Shown: positions 1-64,000, numbered from the stretch's first letter. The stretch is 64,000 nt of DNA from Planctomycetota bacterium (GCA_046290465.1 JBKAGP010000001.1:2176001-2240000); one strand, 5' to 3'. Notes: generated from the sequence alone by a model not told the origin. Made by a program: numbers and translations.

Positions 1-125
1 GTGGAAACGTCTCCACAACGACCACCCAGAACGCCCCGGTCAACGCAACGAGCCACGTGCAGCAGCAGGCTGCACGTGGCTCGTCGTCGCGGCTCGCGGA
101 CCGTCGTCCGCAGCACGTCGCGAAG

Positions 126-644
126 CTAGTCGAACAGGTTGTCGAGCTTGTTCTTCGCGTCCGAACCAAACTCCTCGTCGAGGCCTTCGTCGATCGGCTC
201 GCGGTTCAACGCGTCGCGGTAGATGTCGGCGAGCTTCTTGGCGGTCTCACCCGCGTAGAGGCGCACCATGCCGACCGTCGTGCGGTCGTCGAACAGGATC
301 GTCAGCAGCGTGCGGTCCCCCACCAGCGAGAGCTGGATGTTGTCGCGCTCACCCTGGTGGAACATCGCGGTGAACTCCTCTTCGCCGAGCAGCCGCGCCA
401 TCTCCTTGGTCGCCGCGAACGAACCGGCGACCAGCGCCGAGATCGTGTCGATGTCGATCGTGCGCAGCTCGCCGCGCTTGGTCACCAGGTGACCTTCCTT
501 GTCGATCAACAGCGCGCACTTGGCGCCACTGAGTCGCAGGAACTCGGCAAGCAGCTTGTCGATGCGATCGATGTCCTCCTTGTAGAAGGTCAGCCGATCG
601 TGTCGCAGGCGTTGGTTCTGCGACATCGCTTTGGAATCAGACAT
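126..644 (-). CDS. mglB: MglB-type roadblock/LC7 protein (putative GAP of MglA)
   Basis: Roadblock pattern 'ALLIDKEGHLV...ISALVAGSFAATKEMARLLGEEEF..MFHQGERDNI...TTVGMVRLY' resembles Myxococcus MglB; adjacent to mglA. Confidence 0.9.
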   Translation of the reverse strand: MSDSKAMSQNQRLRHDRLTFYKEDIDRIDKLLAEFLRLSGAKCALLIDKEGHLVTKRGELRTIDIDTISALVAGSFAATKEMARLLGEEEFTAMFHQGERDNIQLSLVGDRTLLTILFDDRTTVGMVRLYAGETAKKLADIYRDALNREPIDEGLDEEFGSDAKNKLDNLFD

Positions 645-650
645 GTGCGA

Positions 651-1610
651 TCAGAACTGGGGGTTGCCGAAGACGAAGTAGGCGACACCGGCAGCCGCCA
701 CGAGCAGCGTGACGGTCAGCCCGACGACCAGTCCGACGCCACCCTTCTTCGGCGCGGGGCTGTTCGCAGCGGGCCGCGCCGCGTTGCGGCGGCCGTTGTT
801 GGCCGGGCGCGCGCCCTTCTGGGCGCCGGCCGGCGGAGCCCCCGCCTTGCGCTTGCGCGGCGCGCCCTTCGGGCCACCGGCAGCGGGTCGGGCGGCAGCG
901 CGCTTCTGCGGCGCGCGCGCCTTCGGAGCGGCAGCCGGAGCGGCGGCAGGCGCCGCAGCGGGCGCGGCAGCGACCGGCGCAGCGGCCGGCTCGGCGGCCG
1001 GCGCCGGCTTGCGCGGGCTGCGGCCGTCGATCTTCTCGATGCTCTCCAGCACCATCGCGGCCAGCGTCTTCAGCGTGGGGAACACGCCTTCCCCGGTGTA
1101 GGCGACCGCCTCGAAGGTCGGCACGCCGAACTTGTTCATGATCTTGTCGATCTCGGCGACCGGCAGCGCGTTCGGCAGGTCGCGCTTGTTGTACTGGATG
1201 ACGTGCGGCAGCTCGCGGATGTCCTTGCCGTACTCGGCGAGGTTCTCGATCAGGTTCGCGTAGCTCTCGACGTTCTCGTCCATCTTGTCCGGATCGGAGT
1301 CCGCGACGAAGATGACGCCGTCGACGCCCTGCAGCACCAGCTTGCGGGTCGAGTTGTAGTAGACCTGACCAGGCACCGTGTAGAGCTGGAACTTGGTCCG
1401 CATGCCCGCGACGTTGCCGAGGTCGAGCGGCATGAAGTCGAAGAACAGCGTGCGGTCGCCGTCGGTCGAGATCGACGTCAGCTCCCCCTTGTTCTCTTCA
1501 GGGGCCTTTTGATGCACGATCTCGAGGTTGGTGGTCTTGCCACTCATACCCGGACCGTAGAACACGACCTTGCAGTTGACTTCCTTGAGCGCGAAGTTGA
1601 TCTGGACCAT
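651..1610 (-). CDS. mglA: MglA-family Ras-like GTPase with Ala/Pro-rich linker and C-terminal transmembrane helix
   Basis: MVQINF start; motifs YGPGMSGKTTN, DRTLFFD, TVPGQ, NKRD, EAVA; hydrophobic C-terminus GLVVGLTVTLLVAAAGVAYFVF. Confidence 0.93.
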   Translation of the reverse strand: MVQINFALKEVNCKVVFYGPGMSGKTTNLEIVHQKAPEENKGELTSISTDGDRTLFFDFMPLDLGNVAGMRTKFQLYTVPGQVYYNSTRKLVLQGVDGVIFVADSDPDKMDENVESYANLIENLAEYGKDIRELPHVIQYNKRDLPNALPVAEIDKIMNKFGVPTFEAVAYTGEGVFPTLKTLAAMVLESIEKIDGRSPRKPAPAAEPAAAPVAAAPAAAPAAAPAAAPKARAPQKRAAARPAAGGPKGAPRKRKAGAPPAGAQKGARPANNGRRNAARPAANSPAPKKGGVGLVVGLTVTLLVAAAGVAYFVFGNPQF

Positions 1611-1811
1611 GGTTGGCGCGTCCGCGTGGTGTTGCCTTCGTGTCGACGAACTCGACACTTCTCAGGTGCCTGTTCATCGGACGAACGACGGGCCAGGCTT
1701 GAGTCTGCGGCGCAAATCGTCGCAACCTGAACCGTCGTTCCGGGACACCCCGAAGTCGTCGGCACGGCGGTGCCGGTGCGGCCGTTCGCGCAGGGCGCGA
1801 TGGCAACGCGA

Positions 1812-2171
1812 TCAGGCGAGCCGCGACGCGCGGCGGATGCGGGTGACCGCCTCGTCAACCTCGCGGTCGGCCTGGTCGATCTCCGCGAACTGGTCGAACA
1901 ACACGACCAGGTAGCTGTCGTCGAGCTGGACCAGCACGGCCTTGCCGTGGGTCGCGTTGAGCAGCAGCTTGGTGCAGACGCCGTAGCCGCCCTCGTCGAG
2001 GCTGCGGTTGGTCGTCATCATCAGGTAGGACGACAGGCCCGAGATCACGTCCGGGTCCAACCCGGTCGCCAGCGACGACGCCGCGACCAGACCGTCCCTG
2101 GTCACGACGGCGGCGCCGCGCACGCCGGGGGCGTGCCGCAGCTCGGCGATGGCATCCTGGATCTTGCTCAT
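1812..2171 (-). CDS. Roadblock/LC7 domain protein
   Basis: 119 aa with 'PGVRGAAVVTRDGLV' roadblock signature; GGAG RBS; in mgl operon. Confidence 0.85.
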   Translation of the reverse strand: MSKIQDAIAELRHAPGVRGAAVVTRDGLVAASSLATGLDPDVISGLSSYLMMTTNRSLDEGGYGVCTKLLLNATHGKAVLVQLDDSYLVVLFDQFAEIDQADREVDEAVTRIRRASRLA

Positions 2172-2173
2172 GG

Positions 2174-3271
2174 CTACTCCTCCACCGCGTGCAGTGCGCC
2201 CGCGACGATCTCCTGCAGCTCGGCCAGCACCGCTTCGACGTCGGCGCCGGCGGTGACCTGCGCGGCGGCGAGGGCCTCGCCGTAGACGCAGATGCAGATG
2301 CGACCGTAGTCCCCTTCGATGATGGTCTTGGCGGCGCTACCGATGTCGAGGCGACGGGCGAACCGGTGGGCCGCCTTGGCCGACACGCGCACGATGCGCA
2401 AGAACGGGTCGCGCCCGTCCTTGATCGCGCCCTTGACCATCGCCTTCGAACCGCGGATGAACGTCGCCTTCTGCACCCCTTCGAGCTCGGCGACGCTGGC
2501 GAGGCCAGCGCGCACCGAGGCCACCGACTGGCCGCTGCTGGCGGCCTTCGGCTCGACCTTCAGCGAAGGATGCAGCAGCGAGCCGTGCGACTCGACCTCG
2601 TCGAGCAGCGAGTCGAGGTTGCCGCCCTTGTCGGCAAGGCTCGCGACGTGCGTCAGCAGCTGGTCGAGTTCGGGGTCGTCCGGTTCGAGTTCGTGCAGCG
2701 CCTGCAGGTGCTTCTGGGCCTCGCCGACGGCGCCGACGCGGTAGAGCACCTCGCTCAACAGACGACGCGACTGCGCCTCGTCCGGATCCATGCCGACGGC
2801 ACGCTCGAGACACTGCACGGCCTCCATGCCCTCGCGCGCGGCGAGGTCGCGGTAGAAGCTGGTCAGGCGCGCCTGGCCGAGCACGAGCCAGCAGCCCGCG
2901 TCGTCGGGGAACCGCAGGCTCCACTCCTGGCACAGCTGGTGCAGCGCGTTGTTGTCGCCGAGCTCGACGTGGATCATCGCCAGCTCGCGGAACAGCTTGG
3001 GGTTCGGCGAACGGGTCAGCTTGGCGCGCAGTTCGTTGGCGCGGCGGTTGCGGAGCCCGCGACGAGCGCAGTCCAGCAGCTGCCGCAGCTCGATCGACTT
3101 CGGGAACAGCGCGATGCCGTCCTCGGCCATGTGCTCGGCCTTGTCGTGCAGGTCGAGGTTGATGTAGACCTGGCCGAGGTCGACGAACGTCGACGGCGAC
3201 GGCTGCTCCTTGGCCCGCTGCTCGAGGCGGCGCAGCTCCTTCCAGATCTTCATTCGCTGGATCAGGTGCAT
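2174..3271 (-). CDS. TPR protein with C-terminal roadblock-like domain
   Basis: GGAG RBS then MHLIQRMKIW; TPR-like helical repeats; C-terminal ~110 aa 'VAELEGVQKATFI...RRLDIGSAAKTIIEGDYGRICI' resembles roadblock fold. Confidence 0.7.
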   Translation of the reverse strand: MHLIQRMKIWKELRRLEQRAKEQPSPSTFVDLGQVYINLDLHDKAEHMAEDGIALFPKSIELRQLLDCARRGLRNRRANELRAKLTRSPNPKLFRELAMIHVELGDNNALHQLCQEWSLRFPDDAGCWLVLGQARLTSFYRDLAAREGMEAVQCLERAVGMDPDEAQSRRLLSEVLYRVGAVGEAQKHLQALHELEPDDPELDQLLTHVASLADKGGNLDSLLDEVESHGSLLHPSLKVEPKAASSGQSVASVRAGLASVAELEGVQKATFIRGSKAMVKGAIKDGRDPFLRIVRVSAKAAHRFARRLDIGSAAKTIIEGDYGRICICVYGEALAAAQVTAGADVEAVLAELQEIVAGALHAVEE

Positions 3272-3279
3272 CGCATCTC

Positions 3280-6200
3280 CTAGCGGAACAGGACCACCTG
3301 GCCCTCGGGTGTCGGCATCGCGACGGACATGCCGTCGACGCCGAGCGGGCCCGGGCCGTTGTCGGAAAGGGCGAACTCCCACAGCACGCTGGCGGTCGCC
3401 GCGTCGATCGCGACCAGCGCTTCGTGCACCGGCTTGTCGGTCGAACGCGGTCGGCGCACGCGCGCGAACGCGCGACCGCCCTGGGTGGCGAGGCCCATCA
3501 CCAGGTCGTCCATCGCGACCGCACCGACCTCGTTCCCGCTGGCGCGGTCGAACGAGACGATCCGGCCCTCGGCGACGACCACGACCCGGTCCGAGGTCAT
3601 CGCCAGGTCGCGGTCGCTCGGCGTGCGGCCGATCGACTGCGTCCACAGCACCTTGCCCGCTTCGAAGTCGACCGCCCGGACCGCGCCGTCGGCGCAGCCG
3701 AACACGATCAGCTTGCCGTCGACGTGGATGCGCGTGGTCACGCCCGCCGGACTGCGCAGCACGCCGAGGCTCTTGCCGTCCGACACGTCGAACACCATCA
3801 CCCGGCCGTCCAGCGTGCCGACGTAGGCCTTGCGGCGCACGATGGTCGGCGGCCCCGACGGCGCGTCGCCGAGCGACACGCCCCAGAGGCGGCGCCCGCT
3901 CGACTGCTCCCAGCAGTGCAGCACGTTGCCGTTGTCGATCAGCGCGACGCGGCCGTCGCCGAGCACCAGCGAGGTCTGCGCATCGGCCTCGAGCTTGACC
4001 GGCCAGTTGCCGGCACGCACGCTCGGGTCGACCGGCACGCACTCGATCGTGCCCTCGTTGCTGAGGAAGAAGATCCTGCCGTTGGCGACTGCCGGGGTCG
4101 CGTCGACCGCCTTGAGGCCGGTCAGCTCGCGCACCTGGCGGTTGGTGCCGTCAGTGCGGGCGAAGCCGACGCGGCCGCCGCGCAGGCCGAGCGCGACCCA
4201 GCCGTCGCCGACGCCGACGCCGGTCTGCGCCGGCGTGCCGAACTCGACGACGTGCTCGGGCACGACCGCCATCACCACTTCGACCTCGGCCGACTCACGG
4301 CCGTTGACGACGATCTCCTGCTCCTCGAAACCCTCGAGCTTCGCGGTCAGCCGCACCGGCTGGTCGGCCTGGCAGAGCACCAGACCGGGCGTCAGCACCG
4401 GCTCCTGACGGCCGTCCACGACGCGCATCAATGGCTTGCCGTCGTGCATCAGCTGGGCACCCGGCGGCCGGGTCGTGACCGTGACCGGGACCCGCACGCG
4501 GCGGCCATCGGCGGTCCGTTCGAAGTCGGTCTGCAGCTGCAGCGCGACCTTCCGCGCCTTGCCGAAGTCCCCGGTCGCGACCGCGGCGTCGTAGGCGGCA
4601 CCGAGCTCCTTCGCCTTGGCGAGGAACTCGCTGAGGTTCTTCCAGGTCAGCTGCACCTTCTGCTCGTGCGCCCACTCGACGTCGACGGCACTGCCGGCCT
4701 CCTTGACCAGCTCGCGGACCTGCTCGATCGAAGCCAGCGCCTGCTCGGGGTTGCCGCCGAGGAACTGCTCGCGGTGGCGGTTCCAGGCCGTCTTGTACTT
4801 CTTGCGCAGGCCGTTGAGGTGCGCGTCGCGCGCCGCCTTCTCGGACGCGAGCCGCGCCTCGAACATCTCCTGCGCGGAGGTGATCTTCTGCAGCTCCGCC
4901 TCGGCCTTCGAGATCGAGGTCGTCAGCGGGTGCTGCGCGATGAAGTCGGCGTAGCGCGCCTTGGCGCCGGCGAAGTCCTCGGTCGCGACCAGCTCGGTGA
5001 CGTCGATCGCGGCGAAGTCCTCCTGCGCGCGCTCGTTGTAGAACCAGTAGCCCGAGCCGAGCACCAGCAGCAGGCAGAACATCACCGCCAGCACGCTCAG
5101 CGCGCGGCTGCGCTTGCGCGACCGCTCGTCGAACTCGTAGAGGCGCCGGACCCGCTCCGAGATGTCGGTGCGGCTGCGATCCAGCAGCAGGATCTTCTGC
5201 AGGTAGCTGACCGCTTCGAGCGGCTTGTTGCGACGCACCAGGTCGTCGGCGATCGACTCGTAGAGCTGCACGACCCGCTTCTGGTCGCCGGCGCGCACGT
5301 GCACGTTGACCAGCGCCTTCTTGAGGTCCGGGTCGTTGGGCTCGACCAGCAGCAGTCGCTCGAGCAGCGCGCGCACGCGCTGGATGTCGCCGAACTCGGT
5401 CAGCAGGTCGACCAGCTCCTTGCCCTCGGCCAGCGCGTCGAAGCCGTCCAGGCGCACGCCGTCGGGGCCGACGCACAGCTCGACCAGGCGTTCGCGCGCC
5501 CCGAGGTTGGTCGGCACCAGCTGGCGCACCTCGCTGAGGCAGCGCGCCGCGCCGTCGAAGTCCTGTTGGCCGATGCGATGCTCCGCCTCGGACTCGAGAT
5601 GGTAGATGGCCAGTTCGTACTGCTCGGCGGCCTGGTAGGCGCGCGCGGCCAGCGCGTGGCTGTCGGGAAGGCCGACGCCGACCTCGATGGCGCGCTCGTA
5701 GAGCGCGATCGCGTCCTGCAGGCGGCCCTCGCCCATGCACTCGTCCCCGAGCGCGATCAGGTCCTCCTCGGCGATCGGCGCGACCACGCCGGCGTCGAGG
5801 AACTGGCTGAGCGTCTTGCAGACCAGGAAGTTGGTCAGGCCGGTCAGCTCGCAGACGCGGGCGACGTTGCGGCGACCGTCGAGCAGTTCGAAGATCGCAG
5901 GGCCGTCGGTGCCGTATTCCTCACCCTCGATGTAGTCCGCGGTCGCGACCAGGATCTCCGCCGTGCTCGGGATCCGCTCGGTGATGTAGGCCCACTCGTC
6001 GATGCGACGGGCGGCCTCCATGATGATGCTGTCGCAGTTGAAGAAGAACCGCTCGTCGATCGCCCCGTCGCGGCCTTCCAGTTCGGTGGTGTTCTCGTGG
6101 AACTCGAACTTGGCGTCGCTGTTGAAGAAGAGGTCGTAGATCTCCTCCTCGAGCTCGATGCGGTACTGGTATTCGAGTTCGCTCTGCTCGAGATACCCGC

Positions 6201-6483
6201 CGGCGAGCAGGCTGTCGGCCAGCGACTGCCCCATGCGAACGGCATGATCACGGACTTCGTCGACCGACTCCTCGAGCAGGCGGCCGGAGCGCACGCTGGC
6301 GGCGACGACCTTGTCGAGCAGCCGGTGCACGTTGTGGTGCACGGTGACACCACGCTGATCGAAGTACAGAACCTTCCACAGCTTGGCAGAATGGATGCTC
6401 AGCAGGCCGACCTTCTTGTTGAGGGCCAGCATCTGGAACACCTGGGCCAGATCTACACTGGCAAGATCCCCTCGTAGTGCCAT
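3280..6483 (-). CDS. DUF4388 / TPR / TM / PEGA-like / PQQ-type beta-propeller membrane protein
   Basis: N-terminal 'LRGDLASVDLAQVFQML...KKVGLL' and 'IIMEAARRIDEW' (DUF4388); TPRs; TM LSVLAVMFCLLLVLGSGYWFY; 'TTRPPGA...KLEGFE' (PEGA-like); repeated 'GxxLW' propeller blades. Confidence 0.8.
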   Translation of the reverse strand: MALRGDLASVDLAQVFQMLALNKKVGLLSIHSAKLWKVLYFDQRGVTVHHNVHRLLDKVVAASVRSGRLLEESVDEVRDHAVRMGQSLADSLLAGGYLEQSELEYQYRIELEEEIYDLFFNSDAKFEFHENTTELEGRDGAIDERFFFNCDSIIMEAARRIDEWAYITERIPSTAEILVATADYIEGEEYGTDGPAIFELLDGRRNVARVCELTGLTNFLVCKTLSQFLDAGVVAPIAEEDLIALGDECMGEGRLQDAIALYERAIEVGVGLPDSHALAARAYQAAEQYELAIYHLESEAEHRIGQQDFDGAARCLSEVRQLVPTNLGARERLVELCVGPDGVRLDGFDALAEGKELVDLLTEFGDIQRVRALLERLLLVEPNDPDLKKALVNVHVRAGDQKRVVQLYESIADDLVRRNKPLEAVSYLQKILLLDRSRTDISERVRRLYEFDERSRKRSRALSVLAVMFCLLLVLGSGYWFYNERAQEDFAAIDVTELVATEDFAGAKARYADFIAQHPLTTSISKAEAELQKITSAQEMFEARLASEKAARDAHLNGLRKKYKTAWNRHREQFLGGNPEQALASIEQVRELVKEAGSAVDVEWAHEQKVQLTWKNLSEFLAKAKELGAAYDAAVATGDFGKARKVALQLQTDFERTADGRRVRVPVTVTTRPPGAQLMHDGKPLMRVVDGRQEPVLTPGLVLCQADQPVRLTAKLEGFEEQEIVVNGRESAEVEVVMAVVPEHVVEFGTPAQTGVGVGDGWVALGLRGGRVGFARTDGTNRQVRELTGLKAVDATPAVANGRIFFLSNEGTIECVPVDPSVRAGNWPVKLEADAQTSLVLGDGRVALIDNGNVLHCWEQSSGRRLWGVSLGDAPSGPPTIVRRKAYVGTLDGRVMVFDVSDGKSLGVLRSPAGVTTRIHVDGKLIVFGCADGAVRAVDFEAGKVLWTQSIGRTPSDRDLAMTSDRVVVVAEGRIVSFDRASGNEVGAVAMDDLVMGLATQGGRAFARVRRPRSTDKPVHEALVAIDAATASVLWEFALSDNGPGPLGVDGMSVAMPTPEGQVVLFR

Positions 6484-6601
6484 GGGCGGTGCGTCGGTGC
6501 GAGTAGCGGTCAGTCCCGGCTTCCCCTATCGACCAGCGCGCTTACGACCCTGAGCCAGGGTCGGACCGGCTCGGGATTTCTTCGGAGCCAGACGCGACGG
6601 C

Positions 6602-6630
6602 TTGCCGTCCGGTCGTGCCTGACATAGTCT
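6602..6630 (+). promoter_or_regulatory. Putative sigma70-type promoter (TTGCCG-N17-TAGTCT)
   Basis: -35/-10-like hexamers with 17-nt spacing, 9 nt before ATG 6640. Confidence 0.5.
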
Positions 6631-6639
6631 CTTCGCCCA

Positions 6640-7476
6640 ATGCCCTCCCTGAGCCGAGTGTTCGCCATCGCCCGCGCCAGCGCGCATTCCGCGCTCGGCT
6701 GGGTCGCGTACCGATTCGGCTGGCTGGGACCCGCGAGGCGGCAGTACGAACGCGTGCTGCTGCTGCGAGGCGCCGACTTCCAGGCCTACGTCCACCTCGG
6801 ACGGATCGCGTTCGACCAGGGCGACTACGCCGGCTGGCGGCGCGAGTTCGAACACGCGCGGCGCACCGACCCGATCCGCTTCGCCCGCCTGCGCCACCCG
6901 CTGGAGTTGTTCGAGCCCCGTCTGGCCGGCACCCAGTTCGACCCGCACGGCCTGGTCGACCCGACCGCGCCCGACGACGGCGACGGCTTTCAGGCCACCG
7001 ACGCCCGGGCGACCTGGCGCAGCCTGCACCCGTTCGGGCAGCGGCCGCGCGACGCCAGTGCCGGTGAGGGCTTCGGCCGCGGCATCGACCTGCCGCTGGC
7101 GCCGGGCTACGACCCGATGATGCCGGGCCAGCAGCTCGACGACCGCGACCCTGCCCATCCCCTGGGGGACGATCCGATCGGGGACGACCTCTCGAGGGAC
7201 GATCCCAATCGCAGCGACCGGGATCGTGCTGGCCGCAAGCATTCGGGTCCGGAGCGACACGACGACGTTCCCGCCGACGACCTGCAGGAGAGCGCGGATC
7301 CGTTCGCGCAGGAGCGACAGCATCCGCTGCCGCCGCCGCCGCCGGACGCGTCGCTGACCCGCGACGACTTCTCGTCGCCGTCGGAGCGACGCCGCTTCCA
7401 GCTGCGCCGACCGATCGACCGCCAGGAGATCGCGCGTTGCGACCTCAACGATCTGGCGCGCCGGCTGTCGGGCTGA
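6640..7476 (+). CDS. Hypothetical protein: N-terminal TPR-like pair, acidic disordered middle, short C-terminal motif
   Basis: 'ARRQYERVL...FQAYVHLGRIAFDQGDYAG' TPR-like; GC3-biased codons. Confidence 0.65.
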   Translation: MPSLSRVFAIARASAHSALGWVAYRFGWLGPARRQYERVLLLRGADFQAYVHLGRIAFDQGDYAGWRREFEHARRTDPIRFARLRHPLELFEPRLAGTQFDPHGLVDPTAPDDGDGFQATDARATWRSLHPFGQRPRDASAGEGFGRGIDLPLAPGYDPMMPGQQLDDRDPAHPLGDDPIGDDLSRDDPNRSDRDRAGRKHSGPERHDDVPADDLQESADPFAQERQHPLPPPPPDASLTRDDFSSPSERRRFQLRRPIDRQEIARCDLNDLARRLSG

Positions 7477-7537
7477 GTCGGGTCGACGCGCCCCAGGCTT
7501 GTAGTCCCACCCGCTCCGCGGGAGAGTTGCGCCGCGC

Positions 7538-10162
7538 ATGCCCGACCAGAACCCGCTGCTGACGATCGCGCTGCTGCTTGGCGCCGGCGCCGCCATGCAG
7601 TGGCTGGCGTGGCGCCTGCGGGTGCCGGCGATCCTGTTCCTGCTGCTCGCCGGCTTCGCCGCCGGACCGATGCTGGGCTGGTTCCGGCCCGAGGACACCT
7701 TCGGCGAACTGTTCCGCCCGCTGGTCTCGCTGGCGGTCGGCATCATCCTGTTCGAGGGCGGACTGACGCTGCGCTTCCACGAACTGGGCGGGGCCGGCAG
7801 CGTCGTCACCCGGCTCTGCTCGATCGGCGCCGCGGTCAGCTGGATCCTGACGACGCTGGCGGCGCAGTGGATCGTCGGGGTCAGCTTCGAGGTTGCGCTG
7901 CTGGTCGGCGCGATCCTGGTGCTGACCGGCCCGACCGTGGTGATCCCGCTGGTCCGGCACGTCCGGCCGCGCAAGCCGCTCGGCCCGATCCTGCGCTGGG
8001 AGGGCATCCTGATCGACCCGATCGGCGCGGTGCTGGCGCTGCTGGTGCTGGAGGCGCTGACCGGCCACGACAGCGCCGGCGACATCACGCTCGGCATCGC
8101 CAAGACGCTGATCTACGGCGGCGGCCTCGGCGCGCTCGCCGGCTGGCTGCTGGCGCTGGCGCTCGAACGATTCGCGATCCCCGACCGCCTGCACGTGCCG
8201 GTGACGTTCGGCACGGTCGGCATGTCGTTCGCGCTCGCCAACACGATGCAGCCCGAGGCCGGCCTGCTGGCGGTCACCGTGATGGGCATCGTGCTCGGCA
8301 ACCGCAAGAAGCTCGACGTCGACCACGTGCTCGAATGGCACGAACCGCTGGTCACGATGCTGCTGGCGCTGTTGTTCGTGACCATCGCCGCGCGCCTCGA
8401 GCTCGAGACGCTGACCAGCCTCGGCCTGCTCGCCGTGCTGTTCACCGTCGTGCTGATCGTCGTCGTGCGGCCGGTCGCGGTCGCGCTGAGCACGGTCGGC
8501 ACGTCGTTGAAGTGGGGCGACCGCGCGTTCCTGATGGCGATGGCGCCGCGCGGCATCGTGGTCGCGGCGGTCAGCTCCGAGTTCTCGCTGCACCTCGACC
8601 ACTACGGCGTGGCCGGCGGCCAGGAGGTGATCGCGCTGGTGTTCCCGGCGATCGTGCTGACCGTGGTCGTCTACGGCTTCGGCGCGCGGCCGTTCGCGCG
8701 CGCGATCGGAGCGGCGCAGGCCGACCCGCAGGGCGTGCTGCTGGTCGGCGCCGGCCTGCTCGGCCGCGAGCTCGGCCATGCGCTGCAGAAGCAGGGCTAC
8801 GACGTGCTGCTGGTCGACACCAACGCCTCGCACACGACGACCGCACGCACCTCGGGCCTGCCGACGTTCCACGGCAGCGCGCTGTCGCAGCGCTTCACCG
8901 AGGAGGCGAGCCTCGACGGCATCGGCAACCTGATGACGCTGACCTCGAGCGACGAGATCAACCGGCTGGCGATCGAGCAGTTCCTGCCGACGTTCGGCCG
9001 CCCGCACCTGTTCCGGGTCGCGTCGTCGAGCACCCACCGCAAGGAGGAGGGCCACGACGGCCGCACGCTGTTCGCGCACGACCTCGACGTGCACACGCTG
9101 CGCTCGATGCTGCAGCGCGGCGACCGGATCCGCGCGACCAAGCTGACCGAACAGTTCGGGCCCGACGCCTACCGCGAACGCCACGGGGAACACGCGCGGC
9201 CGTTGTTCGTGATCTCCGCCGACCGCGAACTGCAGATCGTCACCGCCGACGCGCCGCCGACGCTGAAGGTCGGCCAGACCGTGCTCGCGATCGTGCCGAG
9301 CGAAGAGCCGACCGACGCGCCGGCCGAGGCACCTTCGAAGGAGGCGCCGTCGAAGCCGCAGGCCGGCAAGCAGGATGGCGACAAGCAGGGAGCATCGAAG
9401 CCGGTGCCGTCCACGCAGGAACCTACCACGCAGGAACCTCCGCCGCAGCAACCTTCGAAGCAGGCACCGCCCACGAAGGCCCCGCCCTCGCAGGCGGACG
9501 CATGGCGGCAGCTCCCACTCAGGTGCGTCGCATCGCCTCGACCGCCTTGGCGAGCCGCGCCAGGGCTCGCTGCGTGCGCATGCGCACGGCGTCGGCCTGC
9601 AGGCCGAGGCGCTCGGCGATCGCCGGGTAGTCGAGGCCCTGCCAGACGCGCAGTTCGAGCACCTCGCGATCGGAGGCCGGCAGCCGCTCCATCGCCGCGC
9701 GGATCCACTCGACGCGTTCGCGCTTGTCCGCCGACTCGCTCGGCCGGGTCACCGAGTGCTGCGGACGGCCGCCGACCCACGAGCTGTCGGCGTGCAGCGA
9801 CTGCTCGCGGTTGCGGTTGCGACGCTCCCGCATGGTCCAGCGCACCCGGTCGAGCAGGTCCTTCTCGAGCACGTGCACCAGCAGCGCGCGCAGGTGCTCG
9901 AGGTCCTTGGCCTGCCGGACCGCCGGCGCCTTCAGCAGCCGCACGACCACGTCCTGCAGGAAGTCCTCGCTGTCGAACTCGCGGCGCAGCTCCGGCCGCA
10001 GCCGCCGGCGCACCCGCTCGCGCAGCCACGGCAGGTTGCGCGTCACCAGCGCGTGCAGCGCCGCGTCGTCGCCGCCGCGCGCGCGCTGCAGGAGCTCGGT
10101 GTCATTGCGGTCGTCGGGCACGTCGCGCACCCCTCCAGGATCTGCCGACATCCTCGCGCTGA
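7538..10162 (+). CDS. NhaP-type (CPA1) cation/proton antiporter with TrkA-N-like domain; biologically meaningful part probably ends near 9505
   Basis: Many TM helices; 'ILFEGGL', 'TGPTVV', 'RWEGILIDPIGA', 'APRGIVVAA'; Rossmann-like 'LLVGAGLLG'; beyond ~9505 the ORF is antisense to an ECF gene. Confidence 0.85.
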   Translation: MPDQNPLLTIALLLGAGAAMQWLAWRLRVPAILFLLLAGFAAGPMLGWFRPEDTFGELFRPLVSLAVGIILFEGGLTLRFHELGGAGSVVTRLCSIGAAVSWILTTLAAQWIVGVSFEVALLVGAILVLTGPTVVIPLVRHVRPRKPLGPILRWEGILIDPIGAVLALLVLEALTGHDSAGDITLGIAKTLIYGGGLGALAGWLLALALERFAIPDRLHVPVTFGTVGMSFALANTMQPEAGLLAVTVMGIVLGNRKKLDVDHVLEWHEPLVTMLLALLFVTIAARLELETLTSLGLLAVLFTVVLIVVVRPVAVALSTVGTSLKWGDRAFLMAMAPRGIVVAAVSSEFSLHLDHYGVAGGQEVIALVFPAIVLTVVVYGFGARPFARAIGAAQADPQGVLLVGAGLLGRELGHALQKQGYDVLLVDTNASHTTTARTSGLPTFHGSALSQRFTEEASLDGIGNLMTLTSSDEINRLAIEQFLPTFGRPHLFRVASSSTHRKEEGHDGRTLFAHDLDVHTLRSMLQRGDRIRATKLTEQFGPDAYRERHGEHARPLFVISADRELQIVTADAPPTLKVGQTVLAIVPSEEPTDAPAEAPSKEAPSKPQAGKQDGDKQGASKPVPSTQEPTTQEPPPQQPSKQAPPTKAPPSQADAWRQLPLRCVASPRPPWRAAPGLAACACARRRPAGRGARRSPGSRGPARRAVRAPRDRRPAAAPSPRGSTRRVRACPPTRSAGSPSAADGRRPTSCRRAATARGCGCDAPAWSSAPGRAGPSRARAPAARAGARGPWPAGPPAPSAAARPRPAGSPRCRTRGAAPAAAAGAPARAATAGCASPARAAPRRRRRARAAGARCHCGRRARRAPLQDLPTSSR
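9519..10121 (-). CDS. ECF sigma-70 factor (kinase-associated type), module A
   Basis: 'LLQRARGGDDAALHAL', 'FDSEDFLQD', region 4 'LPASDREVLELR..GLDYPAIAERLG...AVRMRTQRAL'; GGAGG RBS before GTG (alternative ATG 10151). Confidence 0.9.
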   Translation of the reverse strand: MPDDRNDTELLQRARGGDDAALHALVTRNLPWLRERVRRRLRPELRREFDSEDFLQDVVVRLLKAPAVRQAKDLEHLRALLVHVLEKDLLDRVRWTMRERRNRNREQSLHADSSWVGGRPQHSVTRPSESADKRERVEWIRAAMERLPASDREVLELRVWQGLDYPAIAERLGLQADAVRMRTQRALARLAKAVEAMRRT

Positions 10163-10258
10163 CAAGCCGCGCCGGTGCACGACGGGATTTTTCTGTTCGC
10201 CTCGGCGCGCCGACGGCGAGTCCTCGGGTGGCGCCACCTCCGGCGCGTGAGGATTCCA

Positions 10259-12553
10259 ATGCAAGACCAACCGACCGCATGTGCAAACCCGGCAACCCAG
10301 GCACCGCTTGGGCTGCTGATGTCCCTGTCCCTCAGCGGCCTGCTCGCCGCGCAGGCCCCCGCTACCACCGACGCTCCGATCCCGCTCGAGGGCGCCTTCC
10401 GCGCGCCGCTGCACCGCGAGGACGGCGGCGGCATCGCGCTGTGGGGTTCGCATGATGCCTACAAGGTCCGCGTCGACGCGGACGGCGCGACGTTCACTCC
10501 CGCGCTCGGCATGCAGCGCCCCCAAAACCTCCCGGTGCACTGGCGCACGACCGCGCTCGGCGGCCAGCCGACCGGCGCAGCGACCGCGGTCGGGCACACC
10601 GACTGGCGCGCCGAACTGCAGCACGACGGCGTCGTCGAGGCCTACGACCTGCGCGCCGACGGCCTCGAACAGACGTTCGTGTTCGCCGCGCAGCCGCAGC
10701 TGCCGGGCGGCGACGACTATCGCATCGAAGGCGTGATCAGTTCGCCGCTGCACGCGGCCGCGCGCCGCCCGGCGCACGCGCCGATCACCTTCACCGACGC
10801 GGCCGGCGACGCGGTCGTCCGCTACGGCGCCGCGATCGCGATCGACGCCCATGACCGCCACCTGCCCCTGGCGACGTCGTTCGACGGCGAACGGCTGAGC
10901 ATCCACGTGCCGACCGACTGGCTGCGGCAGGCCGCCTACCCGGTCGTGGTCGACCCGCTGCTGTCGCGCGTCACCGTCGTCGCCGGCTCGTCGGGTTCGG
11001 TGCTGACGGTGCAGACCGCCGTCGACGACGACAACGACCGCATGGTGGTCGCGTACTCGCGCGCCATCTCGGCCAGCGACCTCGACGCGTTCGCCCGCCG
11101 CACGTCGCTGAACTTCGGCCTGACCTCGCTGATCTACGTCGAGAACGGCACCACCTCGACCAAGGACGTCTCGGTCGCCTGGTCGGACTCCGACGACCAA
11201 TGGCTGCTCGCGTTCGGCATGCAGAACGCCAACTCGAGCTGGGTGCGCATCCACCTGCACCCGACCGCCAGCTCCAGCACGCAGGGCGGCTCCAACCTGA
11301 CCGTGCCGCAGCCGGGCGGCTACGAGTACCAGCGCCCGGTCGTCTCCGGCCACACCACCCGGCCGCTCGGCTATGTCGTGTTCGAACGCGATGCCGGCGT
11401 CGGCCAGCCGGACACCAACTCGACCGAGGTCTACGGCGCGCGCATCGACACCAGCAACGCGCAGATCGGCGTACCGGTGCGGATCTCCGACGTCGGCACG
11501 CTCGATGCGCAGCGGCCGTCGATCTGCCAGCGCGCCGTGTCCAACGACCTGTGGTTCGTGGCCTGGCAGGAACGCAACCCGCAGCTGCCCAACGACGACT
11601 GGGACATCCGGGTCTGCCGCATCGACGACCAGAACAACGTCGAGCCGCCGCAGTCGCTGCCGATCGACAACAGCAACGGCCTGCACTCGTTCCAGCCCAA
11701 GGTCGACAGCGACATCTCGGACTACGGTGTCGCGTTCCTGACGCGCCCCGTCGACAACAACCCGGTGACGATGGTCGGCACCCGCCTGCGCCTGCAGCGG
11801 TTCTACATCCCGGCTTCGGGCGTGCCGTCGTCGGTGTCGGCGACCGACATCGAGGTCGCAGCCGAGGCCACCGCGCGCGTCGAACTGCACGACGCCTCGC
11901 GCAGCTTCGCGATGAACGAGGAGGCCGAGGACCACGGCGTCGTCGTCTGGCGCCGCCTCGGCAGCTGGTCCAACGGCGTGCCGACCAGGCTGATGGCCGC
12001 GCGCTTCGGCTACGAGAGCAACCCGCTCGAGGTCGTCGAGCTCGAGTCGTCGACCAGCCTGGTGTCACCCTACGGTTCGGTCTCGGCGACCTACGACCGT
12101 AACGACGACGGCTTCCCGCTCAGCTACGGCGGCACAGGCCTGTCGAGCAACGCGGTCTGGGGCCGCCGCTTCGACATGCCGGACGCCCAGTCGATCGCCT
12201 ACGGCGGCTCGTGCGCCGGCACGCTGGTGACGTCGGTGCGGCCGTGGGCCGGCACGCAGTCGTACCGGTTCCGCCTGCAGGCCTCCAACCCCAACGCCGC
12301 CAGCTGGCTGTGGGCGTCGCTGGCCCCGGCCAACCTGCCGCTGCCCGGACTGACGCAGTGCCCGGTGTTGCTCGACCCGACCGCCGCGCCGGTCATCGTC
12401 GACCAGGACTTCTCGACCAACCTCGGCACGGCGTTCTTCTACTTCGACCTGCCGGCGGTCGCCGCCGGCATGGACATCTACTGGCAGGCGATGCAGCTGA
12501 ACCTCGGCAACCTGTTCGCGATGTCGAACGGGCTGAAGACCGAGATCCGCTGA
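10259..12553 (+). CDS. Secreted protein with YPxxxDP-type N-terminal region and shared ~110-aa C-terminal domain
   Basis: GAGGA RBS; signal peptide ending LLAA|Q; 'GLEQTF...AYPVVVDP'; C-terminus 'YGGSC...IYWQA...SNGL'. Confidence 0.8.
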   Translation: MQDQPTACANPATQAPLGLLMSLSLSGLLAAQAPATTDAPIPLEGAFRAPLHREDGGGIALWGSHDAYKVRVDADGATFTPALGMQRPQNLPVHWRTTALGGQPTGAATAVGHTDWRAELQHDGVVEAYDLRADGLEQTFVFAAQPQLPGGDDYRIEGVISSPLHAAARRPAHAPITFTDAAGDAVVRYGAAIAIDAHDRHLPLATSFDGERLSIHVPTDWLRQAAYPVVVDPLLSRVTVVAGSSGSVLTVQTAVDDDNDRMVVAYSRAISASDLDAFARRTSLNFGLTSLIYVENGTTSTKDVSVAWSDSDDQWLLAFGMQNANSSWVRIHLHPTASSSTQGGSNLTVPQPGGYEYQRPVVSGHTTRPLGYVVFERDAGVGQPDTNSTEVYGARIDTSNAQIGVPVRISDVGTLDAQRPSICQRAVSNDLWFVAWQERNPQLPNDDWDIRVCRIDDQNNVEPPQSLPIDNSNGLHSFQPKVDSDISDYGVAFLTRPVDNNPVTMVGTRLRLQRFYIPASGVPSSVSATDIEVAAEATARVELHDASRSFAMNEEAEDHGVVVWRRLGSWSNGVPTRLMAARFGYESNPLEVVELESSTSLVSPYGSVSATYDRNDDGFPLSYGGTGLSSNAVWGRRFDMPDAQSIAYGGSCAGTLVTSVRPWAGTQSYRFRLQASNPNAASWLWASLAPANLPLPGLTQCPVLLDPTAAPVIVDQDFSTNLGTAFFYFDLPAVAAGMDIYWQAMQLNLGNLFAMSNGLKTEIR

Positions 12554-15466
12554 TCAGCGCAGCAGCGCGCGGAAGCGCGGGTGCTCGTGCACCAACGCGA
12601 ACCGCGCGTCCGTGGCCAGCTGCTCGACCAGCTGTGGATCGACCGCGGCGGCGGCCTCGAGGGCGCCCAGGGCGACCTCGAGCGCGCGCTCGCGCCGCGC
12701 CGGATCGACCAGGCCGCGCAGCAGGCCACAGATTGCGCCCGCGACCTGACGCAGCCGTGCCGGCTCGCCGCTGGCGAGCGGAGCCGCCTCCTCGAATGCG
12801 GCGATCGCACCGTCGCGGTCGCCGAGCAGGAAGCGGTTCGGCCCGAGCATCGTCAGGTGGTTGAACAGGTAGACGCGGTAGAGCCGCACGCCCGGATTGG
12901 CGGCGAACGCGACGCGCTGCAGTTCGACCGCCTGCTCGAGCAGCGCGACGGCGCGTTCGCGATCTTTCGGCGCACGCCGGACGTAGCGCATCGCCTGGTT
13001 GTTGAGCGTGCCGCCGAGCGTGCCACGGATCGCGGTGCTGTCCGGCTCGTGCGCGATCAGCTCGCGCTGCAGCGCGACCGAACGTTCGAACCAGTCGTCG
13101 ATCACCTCGACGTCCTCGCGATCGGTGAACGTCGCCGCGGTGGCGGCCGACGACAGCACGTTGGCGATGACGCGGCGATGCAGCGGCCCGATCTCACCGT
13201 TCTGCAGCAGCCACTCGGCGTCGTCGACGCCGAGCCGGGCGACGTCGAGCGACTCGTCGAACCGGCCCCGCGCGGCCAGGCTGCGCGCCAGCATGTCGTA
13301 GGTCTGGGCGCGGTCGTAGCGGGTGCCGACCGCATCGGGCTGCCAGCGCAGCGTCTCGGTCAGGCGGTCGATCGCACGCCGGTAGAGCCGTTCGGCCTGG
13401 GCGCGGTCGCCGGAGCGCTCCGCGAGCTGCGCCTGCACCCGCTCGATCGTGCCCTCGAGGCCGCGCGTGCGCGGCAGGTCCGGGTTGTCGCGGCGCAGCT
13501 CCCGGGCCCGCTGCAGCGACGCACGCGCCTCGTCGAGCTGGCCGCGCCGCAGCAGCAGCGACGCGCGGTAGGTCTCCGCCGCACATTCGTCGAGCGCCAT
13601 CATCACCGTCTCGACGCCGGCGGCGCGCAGCGACGTGATCGAGGCCAGCGCCGCCTCGAGCTGCGCCAGCGCCTCGTCGGGGTCGGTCAGCCGCAGGCGG
13701 TTGGCGCGCCCGACGCGCAGCCGCACCAGGCGCACGCCGGCGCGCTGCCGGCCGGCCGGCTCGCGCACCAGGGCCCACAGGCGCTCGGCCCGCTCGAAGT
13801 CCTGCTTCGCCTCGTCGTCGCGGCCGAGCAGCTCCAGCGCCTGGCCGCGGCTGGCTACGAACTCGGCCAGCTCCAGCGAATCGTCGGGATCGGCGCCGCG
13901 GCGTTCGAGCTGCTCGATCGCGGCCGTGAAGCCCTGCGCTGCCTCCTGGTAGCGCGCCAGCTCGTAGTCGACGACCGCGATGCGACCGGTGGCGAGCGCG
14001 ACCTCCTCGCGCAGGCCGTCGGCGACGTCGCCCTCGACCAGCGCCAGGAACTCGAGGTAGAAGCGCCGCGCGTCCTCGAGCAGGCCGCGGCGGAAGCGCT
14101 GCAGCCGCACGTCGCCGACCATCGGGCTGTCGGCGATGCGCACGAACAGCTGGTCGACCGCGCGGTTGGCCGCGGCGAAGTTGCGGCGCGCGGCGTCGCG
14201 TTCGCGTTCGAGCCGGGCCCCCTCCCGCTCGAGCACGACCGCCGCGGTGATCGGCGTCACCACGAACAACAAGAACGCCAGCAGCAGCGCGAACGCCGCC
14301 CACGGCCGCCGCCGTGCCCAGCGCAGCGCGCGGCTGCAGACCCCGCGCGGCCGGCTGCGGATCGGCTCGCCGTCGAGGAACCGCCGCAGGTCCTCGCGCA
14401 GGTCGGCCGCGGTCTGGTAGCGGCGCGCCGGTTCCTTCTCGAGCGCGCGCGCGATGATCGTCTGAAGGTCGCGCGGCACCGCGGCGTCGATCGCCGTCAG
14501 CGCGCGCGGTTCGACGGTCAGCACCGCATGCAGGATCGACTCGGTCGAGCCACCGTCGAACGGCCGCCGCATCGCGACCATCTCGTAGAGCACGCAGCCG
14601 ACCGCGAACAGATCGGCGCGGCCGTCGACGTCCTGGTCGGGCCGCCGGTCCGCCATCTCCGGCGCGCAGTAGTGCGGCGTGCCCATGAAGTCGCCGGTGC
14701 CGGTCAGGCTGTGTTCGCCGAGGTCCTTGGCCAGCCCGAAGTCGACCAGCCGCACCTTGCCGGCGTCGTCGAGCAGCACGTTCTGCGGCTTGACGTCGCG
14801 GTGCACGAGTCCGTGCGCGTGCGCGTGCTCGAGCGCGTCGGCCAGCTGCCGACCGACCTCGGCGGCGTCCTCGTAGCGCGACTCGCAGCCCTCGATCCAC
14901 AGCCGCGCCTCGGACGGGTGCACGCGCGCCATCTCGGCGGCCTTGCGCAGGCGTTCGCCGAGGGTCTCGCCCTCGACCAGTTCCATCGCGAACCACCAGG
15001 TGCCGGAGACCTCCCCGACCTCGAGCACCCGCGCCAGACCCGGGTGCTCGAGTCGCGCCGCCGACTTGGCCTCGCGCAGGAACCGCCGGATCCGCCGCGG
15101 CGACAGCGACAGCAGCTCCGGCAGCACCTTCAGCGCCGCGCGCCGCGCCAGCTGCTCGTGCTCGGCCTCGTAGACGATACCCATGCCGCCCCTGCCGATC
15201 TCGCGCAGGATCCGGTAGGGACCGATCCGCGCCGGCGCCGCAGTCGCCGGGATCGCCGCCTCGTCGGCGTCCGCTTCGAGCATCGGCTCGAGGAACTCGC
15301 GCAGGTGCGGATGCTGCTCGAGGTAGGCGCTGGCCGCGACGGTATCCTCCGACGGCGTCCGGGCCAGGTAGGCATCGATCGCGTCCGCCAGGCGGTCGAT
15401 CTGGTCCGACGGATCGGCCTTGTCGGATGGATCGGCTGGATCGGATGGGTCGAATGGCTCGGACAT
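12554..15466 (-). CDS. Hanks-type Ser/Thr kinase, TM, C-terminal TPR region (module A)
   Basis: GRGGMG, ALK, HRDVKPQN, DFGLAK, GTPHYCAPE; TM WAAFALLLAFLLFVV; start MSEPFDPSD. Confidence 0.93.
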   Translation of the reverse strand: MSEPFDPSDPADPSDKADPSDQIDRLADAIDAYLARTPSEDTVAASAYLEQHPHLREFLEPMLEADADEAAIPATAAPARIGPYRILREIGRGGMGIVYEAEHEQLARRAALKVLPELLSLSPRRIRRFLREAKSAARLEHPGLARVLEVGEVSGTWWFAMELVEGETLGERLRKAAEMARVHPSEARLWIEGCESRYEDAAEVGRQLADALEHAHAHGLVHRDVKPQNVLLDDAGKVRLVDFGLAKDLGEHSLTGTGDFMGTPHYCAPEMADRRPDQDVDGRADLFAVGCVLYEMVAMRRPFDGGSTESILHAVLTVEPRALTAIDAAVPRDLQTIIARALEKEPARRYQTAADLREDLRRFLDGEPIRSRPRGVCSRALRWARRRPWAAFALLLAFLLFVVTPITAAVVLEREGARLERERDAARRNFAAANRAVDQLFVRIADSPMVGDVRLQRFRRGLLEDARRFYLEFLALVEGDVADGLREEVALATGRIAVVDYELARYQEAAQGFTAAIEQLERRGADPDDSLELAEFVASRGQALELLGRDDEAKQDFERAERLWALVREPAGRQRAGVRLVRLRVGRANRLRLTDPDEALAQLEAALASITSLRAAGVETVMMALDECAAETYRASLLLRRGQLDEARASLQRARELRRDNPDLPRTRGLEGTIERVQAQLAERSGDRAQAERLYRRAIDRLTETLRWQPDAVGTRYDRAQTYDMLARSLAARGRFDESLDVARLGVDDAEWLLQNGEIGPLHRRVIANVLSSAATAATFTDREDVEVIDDWFERSVALQRELIAHEPDSTAIRGTLGGTLNNQAMRYVRRAPKDRERAVALLEQAVELQRVAFAANPGVRLYRVYLFNHLTMLGPNRFLLGDRDGAIAAFEEAAPLASGEPARLRQVAGAICGLLRGLVDPARRERALEVALGALEAAAAVDPQLVEQLATDARFALVHEHPRFRALLR

Positions 15467-15580
15467 GGCCCGGCATCCTCGTCGTGCGCCGCCAGACCGA
15501 ACACGGAATTCGGGAGCGGGCTGCACATGCCCCGGAATCCTTGTGTTCGGACGGCCGCGGAACCTCGACTTCCCGCCCCG

Positions 15581-16711
<1,131 letters not shown>

Positions 16712-16775
16712 CCCGGCGCGCATCGTTCCCTCCCCCATCCCCTCTCCCTCTCCCGCACCGTCCGAGCAGATTTCC

Positions 16776-17153
16776 ATGCGTCCCGACGACCTCAAGTTCC
16801 AGCAGTCCCACGAGTGGGTGAAGATCGAAGGCGACACGGCCACCATCGGCATCACCGACCACGCCGTCTCGCACCTCAGCGATCTTGTCTTCCTCGACCT
16901 GCCCGCCAAGGGCGCGTCGGTCACGATCGGTGAGAGCTTCGGCGAGATCGAGTCGGTCAAGGCCGTCAGCCCGCTGGTCGCTCCGGTCACCGGCGAGGTC
17001 ATCGACAGCAACGAAGAGCTCTCCGACAACCTCGAGTGGCTCTCGGAGGAGCCGTTCGGCAAGGCGTGGATGATCAAGGTCAAGCTGACCGACACGTCGG
17101 GCGACCTGATGGACGGCGCGGCCTACGACGCGCACTGCAAGGCCGAGGGCTAG
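16776..17153 (+). CDS. gcvH: Glycine cleavage system H protein
   Basis: 'SHEWV', 'GITDHA', lipoyl-lysine motif 'IESVKA'. Confidence 0.97.
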   Translation: MRPDDLKFQQSHEWVKIEGDTATIGITDHAVSHLSDLVFLDLPAKGASVTIGESFGEIESVKAVSPLVAPVTGEVIDSNEELSDNLEWLSEEPFGKAWMIKVKLTDTSGDLMDGAAYDAHCKAEG

Positions 17154-17198
17154 TCGCACCTGCAGCCCCCTTGCAGCAGAGCCACCCCGCCACTGCGC

Positions 17199-17918
17199 GT
17201 GCTCGTCGACGGCCCGGGCGACCCCGCCTGGAACATGGCTGTCGACGGCGCGCTGCTCGCGCTCGCCGAGGCGCCGACCCTGCGCTTCTACGGCTGGCGT
17301 CCCCACGCGGTCTCGCTCGGCTACTTCCAGCGGCTCGCCGACTTCGCCGATCTGCCGGCGGCGACCCCGATGGTGCGCCGCACGACCGGTGGCGGCGCGA
17401 TCCACCACGGCGACGAACTGACGTTCTCTCTGGCGCTCGACGCGGCGCTGCTGCCGGGCGCGATCGCCGCCAGCTACGTGCTGCTGCACGACGCGCTGGT
17501 GCGCGCGCTCGATCGGCTTGGCGTTCGCTGTCGCCGCTCGACCGAGGGCGCGATGTCGGCGCGACCCGAGGACCGTTGGTGCTTTGGGCACCCGGTGCAG
17601 GGCGACCTGCTGGTCGATGGCCGCAAGCTGTGCGGCTCGGCACAGCGCCGCGTGCCCGGTCGACGGCCGCGCGTGCTGCACCACGGCTCGCTGGTGATCC
17701 GCCGACCGGAACACACCCCGTTCGTCGCCGCGATCGAGGATCAGATCGAACCTACCGATGATGTTCGTAGGGGCTTGCACGAACTGGTCCGCGACGAAGT
17801 CGCAAATCTGTTCGACCTCGAATCGACGGCCTCGCAACTGACCGCGCAAGAACGCGCGATGGCAGCGCGGCTGCGTGACGAACGGTTCGGCAACGCCGCG
17901 CACCTGCAAAAACGGTAG
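17199..17918 (+). CDS. Lipoate-protein ligase / octanoyltransferase (LplA/LipM family)
   Basis: 'WNMAVD', 'LRFYGW', 'SLGYFQ', 'VRRTTGGGAIHH', 'RKLCGSAQ'; follows gcvH. Confidence 0.9.
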   Translation: MLVDGPGDPAWNMAVDGALLALAEAPTLRFYGWRPHAVSLGYFQRLADFADLPAATPMVRRTTGGGAIHHGDELTFSLALDAALLPGAIAASYVLLHDALVRALDRLGVRCRRSTEGAMSARPEDRWCFGHPVQGDLLVDGRKLCGSAQRRVPGRRPRVLHHGSLVIRRPEHTPFVAAIEDQIEPTDDVRRGLHELVRDEVANLFDLESTASQLTAQERAMAARLRDERFGNAAHLQKR

Positions 17919-18008
17919 CCGTTCGGCCGTCAATTTGACCCCGGACGCGCGACGAAGAACCCGGTGCCGCACGAGGAGAGGAGGCCTCGTCGCGCGCCCA
18001 GGTTCATC

Positions 18009-18848
18009 ATGATCACGACATCCGCGGAGCTCGAAGACCTGATCGACGGAACCGTCAGCATCCCGACGATTCCGACCGTGCTGACCGAGATCACCGCGAT
18101 CTTCGACTCGCCCGACGGCTCGGCGAAGGACGCCGCCAAGGTCATCGAGAAGGACCCCGCGATCGCGACCCGCGCGCTGCGGCTCGTCAACAGCTCCTTC
18201 TACGGCCTCAAGAACCCGGTCTCGAACATCAACCTCGCGTGTTCGATCCTCGGCCTCAAGGTCATCAAGAACCTGGTCGTGCAGGCGACGGTGCTGCAGA
18301 CGTTCGGCACCGAGCAGCGCGAGGGCTTCGACGCCGACTGGCTGTGGGACCACAGCTTCAAGACCGCGGTCGCCTGCCGCCTGCTGGCCGAGCAGTCGCC
18401 GGTCGCCGAGGACTTCTCCAAGGACGACGCCTACACCTGCGGCCTGATCCACGACATCGGCAAGCTGATCCTGCTCGACTCGCAGGAGGACCGCTTCACC
18501 GAAGCGCTGCAGCTGTCGCGCGCCAACGACATGCCGCTCGCCAAGGCCGAGGGCGAGGTGTTCGGCTTCAACCACGCGCACGTCGGCGGCCTGCTCGCCA
18601 ACCGTTGGAAGCTCGCGCCGAGCGTGCAGGCGGCGGTGATGTACCACCACAGCCCGGCGACCAACCCCGAGGACTGGGCGCGTGGCTTCCTGGTCAAGGC
18701 CGCCAACAGCTACGCCCACCTGGCCGCCTCCGGCGACGGCGGCTGGATCGGGGACGTGCTCGACGAGGACGCGCGCGCAGCTCTCGGCCTGAGTGACGAG
18801 CAGCACCAGGAGATCCTGCAGATGACCTCCGAAGCACGCATGGAGTAG
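18009..18848 (+). CDS. Stand-alone HDOD domain protein
   Basis: 'IPTIP', 'IEKDPA...LRLVNSSFYG', 'GLIHDIGK', 'GFNHAHVGG..RWKL'. Confidence 0.9.
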   Translation: MITTSAELEDLIDGTVSIPTIPTVLTEITAIFDSPDGSAKDAAKVIEKDPAIATRALRLVNSSFYGLKNPVSNINLACSILGLKVIKNLVVQATVLQTFGTEQREGFDADWLWDHSFKTAVACRLLAEQSPVAEDFSKDDAYTCGLIHDIGKLILLDSQEDRFTEALQLSRANDMPLAKAEGEVFGFNHAHVGGLLANRWKLAPSVQAAVMYHHSPATNPEDWARGFLVKAANSYAHLAASGDGGWIGDVLDEDARAALGLSDEQHQEILQMTSEARME

Positions 18849-18887
18849 GCGTGTCGCCGGCGCGCGGAGCACGGTAGCTTCGTCGCC

Positions 18888-19505
18888 ATGCAGATCGACC
18901 GCCAGCTCGACCGCGACGGCCTGGCGCCGCGGACGCGCGCGCTGGTCGGCGCCGCCACTGCCGTCTGGCGCGCCGACTGGCCGCAGTTCCGGGCCTGGAT
19001 CGAGGCCGCCCGAGCACGCGACCACCGACGCACCGATGTCGACGAGACGCTGCTGATGTGCGTGCTGTTCTGCGGGTTCCCGCGGGTCATCACCGCCTGG
19101 GAGCACTTCGCCGACGCGTGGCCCATCGGCGCCGCACCGACCGGCGGCGCCCTGCCGCTCGACGAGCAGTTGCCCGCAGGTCGCGAGCTGTTCGCGTCGA
19201 TCTACGGCCGCAACGACGCGCCCGTGCGCGAGATGCTGCGCGGCTACCACCAGGAGCTGCACGACTTCGTGCTCGAGTCGGCCTACGGCCGCATCCTGGC
19301 GCGGCCCGGCCTCGCTGCGGTCACCCGCGAACTGGTCGCCGTCGGGGTACTCGCGGCGCAGCAGCAGAAGCGGCAGTTCGCCGGCCATGCGCGCGGGGCG
19401 CAGCACCTGGGCGCGAGCCGCGACGAACTGCGCGAGGTGCTGGTGACGACGTTCGACGGCGACGAGGATCGCGTCGGCGAGTGGTTCGGACGGGTGCGCA
19501 CGTAG
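18888..19505 (+). CDS. Carboxymuconolactone decarboxylase (CMD/AhpD-like) family protein
   Basis: 'LFCGFPR', 'AYGRILARPGL...RELVAV', 'HARGA..LGAS..EL'. Confidence 0.8.
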   Translation: MQIDRQLDRDGLAPRTRALVGAATAVWRADWPQFRAWIEAARARDHRRTDVDETLLMCVLFCGFPRVITAWEHFADAWPIGAAPTGGALPLDEQLPAGRELFASIYGRNDAPVREMLRGYHQELHDFVLESAYGRILARPGLAAVTRELVAVGVLAAQQQKRQFAGHARGAQHLGASRDELREVLVTTFDGDEDRVGEWFGRVRT

Positions 19506-19588
19506 CGCGCGTCATCGGCAAGCCGGTGGCTGGTGTCGCGGTCCGGCTCGGACGGGCGGGCGTTCGCGCCGCGCGGGCTCGGCCGCGC

Positions 19589-19757
19589 GGGCGTCGGTGC
19601 GAGATGCCGTCCGTACAGAAAGGAAGACTCTCCACCTCGCCCCCGGAAACCAGAGCAACGTGCCCGAGTTTCCTCGGTGGAGAGTCTCGTTGGTTGCCCA
19701 TGATCAAGGCTCACACCAAGGCCACGGACACTCGCAACTACCCTGGCGCCCCGACGC
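19589..19757. ncRNA. Candidate structured non-coding RNA (nested stems, three-way junction)
   Basis: Nested complementary pairs TGCGAG/CTCGCA, GTCCGT/ACGGAC, AGACTCTCCACC/GGTGGAGAGTCT, GGAAAC/GTTTCC and side stem TTGGT/ACCAA in a lower-GC intergenic gap. Confidence 0.35.
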
Positions 19758-19863
19758 GGTTTCGGTTCGTGTCCAAAAAAAGTCCAACCCGCGTCGAGCC
19801 CAGGCGCCGTTGCCACCGGGATCGGGCCGACCGCACGCCACGGGGTATCATTCGGCCGCCCAG

Positions 19864-20487
19864 ATGACCTCGTCCGAAGCCCCCGAACCCAGACATCCAC
19901 ACCGCGACGCCACCGAATGGGGACGTCTCGTGGAGAGTCTGGACGTGGCGAGCATCTTCGTCGTCATCGGCAGCTGGCTGTCGCCGCGCCTGCGTGCCGA
20001 GGTGACCGCCGAGGACATCTGGCAGGAGACGTTGTGGGGTTCGTGGCGCGACCGCGACCAGCACGAGTGGCGCAACCTCGCTGCCTGGCGCGCCTGGCTG
20101 CTGTCGATCGCCAAGAACCGGGTCCGGGACGCGGGTCGGCTGATCGGACGGACCAAGCGCGGCGGCGACCACCAGATCGCGCCGTTCTCGATGCTCGGCC
20201 CCGACTCGGTTTCGTCGCTGCTGCCGCCGGGCTCGACCACGCCGAGCCGGGTCGCCGGCTTCCGCGAACGGGCGCGGGCGATGGAGACCGCGCTGCAGGG
20301 CCTCGACGAGGACCTGCGTGCGATCGTGCAGCTGCGGTTGTTCGAGGAGATCCCGATGCGCGAGATCGCGACGCAGCTCGGGCTGCCGCTGTCGACCGCG
20401 AAGGAACGGCTGCTGCGCGGCGTCACCCGCTACCGCAACCGCCTGCGCCAGCTGCTCGGCAGCGACGGCTCGGAGTCGACGTCGTGA
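19864..20487 (+). CDS. ECF sigma-70 factor (kinase-associated type), module B
   Basis: 'VTAEDIWQE', 'WRAWLLSIAKNRVRD', 'TTPS', 'EIPMREIATQLGLPLSTAKERL'; GTGA overlap with kinase. Confidence 0.9.
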   Translation: MTSSEAPEPRHPHRDATEWGRLVESLDVASIFVVIGSWLSPRLRAEVTAEDIWQETLWGSWRDRDQHEWRNLAAWRAWLLSIAKNRVRDAGRLIGRTKRGGDHQIAPFSMLGPDSVSSLLPPGSTTPSRVAGFRERARAMETALQGLDEDLRAIVQLRLFEEIPMREIATQLGLPLSTAKERLLRGVTRYRNRLRQLLGSDGSESTS

Positions 20488-23400
20488 CCGCCGCGCCGCG
20501 CGAGCCCGACACGCAGGACGAAGAACTGCTGGCCGACCTGTTCGACTCCCTGCTCCAGGAGATCCTCGAAGGGCGCACCCCGGACCTCGACCAGCTGCAC
20601 CCTGACCGCCCGGACCTTCGCGAGCGGATCGCCAAGACCTGGAGCCTGGCGTGCTCGGTCGCCGGCCGCCGCGAGCCGAGTCGGCCGGTGTTCGGTGGCT
20701 ACGAGATCCTGCGCGAACTCGGCCACGGCGGCATGGGCACCGTCTACCTGGCCCGCCACCAGACGCTGCAGCGCGACGTCGCGGTCAAGGTGTTGCCGCA
20801 GTCGCTGGCGATGTCGCCGCACGCCAAGCAGCGGTTCGTCGACGAGGCGCGCGCCCTGGCCCAGATCCGGCACGACCACGTGGTGCACCTGCACCGCATC
20901 GTCGACCACGCCGAGATGCTGGCGTTCGAGATGGAGTACATCGACGGGCCGAGCCTGTCGCAGCTGTTGGCGAAGCTGCGCAAGCACGACCGCCCGCACT
21001 CCATCGACGCGTTGGCCGATGCGCTGTCGCTGCCGGCCGACGCGTTCGGGACCCGCAGTTCGGTCGAGTGGCTGGTGAGGCTGACCATCGAGATCGCGCG
21101 CGCGCTCGGCGAGGTCCACCGACACGGCCTCGTGCACCGCGACGTCAAGCCCGCCAACATCCTGCTGCGCACCGACGGCACGCCGGTGCTCGCCGACTTC
21201 GGCCTGGCCCTGCCGAGTGACCTCGACCCGCGCAGCCGCAAGTTCGCCGGCACCCCGGTCTACGCGGCGCCCGAACGGCTGCGCGGCGACGACCTCGACG
21301 CCAGCCCGGTCAGCGACGTCTATTCGCTGGGCGTCACGCTCTACGAGGCGCTGTCGCTGACCCCGCCGTACCAGGGCAACACCACCGACGAGGTGCTGCG
21401 CGGCATCGAAGGCGGCAAGGCGACGCCGCTGCGTCGGCTCGCCCCGCACATCTCGCAGGACCTGGCGACGATCGTGCAGAAGGCGATCGAACCCGACCCG
21501 CGCCACCGCTTCGCGAGCGCCGACGACCTCGCCGACGACCTCGAACGGCTGCTCGACCTGCAGCCGATCCGGGCGCGCCCGGCCGGTCCGCTGCGGCGGG
21601 CGGTCAAGTTCGTGCGCCGGCACCAGAAGGCGTTCCTGGCGGCGTCGATGAGCGCCGTGGTGGTCGCCGCGGTCGCGTGGCCGATGGCCGCGATGGCGCG
21701 CGAGCGCGACCAACGCGCGCAGGCGGCGGCCGCGGCGAGGCACCGCGGGCGCACGGCGTTACTGCACCAGGAGAGCCTGCCGTCGTGGTGGCGCAGCGTG
21801 CGCACCGCCGACCGCACCGTGCATCTCGGCGAACGCGACGAGGTCCGACTCGAAGCGCTGGCAGCCGCGCTCGGCCACTACGACGAGGCGCTGGCGGCGA
21901 CCCCCGACGACGCCCCGCTGCGGCTCGAGGCCGCCGCGGTCCGCGCCGCACACGACCGTCTGGCGGCGACTCCCACCGACACCGTCGACCTGACCCCGCT
22001 CGCCGACGACCCGTTCGCGCTCGGGCTGTACGCGTTCCTGCTCGGCGACCGGACCGGCCAGCGCCAGCGCTGGGACGACCTGCCGGCCGCCCAGCGCGAC
22101 GATCCGTTCGTCGACGCGTGCACGGCGCTGCGACTGTCGGCCGAGGGCACGGCCTCGCTCGCCTACCCACGGGTGTTCCACGCCGCGCGCGCGTTCCCCG
22201 AGGCGACCGCGCTGATCGTGGCGATGGCCGACGGCGCGCTCGCGGCCGGCGACGTCGACGACGCCCGCCGCTGGTCCGAACAGCTCCCCCACCGCGACGA
22301 CCTGGTGCTCGACACGCCGCGGCGCCTGCTCGCGGCCGACCTGCTCGCCGCCGACGGCGACGTCGAGGCGGCCAGGCGCCAGCTCCGCGAACTCGCGATC
22401 CAGCTGCGCTCCGACCCGCGACCGCAGCTGCGCCTGGTCGAGCTGGCGCTACGCGAGAACGACCTGAAGACCGTCGCGCGCCTGTGCCGGCAGCTGCTCC
22501 GGCAGTGGCCGGACCTGTGGCAGGCGCGGCGCCACCTGGCCCGCCTCGAACTGCAGCGCCGCGACCTGCCGGCCTACCTCGCGCACGTTCGCCACGCGCA
22601 GCGCAGCGACCCCGCGCACTACGAAGCGCTGCTGAACCTGGCCGGCCTGCGCCACCAGGGCCGGCCGCTGCGCGAACCCCCGGTGGTGCCGATCCAGACG
22701 CTGTGCGACCAGCGGCAGCGACGCGGCATCGTGCAGGCGCTCGACGTGCTGCCCGAGTTCGACCGGCTGACCGAGCTCGCCGCGCACCTCGATCCGACGC
22801 CGACCGGCAGCGCGATGCTGACCGCTTCGCTGTGCGCGCTGCGCTTCCCCGACGTGACCGCGCGGCTACCGGACCTCGGCAAGGGCACGCTGGCGATCCT
22901 GCCGCTGCTGCGCGGCGAACTCGCGCGCTGGCTCAATCCGGTGCTGCTGCCGTACCGGACCGCGCTCGGCGCGCACTTCCGACTGATCGAGGACCGCATC
23001 TTCGTCCGCTACGCCAACCCGGACTACGAGCAGTTCTACGGCAACCAGGTGCTCGATGTCGGCGACCTCGACGGCGACTCGCTGCCGGACGTACTGATCT
23101 CGGCGCCGCCGGGCAACGGCAACGTCGGCAGCGGCTTCGTCGAACTGCGCAGCCGCGTCGACGGCACGCTGCTGTCGACGTGGCGCAGCGACGACCGCTT
23201 CAACCTGTTCGGCCAGGCGATCGCCAACCTGCGCGACGTCGACGGCGACGTCTGCAACGACATCCTCGTCAGCAGTCCGTGCGGGCCGGGCGGCATCGAC
23301 GAACCGGCCCACGTCGAGCTGCGCTCCGGACGCACCGGCGACGTGCTGTGGCGGGTCTCGGCCGACAAGCCTTCGTTCGGGGCCGTGCTGGCGGTGATCG

Positions 23401-24191
23401 ACGACATCGACCGCGACGAGGTGCGCGACTTCGCGGTCGGCATCCCGCCGCTCCGCATCGGCGAACCGGGCCGCGTCCGGATCTGCTCGGGGCGCGACGG
23501 CCGCGCGCTGCGCGAACTCGATCCGCCGCGCCAGGACACCTGGTTCGGCGGCGCGCTGGCGCACCTCGGCGACCTCAACGGCGACGGCTACGGCGAACTG
23601 CTGGTCAGCGGCCAGTACGGGCGCGCGCCCGGCCTCGCGGTCGTGTTCGACCCGCGCACCGGCGCCCGCCTGCTGACGCTCAACGACGAACGCACCCACA
23701 CTGCGTTCGGCTACGCGGTCGCGGCGCTCAAAGACGTCGACGGCGACGGCTTCGCGGACTTCGCGATCGGCTCGCCGGGCGACGGCGCCGGCACGGTCGC
23801 GGTGCTCAGCGGCCGCAGCGGCGAACCGATCTACGAGGTGCACGGCGAACGGCGCGGCGAGGAGTTCGGCAGCCGGCTGTGCGCGATGCCCGACTGGCGC
23901 GGCGACGGCCAGCCGGCGCTGGCGGTCGGCAGCCTGCGCGGCGGGCCGCACGGCGGCGGCTCGATCCGCGTGTTCGACGCGCGCAGCGGCGCGCCGCTGC
24001 AGACGTTCGCATCCACCGGCGGCCTGTTCGGCTACTCGTTCAGCGACCTCGGCGACCTCGACGGCGACGGCCTGCGCGACCTCGGCATCATGTCGGTGCG
24101 CGGCGCCGGCGACGTGCACATGATGGTGATGAGCTTCGCCGACCTGCTGGCCGGCCGCTGGCCCGGCGAAGCCCCCACAAAGGGGCGCTGA
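20484..24191 (+). CDS. Ser/Thr kinase with TM, TPR-like region and C-terminal FG-GAP (integrin-alpha-like) repeats (module B)
   Basis: GHGGMG, HRDVKPAN, DFGLA, GTPVYAAPE; repeated FG....GDLDGDG..D motifs. Confidence 0.92.
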   Translation: MTAAPREPDTQDEELLADLFDSLLQEILEGRTPDLDQLHPDRPDLRERIAKTWSLACSVAGRREPSRPVFGGYEILRELGHGGMGTVYLARHQTLQRDVAVKVLPQSLAMSPHAKQRFVDEARALAQIRHDHVVHLHRIVDHAEMLAFEMEYIDGPSLSQLLAKLRKHDRPHSIDALADALSLPADAFGTRSSVEWLVRLTIEIARALGEVHRHGLVHRDVKPANILLRTDGTPVLADFGLALPSDLDPRSRKFAGTPVYAAPERLRGDDLDASPVSDVYSLGVTLYEALSLTPPYQGNTTDEVLRGIEGGKATPLRRLAPHISQDLATIVQKAIEPDPRHRFASADDLADDLERLLDLQPIRARPAGPLRRAVKFVRRHQKAFLAASMSAVVVAAVAWPMAAMARERDQRAQAAAAARHRGRTALLHQESLPSWWRSVRTADRTVHLGERDEVRLEALAAALGHYDEALAATPDDAPLRLEAAAVRAAHDRLAATPTDTVDLTPLADDPFALGLYAFLLGDRTGQRQRWDDLPAAQRDDPFVDACTALRLSAEGTASLAYPRVFHAARAFPEATALIVAMADGALAAGDVDDARRWSEQLPHRDDLVLDTPRRLLAADLLAADGDVEAARRQLRELAIQLRSDPRPQLRLVELALRENDLKTVARLCRQLLRQWPDLWQARRHLARLELQRRDLPAYLAHVRHAQRSDPAHYEALLNLAGLRHQGRPLREPPVVPIQTLCDQRQRRGIVQALDVLPEFDRLTELAAHLDPTPTGSAMLTASLCALRFPDVTARLPDLGKGTLAILPLLRGELARWLNPVLLPYRTALGAHFRLIEDRIFVRYANPDYEQFYGNQVLDVGDLDGDSLPDVLISAPPGNGNVGSGFVELRSRVDGTLLSTWRSDDRFNLFGQAIANLRDVDGDVCNDILVSSPCGPGGIDEPAHVELRSGRTGDVLWRVSADKPSFGAVLAVIDDIDRDEVRDFAVGIPPLRIGEPGRVRICSGRDGRALRELDPPRQDTWFGGALAHLGDLNGDGYGELLVSGQYGRAPGLAVVFDPRTGARLLTLNDERTHTAFGYAVAALKDVDGDGFADFAIGSPGDGAGTVAVLSGRSGEPIYEVHGERRGEEFGSRLCAMPDWRGDGQPALAVGSLRGGPHGGGSIRVFDARSGAPLQTFASTGGLFGYSFSDLGDLDGDGLRDLGIMSVRGAGDVHMMVMSFADLLAGRWPGEAPTKGR

Positions 24192-24194
24192 CGC

Positions 24195-24986
24195 CTACTT
24201 GCCGAGCCAGCGACGCCGCCGCATCGCGCGCTCGACGCGAGCATGCAGCGACCGCCAGCAGGCGTGCCGCGCGGCGCGGTCGAGGCCGAGCCCGCGCAGG
24301 AAGCGCATCGTCTCGGCACGGCTCGGCACCGCGGCGAGCCGGCTGCGGTGCTTGACGACGTAGCGCTGCATGCGCGCCAGCATGTCGTCGCGCGCGCGGT
24401 CGCCGACCGGCACTTCGATGCGCGCCCGGTCGAGGTCGACCAACACCGCGCGGACCTTGTCGCCGCTCGGCCAGCACAGCACGTTGTCGAAGTGCAGGTC
24501 CGGGTGGCGCAGGCCCGCCGCGAACGCCAGCTGCACCACCGTGCCGACCGCCTCGGCCGCGGCGCGACGCCGTTCCGGGAACTCGGCGAGGAACTGCGGC
24601 ACCGTGCGCGCCTCCGGCAACCACTCGGTGCACAACCGCAGCCGCCAGAACGCGCCGTGGCGGCGGGCCACCGCCGCGACCGGCGCGACCACGGGCACCC
24701 CTTCCTGCTGCAGCCGATGCAGCACCTCGAGCTCGTCGCGCGCCCGGGCCGGCTTCGGATAACGGTCGGCGAGCAGCGAGCCGAGCGCACCGCCCCGTCG
24801 ATACGGACGGACGACCAGCTGCCGGTCGCCGACGTCGAGCCGGCCGATGCCGCCGCGCCCCTTGGCGCCCGGCATCGGCTCGAGCCGTTCCCAGAAGACG
24901 TCGAGGTCGAGGTCGGCGAGGTCCTCGCGAACCCAGCCGACCTTCTGCCGCTCCCGCGTCTCGACGAACGAACCGAACCCAGCCAC
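24195..24986 (-). CDS. Lipopolysaccharide/Kdo kinase family (KdkA-like)
   Basis: 'KGRGG', 'VRPYRRGG', 'HPDLHFDN', 'VDLDRA'; start GTG 24986 (alternative ATG 24995). Confidence 0.85.
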   Translation of the reverse strand: MAGFGSFVETRERQKVGWVREDLADLDLDVFWERLEPMPGAKGRGGIGRLDVGDRQLVVRPYRRGGALGSLLADRYPKPARARDELEVLHRLQQEGVPVVAPVAAVARRHGAFWRLRLCTEWLPEARTVPQFLAEFPERRRAAAEAVGTVVQLAFAAGLRHPDLHFDNVLCWPSGDKVRAVLVDLDRARIEVPVGDRARDDMLARMQRYVVKHRSRLAAVPSRAETMRFLRGLGLDRAARHACWRSLHARVERAMRRRRWLGK

Positions 24987-25067
24987 GCCGGGCATGGTAG
25001 CGCCGGCGGGACGACCCGCGCCACGAACCGCTGGAAGTCCGACGCGGGATGGCGAATGCTGCACGCG

Positions 25068-26135
25068 ATGGACCACGCGACCGCGCCGATGGACGCCGAC
25101 ACGCTGCCGGGCGAACGCCTGCTGCCGCGCGGCGGTCGCGTGCTCGTGATCCGGCTGTCGGCGCTCGGCGACGTGCTGTTCGCGCTCGAGACCGTCGCGG
25201 CACTGCGCCGTGACCGCCCCGACGTGGCGATCGACTTCCTGGTCGAGGACCGCTTCGCGAAGCTGCTCGACGGCCACCCACAGATCGACCGCGTGCTGGT
25301 CTACCCGCGCAAGCACCGACTGCGCATTCCGGGCTCGCTGTGGTCGCTCCGCCGCACGGCCTACGACGTCGCGCTGGACCTGCACGGCATCCAGAAGAGC
25401 GCGATGCACATGTTCGCTTGCCGAGCGCGCACCAAGGTCGGCCCGGCCGCGCCCGCTTCGCGGGAAGGTGCGACGATCAGCTACGGCCTGACGGTGCCGA
25501 TGACGACGCCGCCGCCGCACCGGGCTGCGATCGGTCACATGCTGCTCGCGGCCATCGGGCTCTCGGGCGAGCCGTGCGCACCGACGATCGCGACCGACGC
25601 GCCGCCGCCCGAACTGCTCGAAGGCCTGCCGCGACCGCGCGTGCTGCTGCACCCGGGCACGTCGGCGTTCGCCGCGTTCAAGCGCTGGCCGGGCGACCGC
25701 TTCGCCGAGCTCGCGCGGCGGCTCGACGGCCGCGGCGTCGGCGTCGTCGTCGGCTACGGTCCGGGCGAGCAGGAGCTCGCGGCTCCCGCGCTGGCCGCAG
25801 CGGGGCGCAGCCGGGCCGCCGACGGCAGCCAGCTCGGCCTTGCCGGCCTCGCCGGCGTCATGCAGCAGTGCGACGTCGTGGTCGCCGCCGACACCGGGCC
25901 GCTACACCTCGGTGCCACCGTCGGCGCGCGCTGCGTCGCGATCTTCGGCCCGAAGAACCCCGACCGCTACGGGCCGCGCGCGCACGGCGACGTGCGCCAC
26001 GAACTCGTCTACCACGACGTGCCGTGCCGACCGTGCAAGCGACGCACCTGCGCCACGCCACAATGCGTGCTCGGCATCGACGTCGACACCGTCGAACGTG
26101 CCGTGCTGCGCCAACTCGAGAGCCTGCCAACGTGA
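25068..26135 (+). CDS. Glycosyltransferase family 9 (LPS heptosyltransferase-like)
   Basis: 'LVIRLSALGDV', 'DLHG..KSA', 'HPG...KRWP', 'DTGPLHL', 'IFGP', 'CRPC'. Confidence 0.92.
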   Translation: MDHATAPMDADTLPGERLLPRGGRVLVIRLSALGDVLFALETVAALRRDRPDVAIDFLVEDRFAKLLDGHPQIDRVLVYPRKHRLRIPGSLWSLRRTAYDVALDLHGIQKSAMHMFACRARTKVGPAAPASREGATISYGLTVPMTTPPPHRAAIGHMLLAAIGLSGEPCAPTIATDAPPPELLEGLPRPRVLLHPGTSAFAAFKRWPGDRFAELARRLDGRGVGVVVGYGPGEQELAAPALAAAGRSRAADGSQLGLAGLAGVMQQCDVVVAADTGPLHLGATVGARCVAIFGPKNPDRYGPRAHGDVRHELVYHDVPCRPCKRRTCATPQCVLGIDVDTVERAVLRQLESLPT

Positions 26136-26590
26136 CCCCTGTCCCGACCACCGTCATCCGGCACCCCAAGGAACGCATCAGCAAGTGCTCGCTGCGGTTC
26201 CTGCACGACCGCCCGGAGATGACGTTCTTGCGCGGCAAGCCGGAGCTGCAGTTCGACGCGACCGGCTTCCTGCTGCTCGCCGTCGACGCGCCGCCGCTGT
26301 CGCTCGACGACGCCGGCCACCCGTTGCTGCTGCTGGACTCGACCTGGAGGTGGCTGCCGCAGCTCGAGGCGTGCGTCGTCGGCAATCCGATCCGCCGCTC
26401 GATCCCGGGCGGCTTGCGCACCGCCTACCCGCGCGTCAGCAAGGTCTTCGACGACCCGGCCGCCGGCCTGGCTTCGATCGAAGCGCTCTACGTCGCGCGC
26501 AAGCTGCTCGGCGACGACGACCCCGCCCTGCTCGAGGGCTACCACTGGCAGCAGGACTTCCTCGCGATCGTCGCGAACGCCGGGCTCTGA
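26132..26590 (+). CDS. Tsr3/DTW-like SAM-dependent aminocarboxypropyltransferase homolog
   Basis: 'HPKE..SKCSL', 'LLDSTW', 'RSIP...TAYPR', 'LASIEAL', 'YHW..DFL'; GTGA overlap with GT9 gene. Confidence 0.7.
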   Translation: MTPVPTTVIRHPKERISKCSLRFLHDRPEMTFLRGKPELQFDATGFLLLAVDAPPLSLDDAGHPLLLLDSTWRWLPQLEACVVGNPIRRSIPGGLRTAYPRVSKVFDDPAAGLASIEALYVARKLLGDDDPALLEGYHWQQDFLAIVANAGL

Positions 26591-26618
26591 CGGCGGCCCG
26601 GTCCGCGGACGCTGCACC

Positions 26619-26705
26619 CTAGTGGGCAAAGCCCCGTCCGCACGCGTACACGCCGCTTCCGCGATCACGGTCGGCAGCGCGTCCACTACATGGACGCGCT
26701 CCTAG
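26619..26705. repeat. 87-bp CTAG-bounded element, copy 1
   Basis: Identical to 32663-32749; hairpins GGGC-AAA-GCCC and AGCGCGTCCA-CTACA-TGGACGCGCT. Confidence 0.95.
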
Positions 26706-27082
26706 CGCTGCGGTCGCGCGATCGTCACCGCGAGGCGCGGCTCACCGTCGCCCTGCCGGACCAGCACCGCGGCGGCGCGCGCATCGCCGAGCGCCGCGGC
26801 CGGCACGGTGACCGACAGCTCGGTCAGCACCTGCGCGAACAGGTCGCCCGGCAGCGGCGCGTAGTGCAGCCGCACCTCGGCCAGTCCGTCGCGCAGCGCG
26901 ACGTCGTCGAGGGCCAGTCGGTAGCCGGCCGTCGGTGCCGTCATCTCGAGGCGAAGGTCGCCGCCGCCCAGCGGGCGGGCGACCACGGCGGGACCGTCGT
27001 GATCGGGCATGCGGATCGGCGGTGCGCCGCCGGCGCAAGCCGGCAGCGCGATCAGCGATGCGAGGGCGAGGCGCCCGCGCAT
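26702..27082 (-). CDS. Small lipoprotein with PrcB C-terminal-like domain
   Basis: Lipobox-like LPAC; 'APTAGYRL...VRLHY.P..GDLFAQVLT' resembles the PrcB_C motif; start overlaps stop of S8 gene. Confidence 0.6.
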   Translation of the reverse strand: MRGRLALASLIALPACAGGAPPIRMPDHDGPAVVARPLGGGDLRLEMTAPTAGYRLALDDVALRDGLAEVRLHYAPLPGDLFAQVLTELSVTVPAAALGDARAAAVLVRQGDGEPRLAVTIARPQR

Positions 27083-29184
27083 CAGTCCTTCCTCCGGAAC
27101 GTCTGGCGCGGCGCGACGCCGGTGCCGAGCGTCTGCACGGTCGCCAGCTCCTGCAGCCCGAACTCGACCGTCGACAGGGTCTCCCCGGTCAGCAGTTCGA
27201 CCGCGATCGGCGTGTCGATGTTGGGGTAGGCGCCGAACAGCTCGCCCTCGTCGCCGAGGAAGTCGTCGTTGTCGCGGTCGGTGCCGGCGACGAGCAGGTA
27301 GATGCCCGGCTCGATCTCCGGGAACGCGAAGCCGAAGTTCGACGAGCTGTCCGTCTGCGTCTGGTACTTCGTCTCGAGCGTGACCGGGTCGACCAGCAGC
27401 ACGAACACCGTGTCGGCCGACACGGTCGACTGGCCGACCTGCAGCCGCACCGTGATCTGGATGCTGACCGGGTTGTTGCCGTCGGTGTAGTTGAGCGTCG
27501 CCGTGGTCTGTTCGACGCCGTTGCCGAGGCCGGTCCGGTCGGCGACCAATTCGAGCCGATCGCCGTCGATGCCGTTGTTGGCGACCTGTTCGAAGACCTG
27601 GCCGTCGAGCCACGCAGCCGGCGGATCGAAGAAGCCGTCGACGAACGTCAGGTTGCCGGTGCCGAGGTTCTCGAGTGAGACCGCCAGCTGGTCACCGTCC
27701 GGGCCGAGGTCGACCGCGGTCTGGTCGGCGGCGAGCACCGGCGCGCTCGGCGGAGCACCACCGCCGGTCGAGGCGGCCTGCACCGCGGCGAGCGCGTCGA
27801 CCAGGCGGCCGCCGTTGGGCAGGCCGAGGCCGCCGTCGGCGTTGCCGATCAGGATCTGCCGCAGGTCGGCGGCCGACAGGTTGGGGTTGGCGGCCAGCAC
27901 CAGCGCGGCGACCCCGGCGACGTGCGGGCTCGCCATCGACGTGCCGTTCTCGAACTTGAAGAACAGGTTGCCCTGGTCGTCGGCCATCGTCGACAGCACG
28001 CCGTCCGGGAAGCCGTCGGCGTTGCGGTCGGCGCTCATGTCGCCGCCCGGCGCCCAGATGTCGATCGTCGGGCTGAAGTTGGAGTACGGCGCGCGCTGCC
28101 GCACCAGGTCGACGGCGCCGACCGACAGCACCGAGTCGAACGAGGCGGGCGACATCGGCATGTCGCTGTTGTCGTTGCCGGCGGCGGCGACCAGCAGCAC
28201 ACCGGCGGCGGCAGCCTGGTTGCACGCCTGCTCCATGACCGGGCTCAGGCCCGGACCGCCGAGACTCATGTTGATGATGTCGGCGCGCTGCGGCGGCACG
28301 GCACCGCTGGCGTTGGGCAGTCCGGCGGCGTAGAGGATGCCGTTGGCGATGTCGTCGATGGTGCCGCCGCCGGCGCCGAGCACGCGCACGGTCATCAGCT
28401 TGCAGTTCCAGTCGACTCCGGCGACCCCCTGGCCGTCGTTGCCGTTGGCGCCGATCGTGCCCGCGACGTGCGTGCCGTGGAAGCTCGACCCCTGCGGCGT
28501 GATCAGGTCGCCGACGTCCTCCGGGTCGGGGTCCCGGCCATCGCCGTCGCGGGCGATCTGCGGGTTGCTGATCATGTCGTAGCCGCCGATCAGGCGCCCC
28601 GAGAACTCCGGATGCGAAGACACGATGCCGGTGTCGAGCACGGCGACGATCACGTTCGACGAGCCCTGCGAGACGTCCCAGGCCTGCGGCAGGTTGATCT
28701 GCGGGTAGTGCCACTGCTTGTCGTAGAACGTGTCGTTCGGGTTGGTGAACGCCTGCATCACGTAGTTGGGACTCGCACAGCGAACGCCCGGCATCGCCGC
28801 CATCGCGTCGGCCGCGTCGCAGGTCGCCTTCTCGACGCTGTCCTCGACGCGCGCGCCATCGGCGAGCGAGGAGCGGCCGTCGGCCTGGTGCGCGTGGTAG
28901 ACGGCCATCGGTCCGGCTCCGCGGACGAAGTCGTAGCCGGGCGTCTCGAAGTCGAGCGGCGCGCTGCCCTGCTCGAACCAGACGACGACCTCGCCCGGGA
29001 TCATCGGCGTGTTGAGGTTGGCGACGGTCGGCGCGACCTGCGGCATGCGCAGCGAGCCACCGAGCGTGGCGTTGTTGGTGGTGGTCGGCGGCGTCGCGCC
29101 GCCGCCGCCGCCGCCGCCGCAGGCAGCGGCGAACAGGGCGACGGCGGGCAGGAGCAGGGAAGGGTGGAGTTGCGTTTGCTTCAT
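27082..29184 (-). CDS. Subtilisin-like S8 serine peptidase, lipoprotein
   Basis: Lipobox AAAC; catalytic VAVLDTG, HGTHVAG, AAAGND, GTSMASPHVAG. Confidence 0.95.
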   Translation of the reverse strand: MKQTQLHPSLLLPAVALFAAACGGGGGGGATPPTTTNNATLGGSLRMPQVAPTVANLNTPMIPGEVVVWFEQGSAPLDFETPGYDFVRGAGPMAVYHAHQADGRSSLADGARVEDSVEKATCDAADAMAAMPGVRCASPNYVMQAFTNPNDTFYDKQWHYPQINLPQAWDVSQGSSNVIVAVLDTGIVSSHPEFSGRLIGGYDMISNPQIARDGDGRDPDPEDVGDLITPQGSSFHGTHVAGTIGANGNDGQGVAGVDWNCKLMTVRVLGAGGGTIDDIANGILYAAGLPNASGAVPPQRADIINMSLGGPGLSPVMEQACNQAAAAGVLLVAAAGNDNSDMPMSPASFDSVLSVGAVDLVRQRAPYSNFSPTIDIWAPGGDMSADRNADGFPDGVLSTMADDQGNLFFKFENGTSMASPHVAGVAALVLAANPNLSAADLRQILIGNADGGLGLPNGGRLVDALAAVQAASTGGGAPPSAPVLAADQTAVDLGPDGDQLAVSLENLGTGNLTFVDGFFDPPAAWLDGQVFEQVANNGIDGDRLELVADRTGLGNGVEQTTATLNYTDGNNPVSIQITVRLQVGQSTVSADTVFVLLVDPVTLETKYQTQTDSSSNFGFAFPEIEPGIYLLVAGTDRDNDDFLGDEGELFGAYPNIDTPIAVELLTGETLSTVEFGLQELATVQTLGTGVAPRQTFRRKD

Positions 29185-29434
29185 GTCTGCCGACACACAA
29201 CGGCGTGCTGTGCCGGACGTGGCGACGGGTTGTCAATCCCCCTGAACGGCGCGCCCCGCTACGACCCGGGTCGGACGCCTGCATTGCTCCCGTCCGCCAT
29301 GCCACGGGGCGGGTTTGCGACAAATCGCGTTGGCACAGGCGTCCCCACTACAACTACTCTCCTGTCGGTCGGGGCTTGTGGACACGTCACACCTCGCAGC
29401 CTCGTCCCTGTCCATCACCACTTAGGAGAACTCC

Positions 29435-31087
29435 ATGCGTATCAAGCTCTCGCTTGCTGTCGTCGCCTTGGCCGCAGGCCTGCAGGCCCAGGTCGTGCTT
29501 CCGCTCGGCCAACCGCTGACGAGCGCCAACCAGGGCAACCCTGGCGGCGCCGTCTACCTCAACATGACCTGCAACACGGTCGTCACCTGGGACCAGCTCG
29601 AGTACGTCAGCTCGGACGCCTCGCCGGCCGGCAACTCGTCGTTCGAGATCTACTTCGGCCCCTCGCAGTGGCAAGGCAACGTCGCCAACCAGGGCCCGTG
29701 GATCCTGATCGGCCAGTCCGCTCCGGTCGCCATCGCCGGCGGTGTCGACGAAACCGTCGTCGGCGTCATCTCGGGCGCAGGCGCCAACACCGGCACCGTC
29801 ACGTTCGCGCCGGGCACCTACGGCATCGCGCTGGTCGCGACCGGCCACAGCTGGGGCTACCAGAACGGCACGTTCAACTTCAGTGATCCGAACGTCTCGA
29901 TCACGACCGGCGGCGCGTCGAACGCTCCGTTCACGCTGCCGACGTTCCAGCCGCGCTCGGTCAACGGCAACCTGACCTACACGGTCGGCGGCACCCCGAT
30001 CGCGCTGGCCTCGCAGCAGGTCTTCGGCCAGGGCTGCTACGCCAACTACACCTCGTTCTACGAGGTCTTCGCCAACACCGCCTCGGGTCAGGACCTGAGC
30101 AACACGTCGATCCTGATGGCCTTCAACTCGGCCACGGGCGCCTACGACGTCTCGGCCGGCACGACCGCTCCGGTCCCGGCTGGCGCGGGTGCCGCGGTGC
30201 AGACGTTCACCGGTAACGACGACTCGGTCCAGATCGCGCTCGGCGGCCTGCCGATCTCGTACGTGACCCCGAACGGCATCCAGATCTCGCCGGTCGACCC
30301 GGTGCTCAACGATTTCGTGGCGCAGTTCGGCGCGGACGGCTGGGTCGGTCTCGACGACGTCGTCAACACCAGCGGCAACCCGTCGGTCGCCAACTTCCTC
30401 AGTGGCGGCGCCCGCGTCGGCAACTGGCAGGACATGGACCCGCTGACGGCGGGCACGGCGTGGTACGAGTTCGATGCGGCCAACGCGGCCCACATCTTCA
30501 CGTGGGATGGCATCCCGAGCCGCGGCCTGACCGACCCGAACACGATCCAGGTCGTGTTCTTCCCCAACCTGGACATCGAGATCCGCCTCGGCGTGCTCAA
30601 CCTCCAGGGTGGCGGTGGCTGGCCGACCCTGACCGGCTACACGCCGGGCAACGGCGCCCTCGACCCGGGCTCGACCGACCTGTCGGCTTCGCTGCCGTTC
30701 TCGACGCAGGCGACCGACTCGGATCCGCTGCGCCTCGAAGCCGATGCGACGCCGGTCCTCGGCCAAACGGTCAACCTGATCACCTCGAACGAGACGACCA
30801 ACCCGGGCGTCGGCATCACGATCTTCTCGACCACGCCGCTGACGGGCAACCCGCTGCCGCCGATCGACCTGATCATCCTCAACGCCCCGGGCTGCTTCGC
30901 CAACGTCGGCACCCTCGACGTCACGCTCCCGATCATCACGGGCGCGATGTCGAGCCCGTTCCCGATCCCGAACGCCCCGGCGTTCATCGGCTTCGAGATC
31001 GGCGTGCAGAGCGCCTGGCTCGACGCCGCCGCGAACGGCTTCGGCCTGATCACGTCGAACGGCGTGCTGCTCAAGCTCGGCGTCTAG
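29435..31087 (+). CDS. Secreted beta-rich protein with shared C-terminal domain
   Basis: AGGAG RBS; signal LQA|Q; internal 'FGQGC'; C-terminus 'APGC...IPN.P..IG..GVQSAWLD..AN.FG..TSNG'; own terminator. Confidence 0.85.
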   Translation: MRIKLSLAVVALAAGLQAQVVLPLGQPLTSANQGNPGGAVYLNMTCNTVVTWDQLEYVSSDASPAGNSSFEIYFGPSQWQGNVANQGPWILIGQSAPVAIAGGVDETVVGVISGAGANTGTVTFAPGTYGIALVATGHSWGYQNGTFNFSDPNVSITTGGASNAPFTLPTFQPRSVNGNLTYTVGGTPIALASQQVFGQGCYANYTSFYEVFANTASGQDLSNTSILMAFNSATGAYDVSAGTTAPVPAGAGAAVQTFTGNDDSVQIALGGLPISYVTPNGIQISPVDPVLNDFVAQFGADGWVGLDDVVNTSGNPSVANFLSGGARVGNWQDMDPLTAGTAWYEFDAANAAHIFTWDGIPSRGLTDPNTIQVVFFPNLDIEIRLGVLNLQGGGGWPTLTGYTPGNGALDPGSTDLSASLPFSTQATDSDPLRLEADATPVLGQTVNLITSNETTNPGVGITIFSTTPLTGNPLPPIDLIILNAPGCFANVGTLDVTLPIITGAMSSPFPIPNAPAFIGFEIGVQSAWLDAAANGFGLITSNGVLLKLGV

Positions 31088-31107
31088 GCTGAGTTTGTTG
31101 TGGTTGG

Positions 31108-31150
31108 ACAACGGCCGCTGCCCACCGGGCAGCGGCCGTTGTTCGGTTTT
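31108..31150 (+). terminator. Rho-independent terminator
   Basis: 16-bp perfect stem ACAACGGCCGCTGCCC/GGGCAGCGGCCGTTGT, 3-nt loop, followed by TCGGTTTT, 20 nt after a stop codon. Confidence 0.75.
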
Positions 31151-31162
31151 GGGGGCGGGGCT

Positions 31163-31290
31163 GGGTTGGTTGGAAGGGTTGGTTGATGGGTTGGGTTGGT
31201 TGATGGGTTGGGTTTCGTTGGGCGGCGAGGGTCGGTTGATCGACTGGGGTTGGTTGTGGGGCTGGGTTGGTTGTGGGGCTGGGTTGGTTG
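31163..31290 (+). repeat. GT-rich simple repeat: six copies of GGGTTGGTTG, partly at 17-bp period
   Basis: Copies start at 31163, 31176, 31193, 31247, 31264, 31281. Confidence 0.85.
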
Positions 31291-31440
31291 ATCGCCTGAG
31301 CCTGGTCGTCCAGCCCCGTCGGTTGCTCGGCTGGTTCGTCGTGCGGCCACCCTTGCCCGTCGGGTTGAGGTTGCGGCAGCGAATGCGCAAACCTCCCCGG
31401 TCGACCGCGCCTCGACCTCGGGATCGAGAACCGGCGAGGG

Positions 31441-31535
31441 CGTTCCCCCGCGGCTCCGTCCCCCTCGGCGTCGGCTCAAGGCGAGGCGCCAGAGGGCGCA
31501 GCCGACGCCGAGGGGGACGGAGCCGCGGGGGAACG
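31441..31535. repeat. 36-bp perfect inverted repeat with 23-nt spacer upstream of RAYT
   Basis: 31441-31476 is the exact reverse complement of 31500-31535. Confidence 0.92.
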
Positions 31536-31597
31536 GGGGCGGGTGTGGGTTTGGGATTGGGGCGGTGTGAGGTAGGTGGCGGCGGTCTGGGGCGTGC

Positions 31598-31628
31598 CGG
31601 AAGTTGGAGGATGAACCGCGTACCGTAC
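31598..31628. repeat. REP-like unit upstream of RAYT
   Basis: CGGAAGTTGGAGGATGAACCGCGTACCGTAC matches the reverse complement of 45563-45593 at 30/31 positions. Confidence 0.85.
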
Positions 31629-31692
31629 GGCAAGTTTGGGGGTGGTGGGTTGATTGGGTTGGGGGCTTGGGGTAGATTAGTGCGCAATCAAG

Positions 31693-32439
31693 ATGGTGAA
31701 GAACGGTCAGATGACGGGGAAGGGCAGGGGCAAGCGGGGTGCCGGTGAGGGGCGGCAGCTGGGGTTGCCGTTTCGGGGGCATGGCGGGGTGCGGAAGGGT
31801 GCGGGGCGCAAGCCGAACGGGAGCAAGGCGCTGGTCGACCACCGGCCGCGGGCGGCGCTGGCGTCGCGGTTTCCCGTGCACGTGACGTGTCGGGTGGCGC
31901 GGGGGCTGCCGCGGTTGCGAAGGCGGAGGGAGCGGGCGGTGCTGTTGCAGGCGTTCGCCAAGGGGTGCGATCGGTTCGGGATGCGGCTGACGCATTGGGT
32001 CGTGCTCGACGACCACCTGCACATGGTCTGCGAGGCCAAGGGGCGCGATGCGCTGCGGCGCGGCATGCAGGGGCTGCTGATCCGGATCGCCAAGGCGCTC
32101 AACAAGCTGTGGCAGCGGCGCGGCAAGGTGTGGGCGGATCGGTTCCACGATCGGGTGCTCAAGACGCCGCGCGAGGTGCGCAACGTGCTGCGCTACGTGT
32201 TCGGCAACGGCCACAAGCACTCGGCGCGCAACGGCGGCACGGGGCCCAACGTCGACGGGCCGATCGACTGCTACTCGAGCGCGCCGTGGTTCGACGGCTT
32301 CCGGCCGCGGGTGCGCACGCGCGGGATCGAGGGCTTGCCGCGGCCGGTCTCCCCCACCCGCACGTGGCTGCTCAGCGCGGGGTGGCGGCGGCACGGGCTG
32401 CTGTCGCCGGTTGGCGGGGCTCCGGTTGCGCCGCCGTAG
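31693..32439 (+). mobile_element. REP-associated tyrosine transposase (RAYT / Y1 HUH transposase)
   Basis: 'PVHVTCR', HUH 'DHLHM', 'GKVWADRFH', catalytic Tyr in 'LRYVFGN', 'YSSA'; flanked by palindromes; G-skewed composition. Confidence 0.88.
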
Positions 32440-32538
32440 GTGCGCGCGTTGCGGCCTCCGTTATGCAAACGCCGCCAGGCGTTCGTCCGCCATGGGCGCG
32501 GCCTCGCTTCGACTTCGAAGGGCGCGGACGGAGGCGGG

Positions 32539-32615
32539 TGGCACGCCCGCCAGGATTCGAACCTGGGACCGCCGGCTTAGAAGGCCGATGCTCTATCCAG
32601 CTGAGCTACGGGCGC
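32539..32615 (-). tRNA. tRNA-Arg (anticodon TCT)
   Basis: GCGCCCGTAGCTCAGCTGGATAGAGCATCGGCCTTCTAAGCCG...GGTTCGAATCCTGG...CCA, 77-nt cloverleaf. Confidence 0.96.
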
Positions 32616-32662
32616 GTGTGGCGGCAGACGCTATCGCAGCCGTTGGTCGAGGGCCATACGCG

Positions 32663-32749
32663 CTAGTGGGCAAAGCCCCGTCCGCACGCGTACACGCCGC
32701 TTCCGCGATCACGGTCGGCAGCGCGTCCACTACATGGACGCGCTCCTAG
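32663..32749. repeat. 87-bp CTAG-bounded element, copy 2
   Basis: Identical to 26619-26705, same orientation. Confidence 0.95.
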
Positions 32750-33555
32750 AACGCAAAGCCGAAGGTCAGCAGGAAGCCCTGCACGTCCCCCAGCACCACG
32801 CGGGCGCGCGCCATCAGCGGCACGCGGTCGTGCTTGTAGAGGCCCTCGAAGTAGATGCCGACGTTGGTGCCGGTGATGACGGCGGGGTCGTCGTTGGCGA
32901 AGCGGGCGGGGTCGTCCGACTCGTAGATGGCGGCGATGCTGTCGACCACGATGCCGGAGCTTGCCTGCACGCCGAACGCGCGGGCGCCGAAGCCGACCTC
33001 GAAGGCCGCCTCGAGGTAGCCGAAGTCCGCGTCGAAGCCGCCGACGGTCTCCGAGCCGCCGGCGATGTTGGCGGCGAAGCGGACCGGCACGACGAACTCG
33101 GCCGGGCCGGCGCGGCCGACGTCCGGTGTGCCGGCGATCCCGCCGCCGAAGCCGAACAGGTCGAACTCCTCGCCGAGCAGGGACGGCGCCCGGTAGTCCT
33201 CGGCAAAGACCTGGAAGAAGCCGCCGATGGTGCCGCTGCCGAACTCGCCGCGGAAGCCGGTGCGGTCGCGTTCGGCGTCGGTCAGGTCGGCGTCCGGCGC
33301 GCTGTCGAAGTCGACGTCGAACTGGTCGAACTCCAGCTCCTCGCGAAAGACCTGCAGGCGCACGCGGGTGTCACCGTAGGGCGTGCCGCGGCGGCGCGGC
33401 CGCGGCTTCGGCGTCGGCTCCTGAGGGATCGGGGCCAGGGTCTCGAACGGCGCGAGCGCCGGGCCCCCGCCGAACGGCTCGCGCGCCGGCGACGGCCCCT
33501 GCACGCAGGCGCTCGCCGCAGCCAGCAGGACGACGATGGACAGGATCGTGCGCAT
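32746..33555 (-). CDS. Putative outer-membrane beta-barrel protein with lipoprotein signal
   Basis: Lipobox-like ASAC; alternating amphipathic strands; C-terminal LTFGFAF (terminal Phe). Confidence 0.65.
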   Translation of the reverse strand: MRTILSIVVLLAAASACVQGPSPAREPFGGGPALAPFETLAPIPQEPTPKPRPRRRGTPYGDTRVRLQVFREELEFDQFDVDFDSAPDADLTDAERDRTGFRGEFGSGTIGGFFQVFAEDYRAPSLLGEEFDLFGFGGGIAGTPDVGRAGPAEFVVPVRFAANIAGGSETVGGFDADFGYLEAAFEVGFGARAFGVQASSGIVVDSIAAIYESDDPARFANDDPAVITGTNVGIYFEGLYKHDRVPLMARARVVLGDVQGFLLTFGFAF

Positions 33556-33598
33556 GGTCGGGGCCAGACGTTAGGCGTTGGCCACCGCGCGGTCTCGC

Positions 33599-34534
33599 TC
33601 AATCGTCGTCGGCGACGGCGGCATCCTGCCCAGGCTCCGGCTGGGTCCGGTAGCGATCGTGGATCCACAGGTACTGCTCCGGCGCCCGTCGGATCAGCCG
33701 CTCCAGCCGTTCGTTGACCTGCCCGACCGCGCGCAGCAGATCGCCGCCCTTGTCGCCGGTCTTCGCCGGCACGAACGGCTCCTCGGCGACCAGTTCGAAG
33801 CGGAACCGCAGCCCCTTGCGCAGCGCGGCGCCGACGACGATCGCATAGCCGTGGCGCAGCGCGAGGCTGACCGCGGCGCGCTCGCAGCTGGCGACCTTGC
33901 CGAAGAACGGCGCGAACACGCCGCGCAACCGCTGGTTCTGGTCGACCACCTGCAGGCCGACGCCGCCGGCCGCCATCGCGTTGGCGAGGTCGCGGAAGCC
34001 GCCGCGCCGCGGGTGGATCTTCAGCCCGCCGCGTTCGCGCGTGCCGAGGATCCAGCGGTTGAGCAGCGGGTTCTTGGTGATGCGGGCGATGCCGTGTGCC
34101 GTACCGTTGAGCTGGGCCATGCCCACCGCGGCGACCTCCCAGCTGCCGAGGTGCGCGGTCAACCCGAAGAACGGCGCCTGCACCCGGTCCAGCTGCTGCT
34201 TCGCATCCGCGAAGTCGACGACCTGCGACAGGTCGCCGCCGCCGTCGAGCAACCGCGTCAGCCGCGCCATGTCGAGCGGCACCATGAACAGGTTGGCGGT
34301 CGCATCGCTGCCGAGCCGCAGCTGCTCGCGTTCGGAGAGCTCGGGGTAGGCCTGCTGCAGGAAGCGCAGCGCGAACCGGCGGCGGCGGCCGTCGACGCGG
34401 AACCACAGCCGACCGAGCCACGACGCCATCCGGTAGCCGAGCCACTGCGGCACGCGCGCCGCGGTGCCGATCGCGAGCCGCGCGAGCACGTAGACGACGC
34501 GGTCGACGAGCCGCACCTTGCGCCCCCCGCTCAC
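33599..34534 (-). CDS. Lipid A late acyltransferase (LpxL/HtrB family)
   Basis: 'TAHLGSWE', 'KNPLLN', 'VDQN...PFFG', 'PEQYLWIHDRYR'. Confidence 0.92.
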   Translation of the reverse strand: MSGGRKVRLVDRVVYVLARLAIGTAARVPQWLGYRMASWLGRLWFRVDGRRRRFALRFLQQAYPELSEREQLRLGSDATANLFMVPLDMARLTRLLDGGGDLSQVVDFADAKQQLDRVQAPFFGLTAHLGSWEVAAVGMAQLNGTAHGIARITKNPLLNRWILGTRERGGLKIHPRRGGFRDLANAMAAGGVGLQVVDQNQRLRGVFAPFFGKVASCERAAVSLALRHGYAIVVGAALRKGLRFRFELVAEEPFVPAKTGDKGGDLLRAVGQVNERLERLIRRAPEQYLWIHDRYRTQPEPGQDAAVADDD

Positions 34535-35538
34535 AGCAGGAACTCCCGCGGCGGCGGCGGCGCGTCGACGAACTGCAGGTCGATGCGCAGCACGTGACGT
34601 TCGACGTCGAAGCCGTCGAGGCGCGCGTCGTCCTTCTCGGTGGTCAGCAGCATGGCGTCGTGTTCTACGGCCAGCCCGGCCGCGGCACCGACCTCCGCGG
34701 CCGTGAACCGATGGTGGTCGCGGTGCACGACCTCGTCGACGACCTCGGCGCCGAGACCTTCGACCGTCGCCCGGAAGCTCTTCGGCTTGGCGATCGCCGA
34801 CAGCAGCACGACCCGTCGGCCGCGCAACGACGACGCCTCGCGGACGTCACCCGACGGCCGTGCGACGCAGTCCCTGGGAGCATGCGTGCAGGCGTGCACG
34901 CCGAGCCCCGGCTTGCCGCTGAGCTGCCGGATCCGCTGCACGCGCGCCGCCAACTGATCGCGGTCGAGGCCGTGCGCGCGCGTCAGCAGCACCAGGCCGG
35001 CGCGCCGCAGCCCGGACCGGAACTCACGAAGGTCCCCCGCCGGCAGGCAGTGGCCGTTGCCGAACGGCATGCGCGCATCGAGGCAGACGACGTCGAGGTC
35101 GCGGTGCAGCCGTCGGTGCTGGAAGCCGTCGTCGAGCACGACGAAGTCGGCGCCCTTGGCGACCAGCCGCCGGCCCGCCGCGACGCGATCCGGATCCTGC
35201 TCCTGCAGCAACCACGGCAGCCGCCGCTGCAGCAACACGCCCTCGTCATTGAGCTGCGCCCCGTCGGCGCGACCGTAGCCACGCGCCAGCACGCCCGGCG
35301 TGCGACCGGCGTCCTTCGCCAGCTGACACAGCCAGGCGACCGTCGGGGTCTTGCCGGTGCCGCCGACGGTCAGGTTGCCGATCGAGACGACCGGCACGTC
35401 GAGCTTCTGCACCTTCTTCCAGCCGAGCGTGAACAGCGCGTTGCGGGCCGCAGCGACCGTGCCGTAGAGCACGGCGAGCGGCCACAGCGCCTGCCTCAGC
35501 GTCTGCGGCAGCGGGTTCGCGCTCGCGTCCGAGCTCAC
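34531..35538 (-). CDS. lpxK: Tetraacyldisaccharide 4'-kinase
   Basis: 'ISIGNLTVGGTGKTP'-type P-loop, 'RGYG', 'DDGFQH', 'LPAGDLRE', 'TTEKD'. Confidence 0.96.
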   Translation of the reverse strand: MSSDASANPLPQTLRQALWPLAVLYGTVAAARNALFTLGWKKVQKLDVPVVSIGNLTVGGTGKTPTVAWLCQLAKDAGRTPGVLARGYGRADGAQLNDEGVLLQRRLPWLLQEQDPDRVAAGRRLVAKGADFVVLDDGFQHRRLHRDLDVVCLDARMPFGNGHCLPAGDLREFRSGLRRAGLVLLTRAHGLDRDQLAARVQRIRQLSGKPGLGVHACTHAPRDCVARPSGDVREASSLRGRRVVLLSAIAKPKSFRATVEGLGAEVVDEVVHRDHHRFTAAEVGAAAGLAVEHDAMLLTTEKDDARLDGFDVERHVLRIDLQFVDAPPPPREFLL

Positions 35539-36449
35539 GCCTGCAGCGCCGCGACCTCGTCCGCCGTCGTCGCCGCGGCGGTCTCGACGCCGTCGACGCC
35601 GGCCCCGGTCGCGATCCGCTTGACCATGTTGACGAGCGTCGGCTTCGGGCCGCACTCGACGAACTGACGCACGCCGTCGTCGAGCATGCCGGTCACCGTC
35701 GGCAGCCACAGCACCGCGCCCGCGAACTGCCGCTTCAGCGCGTCGCGCGCCGCGTCGGCGGTCGTCACCGGCTTCGCGTCGACGTTGCACCAGATCGGGA
35801 ACGCCGGGTCGTTCATCGGCACGGCGTCGAGCACCTCGGCGAACTTCGCGCCGGCCTCCTGCAGCAGCGAGCAGTGGAACGGCACGCTGACCGCGAGCTT
35901 CATCGCCTTGCGCGGCGGCGCCAGCTCGACCAGCTGATCCATCGCCGCCATCGCACCCGAGACGACCGTCTGCTGCGGTTCGTTTTTGTTGGCGATCTCG
36001 CAGACGCCCTTGTCGACCTTGGCGACCAGCGCCTCGACGTCCTCGATGCCCATCTTGCGCAGCACGACCATGCCGCCGGTGCCGACCGGCACCGCGTTCT
36101 GCATGAACGTCGCGCGCTGCCGCACCAGCTTGACCGCGTCGCCCAGCGACAACGTGCCGGCCGCGACGTGCGCGGCATACTCACCGAGGCTGTGGCCCGC
36201 CGCGAGATCCGGCGTCATGCCGAGCGCGCGGAACGCGGCCACCGCGACGGTCAGCGTCGCCGGCTGCGTGTTCTCGGTCAGCTGCAGCTTCTCGTCCGGG
36301 CCTTCGAAGCACAGCTCGGTGATCGACTCCCCTAGCGCCTCGTCCGCCTCGGCGAAGGTCTCGCGAGCGCGGTCGAAGCGCTCGACGAGGTCCTTGCCCA
36401 TACCCGTGAACTGCGATCCCTGGCCGGTGAACAAAAAGGCGCGTTGCAT
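35535..36449 (-). CDS. fabD: Malonyl-CoA:ACP transacylase
   Basis: 'FLFTGQGSQ..GMG', 'TENTQP', 'GHSLGEY', 'SVPFHC', 'VECGP'. Confidence 0.96.
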   Translation of the reverse strand: MQRAFLFTGQGSQFTGMGKDLVERFDRARETFAEADEALGESITELCFEGPDEKLQLTENTQPATLTVAVAAFRALGMTPDLAAGHSLGEYAAHVAAGTLSLGDAVKLVRQRATFMQNAVPVGTGGMVVLRKMGIEDVEALVAKVDKGVCEIANKNEPQQTVVSGAMAAMDQLVELAPPRKAMKLAVSVPFHCSLLQEAGAKFAEVLDAVPMNDPAFPIWCNVDAKPVTTADAARDALKRQFAGAVLWLPTVTGMLDDGVRQFVECGPKPTLVNMVKRIATGAGVDGVETAAATTADEVAALQA

Positions 36450-36496
36450 GCGCCCCAGCATTCCGCCGGACCCCGGCAGGGATCAAGCGCGTTCTG

Positions 36497-37531
36497 CTAG
36501 TTACGCCGGCCGCGGGTGCGGGCGCGCTCGGCGCGGCGCCGCTCGCGTTTGCTCATCGGCTTCTTCTCGACGGCGGCGTTCGGGTCGATGCCGTTCTGTT
36601 CGCAGGCCGTCATCCAGTCATCGAACTTCTCGACGAACTCCAGCTCCAGCTTGCTCGGGTTGGCACCGATCACGACGCGCCGCCGCGCGATCTCGTTCTT
36701 CTTGGCCTCGTTCCAGCCCATCTTCGGCGGGAACTTGCGCAGCAGCTCCGACCACAGCAGCTTCTTCTGCACCTCTTGGGTGGTGACCTTGGCCTTGCCG
36801 GTCTTCTCGTCCTGCCCGGACGCGCCGGCGACCGGCTTGGCGTCACCGCCGACCTCGGCCGTCTCGGCCTTGGCGCCTTCGGCCTTCTCGGCGCCGGCGA
36901 CCGGCGTGGCCTGCGCACCGGGCTTGCCCGGCCTCCACGAGCCGAGTTCCTCGACCGTCGGCGGCGCGTTGCCGCCCGGCTGGTTTCCCGGCTGGTTTCC
37001 CGGCTGGTTTCGCTGGCCGGTCGTCTTGCCGGCGTCGCCGCCCGCCTTGCCGTTGGCCTTGAGCGCCGCGCGCGCCTTGCGTTCGGCGGCGCGCTTCTCG
37101 GCCATCTGCATCTCGTCCTCGATCTCCTGCAGCTGCTTCTGCGACAGACGCTGCACCACCTCGTAGGCCTTCAGGCTCTCGAACGGCACGAAGATGTAGC
37201 TGCGCGTGCCGCCGCTGTACCACAGCCGGATGCCGGCGCCGCGTTCGCGCGCCTGCGCCTCGACGAAGCGCAGGCCGTCGACGCGCTCGACCAGTCGGCC
37301 GTCCTTGACGACGCCGGTCAGGCGGTTGCCGTTGCGCAGCCGCACGCGAACGCGCACGTGGCTCTTCACCACGCGGCCCTCGGTGATCTGGTTGCGCATG
37401 TTGCGTGCCCGCTGGTCGGCGCGCGCGGTCTTCTTCGCGGGCTTCGACTTCACGCCCCCGGGCGGTGCCGGGTTCTGCGCGGAGACCAGCGCGGCGAGCA
37501 GCGAGGCGACGATGCAGGAATGCCACTTCAT
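36497..37531 (-). CDS. Secreted hypothetical protein with disordered linker
   Basis: Signal LVSA|Q; 12-bp tandem repeat x3 (36975-37010) encoding NQPG. Confidence 0.7.
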   Translation of the reverse strand: MKWHSCIVASLLAALVSAQNPAPPGGVKSKPAKKTARADQRARNMRNQITEGRVVKSHVRVRVRLRNGNRLTGVVKDGRLVERVDGLRFVEAQARERGAGIRLWYSGGTRSYIFVPFESLKAYEVVQRLSQKQLQEIEDEMQMAEKRAAERKARAALKANGKAGGDAGKTTGQRNQPGNQPGNQPGGNAPPTVEELGSWRPGKPGAQATPVAGAEKAEGAKAETAEVGGDAKPVAGASGQDEKTGKAKVTTQEVQKKLLWSELLRKFPPKMGWNEAKKNEIARRRVVIGANPSKLELEFVEKFDDWMTACEQNGIDPNAAVEKKPMSKRERRRAERARTRGRRN

Positions 37532-37645
37532 GCCCGCTGTATCGGCCGGACGACGCCGCGGACTTGCCCCCGGTCCCGGACCGGGACGCCGCGGCCTGGG
37601 TCGAAGCGACCCGGATGGGCGTTCTCCCGGGGCCAGAACGCCGTG

Positions 37646-38590
37646 TCAGCGACCGCGCCGGGCCGACAGCAGCAGCAGCGAGAACTCCAGCTCCGGGTCT
37701 TCCGGATGGCGGGCCCGGGCGCCGAACAGCCCCCCGCACAGGGCGAACGGCGGGCTCGGGTCGGCGACCAGCAGCTCGATGTCGAGCGCCGGTCTGCCGT
37801 TGACCTCGAGCTCCATCGGCAGCGACCAGGTCGGATCGTAGTTGCCCGGCAGCGGCGAGGTCCTCTGCATCGTGCGATGGAACTGCGGCCGCAACACCAC
37901 CGACGCGCCGAGGTTGGAGATCACCGACCACAGCGACGGCTTCTCGACGACCTGCCACAGCAGCGGCGCCAGCACGTCGTCCTCCTGCACGACCTGCAGC
38001 AGCGACACCGCGCACACGGTCGCCTGTGCCAGTTCGCGGGTCCGCACCGGCAACACTACGGCTTTGTCCGGCTCGATCGCGCCGCGCAGGCCTTCGGGCA
38101 GGCGCCGTTCGACCAGTTCGCACGCGGCGGCGACACCGCTGTCGAGGAAGTCGCGCGGCAGCCGTGGCTCGGAGCGTCCGAGCACGGCGCCTGCCTCGTC
38201 CATCACCACCGCCTCGACGCGGCACATGCGCGACGCGAAGTGCTCCTGCTGGCCGTTGATGCGCAGCCACCAGTCGACCGCGGGCGCCTCGCCGTCCCCC
38301 TCGGCCTCGAGCAGCGGATCGAGCAGCCGCAGCTGCAACAGCCAGTTGCGCACCCCGCCGTCCTTGCGCAGGCGCAGGCCGAACAGCACCGCGTCGCCGG
38401 CCCGCCAGGCGCCCGTCGCGTCGCGGCGGTCGAAGCCCTGCAGCAGGCGCGCCGGCGCCGGGAAGTCGCGCGTGTCCAGCGGCGACGCGGCGGCATCGAG
38501 CTGCAGGGCCGGCACGGACGGCGCATGGCACGCGCACAGGGCGAGCAGTGCCAGCGTCACCAGCGTCGACATCGCCAGCTTCGGGGTCAT
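37646..38590 (-). CDS. Hypothetical lipoprotein
   Basis: 'TLALLALCAC' lipobox-like; GC3 bias; start uncertain. Confidence 0.6.
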   Translation of the reverse strand: MTPKLAMSTLVTLALLALCACHAPSVPALQLDAAASPLDTRDFPAPARLLQGFDRRDATGAWRAGDAVLFGLRLRKDGGVRNWLLQLRLLDPLLEAEGDGEAPAVDWWLRINGQQEHFASRMCRVEAVVMDEAGAVLGRSEPRLPRDFLDSGVAAACELVERRLPEGLRGAIEPDKAVVLPVRTRELAQATVCAVSLLQVVQEDDVLAPLLWQVVEKPSLWSVISNLGASVVLRPQFHRTMQRTSPLPGNYDPTWSLPMELEVNGRPALDIELLVADPSPPFALCGGLFGARARHPEDPELEFSLLLLSARRGR

Positions 38591-38724
38591 TCGGGAGCGG
38601 TGCATCCGGTGCGGACCCAACGGTAACAGGTCGCGCGCCGCGACGCCCATCGCGGCGGCCGTTGGGGAAAACACCCGTCCCGGTTTGCTAAGGTGGCGCC
38701 TCCCCATCCGTCGATTGCCCGCCC

Positions 38725-39003
38725 ATGAAGATGCGTCTCACGGCAGCCAGTCTCCTGCTCTTCGCAGGTCTTTCGTCTTGCGGCACCTCGCACACGGCAC
38801 GCTGGGTCTACGGCGCCTCTTCGACGTTCGAGGAGCCGAGCCCGCACTCCGAGGAGAACGCGCTGCGCGCTGCGATCGGCCTGCCGGTGATCGTCGGCGG
38901 GGTCGCGTTCGACGTGGTCACGTTCCCGGTGCAGATCATGTTCGGCGTCTGGCCCTGGTGGGGCGACGCGTCGCTGCACATGAAGCCCGACCAGCAGGAC
39001 TGA
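38725..39003 (+). CDS. Small lipoprotein with C-terminal hydrophobic segment
   Basis: 'LLLFAGLSSC' lipobox; 'AFDVVTFPVQ'. Confidence 0.65.
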   Translation: MKMRLTAASLLLFAGLSSCGTSHTARWVYGASSTFEEPSPHSEENALRAAIGLPVIVGGVAFDVVTFPVQIMFGVWPWWGDASLHMKPDQQD

Positions 39004-39285
39004 TCGCTGCAGCGAGCCGATCGCCCGGCCGGCTCATCAGCCGGGTGGCCGCAGCGGGCGATGGCATGGCGGATACGCGACCCGCCGTGGGACCGCCTCG
39101 CCAGAAAACCTGCGCAATCCGCGTGCGCCTGGACCGGGCCCGCCCTTGGTCCGGTGCACGCCATGACCACGCTCGCACAGCTCCGCAACCTGCTCGGCCG
39201 ACGCCTGATCGCGCGAATCCCCGACGCAGCTTGCCGAGCACGGAAACCCGTGCAGAATCGAGGCTTCTCGACCCGGGTTCCGTTC

Positions 39286-39876
39286 TTGGACGACAACACG
39301 CGCAATCTGGTCAACCGCGCCCTCGAGCAGGATCGTGACGCGATCGATCTGCTGTTCGACCGCTACCGGGACCGGCTGCGGGCCGCGCTGCGCAAGCTGA
39401 TCGGCCCCAAGTATCGCGTGCTGATGGCCGACAGCGAGGACGCCACCCACGACGCGATCCTGTCGGCGCTGCGGCGGCTGCACCAGTTCGAGTATCGGGG
39501 CGAGGGTTCTTTCCTGGCCTGGCTGCTGAAGGGCGCCGAGTACGAGATCATCCGCCGCATCCGCGCGCTCGAGACCAAGAAGCGCGCGGCCGGCGCGCGG
39601 GCGGTCGCGATCGACGACGCTGCGGACCTCGTGCAGGCCAGGGACGCGACCCCGTCCCAGGTGCACGACGAGACCGAGCTGGCCGAACGGATCCGCTGTG
39701 CCATGCAGCAGCTGCCCGACCGCGAGCGCGAGATCATCGTGCTGCGGCGCTACCTCGAACTCGACACGGCGGAGATCTGCGCGGAGATGGGGCTGCCGAC
39801 CGAGGGCGCCGTGCGCGCCCTGCTGTCGCGGGCGCAGGCCCGGCTCGCCGGGCTGCTGTCGCGGCGGGAGGACTGA
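39286..39876 (+). CDS. ECF sigma-70 factor (kinase-associated type), module C
   Basis: 'AIDLLFDRYRDRL', 'DSEDATHD', 'FEYRGEGSFLAWL', 'ATPSQ', 'LPDREREII..R'; start uncertain (TTG 39286 or GTG 39250). Confidence 0.9.
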   Translation: MDDNTRNLVNRALEQDRDAIDLLFDRYRDRLRAALRKLIGPKYRVLMADSEDATHDAILSALRRLHQFEYRGEGSFLAWLLKGAEYEIIRRIRALETKKRAAGARAVAIDDAADLVQARDATPSQVHDETELAERIRCAMQQLPDREREIIVLRRYLELDTAEICAEMGLPTEGAVRALLSRAQARLAGLLSRRED

Positions 39877-39877
39877 C

Positions 39878-42800
39878 GTGGGCGAGCGACCAGAGCCCGA
39901 ACTCGTCCGCCAAGACGAGGCCCGCCGCGGCGAACAGGTGCAGCAGGCGGTCGAGGCGTTCGTCGAGCGGCACACCGCCGGCAAGGCGCCGGACCCGATG
40001 ACGTTCGCCGAGGAATACCCGCAGGAGCTGCGCCCGGACATCCTGTCGCAGTGTCGCGAGTTCCTGATGTTCGACGGCATGCTCGGCCACCAGGAGTGGC
40101 TGGACGACGAACCCGACGAGCCCGGCGGGCGGCTGTTCGGCGACTTCGTCATCCAGGAGGAGCTCGGCCGCGGCGGCATGGGCGTGGTCTACCTCGCCCA
40201 CCAACGCTCGCTCGACCGACGCGTCGCGCTGAAGGTGATGGCCAGCGGCCTGACGCTGAGCAAGCGCCACGTCGAGCGGTTCCGCCGCGAGGCGATGGCC
40301 ACCGCGCAGCTGCGCCACCCGGCGATCGTGCCGGTGCACAGCCTGATCGAGGTCGACGGCACGTTCGCGCTGGCGATGGACTACGTCGCCGGCCGCAACC
40401 TCGCCGACATGCTCGACGACCTTCGCCTGCGCAACCGCGAGGGCGAAGGCGTGCACGACGGCAGCCTCGGCATCGCACCGGACAAGGGCTACGTCGCCGA
40501 ATGCGCGATGCTGGCCGCACAGGTCGCCTCGGCGCTGGCCGCCGCGCACCACAACCAGGTCGTGCACCGCGACCTCAAGCCGCGCAACCTGATGCTCGAC
40601 GATCGCCGTCAGGTGCGGCTGCTCGACTTCGGCCTCGCCAAGTCGCTCGACGCGACCCGCGAGAGCCTGTCGATGTCCGGCGAGATCACCGGCACCGCGC
40701 ACTACATGAGCCCGGAGCAGACGCTCGCCAAGCGCGTCGAGGTCGACCACCGGGCGGACATCTGGTCGCTCGGCGTGATCCTCTACGAGCTGCTGACGCT
40801 GAGCCGCCCGTTCGACGGCAAGAACCTGCAGCAGATCGTCTACGAGATCTGCTTCAAGGAGCCGGTCGCGCTGCAGCGACGCAACCCCAAGGTGCCGCGC
40901 GACCTGGTCACGATCTGCGCCAAGGCCCTCGAGAAGGACCCGCAGAACCGCTACCAGACCGCCGCCCAGTTCGAGGCCGACCTGCAGCGCTTCCTGCGCT
41001 GGGAGCCGGTGCACGCCAAGCCGGTGGGCGCGTGGACGCGCGCCTCCAAGTTCGTGCGGCGCCACCGCACCGAGGCCTCGATCGCCGCGGCGCTGCTGCT
41101 ACTGTTGACGACCGTGCTGTCGTTCGTCTGGTACCGCGACGCGGTCGACGCGCGACAGGCCGACGACCTGCTGCGCACCGCCAGCCGTCGCGCCGAAGCC
41201 GGCGACTACGCGCAGGCGATCACGCTGACCAACCAGGCGCTGGAGCTGCGCAACGACGAGGTCACCCGCGAACGCCTCGGCCGCTACCACGCCGAGAACA
41301 AGCGCGTCGAGAACGCGGCGGCCTGGCTGGTCGCCGAGAGCCGCCAGCTGCTCGGCCACGACCGCGAAGGTGCGATGCGGCTGGCACTCGACGCCGAACG
41401 GCAGCTGTCGTCGGCGAAGACGCGCTCGGCGGTGCTCGACGCGCTCGGCAGCGGCGTCGCCGCGCGGTCGCTGCGGATGCCGTCCAGCATCAGCACGGTC
41501 GCCGCCGTGTTCTCGCCGTCGGGCGAACGGATCGCCACCGCCGGCAACCGCGGCACGCTGCAGTTCTACCGCGACGCCGGCGCCGACCCGCGGCCGCTGC
41601 ACGGCCACGGTGCGCGGTTGCCGCTCGCCGGCGTGACGTTCGTCGACGAACGCACGCTGGTCTCGGCCGGCGTCGACGGCACGCTCCGGATCTGGAACCC
41701 GGAGGGCGGCGGCGATCCGATCACGGTGCCGCTCGACCTGCCGTTCGGCCGCATGCGGCCGGCGACGATGACCATGGACGCCGGCCGCAGCCGCGTGCTG
41801 CTGGCGCTCTACGGCCTCGCCAACGAGGTCGAACCGGGCGAACAGCGGCCGCGCCAGATCTACGGCACCCGCGCGTTCGACGCGCGCACCGGGGCCCCGC
41901 TGTCCGACTTCGTCGACCACGGCAGCTACACGATCTGCGCGCTGCGCCACGACGGCGCGCTCGCGGCGTCGTGCACCGTCGGCAGCACGCTGCGGATCTG
42001 GAACGTCACCGACGACACCGTGCAGGCCCGTCGCAAGCTGCCGCTGACCGGCCGCGCGAGCGCGATCGCGTTCTCGCCGGACGGGCGCGTGGTCGCGGTC
42101 GGCGCGCTGTCGGGACAGCTGCTGTTCCTGGATGCGACCGACGGCTCGCTGCTCGGCAGCGCGCGCCACGCGGATGCGGTGCGCTCGCTCGCGTTCTCGC
42201 CCGACGGCGAACGGCTGCTGTCCGGTTCGCGCGACTTCACCGCCCGGCTGTGGCGCTACGGCGATCGCGACGGCGCGTTCTCGGTGCGGGAGGTCGGCAC
42301 GCTCGGTGGCACCAGCGACGAGGTCCACCACGTCGCGTTCAGCGACGACGGCACGCTCGCCGCGACCGCGTCTGGCGCCGCCAACGGCGTCATCCGCGTG
42401 TTCCACACCGCCGGCATCGGCGGCCGCCAGCCGATCCACGAATACCGCGTGCGTGAGAGCGTGCTGCGGGTCGCGTTCGCGCCCGACGGGCGTCGGCTGT
42501 TGGCGACCACCTCCCGCCGGGCGCTGGTCTGGAACTTCAGCGCGGCGCGCGGCGCGATCTCGATGCACCAGCCCGGCAAGGTGCCGGCGCTCGCCTTCGT
42601 CGCCGACGACCGCCGGTTGCTGACGGCCGGCGACGACGAACGGCTGCGCCGCTGGAACGTGCGCGACGGCAAGCTCGACTGGCAGACCGAACGCCTCGGC
42701 AATCCGGTCACCGCGCTCGCCGTCGACGACCAGGACCGCCGCCTCGCCTGCGCACTGGCCGGCGGCGAGGTGCTCGTGCACGCGATCGACGACGGCGCGC

Positions 42801-43555
42801 TGCTGCTGCGGCTGCCGGCCTCGGGCATCGAGGTGCTGGCGGTGCAGTTCGTCGCCGACGACCAACTGCTGCTCGCGGGCAAGACCGAGCACGGCGGCGC
42901 GATCGCGCTGTGGGACCTGACCGCGCGCGAGTTGGTGCAAAGGATCGACGTCGACCACGAGGTCTACGCGATCGCGATCTCGACCGACCGGCAGCTGCTC
43001 GCGACCGCCAGTCCCGACGAACACCATCCGCGCGTCTGGCAGCTGCCGACGCTCGCCGAACGCGAGGTGCCGTGGCCGCCGGCACCGAGCGCGCCGGGCG
43101 AGGACGGCGGCGAAGCCGTGCCGAGCCGCGACCTGGTCCGTTCGATCTGCTTCACCCCCGACGGCACGGGCCTGCTCGCTGGCGGGCAACGCGGGGTCGC
43201 GCAGCTGTACGACGTCGACGGCGGCGTCACGCTCGAACTGAGCGCAAACGGCCCGATCGCACACGTCGCGTGCTCGCCCGACGGCCGATTCGTGCTGACC
43301 TGCAGCACCGGCCGCGACGGTTCGGCGCAGCTGTGGCGCACCACCGACGGCACCGAAGAGCTGCACTTCAACGGCCACCGCGCGTCGCTGATGCACGCGA
43401 CCTTCGACAGCACCGGCGCGCTGGCCGCGACCAGCGCGGCGGACGGTTCGGTGTGGATCTGGCCGACGGATCCCGTCGCGGTCGCCCGACGTCTGCCCCT
43501 GCACACCCCCGACGCCCAGAAGGCCAACGGCTCCCACACCACTCGCCCCCGCTAG
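39878..43555 (+). CDS. Ser/Thr kinase with TM and C-terminal WD40 repeats (module C)
   Basis: GGGAGG RBS; GRGGMG, HRDLKPRN, DFGLAK, GTAHYMSPE; multiple 'AFSPDG...GS.D.T.R.W' WD40 blades. Confidence 0.94.
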   Translation: MGERPEPELVRQDEARRGEQVQQAVEAFVERHTAGKAPDPMTFAEEYPQELRPDILSQCREFLMFDGMLGHQEWLDDEPDEPGGRLFGDFVIQEELGRGGMGVVYLAHQRSLDRRVALKVMASGLTLSKRHVERFRREAMATAQLRHPAIVPVHSLIEVDGTFALAMDYVAGRNLADMLDDLRLRNREGEGVHDGSLGIAPDKGYVAECAMLAAQVASALAAAHHNQVVHRDLKPRNLMLDDRRQVRLLDFGLAKSLDATRESLSMSGEITGTAHYMSPEQTLAKRVEVDHRADIWSLGVILYELLTLSRPFDGKNLQQIVYEICFKEPVALQRRNPKVPRDLVTICAKALEKDPQNRYQTAAQFEADLQRFLRWEPVHAKPVGAWTRASKFVRRHRTEASIAAALLLLLTTVLSFVWYRDAVDARQADDLLRTASRRAEAGDYAQAITLTNQALELRNDEVTRERLGRYHAENKRVENAAAWLVAESRQLLGHDREGAMRLALDAERQLSSAKTRSAVLDALGSGVAARSLRMPSSISTVAAVFSPSGERIATAGNRGTLQFYRDAGADPRPLHGHGARLPLAGVTFVDERTLVSAGVDGTLRIWNPEGGGDPITVPLDLPFGRMRPATMTMDAGRSRVLLALYGLANEVEPGEQRPRQIYGTRAFDARTGAPLSDFVDHGSYTICALRHDGALAASCTVGSTLRIWNVTDDTVQARRKLPLTGRASAIAFSPDGRVVAVGALSGQLLFLDATDGSLLGSARHADAVRSLAFSPDGERLLSGSRDFTARLWRYGDRDGAFSVREVGTLGGTSDEVHHVAFSDDGTLAATASGAANGVIRVFHTAGIGGRQPIHEYRVRESVLRVAFAPDGRRLLATTSRRALVWNFSAARGAISMHQPGKVPALAFVADDRRLLTAGDDERLRRWNVRDGKLDWQTERLGNPVTALAVDDQDRRLACALAGGEVLVHAIDDGALLLRLPASGIEVLAVQFVADDQLLLAGKTEHGGAIALWDLTARELVQRIDVDHEVYAIAISTDRQLLATASPDEHHPRVWQLPTLAEREVPWPPAPSAPGEDGGEAVPSRDLVRSICFTPDGTGLLAGGQRGVAQLYDVDGGVTLELSANGPIAHVACSPDGRFVLTCSTGRDGSAQLWRTTDGTEELHFNGHRASLMHATFDSTGALAATSAADGSVWIWPTDPVAVARRLPLHTPDAQKANGSHTTRPR

Positions 43556-43562
43556 GCCAGCG

Positions 43563-43614
43563 CACGCCACCCCGCCACGCCACCCCGCCGCGCCAACCCG
43601 CCACGCCACCCCGG
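43563..43614 (+). repeat. 13-bp tandem repeat x4 (consensus CACGCCACCCCGC)
   Basis: Two perfect and two near-perfect units between the kinase stop and the next gene. Confidence 0.8.
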
Positions 43615-43666
43615 CGCGCCGGAACGAACGCGGGCCACCACCTGCACCCTGCAACCAGGACCGACC

Positions 43667-45556
43667 ATGAACCGCCTCCCTTGCCCGTCGCGAAGCCTCG
43701 CGCTCGCGGCCCTCTGCGCGACCGCCGCCGCCCAGACCCCGGTCGATTCCCCGCCGTGGTGGGGCGTGCAGGACGAGGTCACGGTCAGCATCGCCTGGGA
43801 CTTCGACAACGGCGGCGGCCAGCTGCCGCCGCAGCAGCCGGACTTCCAGGTCGCGGCGCCGTGGTACCAGAACAACACGCCGTGGTCGGCCACCGGCACG
43901 CCGCTGCAGTTCCTGCCGACGTTCCAGGGCCACCAGGGGGTCTACGCGCTGGTCGGCAACGGCACGCCGATCTCGGCGACGCTCGACCTGTTCGTCGACA
44001 ACGATCCGCACCTCGACTGGGTCAAGCTGTTCTGGATCCAGTACGACGAGTACGACCAGACCGGCGTCGGCCTGTCCGCGCAGATCCAGCAACAGCTGAC
44101 CAAGTACGGGCGCGCCGCCGTCACCGAGGAGCGCGAGGCGATCGGCAACGGTTGGGACCGCGTCACGATCTCGGCCGAACTCGTGCCACAGCCGGACGAC
44201 GAGGCGCTCGACTGGCGGTTCGTCGAGTCGGCGCTCGGCACCGTCGCGATCGACAACGTGTTCGTCAACAGCCGCTGCGTCAAGCCGCGGCCCGACGAGG
44301 TCGGCGACGCGATGGGCCGCGTGACCAACGGCGCGACGCAGTCGATCAACCTGACGCTGCAGACCGGTCGCACCTGCCGCGCCGTCGCGGTGACGCGCGG
44401 CAACGCCGTCAACCCGGGCCGTCGCCTGTGGGTCGCCGCGGTCGGCCAACCGGGACAGTCGCACACGGTGTTCGAGCTGACCGCCAACGGCCAGACGACG
44501 ATCGCGTCGACCAACCTGCCGACCAGCGTGGCGGCGGCGCCGTTCGGGCCGATGGACATGGCGGTCGAGACCGTCGAACTGCCGACCGGCGTGTTCCAGG
44601 AGTGGGTCTACGTGCTGGTGCGGCTGAGCACCGGCGACCTGGTGATCCGCGCGATCGACGCCACCACCAACCAGATCGATCCGTCCCGCACCCGGCAGGT
44701 GCCGGCGGGTGCGGCGCCGTTCGCGACCGGCCAGAAGCTCGGCCTGGCGTTCGATCCCGACGGCGACAACGGCAACGGCTCGTTCTGGGTGACGGGCCAG
44801 ACGACCATCCAGCCGATCGCCTACCGCGCGCTCGAGTATGCCGCGAGCGGCGTGCCGGTCGCCCCGATCAACGCGTTCGACGTGCCTACCGAGACCAACG
44901 GCTTCGCCTACGACGCGACGCTGGGCAACTTCTACTGCTTCAGCATGGAGCCGGTGCAGCGCGCGAGTGGCGCGATCAGCCAGGTCAACGGCTACGAGAT
45001 CAGCGGCTACGACGAACTGCCGACGGGCGTGCGCTTCTGCGGCGACCTGACCATCCCCAACCCCGGTGGCCCCGACGGCGGCCTGGCCTCGGGCATGACG
45101 CTCTATCGCACGTTCGGCGGCATCGACTCCGAGCTGCGGCTGGCGTGCGTCGCCGACGTCGGTGCCAGCCAGTACTTCTACGAACTCGCCGGCCCGTTCC
45201 GCTACGGCTACAGCCGCTTCGGCACGATCGGCATGCAGAACGGCCCGCCGTTCCTCGGCGGCAGCTTCGACGTCACGCTGCGCGGCGTGCCCAACTCCCT
45301 GCTCGCGGCGCTGTTCGTCGGCGACGCGGCCGCCAACATCCCGATCGGCGTCGAGGCGTTCGCGTCGATCAGTTCGTTCGTCAACGCCGGCCCGTTCACC
45401 CCGGTCGCGCCCGGCCGCTTCTCGTTCAGCATCGCGCTGCCCCCGACGCCGGCGCTGTCCTACTACGAGGCGTTCTTCCAGTGGGTCGTGCTCGACGGCA
45501 CCGCCCCCGGCTTCCTCGGCTTCACCCAGGCCGGCAAGACCGTGCTCTACCCATAA
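43667..45556 (+). CDS. Secreted protein with shared C-terminal domain
   Basis: AGGA RBS; signal TAAA|Q; C-terminus 'PFLGGSFDVTLRG..ALP.TP....FFQWVVLD'. Confidence 0.82.
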   Translation: MNRLPCPSRSLALAALCATAAAQTPVDSPPWWGVQDEVTVSIAWDFDNGGGQLPPQQPDFQVAAPWYQNNTPWSATGTPLQFLPTFQGHQGVYALVGNGTPISATLDLFVDNDPHLDWVKLFWIQYDEYDQTGVGLSAQIQQQLTKYGRAAVTEEREAIGNGWDRVTISAELVPQPDDEALDWRFVESALGTVAIDNVFVNSRCVKPRPDEVGDAMGRVTNGATQSINLTLQTGRTCRAVAVTRGNAVNPGRRLWVAAVGQPGQSHTVFELTANGQTTIASTNLPTSVAAAPFGPMDMAVETVELPTGVFQEWVYVLVRLSTGDLVIRAIDATTNQIDPSRTRQVPAGAAPFATGQKLGLAFDPDGDNGNGSFWVTGQTTIQPIAYRALEYAASGVPVAPINAFDVPTETNGFAYDATLGNFYCFSMEPVQRASGAISQVNGYEISGYDELPTGVRFCGDLTIPNPGGPDGGLASGMTLYRTFGGIDSELRLACVADVGASQYFYELAGPFRYGYSRFGTIGMQNGPPFLGGSFDVTLRGVPNSLLAALFVGDAAANIPIGVEAFASISSFVNAGPFTPVAPGRFSFSIALPPTPALSYYEAFFQWVVLDGTAPGFLGFTQAGKTVLYP

Positions 45557-45660
45557 GTAGCGGTACGGTACACGGTTCATCCTCCAACTTCCGCGAGCGC
45601 TCGCGCTCGCGGAAGTTGGAGGATGAACCGCACTCGTACCGCATTACCGTGCCGCTACTT
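45555..45660. repeat. REPIN-like inverted doublet (GTAG...CTAC) between convergent genes
   Basis: 28-bp perfect inner arms (45573-45600 / 45603-45630) plus 16-bp outer arms with one mismatch; same unit as 31598-31628. Confidence 0.88.
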
Positions 45661-46464
45661 CTTCGCCTTGGCGGCTTCGGCCTTCAGGCGCTGTTCCCGG
45701 GCCTCGTGCAGCTTCGGCTTCTTGCTGTGGAAGACGAACTCGAGTTCGGTGCCGGGTTCGGGCACCAGCTTGGTGGTCCACCAGTTCTGGTCGTCGCGGG
45801 CGCGCTCGTGCACCATCGTCGCGAGGTGGTTGTCCGGGGTCAGGTAGCAGACGCTGACCAGGTTGCCCTCGAAGTCGGCGATGAACACCTCGGGATCGCC
45901 CTTGTAGAGCTGCGCCATGCGGCCGCCGAGGTAGACCCACTTGCACGCGCCCATCGGCTTCTGCGTGGTCAGGTCGAGCAGCAGGTCCTCGACGCAGTGC
46001 TCGACGGGCTTGCCGTCCTCGTCCTTCCAGCGCGCCGTCATCCAGAACGGCTTGCCCTTCGGCGGCGTGACGATCAGCGGATCGGCGCCGGCCTGCACTT
46101 CTTCGAGCGTCGGTGCGGGCACCTTCTCCTTGTAGGTGGCGTTGCTGCCCTTCTCCATGCCGAGCATCAGCAGCGCCGCGTTGAGCACGCTCGGCTTGGT
46201 CTTGGTCCAGAACACCGCCTCGTGCTTCTTGCCGCGGCGGTGGATCAGCAGGTACTCGATCGGATCCTGCGGCGGGTTGACGACCGCCGGGATCGTCACC
46301 GTCCCCTTCTTGGCGTCGATCTTCACCTTCTCCTTGTCGAAGGACGCCAGCATCTCCTTCAGGAGCTTGTCGGGGTCCTGCGGCGCAGCCGGCTTCTTCG
46401 GCTCGTCCTGGCAGGACGCAAGGGTCGCGGTGATGGCGAGAACGGTCAGGGTGCGGATGATCAT
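45655..46464 (-). CDS. YdjY-domain lipoprotein
   Basis: Lipobox LASC; 'IEYLL....GKKHEAVF....KPS.LNAALLMLG', 'WVYLGG'. Confidence 0.7.
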   Translation of the reverse strand: MIIRTLTVLAITATLASCQDEPKKPAAPQDPDKLLKEMLASFDKEKVKIDAKKGTVTIPAVVNPPQDPIEYLLIHRRGKKHEAVFWTKTKPSVLNAALLMLGMEKGSNATYKEKVPAPTLEEVQAGADPLIVTPPKGKPFWMTARWKDEDGKPVEHCVEDLLLDLTTQKPMGACKWVYLGGRMAQLYKGDPEVFIADFEGNLVSVCYLTPDNHLATMVHERARDDQNWWTTKLVPEPGTELEFVFHSKKPKLHEAREQRLKAEAAKAKK

Positions 46465-49010
46465 CGTCCAGATTCCTCGGTCGTCAGGTCCACGGTAGCG
46501 CGGGTGGCCGCGTCGTGGCCCGCGAACTCGCGGACCATCGCAGCCGCCGCGGCGGCCAGGCGGTCGTTGCCGGCGGCGCGCGCCGCCAGCAGCCGCATTC
46601 GATACGGAGCCGCGGCCAGCGCCGCGAACGGATCGTCGCCGCCAGCCGGGTTGCGGTCCCCCAGCAGCCAGCGCACTTCGGCGCGGCGCGACGGCAGGCG
46701 CAGCAGTTCGCGGCCGGCCAGCCGGTAGAGCCGTTCGGCGGTGGCGTGCTCGCCGCGCAGCTCGGCGTCGTGCGCCTGCAGCCAGATCGCGGCGCCTTCC
46801 CCGACGTCGTCGTCGGCCTGGGTATGCGTCCACAGCCGGGCGGTCACCCGGCCCAACGCGCGCTGCAGCGACGGCTGCCGCGACAGCGCCCGCCAGAACA
46901 CCTTGAGCCGCTGGCGCGAGATCGACGCGCAACCGGGGCTGCCGCGCAGTTCTTCGACGACCTCGCCGAAGACCAGCTCGGCCTCGACCTCGTCGGCGGT
47001 GCGCAGCCGGTTGGCGATCGCCCGCACCAGCGGGAAGCCGAACGTGCCGTCGGGCCAGCGGCGCACCTGGCGCCGTTCGGCCTCGGGATCGGCGATCGGC
47101 ACGCGCAGCAGCAGGTCGCAGCACAGCCGCAGGTCCGACGCGTGCAGCGGCTCGGGCATGCCGTTGAGCGCCTCGTAGGGCAGCGACGCGAGCTGGTCGT
47201 CGAGCGGCCCGGCGACGATCGCCGCGCGCAGCTGCGCCAGCAGGTCCTCGCGCCGGTCGGTCGCCATCAGCAGCCGCATCGCGATCTCGAACAGGTCCTC
47301 GACCGCCGGCACCCGGTCAGCCGAGTCGTCGTCGGAGGAGCCACCACCGGGCGGATCGTTCCAGAAGCTCCACAGCGACGCCGCGGTCGCCTGCGGCTGC
47401 GCCACCGCCGCCCACTCGAGCAGTTCGCCGGCCTGCTCCGGATCCTCGCTCGCGAACGCCGCCCGCACCAGGCTCGCGCCCTGCTCGGCGGTCAGGCTCT
47501 CGGCGTAGTTGCGACACCGCCGCACGAACGCCGCATCGCGCGACGGCGCGTGGGCCACCAGCGCATCGAGTTCGCGTCGATCGCCGCGCGCGACCAGCTG
47601 CAGCCGCAGCACGTCGAGCTGCTGCTGGTGACGTTCTTGCTGGTCCTCCTGCACCTGGAGGCCGCGCTGCTGCTCGAGCGACGCGAGCAGGCGTTCGTAG
47701 ACGAACGGCTCGGTGCGGCGGCCGACGCGGTCGAGCAGGTCGCGCCACGCCGTGCTGCCCAGCACCAGCGGCCAGACCCGCTCGAGTGCGGCAGCGTCGC
47801 CGCCGTGCACCAGCGCGGTGACCAGGTGCAGCGGCGTGAAGCGGTCGGCCTGTTCGACGTCGTCGAGCATCGCCAGCAGCGTCCGCTGGATCTCGGGCTC
47901 GAGCTGCGGCCGCCGCGCCAGCGCCTGCGCCATTGCCCCGGACACCTCGGGCGTGCTGCCGAGCCATCGCACCACGTAGTCGACCGGGATCTCGTTGGCC
48001 GAGCGGGCGATGATCCGGCGGATGCGCGGAATCGACTCCCCGTCGGTCGCGACCTCGAGCACCTCGGCGTCGATCGCGCCCGCCTCGAGCAGCGCCTCGA
48101 ACGCAAAGTCGCGGTCGTCCTGGTCGTCGGCGTCGCGCAGCACCGCCAGCACGCGCTGCACGCGCTCGGGACGGTCGATCCGCTTCGGTGCAAACGCCAG
48201 CCACTGCGGCTCGAGCGGGATGCGGCCGTCGAGCGCGGCTTCGAGGCGTTCTTCGACCAGCTCCGGGCGGGTGTCGTGCACGTGCCGCAGCAGCTTGTGC
48301 GCGACCGCCGGCGGCAACGTCATCGCGAGGCCGAGCAGGCTCTTGAGCCCGCGGCGCGACAGCCGGTCCAGCAGCGGCGTCAGCGACGCGACCGTCGGCC
48401 CGCTGGGCTGGCCCTCGGCCTGCGGCTCCGGCACGCCCTGCATCAACGCGGCGTGCACGCGGCCGACGAGGCCGTCGGCGACCTTGGGCGTCAGGTAGGA
48501 ACACGCGAAGTAGAAGCCGTCGCCGGGACGTTCGTGCTGCAGCGACTCGAGCAGCAGCGCGGCCTCGTCGCGCCCGAGCGGCTCGGCGCGCGCGGCCAAC
48601 GCCAGCAGGCGGTGGTCGTAGGAGCGCGCGTGCCGCGCTTCGGACTGGCGCAGCACCCACGCGTGCGCCTGCGGCCGCGGCGCGCGCGCCAGCTCCTCGA
48701 GGAAGCGGCGCGCCGCACGCGGATCCTCGTCGAGACCGTCGAACAGCGCGTCGGGCAGCTCCGCCCACTCGTGCCGCACGATCGCGGCGACGGTGCGCGC
48801 CTCCGACTCGCGCTTGCCGCCGAGCACCCGCAGCACGGTCGGCAGCGTCAGTTCGCCGCGGTCGGCCTGCTGCGACAGCGCGCGGCACGCCGCAGCGGCG
48901 TCGTAGTCGTCGTCCTGCTGGGCGCGCAGCGACCCGGCGAGCGGGTCGACCAGCTGAGAAGCCCCCAGCAGCAACAGCATCGGGACGGACAGGTCGGTGC
49001 GCAGGTTCAC
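46461..49010 (-). CDS. Large secreted alpha-helical (HEAT-like) hypothetical protein
   Basis: Signal-like N-terminus ending LRA|Q; Leu/Ala-rich helices; 4-bp overlaps with both neighbours. Confidence 0.65.
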   Translation of the reverse strand: MNLRTDLSVPMLLLLGASQLVDPLAGSLRAQQDDDYDAAAACRALSQQADRGELTLPTVLRVLGGKRESEARTVAAIVRHEWAELPDALFDGLDEDPRAARRFLEELARAPRPQAHAWVLRQSEARHARSYDHRLLALAARAEPLGRDEAALLLESLQHERPGDGFYFACSYLTPKVADGLVGRVHAALMQGVPEPQAEGQPSGPTVASLTPLLDRLSRRGLKSLLGLAMTLPPAVAHKLLRHVHDTRPELVEERLEAALDGRIPLEPQWLAFAPKRIDRPERVQRVLAVLRDADDQDDRDFAFEALLEAGAIDAEVLEVATDGESIPRIRRIIARSANEIPVDYVVRWLGSTPEVSGAMAQALARRPQLEPEIQRTLLAMLDDVEQADRFTPLHLVTALVHGGDAAALERVWPLVLGSTAWRDLLDRVGRRTEPFVYERLLASLEQQRGLQVQEDQQERHQQQLDVLRLQLVARGDRRELDALVAHAPSRDAAFVRRCRNYAESLTAEQGASLVRAAFASEDPEQAGELLEWAAVAQPQATAASLWSFWNDPPGGGSSDDDSADRVPAVEDLFEIAMRLLMATDRREDLLAQLRAAIVAGPLDDQLASLPYEALNGMPEPLHASDLRLCCDLLLRVPIADPEAERRQVRRWPDGTFGFPLVRAIANRLRTADEVEAELVFGEVVEELRGSPGCASISRQRLKVFWRALSRQPSLQRALGRVTARLWTHTQADDDVGEGAAIWLQAHDAELRGEHATAERLYRLAGRELLRLPSRRAEVRWLLGDRNPAGGDDPFAALAAAPYRMRLLAARAAGNDRLAAAAAAMVREFAGHDAATRATVDLTTEESGR

Positions 49011-49819
49011 GGCAGCTCCTTGGCGATCGCGTCGCAGAGGTCCGAGGCGACCAGCCCGCTGACGCCGAGTTCGCGGCAGACGCGATCCCCGGCGGCCCCG
49101 TGCGTGCGCACGGCCAGGCAAGCCGCGTCGAACGGATCGAGCCCGCGCGCCAGCAGCGCGGCGAGCAGGCCACCGAGCACGTCACCGGATCCGCCGGTCG
49201 CCATGCCGGGGTTGCCGGTCCGGTTCTTGAACAAGCGCTCGCCGTCGCAGACCAGCGTGCCCTCGCCCTTCAGCACGGTCACGGCGCCGCTCTTCCGACA
49301 CAATTGTTCGACCGCGGCGGGGCGATCGCGCTGGACCGCCTTGGTCGTGGTGCCGAGCAGCCGCGCGGCCTCACCCGGATGCGGCGTCAGCAGCAGCGGC
49401 GCGCGGCTGGCCAGCCGTTCGGCCAGCGGGGCGAGCACGTTGAGCGCGTCGGCGTCGAGCACGACCGGGACCGCGGCGTGGTCGAGAACGGTCTGCACGT
49501 GGGTGCGCGTGGTCGCGGCCGTCGACAGGCCGGGGCCGATGACGACCGCGTCCGCCTCGGCGAGCTGGCGGCGCAGCTGCGGCACCCGCCGTTCGCAGGT
49601 GGTCGCCTCCGGCACGGCGAGCGGCAGCAGCGGCACCAGTTCTGGCGGCAGCGCGACGCGCACCAGACCGGCGCCCGAACGCGTCGCCGCGCGCGCGCAC
49701 AGCACCGCGGCGCCGACCATCTCGCGCGAACCGGCGACGACCAGCACGCGGCCGAAGTCACCCTTGTGCGCGTCGGAGCGCCGCGGCGGCAGTTCGGGCA
49801 GACGACGCACGTGCTTCAC
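49007..49819 (-). CDS. nnrD: ADP/ATP-dependent NAD(P)H-hydrate dehydratase
   Basis: 'HKGDFGRVLVVAGS..M.GA', 'GAGLV', 'IGPGL', 'DADAL', 'TPHPGE', 'MATGGSGDVL.G'. Confidence 0.95.
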   Translation of the reverse strand: MKHVRRLPELPPRRSDAHKGDFGRVLVVAGSREMVGAAVLCARAATRSGAGLVRVALPPELVPLLPLAVPEATTCERRVPQLRRQLAEADAVVIGPGLSTAATTRTHVQTVLDHAAVPVVLDADALNVLAPLAERLASRAPLLLTPHPGEAARLLGTTTKAVQRDRPAAVEQLCRKSGAVTVLKGEGTLVCDGERLFKNRTGNPGMATGGSGDVLGGLLAALLARGLDPFDAACLAVRTHGAAGDRVCRELGVSGLVASDLCDAIAKELP

Positions 49820-50916
49820 GTCGGCCCCCCATCGGTGGGGCGAGCGTCGCGGGCACAGCCGGTGACGGCGTTCCAGTCGACGACACAGTGCACTTCGCCG
49901 ACCTGCTTCTTCTGCGTGTTGGCGATCGGCAGCCGCCAGAAGCGCTGCAGCGGCTCCGGCACCGGATCGGCTCCGAACGCGCCGAGCGTGCGCAGCAGGT
50001 CGACGACCACCGGCTGGTAGCCGCGCTCGGCGCCGTCGTCCGCCTTGACCGCGAGTCCCAGCGCGCCCGGGAACCGCGGCCGCTGCGGGTCGGGTGCCAG
50101 CGCCATCACGTAGACCCCTTCGGCGCCGTTCTTGGCGAAGGCGCGGCCGGGCCACTGGCGGACCAGTGCGGTACACAGGCGCTGTTCGCCGGCCAGCAGC
50201 TCGGGGGCTTTGCCGACGGCGTCGAGGATGGAACGGCATGCAGCGGCACGAACGGGCGGCAGCGTGTCGTGGTTCGCAAATCGGCAGAAAGACCGCGCCA
50301 GCGCGTGCAGCGACAGCACCAGCGTCGGCGCACCGCAACCGTCGAGGCCGGACGGCAGCGGCGCGTCGAGGCCGGCCATCCCGGCGACGGCGGCATTGAC
50401 CGCCTGCTGCGCGCGGCTCTCGGGATCGAGGTAGTCGGCCAGGTCGTCGCCGAGTTCGCGGGCCAGATACAGGAAGCCCGTGTGCTTGCCGCTGCAGTTG
50501 TTGTGCACCTTCTGCGGCCGCTCGCCGCGCCGCAGCATCTCGAGGCGCGCGTCCTTGGCGAACGGCGCGTGCGGGCCGCAGCCGAGCAGCTGTTCGTCGA
50601 GGCCGCCGCGCGCGAGCAGCGAGCGAACGGCCGCGACGTGGCGATCGGTGCCGTCGTGGCTCGCGCACATCACCGCGAGCTCTTCGGCCGGCAGCCCGAG
50701 CCGTTCGGCTACGCCGCGTTCGAGCAGCGGCAGCGCCTGCAGCGGCTTGACCGCCGAGCGCGCATGGACCGGCGCCCCCACGTCCCCGAGCGCCAGCGCC
50801 AATTCGCCGTCGTGCACCACCGCCACCGCCCCCCGATGCCACGACTCGACCCGCCCACTGCGCGTCACCACCGACAACACCGGATTGCCGGCCGACCACG
50901 ACCCAGAACTGCTCAC
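49816..50916 (-). CDS. L-asparaginase, Rhizobium-type (asparaginase II / class 3)
   Basis: 'VESWHRG', 'RSAVKPLQA', 'ASHDG', 'NNCSGKH', 'DGCGAP', 'KNGAEG'. Confidence 0.92.
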   Translation of the reverse strand: MSSSGSWSAGNPVLSVVTRSGRVESWHRGAVAVVHDGELALALGDVGAPVHARSAVKPLQALPLLERGVAERLGLPAEELAVMCASHDGTDRHVAAVRSLLARGGLDEQLLGCGPHAPFAKDARLEMLRRGERPQKVHNNCSGKHTGFLYLARELGDDLADYLDPESRAQQAVNAAVAGMAGLDAPLPSGLDGCGAPTLVLSLHALARSFCRFANHDTLPPVRAAACRSILDAVGKAPELLAGEQRLCTALVRQWPGRAFAKNGAEGVYVMALAPDPQRPRFPGALGLAVKADDGAERGYQPVVVDLLRTLGAFGADPVPEPLQRFWRLPIANTQKKQVGEVHCVVDWNAVTGCARDARPTDGGPT

Positions 50917-50936
50917 CCCCCCAGTTATCGCCCCCA

Positions 50937-51116
50937 CACCACATACCGAACCCGGTTCAACTTGCGCCCTTTCGCACCGCATACCGAACCGGGTTCAAGT
51001 TGCGCCACTTGCCCACGCCAGCCGAACGGCCGTTCCCTCGCCCGTCGGCCCATCCGTTCGCTCGCAGGGGCCCGCCCCCGAAAAGGCGCAGCCTGAACCG
51101 GGTTCGGTATGCGGTG
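50937..51116. repeat. 38-bp REP-like unit: two tandem copies plus one inverted copy
   Basis: CACCRCATACCGAACCSGGTTCA..TGCGCC.TTTCG at 50937-50974, 50975-51010 and inverted at 51079-51116; internal palindrome GAACC-N-GGTTC. Confidence 0.88.
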
Positions 51117-51123
51117 TTTGGGG

Positions 51124-51525
51124 TCAGCGTTTGGGGATGGTGCAGTTGCCTGCGTCGCAGCGGCGGCCGAACAGGCGGCCGAGCGGGACGCGGTAGCGCG
51201 CGAACAGGAGGTAGCCGAGGTCGGCGAACCAGCGCAGCACCGGCCAGCCGGTCGGCGCCATCACCCAGCCGAGGCCGGCCGCGGACCACGCGGCGCGGAT
51301 CGCGGCCATGCCCTCGACCACGGTGCCGTCGGCCCGCACGCCGTGCAGCCGCGCGTGCACCTCGTCGATGCCCAGCCCAAACTGCGCCGCGTCGAAGCCG
51401 TCCGCCGCGATGTCGATGGCGCCGAGCCGTCCGTGCCGATCCCGCCGCCGGAGCCAGTCGACCTCCAGCTTGCAGAACGGACACTCGCTGTCGTAGAGCA
51501 GCGTGAACTCGGGTTGCATGACCAT
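51124..51525 (-). CDS. DCC-family thiol-disulfide oxidoreductase (DUF393)
   Basis: 'LLYDSECPFC' DxxCxxC motif; 'Y.LFARYR'. Confidence 0.9.
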   Translation of the reverse strand: MVMQPEFTLLYDSECPFCKLEVDWLRRRDRHGRLGAIDIAADGFDAAQFGLGIDEVHARLHGVRADGTVVEGMAAIRAAWSAAGLGWVMAPTGWPVLRWFADLGYLLFARYRVPLGRLFGRRCDAGNCTIPKR

Positions 51526-51669
51526 CGGTTCGCCCCTCCGCCCCAGCGGATGCGAACGGCCCCACGGTAGCCGCCGCGGCCACCCCGCTCCCATCCCCTG
51601 CGAACCGAATCCGGCCCCACGCCCCCCGAACCCCACGCCCCCAACCACAAGCCCCTTCGCCCTGCCGCT

Positions 51670-51703
51670 GGACTGGCCCCCTGGTCGGACTGGCCCCCTG
51701 GTC
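51670..51703 (+). repeat. Perfect 17-bp tandem duplication GGACTGGCCCCCTGGTC
   Basis: Two adjacent identical units ending 18 nt before ATG 51722. Confidence 0.85.
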
Positions 51704-51721
51704 TGGCCTCCAGGGGACCCC

Positions 51722-52534
51722 ATGCAACCGAACCTCGTCCGCATCGCCGCGCTCGCCGCGCTCACCACCCCGCTGTCGGCCCAGTTCTTCGACGACCACC
51801 GCTCTGCGCTGCCGCGCGCGCCGGGCGAGATCAAGGACGTCTGGGTCGCCGACCTCAACCAGGACGGCGTGCCGGACATCGTGCTCAGCGACGGCCGCGG
51901 CGCGTTCTCCGGTCAGCAGTGGCAGCCGACCGACTACCAGGGCACCTACTCGGTCGCCATCGGCGACCTCGACGGCGACGACGACGTGCTGTTCGGCAAC
52001 GGCTCCACCAACGAACACCAGGACTCGGTCGTCACCAACCTCGGTGGCGGCCAATGGGCGTTCGCGCCGGCGACGGCCGAGACCGAACAGGAGGACACCC
52101 ACCAGGTCCTGCTCGGCGACCTCGACCGCGACGGCGACCTCGACTACGTCGCGATCAACTCGACCGGCTGGGCCACCACCGCGCTCCGCTCGCGGGTCTA
52201 CCGCAACCACACCCGCCAGCTCGCAGCACCGCTGCCGCCGCGCGTCGGCCGCGACTACGACCTCGAGGTGCACGGCGCACCGCTCGGCGCCGGCGTCTGG
52301 CTGTCGCTGCAGCCCGCCAACGTTGCGACCCCGCTCGGCGTGCTCGGCCTCGGCCCGGTCGGCCTCGGCCCGCTGACGACCCTGCCGGCCCCGACCTCGG
52401 GAACGGTCGCATCGCAGTCGTTCGTGCTGCCCAACGTGCCGGCAATGGCCGGCGTGACGCTCTACCTGCAGGCCATCGACGTCGCCACGCTGCGGCTCAG
52501 CAACACGCTGCACGAGACGTTCGTCGCCTGGTAG
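51722..52534 (+). CDS. Short secreted FG-GAP/VCBS repeat protein with shared C-terminal domain
   Basis: Signal PLSA|Q; ADLNQDGVPD, GDLDGDDD, GDLDRDGDLD; C-terminus 'LPNVPAMAGVTLYLQA....LSN'. Confidence 0.78.
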   Translation: MQPNLVRIAALAALTTPLSAQFFDDHRSALPRAPGEIKDVWVADLNQDGVPDIVLSDGRGAFSGQQWQPTDYQGTYSVAIGDLDGDDDVLFGNGSTNEHQDSVVTNLGGGQWAFAPATAETEQEDTHQVLLGDLDRDGDLDYVAINSTGWATTALRSRVYRNHTRQLAAPLPPRVGRDYDLEVHGAPLGAGVWLSLQPANVATPLGVLGLGPVGLGPLTTLPAPTSGTVASQSFVLPNVPAMAGVTLYLQAIDVATLRLSNTLHETFVAW

Positions 52535-52572
52535 CGCGCGCGCCGCGGCCCGCCTATAACGGTGGCCGCATC

Positions 52573-52992
52573 ATGGAACTGGTCGAAGTCGAACTCGCGC
52601 GCGTGGTGATCCACCAGAAGGGGGATCAGCAGTACATCCACCTGCGCGAACGGCACGGCCCCCGCGGCTTCCCGATCGTCATCGGCTACAACGAGGTCGA
52701 GGAGATCAACCGCAAGCTGTGCGGCGTCGAACCACCGCGCCCCCTGACCCACGACCTGGTCGGCCGCATCCTCAAGAGCCTCGACCACCGCCTGCACCGC
52801 GTGATCATCAGCGAACTGCGCGAGGGCACGTTCTACGCGACGCTGATCCTGGTCCCGACCGGCGAGGACGCGTCGACCGGCAACCAACGCACCGTCGACT
52901 GCCGCCCGTCGGACGCGATCGCCCTGGCGGTGCAGACCGGCGCCCCGATCCACGTCGCACGCGACGTGTTCGAAGCGGTCGCGGCCGACTAG
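52573..52992 (+). CDS. Bifunctional nuclease family protein (DUF151)
   Basis: 'FPIVIG..E', 'PRPLTHDL', 'GTFYA', 'DCRPSDAIALA'. Confidence 0.93.
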   Translation: MELVEVELARVVIHQKGDQQYIHLRERHGPRGFPIVIGYNEVEEINRKLCGVEPPRPLTHDLVGRILKSLDHRLHRVIISELREGTFYATLILVPTGEDASTGNQRTVDCRPSDAIALAVQTGAPIHVARDVFEAVAAD

Positions 52993-53079
52993 GTCCGGGT
53001 CGCGGCCGAGTGGCGCTCGGTGCGACGACGCGCTAGCGTGGCGCGCCGCGAACGGGCCAGCATGGGCCCGCGCCTGGAT

Positions 53080-53169
53080 GGTGGGATGGCCGAGCGGCTG
53101 AAGGCACCGGTTTTGAAAACCGACGTAGGGTCAAACCTACCGGGGGTTCGAATCCCTCTCCCACCGCCA
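53080..53169 (+). tRNA. tRNA-Ser (anticodon TGA)
   Basis: GGTGGGATGGCCGAGCGG...CGGTTTTGAAAACCG, long variable arm, GGTTCGAATCC, CCA; 90 nt. Confidence 0.96.
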
Positions 53170-53258
53170 TTCAACCCTCTGGTGGTCGGCCCGCACCGAC
53201 CGCCGTTCCTGAGCAACGCGATCCTCGACGTCATCCAGTAGGCCTGGCCCGCGCCCCG

Positions 53259-54164
53259 CTACCGCAACACCGCCACCACGGGCACGTGGTCGCTCGGCCA
53301 GCGGCCACCGGGTCGGCGAACGTCGATCTCGCACGACACCACCTCGAGCCCGGCCGTCACCAGCACGTGGTCGATGCGGCGGTCGCCGAGCTCGCGAAAG
53401 CCCGTGAACGTCCCGATCTCGGCGGCGCCTGGATGCGCCGCGCGCCACGCGTCCACCAGCAAGGCCGGAGGCGTGCCGACCAACGCGCGCAGCGGCGGCG
53501 CTGCGGGGCCGGCGTTGAGGTCACCGAGCAGCACCACCGGATCCGACGTTCGACGAGCGGCGATGTGGCGCGCGAGCAGCCGCGCCGACTCGAGCCGGGC
53601 CGTGGTGCCGCGGTGGTCGAAGTGCGCGTTGTAGACGTAGAAGGCGCGGCCGCTGCCGCGTTCGAGGAGCCTGGCATACGTCGCGATCCGCGGCAGCGCC
53701 GCGTCCCAGCTCTTCGAGCCGATGCGATCGGGTTGCTGCGACAGCCAGAACGTGCCGTGGTCGTCGTCGTCGAGCCGCCACCGCGACGTGCGGAACAGCA
53801 GCGGGCACGCCTCGCCGCGCTCGGGGTCGACTTCGCGCGTGCGCGACAGAACGGTGAACTCGGGCAGCTGTCGGCGCAGCCAGGCGACCTGCTCAGGTAG
53901 CGCTTCCTGCAGGCCCCAGACGTCGCGTTCGCGCAGCAGCTCGACGACGAGGTGGCGCCGCTTCGGCCACGCATCGTCGCCATCGCGCGCACCGGAGTTG
54001 CGGATGTTGAACGTGCCGATGTCGATGGCGGCGGTGCGCGGCGAGGACGCCGCATCGCGCTTCGCGCCGGCACAGCCGGCCAGCGCGACGACGAGTGACA
54101 GCACCGCGGCCAACGTGCGGACACGGTGCCTCGGTGGAACAGCGGCGAGCCGACCGTCAAGCAT
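53259..54164 (-). CDS. Endonuclease/exonuclease/phosphatase (EEP) family lipoprotein
   Basis: 'TFNIR', 'GLQE', 'GTFWLS', 'NAHFD', 'GDLN', 'IDHV', 'PSDH.PV'; lipobox LAGC. Confidence 0.92.
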   Translation of the reverse strand: MLDGRLAAVPPRHRVRTLAAVLSLVVALAGCAGAKRDAASSPRTAAIDIGTFNIRNSGARDGDDAWPKRRHLVVELLRERDVWGLQEALPEQVAWLRRQLPEFTVLSRTREVDPERGEACPLLFRTSRWRLDDDDHGTFWLSQQPDRIGSKSWDAALPRIATYARLLERGSGRAFYVYNAHFDHRGTTARLESARLLARHIAARRTSDPVVLLGDLNAGPAAPPLRALVGTPPALLVDAWRAAHPGAAEIGTFTGFRELGDRRIDHVLVTAGLEVVSCEIDVRRPGGRWPSDHVPVVAVLR

Positions 54165-54442
54165 GACGCGGAGCATCGACGACGCCGGCGGATCGGCGCG
54201 GCAGCATGTGGCGCGAGGCGGTGCCGTGGTGCATCGCGCTGGCAGCCGTGATCCCCGATCAGGATCGACGCGAGCATGCGACGTTTGCCCCCTTCGAGAC
54301 GGACCTTCGCGTCGAGCGGCACCGCCGAGCCGTACCGTCAAGCCTCGTCGTCGAGCTGCCGTACCCGCGCATCGACCATCCCGGCCACGGCGACCACAGT
54401 TCCACCGCCAACTTCCCCGACCGATCGGGCATAGTCACGCCC

Positions 54443-57010
54443 ATGACGCTCTCCGGCAACGCGGACGACCAGGAGCTGCTGCTGACGCTGGCGCGGCGGG
54501 CGTTCGACCTGATGGACGAGGGCAAGGAGGTCGATCCGGCCGAGATCTGCGCCGCGCACCCGCACCTTGCCGGCCCGTTGCGCGACGTGCTCGGGCTCAA
54601 CGACGCGCTGCCCGATCTCAGCCGCGAGGCGAAGCACGGGGACCCGCTGCAGGGCATGGTGCTCGGCCAGCGCTACGAGCTGTCGACCTGCCTCGGGCGC
54701 GGCGCGATGGGCGTCGTCTACCTCGCGCAGGATCGCGAGCTGCGCCGCGAGGTCGCCGTCAAGATCCTGGACGCGCGGCTGTTCCGCGACGAGCAGGCGG
54801 AGGCGCGCTTCCAGCTCGAGGCCGAGGTGCTGGCGGCGCTGCAACATCCCAACGTCGTCGCCGTGCACGACCGCGGCCGCACCGAGGAGGGCGTGCACTT
54901 CCTGGTGATGGAACGGCTTGCCGGCACGACGCTCGCCGATCTGCTGCGCACCATCACCGACGGCACCGATGCTGGCGCCGCCGTCGCCGAGGCGCTCGAC
55001 GAGCCGCCGACCGAACGCATGTGGCCGCGGCAGGTCGCCAGCTGGGCGCGCGATCTCGCGGCGGCGCTCGGCACTGCGCACCAGCGGCAGCTGGTGCACC
55101 GCGACGTCAAGCCGTCCAACGTGTTCGTGACGCGAAGCGGCCGGCCGGTGCTGCTCGACTTCGGCATCGCGACGCGGCAGACCGACGCGCGCCTGACCGC
55201 GACGCACATGACGCTCGGCACGCCGTGGTACATGGCGCCCGAACAGATCGGCGCCGACCCGACGCGGTCGACGCAACCGACGCTCGACGTCTACGGCATG
55301 GGCGCGACGCTGTTCCACCTGCTGTCGAAGCGGCCGCCGTACGAAGGCGACGTCACCACCGTGCTGGCCGCGCTCAAGGACCAGGACCCGCCGCCGCTGC
55401 TGCAGCTCGTGCCCGACCTGCCGCACGACCTCGCGGCGATCACCGAGAAGTGCCTCGAGCGCAACCCGGACGACCGCTACCGCGACGGCCACGAGCTGGC
55501 GCGGGACCTCGACGCGTTCTTGCACCACCAGGCGGTCTCGGCGCGGCCGATCGGCACGATGGCGCGTCGGTTGCGGCAATGGCGGCGAGCGCCGGCGCGA
55601 CCGCTGGCGATCCTGTTGACCGCGCTGCTGCTGCCGATCACCGTGGTCGCGCTGGTCTACTGGCAGGACGAACGGCAGCGCACCGCGCGGCAGCAGAAGC
55701 TGCAGCTGTATGCGACCGAGCCGACGCTGCTGGCGATCGAAGGGGCGCCGCACGAGCGTGCGCTGCCGGCGATGCAGCAGCAGAACGAGGTCGCCGTCGC
55801 GTTGCTGGACCGGATCCTGGCGCTCGACGGCCGCGACCTGCCGGCGCGGCTGCGGCGCGCCAGCCTGCTGCTCGACCTCGATCGCAGGAGCGAGGCGGTC
55901 GCCGAGATGCGCACGATCGCCGACCAGCAGGGCGGCGCGTGGTTCGCCGCGCTGGCCGATCGCTATGCGCGGCACGACCGCGACCAGCAGGGCGTGCTGG
56001 CGATCGACACCGACGGCCTGCCGGCGCCCGCGACGCCCGAGGAGCACTACGCGGCCGGCTTCCTGGAGCTGCGCCGCCGTCACGTGCCGGGCTATGCCGG
56101 CCGCGCCGAGCCGCTGCTGCGACGGGCCGGCGAGGCGTTCCTGCCGGCGCGCGGCCTGCGGCTGTTGGCGCTGGCGTCGCTGGCGGAGACGACGCGCGAC
56201 CGCGCCCGGCGCGAGGCCTACCGGCAGGAGCTCTACGACGAGTGCGTCGCGCTCGAGGAGACCTACGGCATGCAGACGGCGCGCACCCAGACGATGCGCG
56301 GCACGGCGCTGCTGCTGGCCGGCGACTTCGCCGGCAGCGAACGGTTCTTCCTGCGTTCGATCGAGCTGCGGCCGGACCGCCATCCGCCGCACAACAACCT
56401 GGCGATCGCCTACCGCCGCCTCGGCCGGCTCGCCGACGCCGAACGGCACCTGCGCGAGGCGCAGCGCATCCTGCCGTTCTCGTGGCGGACCAAGTACACG
56501 CTGGCACAGGTGAGCCGCGACCTCGGCAAGCTCGAAGCGGCTTACCAACAGGCGCGCGGGTTGCCCGACAACGGTCCGCCCGGCGCCGACTGGCGGCAGT
56601 CGCGGCTGCTGGCGAGCATCGCGCTGCAGCAGGCGATGCGCACGTTCCGCGACGATCGCGCCGCCGCCCGCACGTTCGCGACGCGGGCGGCCGACCACCT
56701 GCGCAAGGCCCTCGCCGTGCGCGAGTCGGCCACCGACCAGCTGCACCTGACGATGCTCGACGCGATCGCCAGCGACGCCCCGTCGACCAGCGCGATCCCG
56801 TTCGCGGCGGCGCTGCTCGACGACCCGATGCAGCCGCACGGGCTGCGCAACCTCGCATTCCTGCTGCCGGCCGAGGGGCTGGACGCGGCCCAGACCGCGT
56901 GGGTCGCGGCGATCCTGCGCAAGGTCGCGGCCGAGCTGTGCGACGGCAACGAGGCCCTGCGGCAGGAGCTGCTGCAGGAGGTCGAAGCCGGGCTGCAGAA
57001 GTTCCGTTGA
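54443..57010 (+). CDS. Ser/Thr kinase with TM and TPR region (module D)
   Basis: GRGAMG, VAVK, HRDVKPSN, DFGIA, GTPWYMAPE; TM LAILLTALLLPITVVALVYW. Confidence 0.93.
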   Translation: MTLSGNADDQELLLTLARRAFDLMDEGKEVDPAEICAAHPHLAGPLRDVLGLNDALPDLSREAKHGDPLQGMVLGQRYELSTCLGRGAMGVVYLAQDRELRREVAVKILDARLFRDEQAEARFQLEAEVLAALQHPNVVAVHDRGRTEEGVHFLVMERLAGTTLADLLRTITDGTDAGAAVAEALDEPPTERMWPRQVASWARDLAAALGTAHQRQLVHRDVKPSNVFVTRSGRPVLLDFGIATRQTDARLTATHMTLGTPWYMAPEQIGADPTRSTQPTLDVYGMGATLFHLLSKRPPYEGDVTTVLAALKDQDPPPLLQLVPDLPHDLAAITEKCLERNPDDRYRDGHELARDLDAFLHHQAVSARPIGTMARRLRQWRRAPARPLAILLTALLLPITVVALVYWQDERQRTARQQKLQLYATEPTLLAIEGAPHERALPAMQQQNEVAVALLDRILALDGRDLPARLRRASLLLDLDRRSEAVAEMRTIADQQGGAWFAALADRYARHDRDQQGVLAIDTDGLPAPATPEEHYAAGFLELRRRHVPGYAGRAEPLLRRAGEAFLPARGLRLLALASLAETTRDRARREAYRQELYDECVALEETYGMQTARTQTMRGTALLLAGDFAGSERFFLRSIELRPDRHPPHNNLAIAYRRLGRLADAERHLREAQRILPFSWRTKYTLAQVSRDLGKLEAAYQQARGLPDNGPPGADWRQSRLLASIALQQAMRTFRDDRAAARTFATRAADHLRKALAVRESATDQLHLTMLDAIASDAPSTSAIPFAAALLDDPMQPHGLRNLAFLLPAEGLDAAQTAWVAAILRKVAAELCDGNEALRQELLQEVEAGLQKFR

Positions 57011-57042
57011 CAGCGGGGCCGCCCCACCGGGCCCGCCGCGCG

Positions 57043-57048
57043 TAGAAT
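57043..57048 (+). promoter_or_regulatory. -10 box TAGAAT 7 nt before ATG (probable leaderless transcript)
   Basis: TAGAAT-N7-ATG(57056), no SD sequence. Confidence 0.55.
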
Positions 57049-57055
57049 GCCGCGC

Positions 57056-58546
57056 ATGTCCATGCTCGCACGGCTGACCACCTGCGCCGCGATCAGCGCG
57101 GCCCTCGCGACGGCGCCCCGCGCCCAGAACGACGAGTCCCGCGGCCTGCTCGCCGGCGCCGCTACGACGCTGCTGGTCGACGGCGGCGCCGGCGGCGCGT
57201 CCGACAGCGACACGCTGGTGCACCCCAACGGCTTCTCGCAGGCGGCACCGCTGACGTTCGCGGCGAGCAACATCGGTGCACCGAGCCTGGCGAGCGTGTT
57301 CGCGTTCCACGGCAACCCGGCCGGCATCGACGTCGACGCGTTCAGCACCGGCCGCGACGACCTGCTGATCGACACGCTCGGCGAGCTGTCGGTGCCGCCG
57401 CTCAGCTGGAGCGTCTGGTCGTTCTCGCTGCGGGTCGGCGCGGTCGGCAAGGTCGGCTCGCGCATCGAGGCGGAGGCGCAGAACGGCGCGGTCGGCGCGG
57501 CGTTGTTCTCGTACGTGCTGCCTGGCAGCAACCTGCCGCCGGAGGTCGTCGACGTGACCGAGCGCTCGCACTCGCGCAAGGACCTCGGCGTCGGCAACGG
57601 CCCCAACACCGAGGTCGACGGCCTCGACTTCCCGCTGATCCTCGGTCGCGACCAGCAGCTCAACGCGGGCGGCCCCGGGGTCGCGATCGAGCCGGGCTTC
57701 GCGCCGCTGCTGTCGATCCCGGAGACGATCTACTTCTCGGTCACCGACGCGTCGAAGCACAACGTGCCGGCGGCGTGGTGGACGACGCTCGGCGGCGTCA
57801 CCACCGCACCGAGCGGCGCGTCGATCCTGTGCTGCTTCCGCAGCGCGTTCGGCAGCCCGTGGACGGCGCCGCGCGTCTACCTGCCCTACTACGAGCTCGG
57901 CCTCGGCGTGCACGAAGACCTCGACGCGCTGGCACTCGACACCGTTCGCGACAACGTCGTCTACTCGGTCGAGGGCACGCTGCGCGACCAGTTCTTGTTC
58001 TACTACTTCGGCACCGACGACGGCGGCGCGCCGCCGGCGACGCCGGTGACGAGCAACGGCCAGAACGTCAGCGACAAGGTCGGCAAGGCGTCGATCGACG
58101 ACGTCGACGCGATCTGCACGCTCGATCCGGTGATCGGGTCGATCGGCACGCCGCCGCCCGGCGGCGACGACTTCGGTTCGTCGTGTGGCGCACCGCAGCC
58201 GGGCCTGCTCGGCGTGCCCGAGATCAGCGGCTCGGCCTATCGCCGCTATGAGAACGGCACCACCTACGTCGACACGTTCCTGGTCGGGTGGCCGCCGATC
58301 GCCGGCCGGGCGCCGGGCTTCGCCGCCGCGTTCCTGACGATCGGCAACTCGATCCAGCTGCTGCCGATCGGCGGCATCCAGGTGCGCGATCCGAGCAACC
58401 AGATCGCCGGCGACCCGCGCACCGCGACGTTCGTGCTGCCGGCGACGATCGCGCTGAGCAACTTCGACTGCACCTGCCGCTGGGTCGCGCTCGACTTCGT
58501 CACCGCCGAGATCGCCGAGGCGTGGCCGGTGCGCATGTTCCTGTGA
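57056..58546 (+). CDS. Secreted protein with divergent copy of the shared C-terminal domain
   Basis: Signal APRA|Q; 'IDVDA/EVDG/DLDA/DVDA' acidic repeats; C-terminus 'FGSSCG...FVLP......CRWVALD'. Confidence 0.78.
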   Translation: MSMLARLTTCAAISAALATAPRAQNDESRGLLAGAATTLLVDGGAGGASDSDTLVHPNGFSQAAPLTFAASNIGAPSLASVFAFHGNPAGIDVDAFSTGRDDLLIDTLGELSVPPLSWSVWSFSLRVGAVGKVGSRIEAEAQNGAVGAALFSYVLPGSNLPPEVVDVTERSHSRKDLGVGNGPNTEVDGLDFPLILGRDQQLNAGGPGVAIEPGFAPLLSIPETIYFSVTDASKHNVPAAWWTTLGGVTTAPSGASILCCFRSAFGSPWTAPRVYLPYYELGLGVHEDLDALALDTVRDNVVYSVEGTLRDQFLFYYFGTDDGGAPPATPVTSNGQNVSDKVGKASIDDVDAICTLDPVIGSIGTPPPGGDDFGSSCGAPQPGLLGVPEISGSAYRRYENGTTYVDTFLVGWPPIAGRAPGFAAAFLTIGNSIQLLPIGGIQVRDPSNQIAGDPRTATFVLPATIALSNFDCTCRWVALDFVTAEIAEAWPVRMFL

Positions 58547-59181
58547 GCGGCGAGTGGCAGCAGCTGCAGCCGGCCATCGCCGCGGCGGCGCGCGGCGACA
58601 AGGCGGCGCAGGACCGCGTCGTCGAGCTGTGCTACGAGCACGTGCGCAAGGTCGTGCACCGCGACCTCGACCGGGACTTCCGCAAGAACCACGGCTGGAT
58701 CATGCCGTTGTTCAGCACCCATGACGTCGTGCACGAGGTGCTCGGCAACGTCGTCGCCGAGCTGCAGGACACGTCGTTCGAAGGGCCACAGCGGTTCTAC
58801 GCCTACCTCGGCACGCTGGTGCGGCACCGCCTGCTCGACGCGGTGCGCTTCCACGAGGCGGCGCGTCGGGACGTTCGCAAGCAGGCGCACGAACCGACCG
58901 TCGGCATGGCCGCGGTCGCGCGCGACGACCGCGAGGCCACGCCGACGCTGGCCGCATCGCTCGGCGAACGCGCCGGCATCGTGCGCGAGGTGCTCGACGA
59001 GTTTCCCGAGCGGCAGCGCCGTCTGCTCGAGATGCGCCTGCTCGAGGACACCAGCTGGCCACGCATCGCCGAACAGCTCGGCTACGCCAGCGACGACACC
59101 GCCCGCCAGGCCTTCCGCGGCGCCCAGGTCCAACTCCTCGTCAAACTCCGCATCCGCGGCCTCGGCAAGACCAGTCCGTGA
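58543..59181 (+). CDS. ECF sigma-70 factor (kinase-associated type), module D
   Basis: 'AAARGDKAA', 'FSTHDVVHE', 'F.AYL...VRHRLLDAVR', 'ATPT', 'SWPRIAEQLG'; GTGA overlap with upstream secreted gene. Confidence 0.88.
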   Translation: MSGEWQQLQPAIAAAARGDKAAQDRVVELCYEHVRKVVHRDLDRDFRKNHGWIMPLFSTHDVVHEVLGNVVAELQDTSFEGPQRFYAYLGTLVRHRLLDAVRFHEAARRDVRKQAHEPTVGMAAVARDDREATPTLAASLGERAGIVREVLDEFPERQRRLLEMRLLEDTSWPRIAEQLGYASDDTARQAFRGAQVQLLVKLRIRGLGKTSP

Positions 59182-59313
59182 GCTTGGTTCCGGGAGCTGT
59201 CCTCACCAACCACCGGCGGCGCGTCGCGCCAGCGCGGCAGCCCCCCAACGCAAGAACCCCGGCCCCGGGCATCGGCCCAGGAGCGGGGTTGGCGAACGGT
59301 CCAGCCAGCGCGA

Positions 59314-61338
59314 TCAGTTGGCGAACTCGAGGCTGTCGATGATCACCGAGCCTTGCGACCGGCCCGGCACGTTGAAGTAGGCGTAGACCCACCAGACATC
59401 CGTCGGATCGAAGTTGCTGAACGCGCTCAGCGGCACCCGGATCGTGGTCATCGCCGTCTTGGTGTAGTCACCCTGCGGGTAGGGGAACGGGTAGGTGATG
59501 AACGCGTCCGGGTAGGTGATGCTGCCGTAGTCGCTCAGCCGCACGTAGTTCGACCAGCCAGCGCCGCTGTAGAAGCGCAGCGAGAAGTCCTGGTCCTGCC
59601 CCGGCGTGTTCCAGGCGTCCAGGTAGTCCTGGGCGACGCGGATGCTGATGTAGCCGTAGTTGGACACGTCCCGCGCCTGGCCGACGAACGGCACCGTCGC
59701 GCTCGGGATGTTCCAGCCGACGCGGCCGGTGCTGTTCTGCCACTTGACCCGCATGCCGCGGGTGTCGTGCGGCGCCGACGGATCCATCAGGTAGAGCTCG
59801 TTCTCGGCGGCGACCGCGATGCCGGCGTTGGTCGTCACCTGCCCACCGCGGGTGTTGGTGTTGAGGCCGCCCTGCTCGAAGTTGTCGACCACGCGCTTGC
59901 CCGGCTTCTGGAACTGCGTCTGCGGGTAGACGTCCTCGAGGCGCACCGACGTCGGCGTGCCGCGGCCGTCGAAGTAGGCCTGGTAGTCCGAGTCGTTGAA
60001 CACGCGCCAGTGCAAGAACGCGTTGATGTAGCCCCTGGCGATGTCGCGGTGCGTCTCGCAGCCGATGGTGCCGCCCTCGGCCAGGTTGCAGCCGTCGAGG
60101 AAGCCGCGGTGCGTGGCGCCGTCGACGTAGACCAGGCTCTTGGTCACGTTGCTGGCCGGCAGCAGCAGGCCTTCGACCGACGACTCGGTGCCGGCGCGGT
60201 CGTAGATCGCGAACACCGTCTCCTCCGGACCGTTCAGCGGATCCTCGAGGCGGATGCCGCGAACGTCCGGGTCCCGCGAGCCGTAGAGTCCCAGGAACGA
60301 CGGCGCGATGTCGCCGGTGATGGTCTCCTTCGGATCGGCGATCGAGCCACCACCGTCGGTCGGCGCGATCGAGACGATCGCCTTGACGTCGTAGGAGATG
60401 TGGCCGAGCGACGGGTCGTCACGCAGCATGCGCGCCGCGGTGATCGCCGCCTCGCCGCCACGGCTGTGCCCCATGAACACGACGTCGTCGCTCAGCCGGT
60501 TGCTGTAGCCCCAGAACTGGTGCATCGCGTTGAGGTAGCTGATCGCCTGGCGCGCGCGGCCTTCGTTGGTGCCGCTCATGTGGCCACCGTTGGCGATGCT
60601 GCAGGTCACGAAGCCGTTCCGCGCCAGGTGCGCCATCAGGTAGTCGTGGTCCTGGTGGTCCATGCCGTTGCCGTGCATGAAGATCACGATCGGGCGGCCG
60701 TAGGGAGGGCCGTCGTTGCTGTTGCACGTCGACGACGGCCAGCGCACCCGACCGTTGACCGTCGGCACGCCGTCACCCGGATAGTTCCAGTTGAGCGTCT
60801 GCACGTAGTAGCACGGGTATTCGACCGACGTGACCGGGTCGACCGTCGGCGACTGGCCGGGGAAGTAGAGGTCGAGCCCGCGGCTGGTCTCGATGTTCAT
60901 CGCGCCGTCGAGCGTCGCGGCCTGCGCGTAGAGCGAACCCTGCGCCCAGCCGGGGATCGTGACCGGGAAGCTGACGTCGCCGTTGACGTCACAGATGCCG
61001 GCGGTCAGCGACACCGGGTTGGTCAAGACGGTGCAGCCGCTCGGCAGCGGGATCGCCGCCTGGTCGAAGCCGAGCGCCATCACCGCCAGTTGGAACGGGT
61101 CGCCGCCGGCCTCGAAGCTCAGCGCGTGGTCGCCGTTGGGCGCGATGCTGTCGGAGACCGACAGGGTCACGCCACAGTTGCTGCCGTAGCTCTCGACGAT
61201 CGCCGGGTCGGTCACCTGGGCGGTCGCGGTCGCGGCCAGGGCGGCTGCGCCGAAGACCGGGGCCAGGCGGTGCAAAGGATTGCTGCGCGACGAGTTGTGC
61301 CGGCAGCGGGAAGAGGGACGAAGCTTGCGAATGGTCAT
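59314..61338 (-). CDS. Secreted alpha/beta-hydrolase with N-terminal copy of the shared domain and C-terminal beta-sandwich
   Basis: Signal TATA|Q; 'YGSNC...LYAQAATLD...SRGL'; 'FMHGN', 'HLARNGF', nucleophile elbow GHSRGG. Confidence 0.85.
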   Translation of the reverse strand: MTIRKLRPSSRCRHNSSRSNPLHRLAPVFGAAALAATATAQVTDPAIVESYGSNCGVTLSVSDSIAPNGDHALSFEAGGDPFQLAVMALGFDQAAIPLPSGCTVLTNPVSLTAGICDVNGDVSFPVTIPGWAQGSLYAQAATLDGAMNIETSRGLDLYFPGQSPTVDPVTSVEYPCYYVQTLNWNYPGDGVPTVNGRVRWPSSTCNSNDGPPYGRPIVIFMHGNGMDHQDHDYLMAHLARNGFVTCSIANGGHMSGTNEGRARQAISYLNAMHQFWGYSNRLSDDVVFMGHSRGGEAAITAARMLRDDPSLGHISYDVKAIVSIAPTDGGGSIADPKETITGDIAPSFLGLYGSRDPDVRGIRLEDPLNGPEETVFAIYDRAGTESSVEGLLLPASNVTKSLVYVDGATHRGFLDGCNLAEGGTIGCETHRDIARGYINAFLHWRVFNDSDYQAYFDGRGTPTSVRLEDVYPQTQFQKPGKRVVDNFEQGGLNTNTRGGQVTTNAGIAVAAENELYLMDPSAPHDTRGMRVKWQNSTGRVGWNIPSATVPFVGQARDVSNYGYISIRVAQDYLDAWNTPGQDQDFSLRFYSGAGWSNYVRLSDYGSITYPDAFITYPFPYPQGDYTKTAMTTIRVPLSAFSNFDPTDVWWVYAYFNVPGRSQGSVIIDSLEFAN

Positions 61339-61521
61339 CTCGGTATCGATTTGGTGGTGGTTTCCTTGAACACCCCCACGAGCCCGAGGCCCGCGCCGAC
61401 CCGTGTACCCCCGCCGAGGTTTTTCGTCGCTCGCCGCCGCCCGCGCACGACCGGACACATCTGTCTGGTCGGCAGCAGGTTGCGCGCGCCGTTCGGCGGC
61501 TCGGCCGCTACTTCTGCGCCG

Positions 61522-61812
61522 GTGACGCACTACGTGAAGGAGAAGTTCGGCATCGCCGCCGAGATCCTGAGCCGGGACGGCAGCCAGCAGAACCGGCTGC
61601 TGCGCGCCCTGAAGGAGGTCATCCACTGCGCGGAGGGCGACTTTCCGACGCCGGAGCTGGCCGAACGCTGGCAGCGCATCCTCGACGAGGCGGCCCAGGC
61701 GGACAGCGAGATGGGTCGGGTGCCCAAGACGATCGCCGGCATGAGCCTGGCCGAACGCAGCGCGCTCGAACGCCAGCTGCTGGACCTCGCCGAGCGCATC
61801 GCGTCGGCCTGA
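61522..61812 (+). CDS. Small helical hypothetical protein
   Basis: GC3-biased frame 'VTHYVKEKFGIAAEIL...'; start inferred. Confidence 0.55.
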   Translation: MTHYVKEKFGIAAEILSRDGSQQNRLLRALKEVIHCAEGDFPTPELAERWQRILDEAAQADSEMGRVPKTIAGMSLAERSALERQLLDLAERIASA

Positions 61813-61874
61813 CCGATACGCGCCGCCAGACGGGGTTCGCAGCGACCGCCCGCCCATCTATGGTCTCGGCCGGA

Positions 61875-62987
61875 ATGCGATTCGCCCAGCCCGCTCCCGA
61901 CGTATACACCGCCTCGACCTACCTCGGCCCGATCCGCTGGCTCGGGCTGCCGTTCGCGCTGGCGAGCCTGATGCCGCTGTCGGGGGCGCTCGGCCTCGTC
62001 GAGGTGCAGATGGAGGGCGGCGGCGAGGCGCCGACGCTGTTCCTGGTGCTGTTCGCCATGCCGTTCCTGGGCATCGGCCTCGGGCTGATGTTCTGGAAGC
62101 GCGAGATCACGGTCGACCGGCGCACCGGGGAGGTCCACAAGCTCGCCGGCCTGTTCGTGCCGTTCCAGCGCCGGGTGCGCAAGCTCGACTCGTTCGAAGC
62201 AGCGGTGCACGACAAGCGCGTCATCCGCGGACAGAAGTCGAACCGCACCGTCTATCCGGTGCTCCTCGAGACGCCGGGCGGCGGCGGCTTCGAACTGCTG
62301 CACTGCCGCAACAAGCGGCAGGCGCGCGCGGTCGCCGAGTGGCTGGCGCGGCACGGCGGCTACGCCGTCGTCGACCGCACCAGCGGCACCGACCAGCGCC
62401 GCGAGTTTGCCGACATCGACACGTCGCTGCGCGCGCGGCGCGAACGCGACGGCGAGCGGCCGGAGCCAGGAGCGCCGCCGGCGAAGATGCGCAGCCGGCT
62501 CGACGCGCGCGACGGCGCGATCACCATCGAGATCCCGGCGCACGGCATGCAGCCGCTGCTGGTGATCGGCATGCTGTTCGCGACCGCACCGATCTGGATG
62601 GCGATGCTGTTCTTGTCGATGGGCCACGACGACGGCTCGCCCGACGGCTGGTTCGTCGCGCTCGCCTACGCGATGCCGTCGGCGATCACGCTGGGGCTGT
62701 GGACGGTGCTCGTCTACCACGGCCTGCGACGGTTCACGGTGCGGGCGAGCAACGACGAACTGCGGGTGCAGCAGGCCGGGCTGCTGCGGCGTTCGACGGT
62801 GATACCCGCGGACGAGATCGAGGAGCTGCACGTCGACGAGGACGGCGGCGGCTTCGACGCGTTCCTCGGCGGCGGCCCGCCGATCACGATCACGTCCGAC
62901 CACGCCGAGGTGGCGTTCGGGCAGACGCTCAAGCAGAAGGAGTCGGCCTACCTCGCCGAGGTGCTGCGCTGTGCACTGTCGGCGTGA
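61875..62987 (+). CDS. Membrane protein with two TM hairpins, each followed by a beta-rich domain
   Basis: Two pairs of hydrophobic helices; internally duplicated architecture. Confidence 0.7.
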   Translation: MRFAQPAPDVYTASTYLGPIRWLGLPFALASLMPLSGALGLVEVQMEGGGEAPTLFLVLFAMPFLGIGLGLMFWKREITVDRRTGEVHKLAGLFVPFQRRVRKLDSFEAAVHDKRVIRGQKSNRTVYPVLLETPGGGGFELLHCRNKRQARAVAEWLARHGGYAVVDRTSGTDQRREFADIDTSLRARRERDGERPEPGAPPAKMRSRLDARDGAITIEIPAHGMQPLLVIGMLFATAPIWMAMLFLSMGHDDGSPDGWFVALAYAMPSAITLGLWTVLVYHGLRRFTVRASNDELRVQQAGLLRRSTVIPADEIEELHVDEDGGGFDAFLGGGPPITITSDHAEVAFGQTLKQKESAYLAEVLRCALSA

Positions 62988-62997
62988 GCCGCGGCGG

Positions 62998-64000
62998 CTA
63001 TCGGTAGCGCAGCTGCGCCGTCGCCGTGCACGAGCGGTCGACGCGAAACCGGATCCAGTAGGCCGTCAGCTCGCGCGGCAACACGTCCGTGATCGGCTGG
63101 TCCGGCTGCAGCCGGTAGCGGCGGAAGCGGACCCAGCGGCCGTCGCCGGTCACGTCGAGCTCGGCGACCATCGTCACGGCGCGATCGGCCGAGACCGTCA
63201 GCTCCTTGTGGTCGAAGCCGCTCATCAAGAACGGCTCGGACGGCACGTCGGCCGCAACCTCGTGGTCGCGCCACGGCCCACCGCGACCGCGCGGCTTGCC
63301 GAGCTGCCACAGATCGTCGATCGCGCCCGCCCACAGCGCGCAGCGGCCGTCGTCCGAGCGCAGCACGTGCGGGTTGGACGCCGGCGCATCGGAGGCGACG
63401 CCGCTGACGACCAGCAGGCCGCGGTAGCCACAGAAGTCGTGCACCTGGAACCGGTGCGTCGCGATCGGTCGCAGCCTCGCGAAGCCGCCGGCGTTCGGCG
63501 CGGGCAGTTCGTAGAACGTGCCGTGGGCGTGGAACAGGTCGCGCTCGGTGACGACCTCGCGGTCGACACGGCAGCTGCCGAAGGTCGGGCGATCGAACGC
63601 CTCGTCGCCGAACGGCAGCCGCCACGCGCGGCCCTGGTCGTCGACGAAGCGCACCGACGCGGCGTCCTGCTCGAGCACGCCGGTCGGGATCGCCGCGTGC
63701 TCGCGCGTGTAGGTCGCGACGTCCGGCGCCTCGACGCGCCGCAGTTGCAGATCCTGGTCGAGCTCGTAGTAGCCGAGTTCGTCGCCGTCGGGGGTGCTGG
63801 CCAGCAGCGACAGCGTGCGCAGGTTGCCGCCGCGCGCCCGCAGCAGGCCGCCGGTGCACGGCCGCCCCGGCAGCGCCAGGCCGGCGAAGCGGGCAGCCGG
63901 GCGTTCGCTGCGCAGGTCGAGCTGCCGGTAACCGAACGCCGCGGTCAGCCCCTTGGTGTCGTGCTCCGCCACGACGCGGATCCACGGCTGCGGCACGGTC
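62998..64000 (-). CDS. Hypothetical protein, 5' end outside window
   Basis: Open frame to window edge; protein-like motifs 'REVVTERDL', 'GTFYELP', 'DDLW.LGKP.G.GGPW'. Confidence 0.75.
   Translation of the reverse strand, partial: TVPQPWIRVVAEHDTKGLTAAFGYRQLDLRSERPAARFAGLALPGRPCTGGLLRARGGNLRTLSLLASTPDGDELGYYELDQDLQLRRVEAPDVATYTREHAAIPTGVLEQDAASVRFVDDQGRAWRLPFGDEAFDRPTFGSCRVDREVVTERDLFHAHGTFYELPAPNAGGFARLRPIATHRFQVHDFCGYRGLLVVSGVASDAPASNPHVLRSDDGRCALWAGAIDDLWQLGKPRGRGGPWRDHEVAADVPSEPFLMSGFDHKELTVSADRAVTMVAELDVTGDGRWVRFRRYRLQPDQPITDVLPRELTAYWIRFRVDRSCTATAQLRYR

Follow-up and report, generated by a model that had tools for sequence, protein, structure and literature searches.

The five genes at positions 126-6483 of the window, the whole 64,000-nucleotide stretch of DNA analysed here, are a variant of the MglA/MglB switch. 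The reading given roughly even odds (about 0.5) is that a catalytically intact, tail-anchored MglA, switched by MglB and positioned by the products of genes A, B and C, marks the sites of active pilus-type motors. Put more broadly, the set is likely a membrane-bound switch choosing the cell-surface site of pilus-type or shape-changing machinery, with a pilus motor as the best guess for the output. An earlier note on this DNA had proposed five co-oriented genes in this order, with mglA preceding mglB and three roadblock-type domains beside one GTPase, in a probable planctomycete; all of this was borne out. All five are minus-strand genes, ordered A-B-C-D (MglA)-E (MglB), mglB starts 6 bp past the mglA stop, the Roadblocks are the B C-terminus, C and E, and the host belongs to the Planctomycetota. 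The gaps A/B, B/C, C/MglA and MglA/MglB measure 8, 2, 201 and 6 bp, and GC3 of the five genes is 0.89-0.97. A Pfam HMM search identified Robl_LC7 in C and E; DUF4388, TPR and PQQ_2 in A; TPRs in B; and Arf/Ras/Gtr1 in MglA, but no kinase domain in any of them, and the genome as a whole holds only two Robl_LC7 profile matches, both within the operon. A search for an operon promoter found no sigma-70-like promoter, terminator-like sites are at chance level (4 observed vs 2.8 expected), and no Rfam family was matched in window positions 1-7500.

MglA (319 aa; 651-1610, minus strand) is taken to start at the ATG at 1610 because its homologues share that start; a GTG at 1658 was ruled out, as the homologues begin MVQINF. 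The G domain (residues 1-195; 1026-1610, minus strand) is of the Group 1 type, displaying GPGMSGKT, Arg53-Thr54, TVPGQ82 and NKRD, and it matches M. xanthus MglA (5ymx) at E 2e-73, Gly21, Arg53, Thr54 and Gln82 bearing the same numbers in both. Group 1 MglAs are defined by GxxxxGK[ST], an intrinsic Arg finger beside the G2 Thr, TVPGQ and NKxD (PMC4316618), to which the available text of that survey adds an mglB within four genes and a single-domain small GTPase of 150-240 aa. All four motifs (G1, Arg-Thr, TVPGQ and NKRD type) are present in the window MglA and in 102/102 homologues, and mglB lies 6 bp downstream; the size of 319 aa, which includes a tether and a transmembrane (TM) helix, falls outside the range. 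Judged by sequence, the catalytic site is that of an intact Group 1 GTPase, and the protein as a whole is an extended variant built on a Group 1 G domain. Phe57 and Phe59, whose roles in MglA-MglB contact have been described (PMC3199381), are conserved among the homologues, and in the C-terminal-helix pocket of MglA, Lys181 is kept and Lys185 mostly lost.

The tether and TM helix of MglA are absent from the earlier note. The tether is a low-complexity stretch of 96 aa (738-1025, minus strand; 37 Ala, 19 Pro, 20 Arg/Lys), and this linker varies in sequence and in length among homologues (77-278 residues, median 112). The C-terminal TM anchor (residues 292-314; 651-737, minus strand; Kyte-Doolittle 2.37) comes after basic residues, with five more residues between it and the stop. 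Such a helix is present in 93 of 99 complete homologues, and a positive-inside bias is seen in 84 of these 93, K/R being richer before the helix than after it; this helix is predicted to anchor MglA to the cytoplasmic membrane, on its inner face. In one low-GC class (31-40% GC), where MglA has expanded to 2-9 copies per genome (E<=1e-20) including fusions to pentapeptide, STAS-TIR, LRR and GYF domains, the TM helix is replaced by a basic, amphipathic-looking C-terminal helix in all eight readable operon copies, with a hydrophobic moment of 0.70-0.85 vs a linker 99th percentile of 0.62. A separate two-genome branch also carries a basic, amphipathic-looking helix in place of the TM. The L211 MglA tail has a moment of 0.86; that of L176 has a moment of 0.51, which is under the linker 99th percentile. 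A single origin (one clade) of the helix-type tails is rejected (p-AU 0.0016) and two origins are required; as the anchor has been swapped twice independently, membrane attachment itself looks like the selected trait. Of the transmembrane GTPase system envisaged earlier, the membrane link is retained, though the firmest link is MglA's own tail and not the large protein A as had been supposed. Two further sequences were set aside, L037 as a frameshift rather than a TM-less MglA, its tail continuing in another frame, and L147 as an orphan paralogue rather than the operon MglA.

Gene E (172 aa; 126-644, minus strand; Robl_LC7 E 2e-14; C-terminal helix 129-197) probably encodes MglB, the GAP for MglA. 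It matches M. xanthus MglB (6izw) with a profile E of 6e-36 over profile positions 12-167; against NCBIfam MglB NF052242, judging by its name a model for the Thermus type, it scores 109 bits for a cut-off of 200. Asp48 and Gly51, the Asp-x-x-Gly of coupled MglBs, are invariant in 18/18, as are Ala70, Ala73, Gly74 and Ala78 on the alpha2 face, and Lys80-Glu81 align with the Gly-Gly of M. xanthus MglB alpha2. Gene C (119 aa; 1812-2171, minus strand; Robl_LC7 E 1e-8) is a stand-alone Roadblock with an Asp26-Gly27 pair, Asp being found in 93 and Gly in 100 of 101 homologues. The pair is typical of MglC-type (MglC / MglB_orphan1) paralogues (PMC4719450); according to the available text of PMC4316618 it also marks MglBs of Groups 2-5, hence it is not unique to MglC. 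The best solved-structure relatives of the C profile are Asgard Roadblocks and LAMTOR2, and M. xanthus MglC is not among the 33 solved sequences matched, which is not counted against MglC membership.

Gene B (365 aa; 2174-3271, minus strand) joins a TPR array (2585-3265) to a divergent Roadblock (2180-2536). That the B C-terminus is a roadblock, as had been suggested, is confirmed by a profile match to C (94% probability, E 1e-7) and by the modelled fold, an alpha-beta-beta-alpha-beta-beta-beta-alpha arrangement of mean pLDDT 86.8 in an AlphaFold model, which superposes on 3kye (Z 14.3, rmsd 2.3, 114 residues aligned) and on M. xanthus MglB 6hjm (Z 13.1); as modelled, it is a Roadblock/LC7 fold. 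The B profile gave no match to the MglB profile (0.6%), that of C alone being matched, and Foldseek with the B model returned, among the matches listed, TPR proteins only, the Roadblock emerging from a wider structure search. Its alpha2 helix is basic, with a mean net charge of +3.9 over 72 homologues.

Gene A (1067 aa; 3280-6483, minus strand) encodes a single-pass membrane protein according to Pfam, hydropathy and a model of pLDDT 86.3. In order, and all on the minus strand, it comprises a cytoplasmic PATAN/DUF4388 domain (residues 4-165; 5974-6483; Pfam E 6e-17), a winged-helix-like part seen in the model between PATAN and the TPRs, a TPR array (5107-5769; Pfam), a TM helix (5047-5103; hydropathy), a modelled outer helical region (4498-5046), a modelled PEGA-like beta-sandwich (residues 665-737; 4273-4491) and a BamB-like eight-bladed propeller (3283-4254; PQQ_2 E 4e-21; Foldseek to BamB E 5e-16). 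The DUF4388, TPR, TM and propeller parts of the earlier DUF4388-TPR-TM-PEGA-propeller description stand; PEGA does not, by Pfam, match in the window A (4 of 17 aligned homologues do match), and a beta-sandwich is modelled there. PATAN (PF14332) scores 62 bits vs a cut-off of 25 and is found in 17/17 homologues. Against the BamB family TIGR03300, A reaches 69 bits and fails the cut-off of 285; unlike BamB, a stand-alone outer-membrane lipoprotein, its propeller ends a 1067-aa single-pass protein.

A survey of distribution and synteny across Planctomycetota, with 301 genomes for co-occurrence and 40 phylum-wide loci for adjacency, found the gene order conserved, as the earlier proposal would have it: the TPR-Roadblock, Roadblock and MglA core (B-C-D) is adjacent in 37/40 loci. 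A is the most mobile part of the operon, adjacent in 27/40 loci and not in 13/40; it is sometimes downstream, and when relocated often sits directly after mglB (BCDEA, ABCDEA, DEA; 6/40 loci). Both A and MglA occur in 158 genomes, MglA only in 12, strong A only in 8 and neither in 123, so that A is present in 158 of 170 MglA-positive genomes, these counts being drawn among kin and not independent; 'noA' tree labels, which came from a strict filter, were excluded from them. Paralogues of A exist away from MglA, among them a second full-length A in the same genome, distant from any mglA, and in family f10 the protein has lost PATAN and propeller and is reduced to TPR-TM. The operon is found in many ordinary-GC lineages. 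In one class, probably Planctomycetia, to which the laboratory models belong, a search of 121 genomes turned up no MglA.

In established MglA/MglB biochemistry, the MglB dimer completes GTP hydrolysis by positioning MglA Arg53 and Gln82, and the MglB C-terminal helix assists nucleotide exchange. E would likely turn the membrane-held MglA off as a GAP. An anchored MglA should be unable to shuttle from pole to pole via the cytoplasm, unlike that of Myxococcus, so patterning would come about by lateral diffusion and local GTP/GDP state in a Ras-like manner. C may tether or tune MglB as MglC does, while B may bind MglA-GTP via its TPRs, in an SgmX-like way, and use its basic Roadblock for pairing with C or the membrane. 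A could fix the site from the periplasm and relay the signal to a PilB/PilC-type motor via PATAN, the domain also named DUF4388, which binds PilB1 and PilC in Synechocystis (10.1101/2021.06.11.447907).

The operon resembles M. xanthus MglA/MglB/MglC and T. thermophilus MglA/MglB (5ymx, 6izw, 3t12) in its G domain, its MglB C-terminal helix and its second, Asp-Gly Roadblock, and seven earlier cases are on record in which a Group 1 mglA is coupled to a pair of Roadblocks (PMC4719450). It differs in that Myxococcus MglA is soluble and 195 aa long, whereas the planctomycete protein continues into a long tether that ends in a membrane anchor, in the order mglA-mglB, and in co-encoding a TPR-Roadblock fusion and a membrane-spanning PATAN-TPR-propeller protein. 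SgmX of M. xanthus and Bd2492 of Bdellovibrio are TPR effectors of MglA-GTP which stimulate type IV pili (PMC7519303), and by analogy the TPR arrays of B and of cytoplasmic A, encoded in the mglA operon, may be comparable; SgmX, however, has 1060 aa, no TM helix and no reported Roadblock, unlike A and B. The PATAN regulators PixE of cyanobacteria and SgnC of M. xanthus share the domain family found at the A N-terminus, where the domain is joined not to a receiver domain but to the TPRs, PEGA-like sandwich and propeller of a single-pass protein.

Counted in favour of the pilus-motor reading are the catalytic motifs, TM tail, anchor replacement, synteny, A-MglA co-occurrence, PATAN, PilT and prepilin motifs; counted against it are PilT without MglA, prepilin-free flanks, mobile A, the L176 tail, the MglB Lys-Glu and the lost Lys185. 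The genome itself has four PilT over the cut-off. PilT is also present in 5/5 genomes without MglA, and co-loss of PilT with the operon, tested in these five, was not seen; as PilT is kept there, the pilus motor does not require the operon. Of 172 loci, 6 have a prepilin motif close to the operon or A, and 166 have none. A conserved pilus or gliding neighbourhood was sought around the operon loci (172 for prepilin motifs) and not found; the genes that recur there have housekeeping functions (glycine cleavage and MetG, for example) or belong to general signalling, as kinases and response regulators do.

These flanks, most of them without pilus genes, leave room for a tentative alternative in which the same membrane-bound switch governs envelope shape, labelling the membrane domains where invagination, crawling, fission or uptake of prey is to occur, in the manner of a Ras/Rab/Arf identity mark, while B and C would contribute their Roadblocks as a Ragulator-like scaffold. 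The anchor turns from integral to peripheral in the low-GC class with its expanded, domain-fused MglA, and predatory planctomycetes have ~34-39% GC, some dividing by poles walking apart (10.64898/2026.10.26.761892); however, it is GC content alone that links this class to predators, and the presence of the operon in many ordinary-GC lineages argues against such a role. The Asgard Roadblocks and LAMTOR2 as closest solved relatives of the C profile would suit a Ragulator-like scaffold, but the resemblance to LAMTOR2 is generic. Extensive membrane invaginations are a feature of Planctomycetia, yet it is probably from this class that the operon is missing in the survey. A wider and more doubtful proposal is that non-model Planctomycetota delimit membrane domains by means of a Ras-like membrane GTPase together with Ragulator-like Roadblocks and a transmembrane scaffold, with a reversible amphipathic anchor and expanded GTPases in low-GC, possibly engulfing predators; if true, bacterial crawling, division by walking apart and phagocytosis-like uptake would share it as their regulator of polarity and membrane remodelling, and it would be a convergence on the eukaryotic Ras/Rab design. 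The available text of the engulfing-planctomycete preprint (10.64898/2026.10.26.761892) reports that no conserved eukaryotic phagocytosis protein was found; its list omits the category 'small GTPase', and its main text does not mention Mgl or Roadblock.

The mobility of A bears on an unlikely reading, that B-C-MglA-MglB is a self-contained switch and A one of a family of envelope scaffolds, co-regulated with the core but not contacting MglA, in which a BamB-like propeller is attached at the inner membrane, perhaps to help assemble outer-membrane proteins or pili. Its absence from 13/40 loci, its downstream moves, its eight MglA-less genomes (in one of which, at L202, it sits after pseudopilin-like genes), its second full-length copy far from any mglA and the best match of its propeller to BamB are all in keeping with this. 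The moved A is nevertheless often placed directly after mglB (6/40 loci), A tracks MglA in 281/301 genomes, and the short f10 A still has its TM helix, along with the membrane-proximal TPR and a short stretch of the outer helical region. Least probable, and improbable indeed, is a cassette for transmembrane signalling of the kind that the Streptomyces conservon (CvnA-D) represents, likewise a membrane-associated operon with small GTPase, Roadblock and membrane protein, in which the propeller would sense a ligand and the GTPase relay to kinases or transcription with no polarity role: the modelled A layout is receptor-like, the genome encodes a second MglA joined to a histidine kinase, and kinase genes lie near the operon in 8/85 and response regulators in 16/85 clustered loci (clusters labelled from one representative each), but these are large families which cluster across loci by general similarity, the conserved core holds no kinase or DNA-binding output gene, and conservons use a Group 2 MglA (GTPGQ, no Arg finger) and a histidine-kinase-like CvnA, neither of which is present beside this Group 1 GTPase (TVPGQ, Arg53).

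With an anchored MglA marking pilus-type motor sites as the preferred reading, the operon is a specific candidate for the system behind polarity, movement and shape change in non-model planctomycetes. Among the matches listed in a literature search, no publication on a planctomycete MglA operon or a tailed MglA was found; one candidate precedent, for an MglA with a C-terminal transmembrane segment, was rejected, the available text concerning ParA instead. In the available text of PMC4316618, the characterised bacterial MglAs are single-domain proteins of 176-239 aa, proteins >240 aa are left out and planctomycetes are never mentioned; this size limit, together with MglA not being found in the probable laboratory-model class, may explain why a tailed MglA seems unstudied. 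The G domain with a flexible, variable tail and a membrane anchor recalls Ras/Rab proteins, K-Ras4B having a polybasic tail and Miro being tail-anchored, and several Roadblocks accompany the GTPase as in Rag-Ragulator. Ras/Rab proteins attach by a lipid, whereas a TM or amphipathic helix serves here, and the G domain, with its TVPGQ and intrinsic Arg finger, belongs to bacterial MglA; the resemblance to eukaryotic GTPases is most likely a convergent analogy. A variable tail with interchangeable anchors is nonetheless the GTPase layout that one Asgard study assigns to eukaryogenesis, the Rab tail being speculated to have arisen at that time (PMC10933270).

The five genes lie on the minus strand from 6483 to 126 of the window, which is C1:2176001-2240000 of a source planctomycete genome (G000; 6.59 Mb, 70% GC, single contig C1), bearing out the co-orientation claimed in the earlier note. 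Gene A (6483-3280, 1067 aa) matches DUF4388, TPRs and PQQ_2 in Pfam, B (3271-2174, 365 aa) TPRs, C (2171-1812, 119 aa) Robl_LC7, D or MglA (1610-651, 319 aa) Arf/Ras, and E or MglB (644-126, 172 aa) Robl_LC7; the gaps from A to E are 8, 2, 201 and 6 bp. The operon is a real, conserved variant of the MglA/MglB switch and apparently unpublished: no description of the system was found in the searched literature, most subscription papers lying outside the search and supplementary tables on long MglA proteins or on predator orthogroups possibly listing the genes already, and a term search of the MglA survey PMC4316618, its supplement apart, finds the string 'planct' absent from the text covered. 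Among the 80 closest MglB loci from named genomes 76 are planctomycete, one of the 80 being labelled CL500-15; four, with a few 'uncultured bacterium' entries, carry no phylum.

Within the order MglA is present in 37 of 41 genomes, and across the phylum in 170 of 301 sampled; loci were fetched from MglA positives picked for family spread, 20 from the order and 40 from the phylum. The order ABCDE is seen in 14/20 of the former, the others being contig ends, loci with a short A (L049, L050) and one (L048:8057-8620) in which B is cut down to little beyond its Roadblock part. The 40 phylum loci read ABCDE (18), BCDE (11), BCDEA (3), ABCDEA (2), ABCD (2), with single loci reading BCD, D, DEA and ACDE; thus B, C and D are adjacent in 37/40 and A in 27/40, a conserved synteny. 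Of the 301 genomes, 158 have both A and MglA, 12 have MglA without A, 8 have a strong A without MglA, and 123 have neither. These counts are not independent, as the genomes are kin, and genomes with a weak match to A (11 matches, E near 1e-22) are placed under 'neither'. Six of the 12 MglA-only genomes belong to family f10, whose loci, where read, carry the short A. In the class of G043, 121 genomes yielded no MglA match, although the same query does match in other classes; two genomes of that class hold 53-57 DUF1559 matches versus 0 in G000, which presumably points to Planctomycetia. In five genomes of the order that lack MglA, the matches to B were partial and confined to the TPRs.

The G domain of D aligns with M. 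xanthus MglA (E 2e-73) with identical residue numbering, and G1, Arg53-Thr54, TVPGQ and NKxD, the defining motifs of Group 1 MglA (PMC4316618, in part), are all kept in 102/102 non-identical homologues, a set from loci L032-L171 weighted towards the window's own family. The alignment of E to M. xanthus MglB extends over the C-terminal helix, which in M. xanthus assists nucleotide exchange via MglA Lys181 and Lys185 (PMC6785124, in part); Lys181 is found in 72/72 MglA homologues and Lys185 in 5/72. C shares the Asp26-Gly27 pair of MglC-type paralogues (signature in PMC4719450, in part), although the pair is not unique to them (PMC4316618). G000 encodes a second MglA (C1:6585626-6587500, plus strand, 624 aa) fused to an apparent histidine kinase and with Ser at the Arg53 position; matches comparable to it in score and frame length occur in many genomes of the order. 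At L112:744-2500 mglA is followed by three MglB-like matches in tandem. MglA-like matches number 11 in G047, 11 in G109 and 15 in G076 (L172-L201), some with degenerate motifs and some in proteins fused to pentapeptide repeats, STAS-TIR, LRR or GYF domains.

The tail of MglA is a feature missed by the earlier note. Beyond the G domain, D carries a stretch of 96 residues rich in Ala, Pro, Arg and Lys, and then a terminal hydrophobic helix (292-314); such a helix follows a linker of 77-278 residues in 93 of 99 complete homologues (three of the 102 run off contigs and were left out), with more basic residues before than after it in 84/93. The six without it are L037 (frameshift), L147 (orphan paralogue) and the operon copies L164, L165, L168 and L169. 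In the low-GC class of G109, where 9/9 genomes have MglA with 2-9 matches each, none of the eight readable operon-linked copies has a TM helix, and all eight finish in a helix of the form P-[ILV]-F-[KR]-K-[FL]-x-K, the ninth genome being 59% complete and yielding no operon copy; the motif is absent from the orphan paralogues of this class. The hydrophobic moments of these tails are 0.70-0.85, compared to a 99th percentile of 0.62 and a maximum of 0.80 for linker windows. The tails GFLGRLF (L211, moment 0.86) and GFVGFLKGLF (L169 and L176, 0.51) resemble the MinD membrane-targeting sequence. A tree of 53 operons was inferred from the G domain, MglB and C with tails left out; on it, each of two models requires two changes for the nine rows without a TM helix, and a single clade for them is rejected (p-AU 0.0016). 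Because the tree is midpoint-rooted with a weak backbone, the TM-to-amphipathic direction is read from the TM helix in the other 44 rows. The strongest argument that the tail would serve membrane attachment comes from the two separate swaps to a membrane-seeking helix of a different kind. Sequence and evolution together give good support to a membrane tether on MglA. In L135, L156 and L226 a further low-complexity stretch, presumably periplasmic, follows the TM helix (57-76 residues in L135 and L156).

The third Roadblock domain proposed at the C-terminus of B is real, as the model (pLDDT 86.8) shows residues 3-229 as TPR helices and 246-364 as a Roadblock fold that matches 3kye (Z 14.3) and M. 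xanthus MglB (Z 13.1), and a profile comparison pairs this part with C (94%), with no match to E. In MglB the alpha2 helix is the face that contacts MglA (PMC3199381, in part); in B this helix is basic (mean +3.9, 72 homologues), and B is therefore unlikely to act as a second GAP. Among the best 120 of 397 B homologues, the names given in databases are generic ones for TPR or Roadblock proteins.

The model of A (pLDDT 86.3, pTM 0.48) comprises, in order, PATAN, a winged-helix-like part, TPRs (239-459), a low-confidence TM-helix segment, outer helices, a beta-sandwich (665-737) and a propeller that resembles eight-bladed BamB, although the sequence scores far under the BamB family cut-off. The PEGA domain assigned earlier has no Pfam match in the window protein, but does match 4/17 A homologues. 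A full-length paralogue of A (G000:C1:850684-854304, plus strand, 1206 aa) lies near a Ser/Thr kinase gene with no mglA nearby, and further DUF4388 matches occur at C1:1141745 and C1:4559163. The short A of f10 (~400 aa; L049:126-1409, L050:4874-6097) lacks PATAN and propeller but keeps the TPR, TM and outer helical parts. In a genome lacking MglA (L202:6156-14471), A follows pseudopilin-like, PilX-like and HEAT-repeat-like genes and precedes MurG-like and amidase-like genes, all labelled by eye.

We infer the roles of the partners and the output of the operon. The operon may position pilus activity, with a probability of about one half: in Synechocystis, PATAN/DUF4388 binds to both PilB1 and PilC (10.1101/2021.06.11.447907, in part), the TPR protein SgmX connects MglA-GTP to pili in M. 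xanthus (PMC7519303, in part), and G000 has four PilT over cut-off. The presence of PilT in 5/5 genomes without MglA counts against a tight pilus link; prepilin motifs occur in 6/172 loci, and no pilus or gliding cluster was found in the operon flanks of 85 clustered loci. Envelope shaping, a less likely output, draws on the low-GC class (31-40% GC), whose expanded MglA family is fused to pentapeptide, STAS-TIR, LRR and GYF domains. Predatory planctomycetes have 34-39% GC (10.64898/2026.10.26.761892, in part), and it is by GC content only that they match this class. G000 also has MreB and nine flagellin matches; one of these directly follows two PilT-like ATPase matches (C1:4754148-4756907), and four lie in tandem at C1:4657406-4661254.

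The flanks are variable, with glycine cleavage genes, MetG, kinases and response regulators recurrent; the first of these are close to the operon in 9-12 of the 85 clustered loci (L032-L051, L133, L134, L148, L159), probably reflecting old chromosomal synteny. Downstream of mglB, just before the window, is a short Lys/Ala-repeat, histone-like ORF (G000:C1:2175550-2175795, minus strand), followed by a convergent methionyl-tRNA synthetase gene. On the other side, a divergent gene (6640-7476, plus strand, 278 aa) matches TPRs weakly at its N-terminus and has a low-complexity, acidic central part; the region 7538-12553 includes a probable secreted protein (~765 aa) that no Pfam family matches significantly and a Na+/H+ exchanger with TrkA-N (Pfam), and an ECF sigma factor is encoded at 9519-10304 on the minus strand.
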